Shown: positions 1-20,641 of the stretch, piece after piece | Position numbering within the stretch: position 1 is the first letter of the stretch | How the letters are laid out: each line of letters starts with the position of its first letter | Assembly: GCA_038874215.1 (NCBI GenBank) | Contig: JAVZCV010000022.1 | Span: forward strand, 1-20,641 | Length of the DNA: 20,641 nt | Direction of reading: 5' to 3' | Origin: Candidatus Micrarchaeia archaeon | Lineage (GTDB): Archaea > Micrarchaeota > Micrarchaeia > Burarchaeales > JAVZCV01 | Position numbers and translations under genes: made by a program | Notes under the pieces: model-generated | What the model saw: only the letters and a program-made list of their open reading frames with translations | Told to the model about the DNA's origin: nothing | The model's database searches: none

Positions 1-549
1 GCCTAAGAGTATGCCGGCGACAAAGAAAACAATGGATTTATCTTTGTGTGCCAAAACAAAAATAAAAGCTGAGAGCATGATCCCAAAAAGCTCATAGGCG
101 TAAAAACCCGCGAATTTCTTTTCACCCCAAAGAAGGCATGGCTTGATGATGCGGATTGCGTGCGTCAACAAAAATCCACGGAACAAAGTTTCCTCAAAGA
201 AGGCATTCACAGACCACGAGAGCATGATTGATGCGCTTAAAGGAACGAAAGGGAAGGTTTGGTTTAGAATATGTGCTATAGCGATAAAAGTAATCCCACA
301 GAGTAAGATTAATCCAGTCCAATAGAGGTAGGGTGCGGTTCTCCGCGGTATGTGGTTGTATGAGCCGAATTTATTATAGAAAATGGAGTCAATGGCGATT
401 ACGAAGAATGCGAGTATGATGTTTTTAAGATGGTTCCACGGATCTCCGAAATTGCAGCCGATATGGCATACATCATAGACTGCCCAGAGAACGAGAATAA
501 CGAAGATAAGCTCAGCGAAAAGGGAGAGAAAGATATTACGAAAACGCAT
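1..549 (-). CDS. CPBP family (CAAX/Abi, type II CAAX protease-like) intramembrane glutamic endopeptidase, 3' end outside the window
   Basis: Not in the ORF track; translated by hand from ATG at 549: MRFRNIFLSLFAELIFVILVLWAV...SVNAFFEETLFRGFLL...IMLSAFIFVLAHKDKSIVFFVAGILLG. The frame is open to position 1. It has the EExxFRG and FxxxH motifs and several hydrophobic segments. Confidence 0.85.
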   Translation of the reverse strand, partial: MRFRNIFLSLFAELIFVILVLWAVYDVCHIGCNFGDPWNHLKNIILAFFVIAIDSIFYNKFGSYNHIPRRTAPYLYWTGLILLCGITFIAIAHILNQTFPFVPLSASIMLSWSVNAFFEETLFRGFLLTHAIRIIKPCLLWGEKKFAGFYAYELFGIMLSAFIFVLAHKDKSIVFFVAGILLG

Positions 550-567
550 CCCATCACTGGCGATTAA

Positions 568-1854
568 TCAGTATTGGTTTATGCGCTTTTTAACAGAGAG
601 CGTATGGGCAGGAAAGCCCTCGTAGTTGCTCATAAGCGCTATGTCATTTGCAACTCTTGCAAGCCCATGCTTGCTCGCCTTTTCGTAGGTTGGCATTCTT
701 AGAAAAGTCTCAACGGAGATGCCAGAATATAGTTTCGCTCTTCCTCCTGTTGGGAGAATTGCATTCGTGCCCGCTATGAAATTGCCAAGAGTTATGGGCG
801 TGTATTCGCCTATGCAAACTGTTCCCGCATTCTTTATCATGCGTGCAACAGATGGGGCGTTCTTCGTATTAACTACTATGTGCTCGGGCGCATACTCGTT
901 TGCGAATTCTATTGCCTCTTCAAGCGTATTTGTGATTACTGCACACGAATATTTTTTCATGTTTTCTTCAATGTATGAGCGCCGTGGCTCTGGAAGGAGG
1001 TGGAGTATTTCTGAGGCTTCTTTTTTAACGGCTACGGCGAGGCTTTCTGAGTTTGTTACCAGAACGCCCGCAGAATCGGGACCATGCTCTGCTTCTGATA
1101 GGACGTCAAGGGCTACGAAATGCGGATTTGCATGCCCGTCTGCCAGTACCATTCCCTCGCTCGGACCAGGAAGGAAAGGGATGCGGACTGTTTCGCTCAC
1201 GACTTTCTGCGCTGCCACTACGTAAGGATTGCCTGGGCCCGCTATAACGGAAACTTTTGGTATGCTTTCTGTTCCATAAGCCATTGCGGCTATTGCAGGA
1301 ACTCCTCCAACGCGATATACGCGGGCTCCGCAAAGGGAGGCGGCATAAAGGCATGCTCCTTTTGCCGCTTGTGGTGGGGTGCACATTATTATCTCTTTAA
1401 CGCCAGCGACTTTTGCGGCGATGCCAAGCATGAGGACTACGGAGGGATAGAGAGCCTTCCCGCCAGGAACGTAAATGCCTGCGCGCTGAAACGGAAGTAT
1501 TCGCCTTCCGACAACTATGCCCTTTTCAACCTCCAATTCAAATGCTTTGGGCATCTGCCTTCTGTGAAATCTCTCTATGTTGCGCGCTGCTCTTCTAATT
1601 GCACGCTTTAGCTCTGGTGCGAGTGAGCACTCTGCCTCGCCCATCTCTTTTCTGCTAACGAGGAAGTGTGATGGCTCTATATCAACGCCGTCAAACTTCT
1701 TTGTGTATTCGCGGACTGCGACATCTCCGCGCGCCCGAACATCGTCTATTATTTCTCTCGCTGATCGCATCGCTGCCTCAATATCTATCTCTGCCCTTCG
1801 CATTATCTTTTCCTTTTTTTCAGGGGTTAGTTCTGAAAGCCGATATATGCGCAT
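568..1854 (-). CDS. hisD: Histidinol dehydrogenase family protein (HisD-like, atypical active-site residues)
   Basis: Motifs GIYVPGG, YPSVVLM, GPGNPYV, GPSE, AEHGPDS, YAPEH, LPTGGRA and EGFPAH; 428 aa; same operon as hisC and hisS. Confidence 0.88.
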   Translation of the reverse strand: MRIYRLSELTPEKKEKIMRRAEIDIEAAMRSAREIIDDVRARGDVAVREYTKKFDGVDIEPSHFLVSRKEMGEAECSLAPELKRAIRRAARNIERFHRRQMPKAFELEVEKGIVVGRRILPFQRAGIYVPGGKALYPSVVLMLGIAAKVAGVKEIIMCTPPQAAKGACLYAASLCGARVYRVGGVPAIAAMAYGTESIPKVSVIAGPGNPYVVAAQKVVSETVRIPFLPGPSEGMVLADGHANPHFVALDVLSEAEHGPDSAGVLVTNSESLAVAVKKEASEILHLLPEPRRSYIEENMKKYSCAVITNTLEEAIEFANEYAPEHIVVNTKNAPSVARMIKNAGTVCIGEYTPITLGNFIAGTNAILPTGGRAKLYSGISVETFLRMPTYEKASKHGLARVANDIALMSNYEGFPAHTLSVKKRINQY

Positions 1855-1863
1855 TTCAACCGC

Positions 1864-2736
1864 CTATTTATACAGCATCGCAATGCCAGAGCCGATAGGT
1901 TTGCCAACATTCTTTGAAACGGATATGCACTTAACAGTAAATAAAAATGCCGTTTTTCCACGTGCCTCTGGAATCTCAGTGATGGTCTCGTAGTTCGCCA
2001 TTCCCTTCGCTACTACTAAGTCTGCATCAAGGAATTTTTTCCATGCCTCGTCATTCACGAATTCCTTTGAAAAGCCGAAGCAGGAGCCTTTCCCGAAAAC
2101 TTCTGCTGGGAATCGCACCTGCTTCGCTTCTTTTAAAGTCAAGTCATCATCAACGGGCGAAGTGCAAACGGCTACGCGCACGCGCGCCCGCTTTGCAAGC
2201 TCTTTTATGAGAAGCTTATCAAAGAATGCCTCTCCTGCATTATCGCATATGTACAGGATGCTGCGGGCTTTCAGCACCTTTTTGTAAATTTCTCTCGTAT
2301 CATCTATCGCAAGCCCACTGCGTACCGCCCTCCTTATCGTTTTTTCTATTTCGCTTACATTTACCGAGTGGCGTGGCGAAGAAACCTCGGCTATATTCCC
2401 GTATATTGCAATCATGAGCGCTCTTTTAAAGCGTTCAAATTCTGTTTTTCCTTCCGAAACGTACTTTTCAAAAACGGGGTAGGACTTTTTGGCATGCTCC
2501 ATCGCTTCCCGTTTTTTCATCCTATACGGATCTTTGTTGCCTGTCAGGCGCATCACGAGCATGCTTTGGAGAGTCCCGAGGTCGGATGGTGTTTTTTCAT
2601 ATGAAAATTCTTTTTCCATCAGCCTGCACATTTCAAGAACAACTTTTCGTATTTTTTCCTTGTCTTTTGTGCCCAATTCTGCGGTTTTTAAAACGCGGTC
2701 AAACATGCACGCCGCACAGTAGGGATAGATTTTCAT
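1864..2736 (-). CDS. DUF89 / ARMT1-like metal-dependent (damage-control) phosphatase, subfamily I-like
   Basis: N-terminal CxxC (CAAC), DPYxxxK, GNIAE, DNAGEAFFD, KGMANYE and KC motifs; 290 aa; start overlaps the hisC stop (ATGA). Confidence 0.88.
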   Translation of the reverse strand: MKIYPYCAACMFDRVLKTAELGTKDKEKIRKVVLEMCRLMEKEFSYEKTPSDLGTLQSMLVMRLTGNKDPYRMKKREAMEHAKKSYPVFEKYVSEGKTEFERFKRALMIAIYGNIAEVSSPRHSVNVSEIEKTIRRAVRSGLAIDDTREIYKKVLKARSILYICDNAGEAFFDKLLIKELAKRARVRVAVCTSPVDDDLTLKEAKQVRFPAEVFGKGSCFGFSKEFVNDEAWKKFLDADLVVAKGMANYETITEIPEARGKTAFLFTVKCISVSKNVGKPIGSGIAMLYK

Positions 2737-3794
2737 TTTTTCATCCTTCCGTACTCCTCTGCAATCTCAAAGAGTGATGAAAGCAATCTGTCGTTCTCAT
2801 CTGTTTTGCCGATTGTTATTCGGACGCAGTCTGGAAGAGACTCGCGGGCGAGTATGCCTTTTGCGAGAAGATGCCCTGCGAGGTTGGGGAAAGGAGCTTT
2901 TACGAGCAGGAAGTTCGCTTCTGACGGGTAGGCTTTATATCCCATGCGCGATATCTCTGTGCGCACACGCTCTCTGTCTTTTATTATTTGCGATACTGTC
3001 GAGCGCATGTAGTCTATATCGGCAAGGGCGGCAAGCGCACACGCCTGCGCCGCACCATTCACGTTGAAGACGAGTTTGGTTTTCATAAGAGCATTCGCGA
3101 TTTCTTTTGAAGCAAGAGCGTATCCAACCCGCAAGCCAGCAAGAGCAAAAGCCTTTGAGAGGCTGCGTATTATTATGAGGTTTTCCTGATCTGGTATCCG
3201 ACCTGCGAGGGTTTTTCCGCTGAACTCGTAATATGCTTCGTCAAGTATGACTGGTAGCCCAGTGTCAAGGAAGCGCTCAATGTGCCCATGCGCAACCCCT
3301 GTTCCCGTCGGGTTGTTGGGGTTGCATATGGCTATTGCGACAGTTCTCTCGTTTATTTTTGAGAGCATGCCCTCTGCCGTAGCATGCGTAAAAGCGAAGT
3401 TTTCATCAAGAGGCTGGGTTATGAATCTGCCGCCGTAGAATCTCGTCCCTATCTCATACATAGGGAATGTTGGGGAGTATGAAATGACTTCGGAGTTTTT
3501 TTCTACGAAGAGCCCGAGTATGCAGCGGATTGCGTCGTCTCCTCCACTGAAAGCAACTATATTTTCGGGCGGCACGCCAGTGTATTCTGAAAGCTTATTC
3601 CTAAGCTCACGCGCTTCTGGGTCTGGGTATCTGAATATTTTTTCGGAGTATTCAGAAAGCGCTTTTTTGACTTTGGGGGAAGGGCCGTAGTTGTTCTCGT
3701 TTGACATCAAGCCTATCTCGTATTTCACAGCCCTTGCGGTTGGGTAGGCGCTCATCTCCTGAACGCACTTCCTTATCTTTTTTTCTATGCCCAT
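2733..3794 (-). CDS. hisC: Histidinol-phosphate aminotransferase (PLP-dependent, class I/II)
   Basis: Motifs SNEN, RYPD, CNPNNPTG, LDEAYYEF, RSLSKAFALAGLRVGY (PLP lysine), SEANF and VRITIG. Start moved from 3881 to ATG 3794, which follows GGTGGTGGG and lies 10 nt after the hisS stop. Confidence 0.85.
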   Translation of the reverse strand: MGIEKKIRKCVQEMSAYPTARAVKYEIGLMSNENNYGPSPKVKKALSEYSEKIFRYPDPEARELRNKLSEYTGVPPENIVAFSGGDDAIRCILGLFVEKNSEVISYSPTFPMYEIGTRFYGGRFITQPLDENFAFTHATAEGMLSKINERTVAIAICNPNNPTGTGVAHGHIERFLDTGLPVILDEAYYEFSGKTLAGRIPDQENLIIIRSLSKAFALAGLRVGYALASKEIANALMKTKLVFNVNGAAQACALAALADIDYMRSTVSQIIKDRERVRTEISRMGYKAYPSEANFLLVKAPFPNLAGHLLAKGILARESLPDCVRITIGKTDENDRLLSSLFEIAEEYGRMKK

Positions 3795-3804
3795 CCCACC
3801 ACCG

Positions 3805-5088
3805 TTATGGAATGCCCGAGTTTTGAAGAATGATTTTTGCGGCATCTTCTGTGCTAACCTTCTTCTCCTCCCCTGTTTCAAGAGAGCGGAGAGTTATCAT
3901 GTTCTCTTTAATTTCCCTATCACCCACCACTGCAACGAATGGTATCCCACGAGCATTCGCATACTCAAACTGCTTCTTAAGCGGCCTGCCCATCAGGTCA
4001 ATCTCGCATGGAACATGCATGCTTCTGAATTTTTGAGCTATGAGTATGCCTGCATTGTATAGCTCTGCGCTAACGGGCGCTATGTAGAGGAGGACGCGCG
4101 TTCTTTTTGCAAGGCTCTCTTTTTTCAGAATATCAAATATGCGCTCAACCCCGAGGGATATTCCAACTGCTGGCATTTGCACACCGCCGTATGCACCTAT
4201 GAGCCCATCGTATCTCCCGCCGCCTCCGATGCTTCCCGCACCCCCGCTGCACGAGATTTCAAAAACTGTGCCCGTGTAGTAATCAAGGCCGCGCGCAAGC
4301 GAGAAATCAACAGTTATGAAATCCCCATAACCGTACGTGCTGATGAGGCGCAGAAGTTCTTTTATGCCATCAAGATGCTTGCCTCCGCCTTGTTTTTCCA
4401 AAAACTCCCTTGCTTTCCGCAGTTTCTCATCATTCGTTCCGCTTATGCTTATAAAGCGGATTATTTTTTCTATGTGCGTTTCCGATATGCTGTGGGTTGC
4501 GAGCTCTTTCCTAACCCCTTCCACCCCAATTTTTTCTAATTTGTCTATCGCACGGAACGCATCAAGAAGCTTTCCTTTCTCTACACCCATTTCTAAGAAT
4601 GCTGCTTCAAGGATGCGCCTGTCGTTTATCCTTACATTGAATTTGTCTATGCCGACAGCACGAAGGCATTCAGAAGCGCATGCAACAAGCTCTGCCTCTG
4701 CGCCTATGTGCGAACTGCCGATGATATCTATGTCTGCCTGCCAGAATTCGCGGTATCGCCCTTTCTGTGGCTCTTCTCTTCTCCAGACGCGAGAGATGCA
4801 GTAGCGCTTGAAGGGCTTTGGAATGTCTAAGCGTGATGCCATAACACGGGCGAGTGGAACTGTCAGGTCAAACCTAAGCCCGAGTTTTTCCTCAACGCGG
4901 AATATCTGCTTATTTGTATCCTCCCCGCATTTAAGCGTGAGTATTTCAAGCTCCTCAAGCGCAGGCGTTTCAAGCGGCTCGTATCCGTAGGAGCGGAATA
5001 TCGCACGTATTTTATCAAAAAGCTCCTCCCGCATATTCATTTCTTCTGGCAGGAAATCGCGCATTCCTCTCGGAGTTCTGAGTTCCAT
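3805..5088 (-). CDS. hisS: Histidine--tRNA ligase
   Basis: Motifs PRGMRDF, LRFDLTVP, WRREEPQKGRYREFWQ, LARGLDYYTG, GGGGRYD and GVER, plus a C-terminal anticodon-binding domain. Confidence 0.97.
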   Translation of the reverse strand: MELRTPRGMRDFLPEEMNMREELFDKIRAIFRSYGYEPLETPALEELEILTLKCGEDTNKQIFRVEEKLGLRFDLTVPLARVMASRLDIPKPFKRYCISRVWRREEPQKGRYREFWQADIDIIGSSHIGAEAELVACASECLRAVGIDKFNVRINDRRILEAAFLEMGVEKGKLLDAFRAIDKLEKIGVEGVRKELATHSISETHIEKIIRFISISGTNDEKLRKAREFLEKQGGGKHLDGIKELLRLISTYGYGDFITVDFSLARGLDYYTGTVFEISCSGGAGSIGGGGRYDGLIGAYGGVQMPAVGISLGVERIFDILKKESLAKRTRVLLYIAPVSAELYNAGILIAQKFRSMHVPCEIDLMGRPLKKQFEYANARGIPFVAVVGDREIKENMITLRSLETGEEKKVSTEDAAKIILQNSGIP

Positions 5089-5111
5089 ACGAAAATTTTT
5101 CTGGAAAAAGG

Positions 5112-5117
5112 TTTAAA
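5112..5117 (-). promoter_or_regulatory. Putative TATA box of the hisS operon (probably a leaderless transcript)
   Basis: TTTAAA lies 24-29 nt upstream of the hisS ATG (5088); no SD motif before the ATG. Confidence 0.5.
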
Positions 5118-5125
5118 TCATGTAG

Positions 5126-5899
5126 CTATCTGCCTGCCATTTCCCTATAGAAAAACGCACCGAAGCCGATTAGCAGATAGGAGATTGAATAGAGCGCATC
5201 TACGGGATGCTGCGTTCCGTAGCCTCCAAATACGTTAAGATAGACGAACCATATGTCAGCGATGCATATGAGAAGAAAACCAAGGAGCATGACCAACCAG
5301 GGCTGGAGCAGTTTGCTCCCAAAGAAGAAGAGTGCAGTGAGAACTACAAGTGTCACTATTATGATGTCGGCAGCAATGTAGAATACGTCAAAAAACTTTT
5401 CAGCAGCACTCACCTCGGCGTTGGAGATGGGTGGGACGAGGAAAATTGCAAGCAGTATGCCGACAACGGCTCCCAAAACGAGCACTGCAAAAATATGGTT
5501 GCGGTTGTGGTATGCAAGGGTATCTTGCGATATACGGTAGAGACCTGCTATAATGGGCAAATAACCGAGCGTCCATGCAACATCGGCTAGAGAGGGGTAT
5601 GGGACATCAACTCCTACCAAAACATCATAGTACGCCCATGTTGCTTCGGCGCAGAGCCATAGTATGACGCCGATGAGAACGAGGAGCCATGAGAAGCCGA
5701 ACTCACTTTTTCCCTTCCAGAACAATCGGTAGAAACACGAAACGCCAAAAACTGCGGTTGCGGCGGTTGCGATGGCAAGGGCGTTCGTTACTATTGTGGC
5801 TGTGCGCTCCTCCATCGGAAGGGTGTATGCACCCAAAACGGATAGCAGCAGAATGAGGATTATGCCGTAGAATAGTCGTCGCGGGCATTTCTTCTTCAT
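5126..5899 (-). CDS. Polytopic membrane protein (about 8 TM) resembling the membrane sensor module of GGDEF/histidine-kinase proteins; no output domain
   Basis: Hydrophobic helices throughout. A W...(E/D)xxW...PxxxD...Y pattern occurs twice (PYPSLADVAWTLGY and HPVDALYSISY). Confidence 0.6.
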   Translation of the reverse strand: MKKKCPRRLFYGIILILLLSVLGAYTLPMEERTATIVTNALAIATAATAVFGVSCFYRLFWKGKSEFGFSWLLVLIGVILWLCAEATWAYYDVLVGVDVPYPSLADVAWTLGYLPIIAGLYRISQDTLAYHNRNHIFAVLVLGAVVGILLAIFLVPPISNAEVSAAEKFFDVFYIAADIIIVTLVVLTALFFFGSKLLQPWLVMLLGFLLICIADIWFVYLNVFGGYGTQHPVDALYSISYLLIGFGAFFYREMAGR

Positions 5900-5918
5900 G
5901 ATTTAATTTATGTTGGTT

Positions 5919-5963
5919 TATTTTAAAACTTTGCAGTCTTGTTTGAGTGATATATTTTAAAAC
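5919..5963. promoter_or_regulatory. Divergent promoter pair: two TTTTAAAA TATA-like boxes
   Basis: TTTTAAAA at 5921-5928 is 22-29 nt upstream of the minus-strand ATG 5899. TTTTAAAA at 5955-5962 is 24-31 nt upstream of the plus-strand ATG 5986. Confidence 0.55.
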
Positions 5964-5985
5964 GTGCTAATTTGAAATTTAAGAC

Positions 5986-7017
5986 ATGGGGATTGGCGAA
6001 TCTGTAGATTTGGTGACCAAAATATTCAGTAGGAGTTTTGCCATATACCGAGAAAACAATACAAAATTCCTTATTCCCCTCATAATTGTTTTTATACTTT
6101 CAATCCCATTGCCCAACATATACTTCACCACGATAATAGCCACGGTAAATTGTTTAGGCGCTTTTCCAGTTTTTCTGCCTTATCTATTTGTGGTAGGTAC
6201 CATGGTCACAGTTGTAATTGGTTTGATGGTTCTTCTTCATACTCTGATTCTCAGCATGCTACATGCCATACGGGATCTGATAATGAAGCGCCAGCCTTCG
6301 GTGTGGCATGCACACTTCTGGACAGAGATAGGAAATGGTTTGAGGTGTGTTGTTATTAGAATTGGTTTGTTTATCGTGTTAAGCATACCTTTCATAATTG
6401 CGTTTATTCTTATATTCCTTCGGGCGGTAACATCTTGGGATGGGATTTTTATTCTAGTTGCAACCCTAATCCTATTCATTATTATTATAATCATATTGGT
6501 GAACTTCCTCGCTATTTTCGTTCCGCAGGAGCTTGCACTCGCAAGGTCGGGAATTTTGAAGGCTGTTTCTTCATCAATATCGCTTATTTTTTCAAATTTC
6601 CTTTTGGTTTTTCTATTCGCGCTCGTGTGGGCGATAATTGGAATATTAATGACCATAGGTTCGATGCCAATTTCATGTTGTTGCGTCACTCAGTATATAC
6701 CAAAGGTAGTTGGGATATTCGTGTTGCTTCCTGTAAATCTCATTTCGAATACGATGCTTTGGCTGTTGCTTAAAGGACAAATAAGCCAAGAAGAAATAGT
6801 AGGAAGAAGGTTGGAGGATAAAAAGGAGGTATTAAAAAGTGTTGAAAAGGAAAAAATTCGGGAGATGGATGGGGAAGGTGAGGAAATTGATGATAACGAA
6901 GTTGAGAGCGGGAATGAAGTCGTGAGTGAACACGTTCCCGAATACAGTAGTCCAGAGCCACCCACGGGCATTGGGCACACTGGCATGGGCTTCCTCTACA
7001 GCCAAGAGAACAATTAA
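5986..7017 (+). CDS. Hypothetical multi-pass membrane protein with an acidic C-terminal tail
   Basis: 343-aa ORF with about 6 hydrophobic segments, a SCCC motif and an E/D-rich tail. Its stop overlaps the convergent gene's stop (TTAA 7014-7017). Confidence 0.7.
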   Translation: MGIGESVDLVTKIFSRSFAIYRENNTKFLIPLIIVFILSIPLPNIYFTTIIATVNCLGAFPVFLPYLFVVGTMVTVVIGLMVLLHTLILSMLHAIRDLIMKRQPSVWHAHFWTEIGNGLRCVVIRIGLFIVLSIPFIIAFILIFLRAVTSWDGIFILVATLILFIIIIIILVNFLAIFVPQELALARSGILKAVSSSISLIFSNFLLVFLFALVWAIIGILMTIGSMPISCCCVTQYIPKVVGIFVLLPVNLISNTMLWLLLKGQISQEEIVGRRLEDKKEVLKSVEKEKIREMDGEGEEIDDNEVESGNEVVSEHVPEYSSPEPPTGIGHTGMGFLYSQENN

Positions 7018-9059
7018 TTTGTTTTGGTCTTTTCTTTCGTTGCCCTTATTGCACGTATTCTGGAAAGTATATGCATTGCAAGAGCCTCCGCGTTCTGCTC
7101 ATTCAAACCATCTATGTGAGCATATAAGTTTGAGCGGGATGTTACTGTTGAGATATACATATCCCACAAACCGAAAGCAACGTCAAGAAAGTCGCGGTCT
7201 ATGTAAACACTTTGTATTTTTGAATACGGGATTATGAGCTCTTGCGAGCCGAAAACACCTTTTTTTATTATGAGAACATCCCCATTATCCTCGTAGTAGT
7301 ATCGTCTGAAATATTCAAACTCGTAGAGAAGTGTGAGAACAAAGAGCATGGCGCCGAGTAGAACGCAACCGAAAAAAACAATTAGGAATTTTGGGGCAAG
7401 CACTGAGGTAAAAGATAAAAATCCACATATTACTGCTGGAATCATCATGCTTTGGAGTGTCTTTTTGATGGGTTTCAGTTTCGCAAGCGGAAAGTTATTT
7501 CTGAGCGTCCCCTCCATTTCAAGCGAAATGCCCATTCGTTCCGCAAGTAAAGTGCGTAGTTTCTTTGCGTGTGCGTAGTCTATATCGGGAATTGCTTCGG
7601 TGTTTACGGATGCAGAATAGACTTGTTCTCCATCACCCATTGCTAATTCCTTAGAACCTGTTTCCAAACGTATTGTGGCAAGCCCTGCGATGCTCTGCGG
7701 GAAAGAAACCGTAATCTCTACATCCTGGATTCGCTCGTATGCTATCTGCTTCTTCGCAGTGTTAAGTAGGCCGTACTTTATTATTATGGAGTTATTTGTA
7801 ATCTCATAATCGCACGAAAAAGTTAGGTACATGGCGTTGATGATAAGGGTGGCTGCGCCAAGTGCAATGGCCGCTAAGCCTATAAGGAGAACAATGTTGG
7901 CAAATGGTGGGAAAAAGAATTTTGCTACTGCATAGACTATTGGGAGAAGAAGAAGTGCAAGAATTCCGTAAATGGCAATGGTGTATATGGCGGATTTTAG
8001 GAAATGGTATGGGAATTTCACGGATGTGGCTCCGGATGCTATGTCGGTGGGTCTCTCGGTGCTGGCTACTGATGTTTCGCCATATGGAATGTCAGTTGAA
8101 GTCAATGCATGATCTTTGGCTAAGGAGAGTATTTTTAACCTCATGCTGACGGCGTTGCTCGGTTCAAGCCCGAATAAATGAGCGCCCGAAACTGAAAGGG
8201 TGCTCATCGTTTTTACTCGCAGGTGCTTTATATTCAGGAGTTTGTCTATAAGCGTTTGCACTTCTTCAACGTCCTGTATGCTTTTGTAGATTACAAGTGT
8301 TTCACGGGGTGTTAGAAATCCTCTTTTGATGAATACACCGTCTTCTCTCAGTTCGTATCTGAGCGAAAGAAACTCTTTCCAGATGAGCCAGATGAGAAGT
8401 GGCAGGAGCGGGGGGAATATGATTGCTATGATGAGAAAGGGCATATATGAAACTAACAAACCTAAAAACGCATTTTTTGAGGGCAGAAATAATTCGGGGG
8501 GTTTTTCTTTAGGCTGGATTGCTGTTTCATCAATTTTATGCGGATGCGCAGAATAACCAAAAATTTTCTGGAGGATGAGTGTGCGGATCGCATCCGCAGA
8601 CTCATTGCTTAAACCGTCAATATGGGACATTTTTCCTGAGATTTCTGTCGCAGTTGAAAAATGCAGGTCGTATAAGCCGAAAAGCCTATCAAGTATATCC
8701 TGGTCTTTGTATATATCCTGAATCTTTTTGAGTGGAATTGAAATTTCATTGACGAAAAAAACTCCTTTGCGTATGATGAGCCTATCTTCTATAAGATCAT
8801 AGAAATAGCGAGAGTAGTATTCCCGTTCGTATAGATAGAGAAGAAGAGAAGCAAGCAAAAAAAAGATTGCCAATAAAGGCGCCAAAATAAAGAAGGCAGC
8901 CAATGGAGGAAAATCAAAATAAATGAAAAAAATAAGAACGCCGCTCGCAAGCATTGTAACATATCGGAAAAAGTCGGATAAAGTCTTCTTGGTTATCTTT
9001 TTAGGCAGAAGGGGATATAAGTCCCTCAGCGTCTGCTTTGTAGTTTTATCATTCAACAA
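7014..9059 (-). CDS. YdbT-like membrane protein with four bacterial PH (bPH_2) domains
   Basis: Four repeats of TM hairpin + Y/F-x-(L/I)...IxKG...IPYxKIQxV...FGL...T. TTG start overlaps the upstream ydbS-like stop. Confidence 0.85.
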   Translation of the reverse strand: MLNDKTTKQTLRDLYPLLPKKITKKTLSDFFRYVTMLASGVLIFFIYFDFPPLAAFFILAPLLAIFFLLASLLLYLYEREYYSRYFYDLIEDRLIIRKGVFFVNEISIPLKKIQDIYKDQDILDRLFGLYDLHFSTATEISGKMSHIDGLSNESADAIRTLILQKIFGYSAHPHKIDETAIQPKEKPPELFLPSKNAFLGLLVSYMPFLIIAIIFPPLLPLLIWLIWKEFLSLRYELREDGVFIKRGFLTPRETLVIYKSIQDVEEVQTLIDKLLNIKHLRVKTMSTLSVSGAHLFGLEPSNAVSMRLKILSLAKDHALTSTDIPYGETSVASTERPTDIASGATSVKFPYHFLKSAIYTIAIYGILALLLLPIVYAVAKFFFPPFANIVLLIGLAAIALGAATLIINAMYLTFSCDYEITNNSIIIKYGLLNTAKKQIAYERIQDVEITVSFPQSIAGLATIRLETGSKELAMGDGEQVYSASVNTEAIPDIDYAHAKKLRTLLAERMGISLEMEGTLRNNFPLAKLKPIKKTLQSMMIPAVICGFLSFTSVLAPKFLIVFFGCVLLGAMLFVLTLLYEFEYFRRYYYEDNGDVLIIKKGVFGSQELIIPYSKIQSVYIDRDFLDVAFGLWDMYISTVTSRSNLYAHIDGLNEQNAEALAMHILSRIRAIRATKEKTKTN

Positions 9060-9549
9060 CGTTCTTCGCCTCTTTTACTTTTGAAAGAATAGACTTTTGA
9101 AGTGCTTCGGCATTATCCTTGCTTAAACCGAAGATGATTTCTGAACCACCAGTGGAAGCGGCAGTAGAAACCATGACGCTCCACAGGCCGAATAACTTTG
9201 ACCAAAAGTCTTGGTATACGTTCACATCTTGGATTTTCTCGTACGGCATTAGAGTTATTGTGGTCTTTACAACTCCCTTCTTTACAAAGAGGTAGTGTTC
9301 ATCAACGTTGAATACGAAGGCATCAGTAAAAAGGTAGGCATATAGGAGATTAGCGAGTAGGAGGGCGCTCAGGATGAGGATAGTTAGCAGTATGATCTGA
9401 AGGGTGGGTAGACGGGGTATTATGGGAAGTAGAAACAATGCATAAAACAGTATGAACAGAAGCAGGGAGGATAGATTTGAGAAGGCAATCTGAAAGAAAG
9501 CATGGTCTTCTATAGGTAAAAAAGGATGGCGATTTTCAAGGTTAAACAT
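9049..9549 (-). CDS. YdbS-like membrane protein with one bPH_2 domain
   Basis: Two TM helices followed by FVKKGVVKTTITLMPYEKIQDVNVYQDFWSKLFGLWSVMVSTA...IFGLSKDNAEAL. Confidence 0.85.
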   Translation of the reverse strand: MFNLENRHPFLPIEDHAFFQIAFSNLSSLLLFILFYALFLLPIIPRLPTLQIILLTILILSALLLANLLYAYLFTDAFVFNVDEHYLFVKKGVVKTTITLMPYEKIQDVNVYQDFWSKLFGLWSVMVSTAASTGGSEIIFGLSKDNAEALQKSILSKVKEAKNVVE

Positions 9550-9573
9550 GGATTGTTTTAGGGGAAGTTAAGA

Positions 9574-9581
9574 TATATAAA
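9574..9581 (-). promoter_or_regulatory. TATA box of the ydbS/ydbT-like operon
   Basis: TTTATATA on the minus strand, 25-32 nt upstream of ATG 9549. Confidence 0.65.
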
Positions 9582-9588
9582 TGGGCTT

Positions 9589-10230
9589 TTACGCTTCTCC
9601 TGAAATTTTCTTTGCCCTCTCAATAGCGCGTAGAAGATATTCCGATTTATCAAACTGCGGTGCGGTTTTTAGAAAGGCGGCGACTTCGGACTTTATTTGA
9701 AGGAGGTGCCTTTCTTTTGATGCGTTATCTAGAGCGGTTTGAGCCTGCAGCTTCTGGCCTCCTTCCATGAAGCCCTCTGGAAAGTACCAGTCCTTGAACC
9801 ACGTAAAACCGAGGTTGAATAGCTGGTATCCGAGCCGCGTTATCGGAGCTGGAAAGCCTACCATAAGGCAATACTGCGTCTCACGGTCTTCGTAGTATTC
9901 TACAAAAATGTAGCCTCCTGGTTCAAGATGGCGGGCAATGAGGGCGAGGAGAGCATTTTCAAAAGCGGAGCCGAAAAATGAACTTAGGCTAGGGGAAGGT
10001 TTATTGCTTATGTTGAAAATCTCAGCCCAAGGGCGGTTATATGGCTTTGAGCCGTAATAAAATTTAGCGGAAGCAACGAAGTTTTCTTCGTTTTCATTTT
10101 TTATATAGAGAGCTGCATTGGTTTCTTCGGATAACCTTCCTTTCCAAACTTTTTTGGCATAGAGCGTGGAATTTTCTATGTTGATACCGTTTTTCAGCTC
10201 TACGAGGGCATTTTCAAGCATCGTACACAC
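9589..10230 (-). CDS. DUF1122 family protein
   Basis: Characteristic motifs PWAEIF, IFVEYYEDRET and GFTWFKDWYFPEGFMEGGQKLQA. Start is either GTG 10230 or ATG 10221. Confidence 0.8.
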   Translation of the reverse strand: MCTMLENALVELKNGINIENSTLYAKKVWKGRLSEETNAALYIKNENEENFVASAKFYYGSKPYNRPWAEIFNISNKPSPSLSSFFGSAFENALLALIARHLEPGGYIFVEYYEDRETQYCLMVGFPAPITRLGYQLFNLGFTWFKDWYFPEGFMEGGQKLQAQTALDNASKERHLLQIKSEVAAFLKTAPQFDKSEYLLRAIERAKKISGEA

Positions 10231-10260
10231 GTTTTAGAATATATTTTTGTGAGGTGTTTA

Positions 10261-10677
10261 TTATTCAAGCAGTCTCTTCTCGCCACTTAAATTTTTAATT
10301 TCTGTTATGTCCTGCGTTACCTCAAGACATCCAAGGTATTTGCCAGAGGCGTTTCTGATGGCAAAGTATCGGATATGAACGAATCTGCCCTTTACGTTTA
10401 TCCAGAACTCCGCTACATCACGCTTCCCGTTTCTAAAATCTTCTATTATCTGGTTCACTGCATGCAGACTCTTCTGGGGATGGCATTGCTGAACTCTCCT
10501 GCCAATTGCTTCCTTTGGTCTGACAAAAATACGGCTCTTTGAAAGCTTATTGAAGTACTTAACCACATTGTTAGAATCTACAAAAGATATATCAATGGGT
10601 ACCGCTTCAAGAATCGCCTGAATCTCTTCATGAGAGAGCTTTCCTGCTTCAAATTTTATTTCAGCGTTATTCCCCAT
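10261..10677 (-). CDS. Stand-alone PAS domain protein (PAS_10 / DUF438-associated type with CHP motif)
   Basis: PIDISFVD...KYFN...RIFVR...IGRRVQQCHPQKS...EFWI...IRYFAIRNASGKYLGCLEVTQDIT; GGTGA SD motif in the 12-nt gap after cysK. Confidence 0.85.
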   Translation of the reverse strand: MGNNAEIKFEAGKLSHEEIQAILEAVPIDISFVDSNNVVKYFNKLSKSRIFVRPKEAIGRRVQQCHPQKSLHAVNQIIEDFRNGKRDVAEFWINVKGRFVHIRYFAIRNASGKYLGCLEVTQDITEIKNLSGEKRLLE

Positions 10678-10689
10678 ATTATCACCTAC

Positions 10690-11622
10690 TTATAGGTATG
10701 GCTCAGGATCCGAATCAAAAAGTTTTGTGCTGAGGTATCGCTCGCCCGTATCTGGCACGATTACGACGACACGCTTTCCTTTTCCAAGCCTTCGTGCAAC
10801 CTGCAATGCAGCCCATACATTCGCACCCGCAGATATTCCGCAGAATATTCCCTCCTCACGGGCTAGCCTCTTGCTTGTTTCAAATGCATCCTCATCCTTT
10901 ACAGGTATTATTTCGTCTATCAACTCTCTTCTGAGAATTTCTGGAATGAAACCCGCGCCTATTCCCTGTATCTTATGCGTGCCTGCGCTACCGCCGCTTA
11001 GAACGGGTGATGCCGCAGGCTCAACCGCAATGAATTTTGCATTTGGAAGCTTAGGCTTTAGCGCCTCTGCAACGCCCGTTATTGTGCCGCCCGTGCCCAC
11101 GCCAGCAACAAAGGCATCAAATCTGCCTATCTCACGCTCTATCTCGCGCGCAGTTGTTTCAGCATGCGCCCTAACGTTCGCCTTGTTTTTGAATTGGTTT
11201 GGAATGAAAGCATGGGCATCTTTCCTTGCTATCTCTTCGGCTTTCTCAACAGCGCCATTCATTCCCTTTTCTCCCGGAGTGAGCACTATCTCCGCTCCAA
11301 GAGCTTTCAGTATTTTTCTTCTCTCAATACTCATCGTCTCGGGCATTGTGAGTATGAGTCGGTAGCCTTTCACTGCGCAAACCATTGCGAGCCCAATGCC
11401 AGTATTGCCAGATGTAGGCTCCACTATTATGGTATCCTTTTTTATCATGCCAGCCCTTTCAGCTTCCTCTATCATGTAAAGACACGCCCTATCCTTAATG
11501 GAGGAGCATGGGTTGAAGAACTCAAGTTTAGCAATCACTTCGGCATCGTTTTTACCCACGATTTTATTCAGTCTCACATGGGGAGTATTTCCTATCGTTT
11601 CAAGAATGTTTTTGTAAATCAA
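10690..11622 (-). CDS. cysK: Cysteine synthase A (O-acetylserine sulfhydrylase)
   Basis: Motifs IGNTP, SIKDR (PLP lysine), [37 protein letters not shown] and [13 protein letters not shown] start after GGTGG, overlapping the upstream stop. Confidence 0.95.
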
Positions 11623-12047
11623 TCTACCACCTGCCGATAATTTACATCGGCTCCTTTAATTTGTTTTGAATTCGGCGCTTTATCATCCACAAGTGAAGAG
11701 AGCGCGTTTGAAAGTGCTTTTAGCGCAAGCTCTAAACTGTGCTCTTTTTCTGGTGGCACAAAAACGAGCTCATCAACTATTTTGCTTCTGTCTATTTTTT
11801 TCGCTTCGTCTATGTTTGCGCCTTTCAATAGCGTTGTTAGAACAGACATGGCAACTATCGTGCCAGAGCATGCGCTTGCGCCGAACTTCGCATTCGTTAT
11901 TTTATCGCGTTTTATTTTTAAGTAGAGAGCTACCTTGTCAGAACATTTCCCGCCAGCGTATTCGGCGGTTCCGATTGCGGTTGGGTTTTTTATTTTGCCA
12001 ACGTTGCGTGGTTTGCTCAAATGCATTAGAAACTCTTTGGTTAACAT
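11619..12047 (-). CDS. IscU/NifU-N family scaffold paralog, degenerate (third Cys replaced by Ser)
   Basis: Motifs [17 protein letters not shown] and [11 protein letters not shown] 12047 is preceded by GTGGTG; GTG 12059 is the alternative start. Confidence 0.8.
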
Positions 12048-12065
12048 TGCGGGCACCACTAACCA

Positions 12066-12710
12066 CTATTTTCTTATTGCAACCCTAACTTTTTTTACGC
12101 CAGGAATTTTTCGCACGTGTTCTTCAACTTCCTCGCTTATGTTTTCTGCGAATTTTTCATCTGTGTTGCCGAGGGAGATGTATACCGCCACTGTCCCGTC
12201 TTTGCCTATTTTGACATTTCTGACCATCTTAAGCCGAACTATGCTTATGCCTATCTCGGGGTTTATCACTTTTGCAAGCTCGTTCATCACAGCATCGTGG
12301 GTGAGAGGGGTTTCTTCTTTGCTGATTAATCCCTGTTTCAGCTTGTAGTCCCTTATCGCAGCCTTCAGCGCGTTAACGGCAAGAACAGAACAATGGACTT
12401 TTACGGGTGGGAGACCGCCGAGCTCGCGGGCTGCGGTGAGGTAGTCCATCTTCTCAAGCTCCTCAATAGTTCTGCCTATAGCCTTCTCTGATATTACCGA
12501 AGCTGTGGCTATGTTGGATGCGCAACCATATGATTTGAACTTCATTTTTTTCACTTTGTGGGTTTTTGGGTCAACTTTCAGATAAACCGTAAGCATGTCT
12601 CCGCATAGCGGGCTGCCTTCTGTCGCAACGCCGTCTGGGTTCTTTATCTCGCCAACGTTTCGTGGATGCCTGAAATGCTCAAGGACTTTTTTCGTGTATT
12701 GCATAGCCAT
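12066..12710 (-). CDS. iscU: Fe-S scaffold IscU/MisU fused to a C-terminal DUF59 (SufT/MIP18-like) domain
   Basis: IscU part: YTKKVLEHFRHPRNVG, CGD, GCAS, LPPVKVHC (all three Cys present). C-terminal part: AVMNELAKVINPEIGISIVRLKMVRNV...IPGVKKVRV, which is DUF59-like. Confidence 0.88.
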   Translation of the reverse strand: MAMQYTKKVLEHFRHPRNVGEIKNPDGVATEGSPLCGDMLTVYLKVDPKTHKVKKMKFKSYGCASNIATASVISEKAIGRTIEELEKMDYLTAARELGGLPPVKVHCSVLAVNALKAAIRDYKLKQGLISKEETPLTHDAVMNELAKVINPEIGISIVRLKMVRNVKIGKDGTVAVYISLGNTDEKFAENISEEVEEHVRKIPGVKKVRVAIRK

Positions 12711-12718
12711 TGGACCAC

Positions 12719-13888
12719 CTATTGCGGAACAAATGCGCTTATTTTACGGAGTTTCTCAACAACTGCCCTTGTTTTTTCTATAACATATTCTACTTCTTCC
12801 TTTGTGTTAAACCGCGAGAGGGAGTAGCGTATAGAGCCGTGTGCATCCTCATGCCTGAGTCCTATTGCAGTTAGAATGTGGCTTGGCTGCAGCGCATGGG
12901 AGGAGCATGCGGAACCCGTTGACACACATATGCCGTGCATGCTTAGAGAGAGGACTATGGCTTCGCCCTCTATGTATTTGAATGTTATGTTTGCGTTGTT
13001 TGGAAGGCGCTTGTCCATGTTTTTTCCCTTCGGCCCATTCAGATGCGTATTTTCTATGCTCAGAAGCCCGTCTATTAGCATGTTGCGCAAACTGCGCATG
13101 TGTGCAGTATTTTGTTCGTAATCGCGCATTCCTATCTCAACAGCCTTTGCAAAGCCGACTATCGCTGGAACATTTTCGGTACCGGGCCGTATATCAAACT
13201 CTTGGGGACCGCCATCAAAAACCTTCTCCAGTTTTATGCCCGAGCGGATATAGAGAGCGCCAACACCTTTCGGGCCATGTATTTTGTGTGAGTTGAGGGT
13301 TACCATGTCTATGTTCTGAGCCTTTACATCAAGTTCTGTTTTTGTGAAGCCCTGCGCAGAGTCTGTATGAAAGGGAACGCCTTTTTCCCTGCATATTTTA
13401 CCTATTTCACGCAGGTTTTGTATCGTCCCTATCTCGTGGTTGGCGTGTATTATTGAAACGAGCGCCGTTTTTTCATTTATTGCATTTTCAAGACGAGTGG
13501 TATCTATGAAGCCCTCGCTGTCAACTGGCAGAATGGTAAGCTCAAAGCCCTGCTTTTCAAGCCTTTTCATAGGGTTGAGAGCGGCACTGTGCTCTATCGC
13601 AGATGTAATTAGGTGCGTTTTCCCGTTCTTTTTTCCAGCGAGCGCAATCCCATAAATCGCAATGTTGTTTGCCTCTGTTGCAGAGCCTGTGAATATGATT
13701 TCGCTCGCACTTGCATTAATCGCCTTCGCTATCGTAGTTCGTGCCTTTGTAATCGCGTTTTCTGCCTCCTCGCCGAGGTAATGGAGCGAGGAGGGGTTGC
13801 CATACTTCTTTGTGTAGTAGGGAAGCATTTCCCTTACTACATCAGGGAGGACGCATGTCGTTGCGCTGTTATCCATGTAAACTTTCAC
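12719..13888 (-). CDS. iscS: Cysteine desulfurase, group I (IscS/NifS/MisS)
   Basis: Motifs YMDNSATT, YGNPSSLH, SAIEH, NSHKIHGPKGVG (PLP lysine), RPGTEN and STGSACSS (catalytic Cys). GTG start after AGGTGG. Confidence 0.95.
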   Translation of the reverse strand: MKVYMDNSATTCVLPDVVREMLPYYTKKYGNPSSLHYLGEEAENAITKARTTIAKAINASASEIIFTGSATEANNIAIYGIALAGKKNGKTHLITSAIEHSAALNPMKRLEKQGFELTILPVDSEGFIDTTRLENAINEKTALVSIIHANHEIGTIQNLREIGKICREKGVPFHTDSAQGFTKTELDVKAQNIDMVTLNSHKIHGPKGVGALYIRSGIKLEKVFDGGPQEFDIRPGTENVPAIVGFAKAVEIGMRDYEQNTAHMRSLRNMLIDGLLSIENTHLNGPKGKNMDKRLPNNANITFKYIEGEAIVLSLSMHGICVSTGSACSSHALQPSHILTAIGLRHEDAHGSIRYSLSRFNTKEEVEYVIEKTRAVVEKLRKISAFVPQ

Positions 13889-13907
13889 AAAACCACCTTT
13901 TGCTATG

Positions 13908-14282
13908 CTATAAAGGTGTGGCGTTCTTGCACAAACTGCATGAAGTCATATCGGCAAGTTCCATATGAAAACTGCAAACAGCACCGGAGCTTCTTGCAAG
14001 CATGCATGCCCTGCATATTCCACTTACTACGTGGGTATCGCCTTTTGAAGCATTCCTTGCTATTTCATCGGCAAGTTCTGAGATTGCTTTCTTAGTTTTT
14101 TCATCAAGTTTGAGCCCTCTCCCACGCTTTCCTTTCAGATACTGCGAGACTGCGGCTGGGGTTATTCCAAGAATGCGTGCTATCTGGCTTTTTTTGATGC
14201 CTTTCGTGAAGAGCTCTCTCGTAATTTCTGAGGTTATTGCAGGTAGCAGATACCAGTAGACCATTTGGCATGGGACTTTCAT
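13908..14282 (-). CDS. Archaeal HTH transcriptional regulator (COG2522-like) with a Cys/His-rich C-terminus
   Basis: MKVPCQ...LLPAI...KKSQIARILGITPAAVSQYLKGKRG helix-turn-helix, then C-x2-C-x9-C-x2-H-x8-C-x2-C. Start moved to ATG 14282, which has a TATA box 24-31 nt upstream. Confidence 0.85.
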   Translation of the reverse strand: MKVPCQMVYWYLLPAITSEITRELFTKGIKKSQIARILGITPAAVSQYLKGKRGRGLKLDEKTKKAISELADEIARNASKGDTHVVSGICRACMLARSSGAVCSFHMELADMTSCSLCKNATPL

Positions 14283-14284
14283 AC

Positions 14285-14302
14285 TTTTAACGATTGTTAA
14301 AA
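14285..14302. promoter_or_regulatory. Palindromic operator candidate TTTTAAC-N4-GTTAAAA
   Basis: Perfect 7-bp inverted arms between the TATA box and the regulator's ATG. Confidence 0.55.
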
Positions 14303-14305
14303 AAG

Positions 14306-14313
14306 TATATAAA
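14306..14313 (-). promoter_or_regulatory. TATA box of the regulator-iscS operon
   Basis: TTTATATA on the minus strand, 24-31 nt upstream of ATG 14282. Confidence 0.7.
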
Positions 14314-14320
14314 TTTAGCG

Positions 14321-14350
14321 CTTTGCAAAAGAATACTTTGCAAAAGAATA
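14321..14350. repeat. Perfect 15-bp tandem direct repeat (CTTTGCAAAAGAATA x2)
   Basis: 14321-14335 is identical to 14336-14350; each unit contains the palindrome TTTGCAAA. Confidence 0.9.
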
Positions 14351-14392
14351 ACCTCTTCACTGATAATTATTAAAAGGAGCGGACTATTTTTT

Positions 14393-16135
14393 ATGAGGGA
14401 TCTGACAGTGGCCATCAAAGAAGAAAAACGCGATATGGTTGTGCTTCTGTTGATCGTTCTGGTTAGTGCGGTTGTTTTCTTTTTTGCCCATAATCGTGGT
14501 CTTGACCCGATAGATGACGGCTATCTTGCTTATCCCGCAGTCCGCGTGCTTGCAGGCCAGTTGCCACACGTTGATTTCGTTACGGGTTATACGGGAGGGT
14601 TGTATTTTTTCCATGCTCTTGTATTTTTTCTTTTTGGGGTTGACATAGTAAACCTACGCAGGGTGTTGGTTTTTTTTGGTTGCGGTATAGTCGCTATACT
14701 TTTTTTGCTTACACGGCGGATTGCCAGATTTCCGTTTTCGCTTATCCCAAGTTTCGTATTCTTTATCTACGGCCTCCCTGTCTGCTTCAAGCCGTATCCT
14801 ACATGGTATTCCGTATTTTTTGGGCTTGCAGCCCTACTTTTTCTTTTTAGATTTGGAGAAAAGGGGGAAAGATGGTCCCTCGCACTCTCGGGTATTCTGA
14901 TTGGTTTTTCGTTCCTGTTTAAGCAGACGGTTGGCGTGTATAACATGCTTGCCTCTATGCTATTTCTTTCCACCGCACACGGAACTCCGAGAGTATTTAA
15001 GGCACTGCCGATTGTGTTTTCAACCTTATTGTTTTTTTCAATGCTTCTGCCACAACTTTCCATTGATGTAATTGCCATTTTCCTTCTTCCGCTTATTTTT
15101 CTTTTTTATGTTGCTTGGTTCTATGAAAGCGAGTTTAGATGCACATTGGCAGATTGTTTGTATATTCTTCTTCCATTTGTTGCAACGGTTTCGCTCATGC
15201 CGTTGTATTATATGGCTGTTCGCGGGCCTTCGGCTGTTATTGATTGGCTATACGGTGTATTTGTTTTTCCTGCACGGATTCCGCTTATTGCAACTCCCCC
15301 CCAGTGGCTGGGTATTCTCCCGCTTATTTTCATTGGAACTACTGTGATTATATTCCGGGGTAGATGGGTGTCGGCTCTTTTTTTTCTTCTTCTAATATTG
15401 GGTTTCGCAACGGGCAGGCATTTTTTAGCACTGTATTTCCGAACTGTCGGGGTATGGTTGCCGTCTCTTACGTATTTAGCAGCCTTGCTTATTAGGGGTG
15501 AATGGAGAAAGAATAGATTGCTTCTTGGTCTTATGTGTTTCGGGGTAATGAATCTGTTTGTGCTTTTTCCAACGATAGACTACCCCTATACCGTTTGGTC
15601 AAGCGCACCAGCGCTTCCTGTTTTGGCCTATGTCCTCAACATGGTTTGGGTGCGCAGGCGCTTTTATGCGCTTCCTGCCTTTGCGCTTTTGGGCACTTTT
15701 CTTATATATCATGCAGTGCATGTTTTCATTAGGGCTGATGAGGTTCCGCTTTTGCTTGATGGCGCTAATGTTTATATGGATAAAGAAACTGTGGAAAACC
15801 TGCGTGGCGTTGTGGAATTCCTTAGAGAAAATGCAGATGAGGATGAGATTTTTGTTTTTCCCGCAGACTCAATAGTATATCTCCTTGCAGGTAGGGATAA
15901 TCCTACAAGGTATGATTACCTGCTCTGGGGTTTTGCTGATGAGCGGGGAATTGATGAAATTATAAGAACACTGCAGGAAAAACGGATAAAATGGGTTGTA
16001 GCGGACTTCTCGTATAAAACGAGGTATTACGACTACGTTGGGGAACATGCAGCAGACAAAATGGAGGGATATCTGCGGGTAGAGTATGAAACGGTTGTGA
16101 GAATCGGACCTTACGAGATAATGCGGCTTCGTTGA
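14393..16135 (+). CDS. GT-C superfamily membrane glycosyltransferase (ArnT/PMT-like)
   Basis: First TM is followed by an acidic DDGY loop and PHVDF..GYTGG; FKQTVG motif; many TM helices; soluble C-terminal domain (IFVFP...YLLAGRDNPTRY). Start moved to ATG 14393. Confidence 0.75.
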   Translation: MRDLTVAIKEEKRDMVVLLLIVLVSAVVFFFAHNRGLDPIDDGYLAYPAVRVLAGQLPHVDFVTGYTGGLYFFHALVFFLFGVDIVNLRRVLVFFGCGIVAILFLLTRRIARFPFSLIPSFVFFIYGLPVCFKPYPTWYSVFFGLAALLFLFRFGEKGERWSLALSGILIGFSFLFKQTVGVYNMLASMLFLSTAHGTPRVFKALPIVFSTLLFFSMLLPQLSIDVIAIFLLPLIFLFYVAWFYESEFRCTLADCLYILLPFVATVSLMPLYYMAVRGPSAVIDWLYGVFVFPARIPLIATPPQWLGILPLIFIGTTVIIFRGRWVSALFFLLLILGFATGRHFLALYFRTVGVWLPSLTYLAALLIRGEWRKNRLLLGLMCFGVMNLFVLFPTIDYPYTVWSSAPALPVLAYVLNMVWVRRRFYALPAFALLGTFLIYHAVHVFIRADEVPLLLDGANVYMDKETVENLRGVVEFLRENADEDEIFVFPADSIVYLLAGRDNPTRYDYLLWGFADERGIDEIIRTLQEKRIKWVVADFSYKTRYYDYVGEHAADKMEGYLRVEYETVVRIGPYEIMRLR

Positions 16136-16167
16136 AATATAATTACTTTCTTGCAGGAAACTTGTGC

Positions 16168-16175
16168 TTTAAATA
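16168..16175 (+). promoter_or_regulatory. Putative TATA box for the HAD-fold gene
   Basis: TTTAAATA about 50 nt upstream of ATG 16225, which has a GGTGG SD motif. Confidence 0.45.
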
Positions 16176-16224
16176 TTACCTCGCACATAAAATTAGTGGG
16201 TTCTACGCTTTTTTGGGTGGTGTA

Positions 16225-18228
16225 ATGGCTACAGAGGAGGATGGGGAGGAGAAAGGTGGAACCAGTATAGGTGCTAATGAAAGTATAGTGATTGAGGGAT
16301 CTAGTGGTAATATAAATGTTGCTAAAGGAGGGGAAGGGGGAAAGGGAGGCGATGCAACAGCAAAAGCAGAATTAAATATAAGAATAGATGTAAATTCCCC
16401 TTGGGGAACATATCCAGAAGAAGTGGAAAATGAGGGTAGGCAAACAGGAACAAAACTACAGCCCATGGCGATTCCAGTAGATCTTAAAACAATTATGGAG
16501 ATCATTAATGCAATAATTGAAAAAGGCGAGATTGGGGATGAAGAGCGCTCTCTTATTAGACGTCTTATTAGAAGTGTTATTGAATATTTTTATGAGACTA
16601 AAGATAAAAATGCGCTGGATTTTGCCGGATATCTTCACGAGAAATTGTTGGGTGGATCGCGTAGAGTAGTTTTTGTGGATTTAGACTACACACTGATGGA
16701 CTCGTTTGCGGCATGGTGCGCTACTGCAAAAAACGGGATAAAAGAACTTGGCCTTCAACTAACGGAGGACCAAGCTCTGGCACTTGCCCGTGCAGTATAT
16801 AATAACCACCCCCATTTCTCCAGAGAACCGTTTGGTTATGCTGATTTCCGCCAAGTTTGGTACGATAGAGATTTCTTCGCAACTCTTCTCGCTCTTGATA
16901 CTGAGGAGATACGATCAATTTTTGAAGGTATACAAAAACCTCTGGAAGACGAAACATTCATGGCTAGGCTCACGGAGTACATAAGTAATTTGAATGCTAA
17001 AGAACTAAAGCAGAAAATTGAGGATATAAAAAACGACCCGAGAAATAGAGTGAAAATTGAGGGAGCACATGCAGAGGCACGCTCTACGGATTTTAAGTCG
17101 TATGCTTATGAGGGTGCTGGAAGATTATTTGAATTGCTAAGTGGGTTGGGCATAGATTATTATATAGTTACTGAAGGGGATTGGGAGGCGCAGGCGTGGA
17201 AAATTAAACAGATCGGCATTGGTATCCCTGATAGCAGGGTAATTGCAACAAGCAGGGCGGCTTATCCTGTCGTTGATATAAACAGGTTGAGATGTGCGGT
17301 TCAGCAAATTGATGAACAGATAAGGGAGTGTGATGAAATTTCCAGAGATTATGAGAGCGATAAGAGAAGATATAGGGAGTTCATTAAATTTGCAGAACCT
17401 GAAGAGCGAGAAGTTATAAGGGGGGTGAGAAAGCGATATTGCGAAAATTTTAGAAAAAGAATCGGAGAAGCAAAGAAAAAGAGAAGCCAGCTGGAGAATT
17501 CAAAAAAATTGCTCTCAGATTTTATTAACTTGTTTGGGGAATTCTCAGAGGAGAGAATGGTGTCATACTATGCTTTAGTTACCATGGCTATATCGGCGAA
17601 TCCCGCCAACCCGAATGAATTTTTCAGAGTCTCAAGAAAAGCAGTAAATGTTCAGGGCTTGAAGGTTGCACGTGTTGGGGATAGGCAGGATATTGATGTG
17701 AATATGTGGAGGAGATTTGACCCTAATGCCATAGCGGTGAGGGTCATGCAAGGACGCTATGCAAAGTCATTAACACAACAAGAATGCCAAGCCCCCGAAT
17801 ATCGTGAAGCGACTAAGGTAGTGGACAGTATTCGTGAAGCAGCAATATTTCTTGCAGATCCGATGACATGGTACGAAGCTAAACCTATCGGGCAGCCAAC
17901 CGTAATAGACCCCCATCTTACGGATGAGCAGCTTTTTGAGCTTAGAAGGGCTCTTGCGTCAGAGAACCCTCTTGTTCGTGATGCTGCCTACAACTTGGTT
18001 CAAGCACTTATAGAGACAACTACGGATGAAAGTAAGAAAAAACAACTTAGTGAGATTATACAACCGACGACGGGTAAAAACACAGGAGGCGTGGGAGTTA
18101 TTAACGGTGCAACAGATGGAGTTCTCTCGGATTGGCGTGCGGGACCTCTTGGAAGGCGCAATAATAGAGAAGTACCTAAGGGAAGGGGACAAAGGAATCC
18201 ATCCAAAACGCCTCCTATGAGACACTAG
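16225..18228 (+). CDS. Large HAD-superfamily hydrolase-like protein with a coiled-coil insertion and disordered termini
   Basis: Motif I VVFVDLDYTLMD, motif II YIVTEG...QAWKI, motif IV RVGDRQDIDV. Start moved to ATG 16225 (GGGTGGTGTA upstream); 667 aa. Confidence 0.72.
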   Translation: MATEEDGEEKGGTSIGANESIVIEGSSGNINVAKGGEGGKGGDATAKAELNIRIDVNSPWGTYPEEVENEGRQTGTKLQPMAIPVDLKTIMEIINAIIEKGEIGDEERSLIRRLIRSVIEYFYETKDKNALDFAGYLHEKLLGGSRRVVFVDLDYTLMDSFAAWCATAKNGIKELGLQLTEDQALALARAVYNNHPHFSREPFGYADFRQVWYDRDFFATLLALDTEEIRSIFEGIQKPLEDETFMARLTEYISNLNAKELKQKIEDIKNDPRNRVKIEGAHAEARSTDFKSYAYEGAGRLFELLSGLGIDYYIVTEGDWEAQAWKIKQIGIGIPDSRVIATSRAAYPVVDINRLRCAVQQIDEQIRECDEISRDYESDKRRYREFIKFAEPEEREVIRGVRKRYCENFRKRIGEAKKKRSQLENSKKLLSDFINLFGEFSEERMVSYYALVTMAISANPANPNEFFRVSRKAVNVQGLKVARVGDRQDIDVNMWRRFDPNAIAVRVMQGRYAKSLTQQECQAPEYREATKVVDSIREAAIFLADPMTWYEAKPIGQPTVIDPHLTDEQLFELRRALASENPLVRDAAYNLVQALIETTTDESKKKQLSEIIQPTTGKNTGGVGVINGATDGVLSDWRAGPLGRRNNREVPKGRGQRNPSKTPPMRH

Positions 18229-18282
18229 AACCACGTTGGCCTTTGCAACATGTTTATTTATTTTATCCGTTATTGATTTTTT

Positions 18283-20157
18283 ATGCGGATTATTACCATT
18301 CATGCGGATTTCGTGGAATACGAGCCGCTAAAAAAGGCAATCAAAACAGCAGAAGAAGTGGGCAAGGGAAAGGTTAGAGTAGAGGAGTGCTTGGTCGTTC
18401 TTACTTCTGTTGAAGAAGGTGACGGCGATAATGCGGCTGCAAAGGCTATTAGAGAGATAGCGAATATAGCGGAGCAGGTTAAGACAGGCAGGATTGTTAT
18501 TTATCCGTGGGTTCACCTGTCATCAAAACCGGCTAAACCAGAAGTTGCGCTTAAACAACTCAAAATGATTGAGACGGGTTTACGCGCAATCGGAAAGTAT
18601 GAGGTAAGCAGAGCGCCTTTTGGATGGTACAAGGCATTTGATATCAAGTGTAAGGGGCATGCACTGAGCGAACTTTCAAGAGAAATAAAAGAGGGTGAGG
18701 TTGCAGGGGAAAGAGAGAGAAAAAGCGGTGTGGGAAAAGAGTTGGTTTCCGATTCGCTCAAAAAAGAATCAAAGCTGAAAAGCGAATTTTACATACTAAC
18801 GCCTGATGGGCAACTTGTCCCAGTGGCCAAGTTTGACTTTGCAGGATATGGAAGCCTGAAAAAATTTGCGGAGTATGAGATGAAAAAGGAGCGGGAGTAT
18901 GCGTGCGAGCCTCCACATATAAGACTCATGAGAGAGCAGAAAATTGCTGATTGCGAGCCCGGAAGCGACTGCGGGAACATGCGGTGGTACCCGAAAGGTC
19001 GCCTGATAAAAAAGCTTCTTGAAAGGCAGATTAGCGAGATATGCGTAAAATATGGGGCGCATGAGGTTGAGACACCCTTAATGTATGATTTTGAGCATCC
19101 TGCACTTAAGAAATACCTCAACAGGTTTCCTGCAAGGCAGTATGTCGTGAAATCTGACGATAAGGAGTTTTTCCTCAGGTTTGCGGCATGTTTCGGTCAG
19201 TTTCTTATGGCAAAGGATGTGCTTATATCTTACAAAAATCTGCCTTTGAAAATATATGAACTAGCAAAGAGTTTTAGGCGCGAACAGTCTGGTGAGTTGT
19301 GCGGTCTGAAGCGTGTCCGCATGCTCACAATGCCAGATATGCATACGATATGCAGTGAGAAGGATGGGATGAGGCAAGCATTTGAGGAATTTGAGCGCCA
19401 GTTCTCTCTGTGCTATGAATGGATAACAGATATGGGGCTGGAGTTTGAAGTCGGGATAAGAGTCCTGCGGGAAGTCCTTGAAAAAAACAAAGAGATGTAT
19501 ATGCGCCTTGTGAAGAAGGTTGGGAAACCTGCTCTCGTTGAGGTTTTTGATGAGCGCTATGCCTATTTTGTTACAAAGTTTGAGTTTAATTTTATAGATA
19601 ACGCTGCGAAAGCGTCCGCGCTTTCAACAGTGCAGATAGATGTTGAGAATGCACAGACCTACGGAATAACATATGTTGATTCAGATGGCGGTAAGGCGAC
19701 TCCTGTAATGCTCCATGCATCTATAAGCGGTAGCATTGAGCGGGTTGTTTATGCACTTCTTGAAAGGGAAGCAGCGAATATGCAAAAGGGTATGAAAGCG
19801 ATGCTTCCGCTATGGCTTTCGCCCATTCAGGTGCGTTTCATACCAGTCTCTGCGAGACATGTAGATGCATGCAGTAAATTCGCCGAATCATTGACAGATG
19901 TTCGCTGGGATATAGACGACAGAGAGGAAACAATGCAGAAGAAAATCCGCGAGGCGGAGAAAGAATGGATTCCATACATTGTTGTTGTTGGGGACAAGGA
20001 GGAGCAGAGCGGGATCCTGAGCGTGCGAGTGCGTGAGACAGGAAAAACTGTAGAGATAGGTATTGAGTCTTTAAAGGAAGAGATATGGAAGAAAAGCGCT
20101 GGGAAGCCTTTTGAGAGGCTCACGATGCCTCCCAAAATGAGCATGAGAATTAACTAG
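18283..20157 (+). CDS. thrS: Threonine--tRNA ligase, archaeal type with N-terminal editing domain
   Basis: Editing domain: MRIITIHAD...YPWVHLS...RAPFGWYKAF..CKGH.LSELSR. Catalytic core: LRFAACFG, FRREQSGE, MPDMH, LHASISGSIER. C-terminal anticodon-binding domain present. Confidence 0.97.
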   Translation: MRIITIHADFVEYEPLKKAIKTAEEVGKGKVRVEECLVVLTSVEEGDGDNAAAKAIREIANIAEQVKTGRIVIYPWVHLSSKPAKPEVALKQLKMIETGLRAIGKYEVSRAPFGWYKAFDIKCKGHALSELSREIKEGEVAGERERKSGVGKELVSDSLKKESKLKSEFYILTPDGQLVPVAKFDFAGYGSLKKFAEYEMKKEREYACEPPHIRLMREQKIADCEPGSDCGNMRWYPKGRLIKKLLERQISEICVKYGAHEVETPLMYDFEHPALKKYLNRFPARQYVVKSDDKEFFLRFAACFGQFLMAKDVLISYKNLPLKIYELAKSFRREQSGELCGLKRVRMLTMPDMHTICSEKDGMRQAFEEFERQFSLCYEWITDMGLEFEVGIRVLREVLEKNKEMYMRLVKKVGKPALVEVFDERYAYFVTKFEFNFIDNAAKASALSTVQIDVENAQTYGITYVDSDGGKATPVMLHASISGSIERVVYALLEREAANMQKGMKAMLPLWLSPIQVRFIPVSARHVDACSKFAESLTDVRWDIDDREETMQKKIREAEKEWIPYIVVVGDKEEQSGILSVRVRETGKTVEIGIESLKEEIWKKSAGKPFERLTMPPKMSMRIN

Positions 20158-20226
20158 CCAAAAGGATAGCAAAGAAATTTAAGCATGAAATGAGCGATAA
20201 TTAATGCTTTTTGGCAGAGTGGTGAA

Positions 20227-20641
20227 ATGAGCCGGTATAGGGTTTTTGCTGGAAGAAATCCGAGAGTTGTTAGTATAAAGGAATGGCAACCGTTGAAGAG
20301 ATTCGAACCAAAAGTAGAGGGAATTTCGCTATTGCCTACTACTAGATGCACAGCTTACTGCGCCCATTGTTTTATATGCGCCAACGATAACGCCGCAACG
20401 ATGGAACGTGAAATGCTGATGGATGTAATAGAGCAGATTAGAGATATACCCACGATTAATAGCTTTCTGTGGAACGGTGGTGAATGCACTCTTTGCTTTG
20501 AGGGTATGGTTAAGGGAACAAGATTAATAAAAGAGCGCTATCCCCATATAGTCGTTTCGATGCTTTCAAACGGCTGGTTCGGTAATAAGGATCCGGAAAA
20601 GATTATAGGCAAACTTGCGGATGCGGGGATAGACTCTGCCG
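20227..20641 (+). CDS. Radical SAM protein, 3' end outside the window
   Basis: Not in the ORF track; translated by hand from ATG 20227 (GGTGA upstream): MSRYRVFAGRNP...LLPTTRCTAYCAHCFIC...LWNGGEC...MLSNGWF...LADAGID. It has the CxxxCxxC, GGE and (T/S)NG motifs. Confidence 0.9.
   Translation, partial: MSRYRVFAGRNPRVVSIKEWQPLKRFEPKVEGISLLPTTRCTAYCAHCFICANDNAATMEREMLMDVIEQIRDIPTINSFLWNGGECTLCFEGMVKGTRLIKERYPHIVVSMLSNGWFGNKDPEKIIGKLADAGIDSA

Follow-up and report, generated by a model that had tools for sequence, protein, structure and literature searches.

The DNA analysed here, a window of 20,641 nucleotides from a hot-spring DPANN (Micrarchaeota-type) archaeon with a genome of about 1.1 Mb, carries a string of genes which is probably an autorepressed MIS/IscSU-type operon, controlled by an archaeal protein functionally analogous to IscR and SufR and enlarged by a cysteine-supply gene. 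SufB/D was not found in the 91%-complete assembly, and the operon is the sole Fe-S assembly system that can be recognised in it; a cysE-like gene is located at another place in the genome. The regulator encoded by the first gene points to a previously undescribed archaeal counterpart of the two bacterial proteins.

Gene order and promoter

Seven co-oriented open reading frames, all on the minus strand, were delineated between 9589 and 14282 from the ORF list and the Pfam/NCBIfam matches. From gene 1 to gene 7 they are separated by 19, 8, 6 (GTG start) or 18 (ATG start), -4, 12 and 30 (GTG) or 39 (ATG) nt. A GGTG(G/A) SD motif, complementary to the 3' tail of the organism's own 16S rRNA, is located 4-7 nt ahead of the starts of iscS, iscU::DUF59, iscU*, cysK and PAS_10. 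From 9000 to 14450 the minus strand has two consensus TATA boxes, one of which, TTTATATA (14306..14313), is that of the operon promoter; four copies are present in the whole window when both strands are counted. The other copy (9574..9581, minus strand) belongs to the next unit, made of two bPH_2 genes (9049-9549 and 7014-9059), and delimits the operon at its 3' end. The centre of the operon TATA box is placed about 27 nt 5' of the A of the regulator ATG (14282), a distance implying that the first gene is leaderless. No T-run of at least 5 was found in any gap among the seven genes, and a weak TATA-like sequence, AAATATAT, is present at 10239-10246 in the gap between PAS_10 and DUF1122. The seven co-oriented genes, their domains, the TATA box, the gaps and the GGTG-type SD motifs described by the first-pass annotation were thus borne out by the ORFs, the domain matches, the measured gaps and the motif scan. 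The gene string with one strong promoter is real, and it is predicted to be transcribed as a unit.

Directly 5' of the TATA box, a perfect tandem direct repeat of 2 x 15 bp was detected (14321..14350, minus strand). Each copy includes the palindrome TTTGCAAA, and the 15-mer is found nowhere else in the genome. This repeat may be the site of a second factor or part of the divergent promoter.

The putative operator and the regulator

A 14-bp palindrome, TTAAC-N4-GTTAA (14287..14300), located past the TATA box and ahead of the leaderless start, is the putative operator of the operon. It begins 5 nt 3' of the TATA box and spans about -18 to -5 with respect to the inferred transcription start. A single exact copy, that of the operon promoter, is present in the 1,134,811-bp genome where about 1.8 are expected by chance; as this count is no better than chance, all the weight comes from positional conservation across related genomes. 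The palindrome, with at most one mismatch, was found in the 80 bp preceding the regulator gene at 16 of 28 regulator loci (12 exact, 4 with one mismatch), and at the 14 legible sites it starts about 4-8 nt past the TATA box. It was not found at the 12 other loci, some of which have other palindromes and some of which are weak partial homologues. In the rest of the approximately 381 kb of regulator loci just three exact sites were detected, one in L039 and a tandem pair in L033, each 3' of a sulfur-gene TATA box. As judged from these comparisons, the pairing of the regulator with its putative operator is kept across archaeal phyla and Fe-S system types. The term 'self-regulated', applied to the operon from its own sequence, has thereby gained support from a putative operator, palindromic and conserved, between TATA box and start codon.

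The palindrome is AT-rich and sits where initiator-region sequences lie, and it could belong to the promoter or initiator, or be bound by another factor, the HTH protein then regulating something else or nothing here. However, the palindrome is extremely rare genome-wide (one site in the present genome, G000, and two in G314), is missing at the window's other leaderless promoter (9574-9549) and accompanies the regulator gene in different phyla. Moreover, in relatives with an unlinked regulator, a variant palindrome is found past the iscS TATA box (L065, L068 and L075), and a similar variant also lies 5' of the regulator gene in L065 and L068. This explanation is considered highly improbable, and the least probable of those weighed here.

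The regulator (13908..14282, minus strand; 124 aa from the ATG) has an N-terminal HTH, matched weakly by HTH_3 (E 3.7e-4), and a helical C-terminal part with the Cys/His motifs C90-x2-C93, C103-x2-H106 and C115-x2-C118; Cys5 is also present. In the AlphaFold model (pLDDT 90) the HTH, covering about residues 8-55, is XRE/HTH_3-like and the Cys/His part is predicted to be helical. No Rrf2 match was obtained in the Pfam search. The presence of a Cys-rich HTH protein in the position of the bacterial IscR is supported. The family comprises 1629 representatives at E <= 1e-10, and no functional name for it was found in the databases and literature searched; one family member (P0047) is fused to an IscS domain. 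Among 144 aligned members, C103 (92%), H106 (81%), C115 (94%) and C118 (96%) are conserved, and Cys5 (30%), C90 (29%) and C93 (62%) are variable.

The same autorepressed operon could be controlled by a regulator sensing sulfur or cysteine supply and not Fe-S clusters, with cysteine, sulfide, persulfide, O-acetylserine or a partner protein, as in CymR-CysK of Bacillus, as candidate signals and with the Cys/His motif acting as a thiol switch or holding structural zinc. The C-x2-H...C-x2-C arrangement, which is typical of zinc sites too, is equally compatible with structural zinc and with an Fe-S cluster, and the variability of the N-terminal Cys and of the first C-x2-C is in agreement with such a regulator. 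The location of several sites would fit a cysteine or sulfide sensor just as well: an exact one 5' of a leaderless cysK (L039), a TATA box with a one-mismatch operator 5' of unlinked cysK (G006, G015 and G018), and a tandem pair 5' of a sulfate-assimilation operon encoding AprA-like, ferredoxin, ATP-sulfurylase, two NIR_SIR and FrhB proteins (L033), which is the sole occurrence in the 2.2-Mb genome G314. On the other hand, the commonest neighbours of the regulator are Fe-S assembly genes, of both MIS and SUF types. Furthermore, 6 of the 8 exact sites of G316 sit at promoters: three belong to radical-SAM genes and the others to a regulator-suf operon, a BolA-like gene and one further gene; sites at radical-SAM (Fe-S client) genes and at a BolA-like gene look more like an IscR-type regulon responding to Fe-S demand. 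Sensing of sulfur supply is judged unlikely, yet with an appreciable chance of being correct, and an Fe-S-responsive regulator is the preferred reading.

The conserved core and the genes added to it

The regulator gene is followed by iscS (12719..13888, minus strand), which encodes a 389-aa cysteine desulfurase of the IscS/NifS/MisS type (Aminotran_5, E 5.6e-85) and has a GTG start, a GGTGG SD motif and the active-site loop STGSACSS. The third gene, iscU::DUF59 (12066..12710, minus strand), encodes a 214-aa protein matching NifU_N (E 5e-39) and FeS_assembly_P (E 1e-16). Its IscU part carries the canonical Cys, Asp, Cys, LPPVK and His-Cys, no Cys is present in its DUF59 part, and the fusion is common to genomes G004, G014, G013, G020 and G017. 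These domain matches support the earlier assignment of a desulfurase plus U-type scaffold unit of MIS/IscSU type.

Twenty IscU loci of relatives were compared, of which 3 end inside iscS and 17 are informative. The regulator is directly 5' of iscS in 11 of the 17, no more than 4 kb away on the same strand in 2, convergent downstream in 1 and not found in 3. At 24 regulator loci in other genomes, iscS is directly 3' of the regulator in 6 and isc is divergently adjacent in 2; 2 loci head SUF operons (L038 and L044), 1 closes a cysK operon (L039) and 13 show none of these arrangements. On the basis of gene order, the conserved unit is the first three genes only, which recur in relatives and in other archaeal phyla.

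The fourth gene, iscU* (11619..12047, minus strand), codes for a second and divergent NifU_N protein (142 aa; E 2e-23) which aligns with the neighbouring scaffold at 32% identity; it retains Cys35, Asp37, Cys60 and the His, and has a Ser at the position of the third Cys ligand. The fusion of scaffold and DUF59 noticed at first is real, and so is the second, non-canonical scaffold. The TTG start of cysK (10690..11622, minus strand; cysteine synthase A, 310 aa; TIGR01139, 449 bits for a cut-off of 351) overlaps the iscU* stop by 4 nt. After a 12-nt gap and with a GGTGA SD motif comes PAS_10 (10261..10677, minus strand), a stand-alone domain protein of 138 aa (E 1.3e-30); the redox-sensing role first suggested for it gained no support from the present results. 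The last gene encodes a DUF1122 protein of 210 aa from the ATG (9589..10221, minus strand; E 1.2e-54); its membership of the operon is uncertain because no SD motif is found at its start and the TATA-like AAATATAT lies ahead of it.

The first-pass annotation had presented the seven genes as one conserved, elaborated system. One integrated and selected Fe-S/sulfur system, with IscU*, PAS_10 and DUF1122 as dedicated parts, would be consistent with the tight spacing, the SD motifs, the iscU*/cysK overlap and the lack of an internal consensus TATA box and of intergenic T-runs; the solved but uncharacterised structures of the PAS_10 family (3cax and 2qkp) may also be counted in its favour. However, IscU*, cysK, PAS_10 and DUF1122 are beside isc at none of the 20 relatives' loci, family f1 being represented among the compared genomes by G000 only, so that the linkage of genes 4-7 is judged against other families. 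Orthologues of cysK in 9 relatives (57-65% identity) and of PAS_10 in 6 (56-59% identity, behind AMMECR1 in four) are away from isc, as is DUF1122, which is present in only 6 of 40 relatives. No operator-like site was found near the PAS_10 and DUF1122 genes of relatives, and none of the collections searched yielded a close relative of IscU*. An integrated seven-gene system is accordingly given a very low probability: linkage is kept for genes 1-3, whereas that of genes 4-7 is seen only in this genome. Among the latter, cysK is a functionally coherent addition, since unlinked cysK carries the same putative operator in other archaea.

Proposed mechanism and comparison with known systems

In the autorepression model that we prefer, the regulator would bind the palindrome, presumably as a dimer, and at about -18 to -5 it would block RNA polymerase from the promoter; with polymerase kept off, the output of the operon would limit its own transcription. 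Less certainly, the C-x2-H...C-x2-C motif may hold an Fe-S cluster from the operon's own scaffold, and enough cluster would turn the operon off, as for the bacterial IscR and SufR. As read from their families, CysK would supply cysteine for IscS to desulfurate, and IscU::DUF59 would assemble the cluster and perhaps pass it on. Given the Ser at the third Cys ligand position, IscU* would be an auxiliary or regulatory paralogue and not a second full scaffold. Genes 4-7 would have joined in this lineage; with cysK inside the operon a single operator would govern, where in some relatives unlinked cysK would have its own.

In Escherichia coli, the iscRSUA operon is regulated by IscR, a member of the Rrf2 family. 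As in that system, an iscS-iscU operon begins with the gene of a small DNA-binding protein that has a site, putative here, on the operon's own promoter; a ligand set of three Cys and one His is conserved in both, and the regulon appears to extend to Fe-S client and trafficking genes. Unlike IscR, the present regulator is not an Rrf2 protein; it is of another fold and family, combining an XRE/HTH_3-like HTH with a helical Cys/His part, and its cluster binding is putative. Its promoter is of the archaeal type, and the operator follows the TATA box and precedes the leaderless start.

CymR of Bacillus subtilis, also of the Rrf2 family, represses sulfur and cysteine genes and needs CysK as co-repressor. 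Here, similarly, cysK is found in the regulated operon or, in other archaea, with the operator, but no counterpart of a regulator-CysK complex is indicated.

ThiR, in which an HTH is fused to ThiN, was reportedly described by Rodionov in 2017 as the archaeal thiamine regulator. In an Atlas structure search, HTH_3+ThiN proteins align to regulator residues 1-121 (TM 0.81), a match between predicted models which hints that ThiR and the regulator may share an archaeal DNA-binding module. Unlike ThiR with its ThiN effector domain, the regulator family ends in a Cys/His motif and is linked to Fe-S/sulfur genes.

SufR of cyanobacteria and actinobacteria is a [4Fe-4S] repressor of suf operons (PMC6034842). 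Likewise, members of the present family head SUF operons in the two DPANN-type genomes of L038 and L044, with the operator on the promoter; the family differs in serving MIS and SUF operons alike, and the search methods used revealed no homology to SufR.

MIS is described in a review as a minimal Fe-S system whose MisS/MisU are the IscS/IscU of archaea, without additional components (PMC13066941). For M. acetivorans IscSU1-3, Deere 2020 reports a ligand variant, IscU3, with the first Cys replaced by His, and a 24.2-kDa IscU1 clustered with four unknown genes (PMC7585200). The present operon is like MIS in its class-V desulfurase with an active-site Cys loop, its U-type scaffold with Cys/Asp/Cys/His-Cys and its lack of hscAB, fdx and iscA in the cluster, and like M. 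acetivorans in having a ligand-variant scaffold paralogue (IscU* here, IscU3 there). Unlike MIS as described in that review, the pair shares its string with cysK, a second scaffold-like protein and a dedicated regulator, and it has a DUF59 fusion.

Organization of the operon and of its promoter

Positions 9589-14282 contain seven open reading frames, all in tandem on the minus strand, and the domain names proposed for all of them in the first-pass annotation were matched by Pfam and NCBIfam. The first gene (13908-14282, minus) codes for a small helix-turn-helix (HTH) protein of 124 residues counted from the ATG, referred to as the regulator (HTH_3, E 3.7e-4). It is followed, on the same strand, by iscS, coding for a class-V cysteine desulfurase (12719-13888; Aminotran_5, E 5.6e-85), by iscU::DUF59, a scaffold gene fused to an FeS_assembly_P domain (12066-12710; NifU_N, E 5e-39; FeS_assembly_P, E 1e-16), and by the gene of a second, divergent NifU_N protein, IscU* (11619-12047; E 2e-23, 83 bits for a cut-off of 22). 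The last three genes are cysK (10690-11622; TIGR01139, 449.4 bits for a cut-off of 350.95), a PAS_10 gene (10261-10677; E 1.3e-30, 106.6 bits for a cut-off of 22.1) and a DUF1122 gene (9589-10221; E 1.2e-54, 184.8 bits for a cut-off of 25). The successive intergenic gaps are 19, 8, 6/18, -4, 12 and 30/39 nt, and no run of five or more T was found in them. GGTG(G/A) motifs precede iscS, iscU::DUF59, iscU*, cysK and PAS_10, and can pair with the 3' end of the 16S rRNA encoded in the same genome. The gaps, the single TATA box before the regulator and the Shine-Dalgarno (SD) motifs from iscS to the PAS gene were re-measured and agree with the earlier description. Among sequencing runs, three DNA runs of a single study were listed, one of them containing the stretch, and none of RNA.

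The TATA consensus TTTATATA has only two copies on the minus strand from 9000 to 14450. One, at 14306-14313, is in front of the regulator; the other, at 9574-9581, belongs to the promoter of a downstream gene pair. At both boxes the ATG lies 23-24 nt after the box, a spacing which fits leaderless first genes at the two promoters. The predicted operon has a single strong promoter, with a conserved palindrome between the TATA box and the leaderless start. No SD motif precedes the DUF1122 gene, and the gap upstream of it contains a weak AAATATAT; this gene is a putative member of the operon transcript.

The downstream pair (7014-9549) consists of two overlapping genes for membrane proteins of 166 and 681 residues with bPH_2 (bacterial PH) domains; it is served by a separate consensus TATA box and its start is leaderless. 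Just 5' of the operon TATA box, a perfect tandem direct repeat of 2 x 15 bp is found at 14321-14350, each copy of which contains the palindrome TTTGCAAA. The repeat lies within a 112-bp divergent region shared with a membrane-protein gene whose start is probably near 14395. No other copy of the 15-mer exists in the genome, and an 11-mer of it has three further copies there, none at an obvious promoter. In the window and three cysK loci, Rfam matched a single tRNA and nothing else.

Fe-S assembly genes and their companions

The IscS sequence contains the catalytic Cys loop STGSACSS. It scores 494 bits with the NifS model and 405 bits with the IscS model, both under the equivalog cut-offs, and 310 with the IscS subfamily model NF002806 (cut-off 304). 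In the adjacent U-type scaffold, the Cys, Asp, Cys, LPPVK and His-Cys elements are all retained. The iscS-iscU pair is a member of the IscSU type, that is, the minimal Fe-S system (MIS) of desulfurase and U-type scaffold, and the earlier identification of such a core is borne out by the domains, the ligands and the Cys loop. Pfam revealed no chaperone, ferredoxin or A-type carrier among the ten open reading frames of 7014-16135. SUFBD_core (SufB/D) was not found in the host assembly (1.13 Mb, 38 contigs, 91% complete) and is present in 14 of 14 control genomes. The only two NifU_N genes of the assembly are those of the window, and a single operon appears to serve all the Fe-S proteins of the organism. 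A cysE-like gene is located on a different contig. The 16S rRNA gene of the same genome (contig C14, 7164-9272) measures 2109 bp for a 1478-position model, so that some 630 bp must be extra sequence, for instance an intron or insertions.

The DUF59 domain occupies residues 139-210 of the fused scaffold (61.3 bits for a cut-off of 23.5) and is devoid of Cys, as in two fused relatives; a Cys is conserved in the canonical proteins of the DUF59 type. The fusion is common to five relatives at 57-66% identity, and the genes downstream of it there (PAS-UbiA and succinate dehydrogenase genes, or a convergent alanine dehydrogenase gene) are unrelated to those of the window.

In IscU*, Cys35, Asp37, Cys60 and the His are kept, a Ser occupies the third Cys column (His-Ser, not His-Cys), and two residues are inserted ahead of the first Cys. 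Every NCBIfam equivalog model remained under its cut-off. The best matches in a word-indexed protein search were two relatives of 40-41% identity, in each of which the three Cys are all kept, and a metagenome scan added two short contigs at 33-34%; neither search gave a close relative. From its sequence, we read IscU* as a probable auxiliary or modulating paralogue. A ligand variant of a different kind, the IscU3 of M. acetivorans, has been described (PMC7585200).

CysK passes the equivalog cut-off of TIGR01139 and is assigned as cysteine synthase A. Its orthologues in nine relatives (57-65% identity) are located away from isc, as are those of the PAS_10 protein in six relatives (56-59%). In four of these six relatives (L078-L082; G007, G019, G024 and G022), an AMMECR1 gene is immediately followed on the same strand by the PAS_10 orthologue. 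The nearest solved chains to the PAS_10 protein, 3cax and 2qkp, are both annotated as 'uncharacterized protein'. DUF1122 occurs in 6 of 40 relatives, elsewhere than at isc, and its solved relative is 2arh, 'hypothetical protein aq_1966' of Aquifex, which the window protein (9589-10221) matches with an E-value of 9e-37 in a protein-protein search. Against the Pfam profile, the relatives' copies reach at best 9e-21, far from the 5e-55 of the window copy. These E-values come from two measures not directly comparable, so that a foreign origin of the gene is no more than a possibility.

The regulator family and its gene neighbourhoods

Around the IscU genes of relatives, 20 loci were fetched, of which three are cut inside iscS, leaving 17 informative. 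The regulator gene is immediately 5' of iscS in 11 of the 17, on the same strand within 4 kb in two and convergent downstream in one; it was not found in the other three. IscU*, cysK, PAS_10 and DUF1122 are beside isc in none of the 20 loci. Of the conserved gene linkage that the first-pass annotation set as its test, the regulator-isc part therefore stood and that of the four later genes did not; the seven-gene 'elaborated system' is lineage-specific. The host genome is the sole member of its family among the genomes compared, which are themselves mutually related. In relatives of family f9, a small AbrB/MazE-like gene is directly 5' of iscS (L059:11471-11719, minus; L060 and L061) in place of the HTH/Cys regulator, which it may have replaced without being its orthologue.

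When the regulator protein itself was used as query, 24 loci were obtained in several phyla, including Hydrothermarchaeota, Micr-, Pace-, Woese- and Iainarchaeota, Thermoproteota, Nitrososphaerales, Nanohaloarchaea and others. The iscS gene is directly downstream in six loci and isc genes are divergently adjacent in two; two more regulators are at the head of complete SUF operons (L038, L044) and one ends a cysK-ParB_N-regulator operon (L039). The remaining 13 have none of these arrangements, nine of them being weak matches limited to the HTH part. In L038, from a Woesearchaeota MAG, the SufB gene (5062-7665) of the regulator-headed SUF operon carries an intein with a LAGLIDADG domain. Two proteins, of a Crenarchaeota single-cell genome (L046:8001-8735) and a Nitrososphaerales MAG (L047:520-1236), have the same HTH followed by about 150 residues lacking the Cys/His motif.

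A family profile built from 34 members matched 3330 cluster representatives at E <= 0.001 and 1629 at E <= 1e-10. The members, mostly of 115-130 residues, are named 'helix-turn-helix domain-containing protein' or 'predicted transcriptional regulator' in their sources. One representative (P0047, 506 residues) joins the regulator domain (residues 8-121) to a complete Aminotran_5/IscS domain (residues 130-486); either the two are truly fused or two genes were merged in the gene call. In 144 aligned members, C103 is kept in 92%, C115 in 94% and C118 in 96%, and H106 in 81% (Cys in 7%); C93 (62%), C90 (29%) and C5 (30%) are less constant.

The AlphaFold model of the regulator is all-helical, at high confidence (pLDDT 90.1, pTM 0.83). 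Fold matches are limited to residues ~8-55, with the HTH of DeoR/SorC, KorB/ParB and LsrR (Z 6.5-7.0). Foldseek gave no match in the PDB at E <= 0.001, and the best Z in the wide VIA-align search was 7.0, for the HTH part alone; the lack of a C-terminal match does not show a new fold. The PDB sequence search yielded weak XRE/HigA-type HTH matches (E >= 0.0027), and the predicted homodimer scored 0.24 (mark 0.42). In the Atlas structure search, HTH_3+ThiN proteins, which we take to be of the ThiR type, align over residues 1-121 with a TM of 0.81. The ThiN search of five genomes gave only frames of 454-466 residues and no ThiR-sized protein.

The putative operator and its place among known systems

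Alignment of the regions upstream of regulator genes revealed a palindrome, TTAAC-N4-GTTAA, starting about 4-8 nt past the TATA box. The copy of the window occupies 14287-14300, between the TATA box and the leaderless start, and the host genome has no second exact copy (one observed, about 1.8 expected by base composition). Within 80 bp 5' of the regulator, 16 of 28 loci have a copy with at most one mismatch (an exact one in 12), and the palindrome is absent from the other 12 loci; the rest of the ~381 kb of regulator loci contains only three exact copies. The operon had been called self-regulated, a suggestion that gains weight from a conserved putative operator on its promoter, in the same place in these 16 loci.

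Exact copies are also found at other genes. Of the three just mentioned, one separates a TATA box from a leaderless cysK in L039. The other two form a tandem pair in L033, with no further occurrence in the 2.2-Mb genome G314, and follow the TATA box of a sulfur operon coding for an AprA-like flavoprotein, a ferredoxin, an ATP sulfurylase, two sulfite-reductase-like proteins and an FrhB-like protein. G316, a SUF-type genome, has eight exact copies, of which six are at promoters: one at the regulator-suf operon, three at radical-SAM genes, one at a BolA-like gene and one at a further gene. G317 has a copy between the superoxide dismutase gene and an unknown gene. In G006, G015 and G018, three genomes of the same order as the host, a TATA box and then a one-mismatch copy precede an unlinked cysK by about 90-105 nt. 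A variant, ATAAC-N3-GTTAT, follows the iscS TATA box in L065, L068 and L075, where the regulator does not adjoin iscS, and a similar one is present 5' of the regulator in L065 and L068. The palindrome, the regulator family and Fe-S or sulfur genes are joined by a conserved link, and the candidate regulator-operator pair behind the operon is general. In the host genome, 17 one-mismatch copies were counted for about 52 expected and none was seen by eye beside a TATA box, so that no further regulon members are read there.

Between the TATA box/operator and the unlinked cysK of G006, G015 and G018 lies a near-invariant stretch of about 60 nt (L125:1412-1503, L128:1417-1505 and L129:2400-2480, minus). 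A hairpin is predicted in this stretch, with no covariation in the three sequences and no Rfam match; the stretch is a possible leader RNA element.

Polymerase recruitment is generally blocked by archaeal repressors whose sites are immediately 3' of the TATA box. By analogy with this behaviour, the regulator would bind the palindrome, prevent recruitment of the polymerase and allow the operon to limit itself. With less certainty, its C-x2-H...C-x2-C set could hold an Fe-S cluster made by the operon, which would provide feedback of the IscR/SufR type. The cluster ligands of IscR are three Cys and one His; the conserved set of the regulator is a candidate for binding a cluster or a metal. The main alternative is that this set forms a zinc site and that the protein senses a different signal. 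The transfer of cysK into the operon, in the lineage of the window, would place the cysteine supply of IscS under the same operator.

In its broadest form, this proposal makes the regulator the uncharacterised founding member of an archaeal master regulator of Fe-S homeostasis: a cluster-sensing repressor acting at TTAAC-N4-GTTAA just past the TATA box, with a fold unrelated to IscR/SufR, which across DPANN and other phyla would couple MIS and SUF assembly, cysteine and sulfate assimilation and Fe-S clients such as radical-SAM proteins to the cluster supply. We hold it tentatively, at slightly less than an even chance. If true, the supposedly 'minimal' MIS would always have had a dedicated feedback regulator, and if clusters are sensed, the logic of IscR/SufR would have been invented independently in archaea. 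The locus and its relatives yield a candidate regulator family of 1629 representatives, a precise 14-bp putative operator and a predicted regulon comprising MIS, SUF, cysK, sulfate assimilation and radical-SAM genes and BolA, all of them directly testable. The locus also offers two natural scaffold variants for mechanistic work, an IscU with a Cys-less DUF59 and an IscU paralogue with Ser in the third ligand position.

In the literature searched on archaeal Fe-S regulators, MIS/SMS, COG2522 and Micrarchaeota IscS/IscU, which mostly left out subscription journals, neither this regulator nor any other regulator of Fe-S assembly in archaea was found described. A 2026 review (PMC13066941) attributes no additional components to the MIS, and presents the archaeal minimal systems, MIS and SMS, as the least studied and as devoid of accessory components. 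As in the autoregulated IscR operon, a predicted site of the regulator is located on the promoter of its own operon. IscR has an Rrf2-type winged helix, whereas the window regulator has no Rrf2 match in Pfam or NCBIfam and matches HTH_3, HTH_5 and similar models weakly. The logic of the operon resembles that of iscRSUA or sufR-sufBCDS, with a regulator which, unlike IscR, is not an Rrf2 protein.
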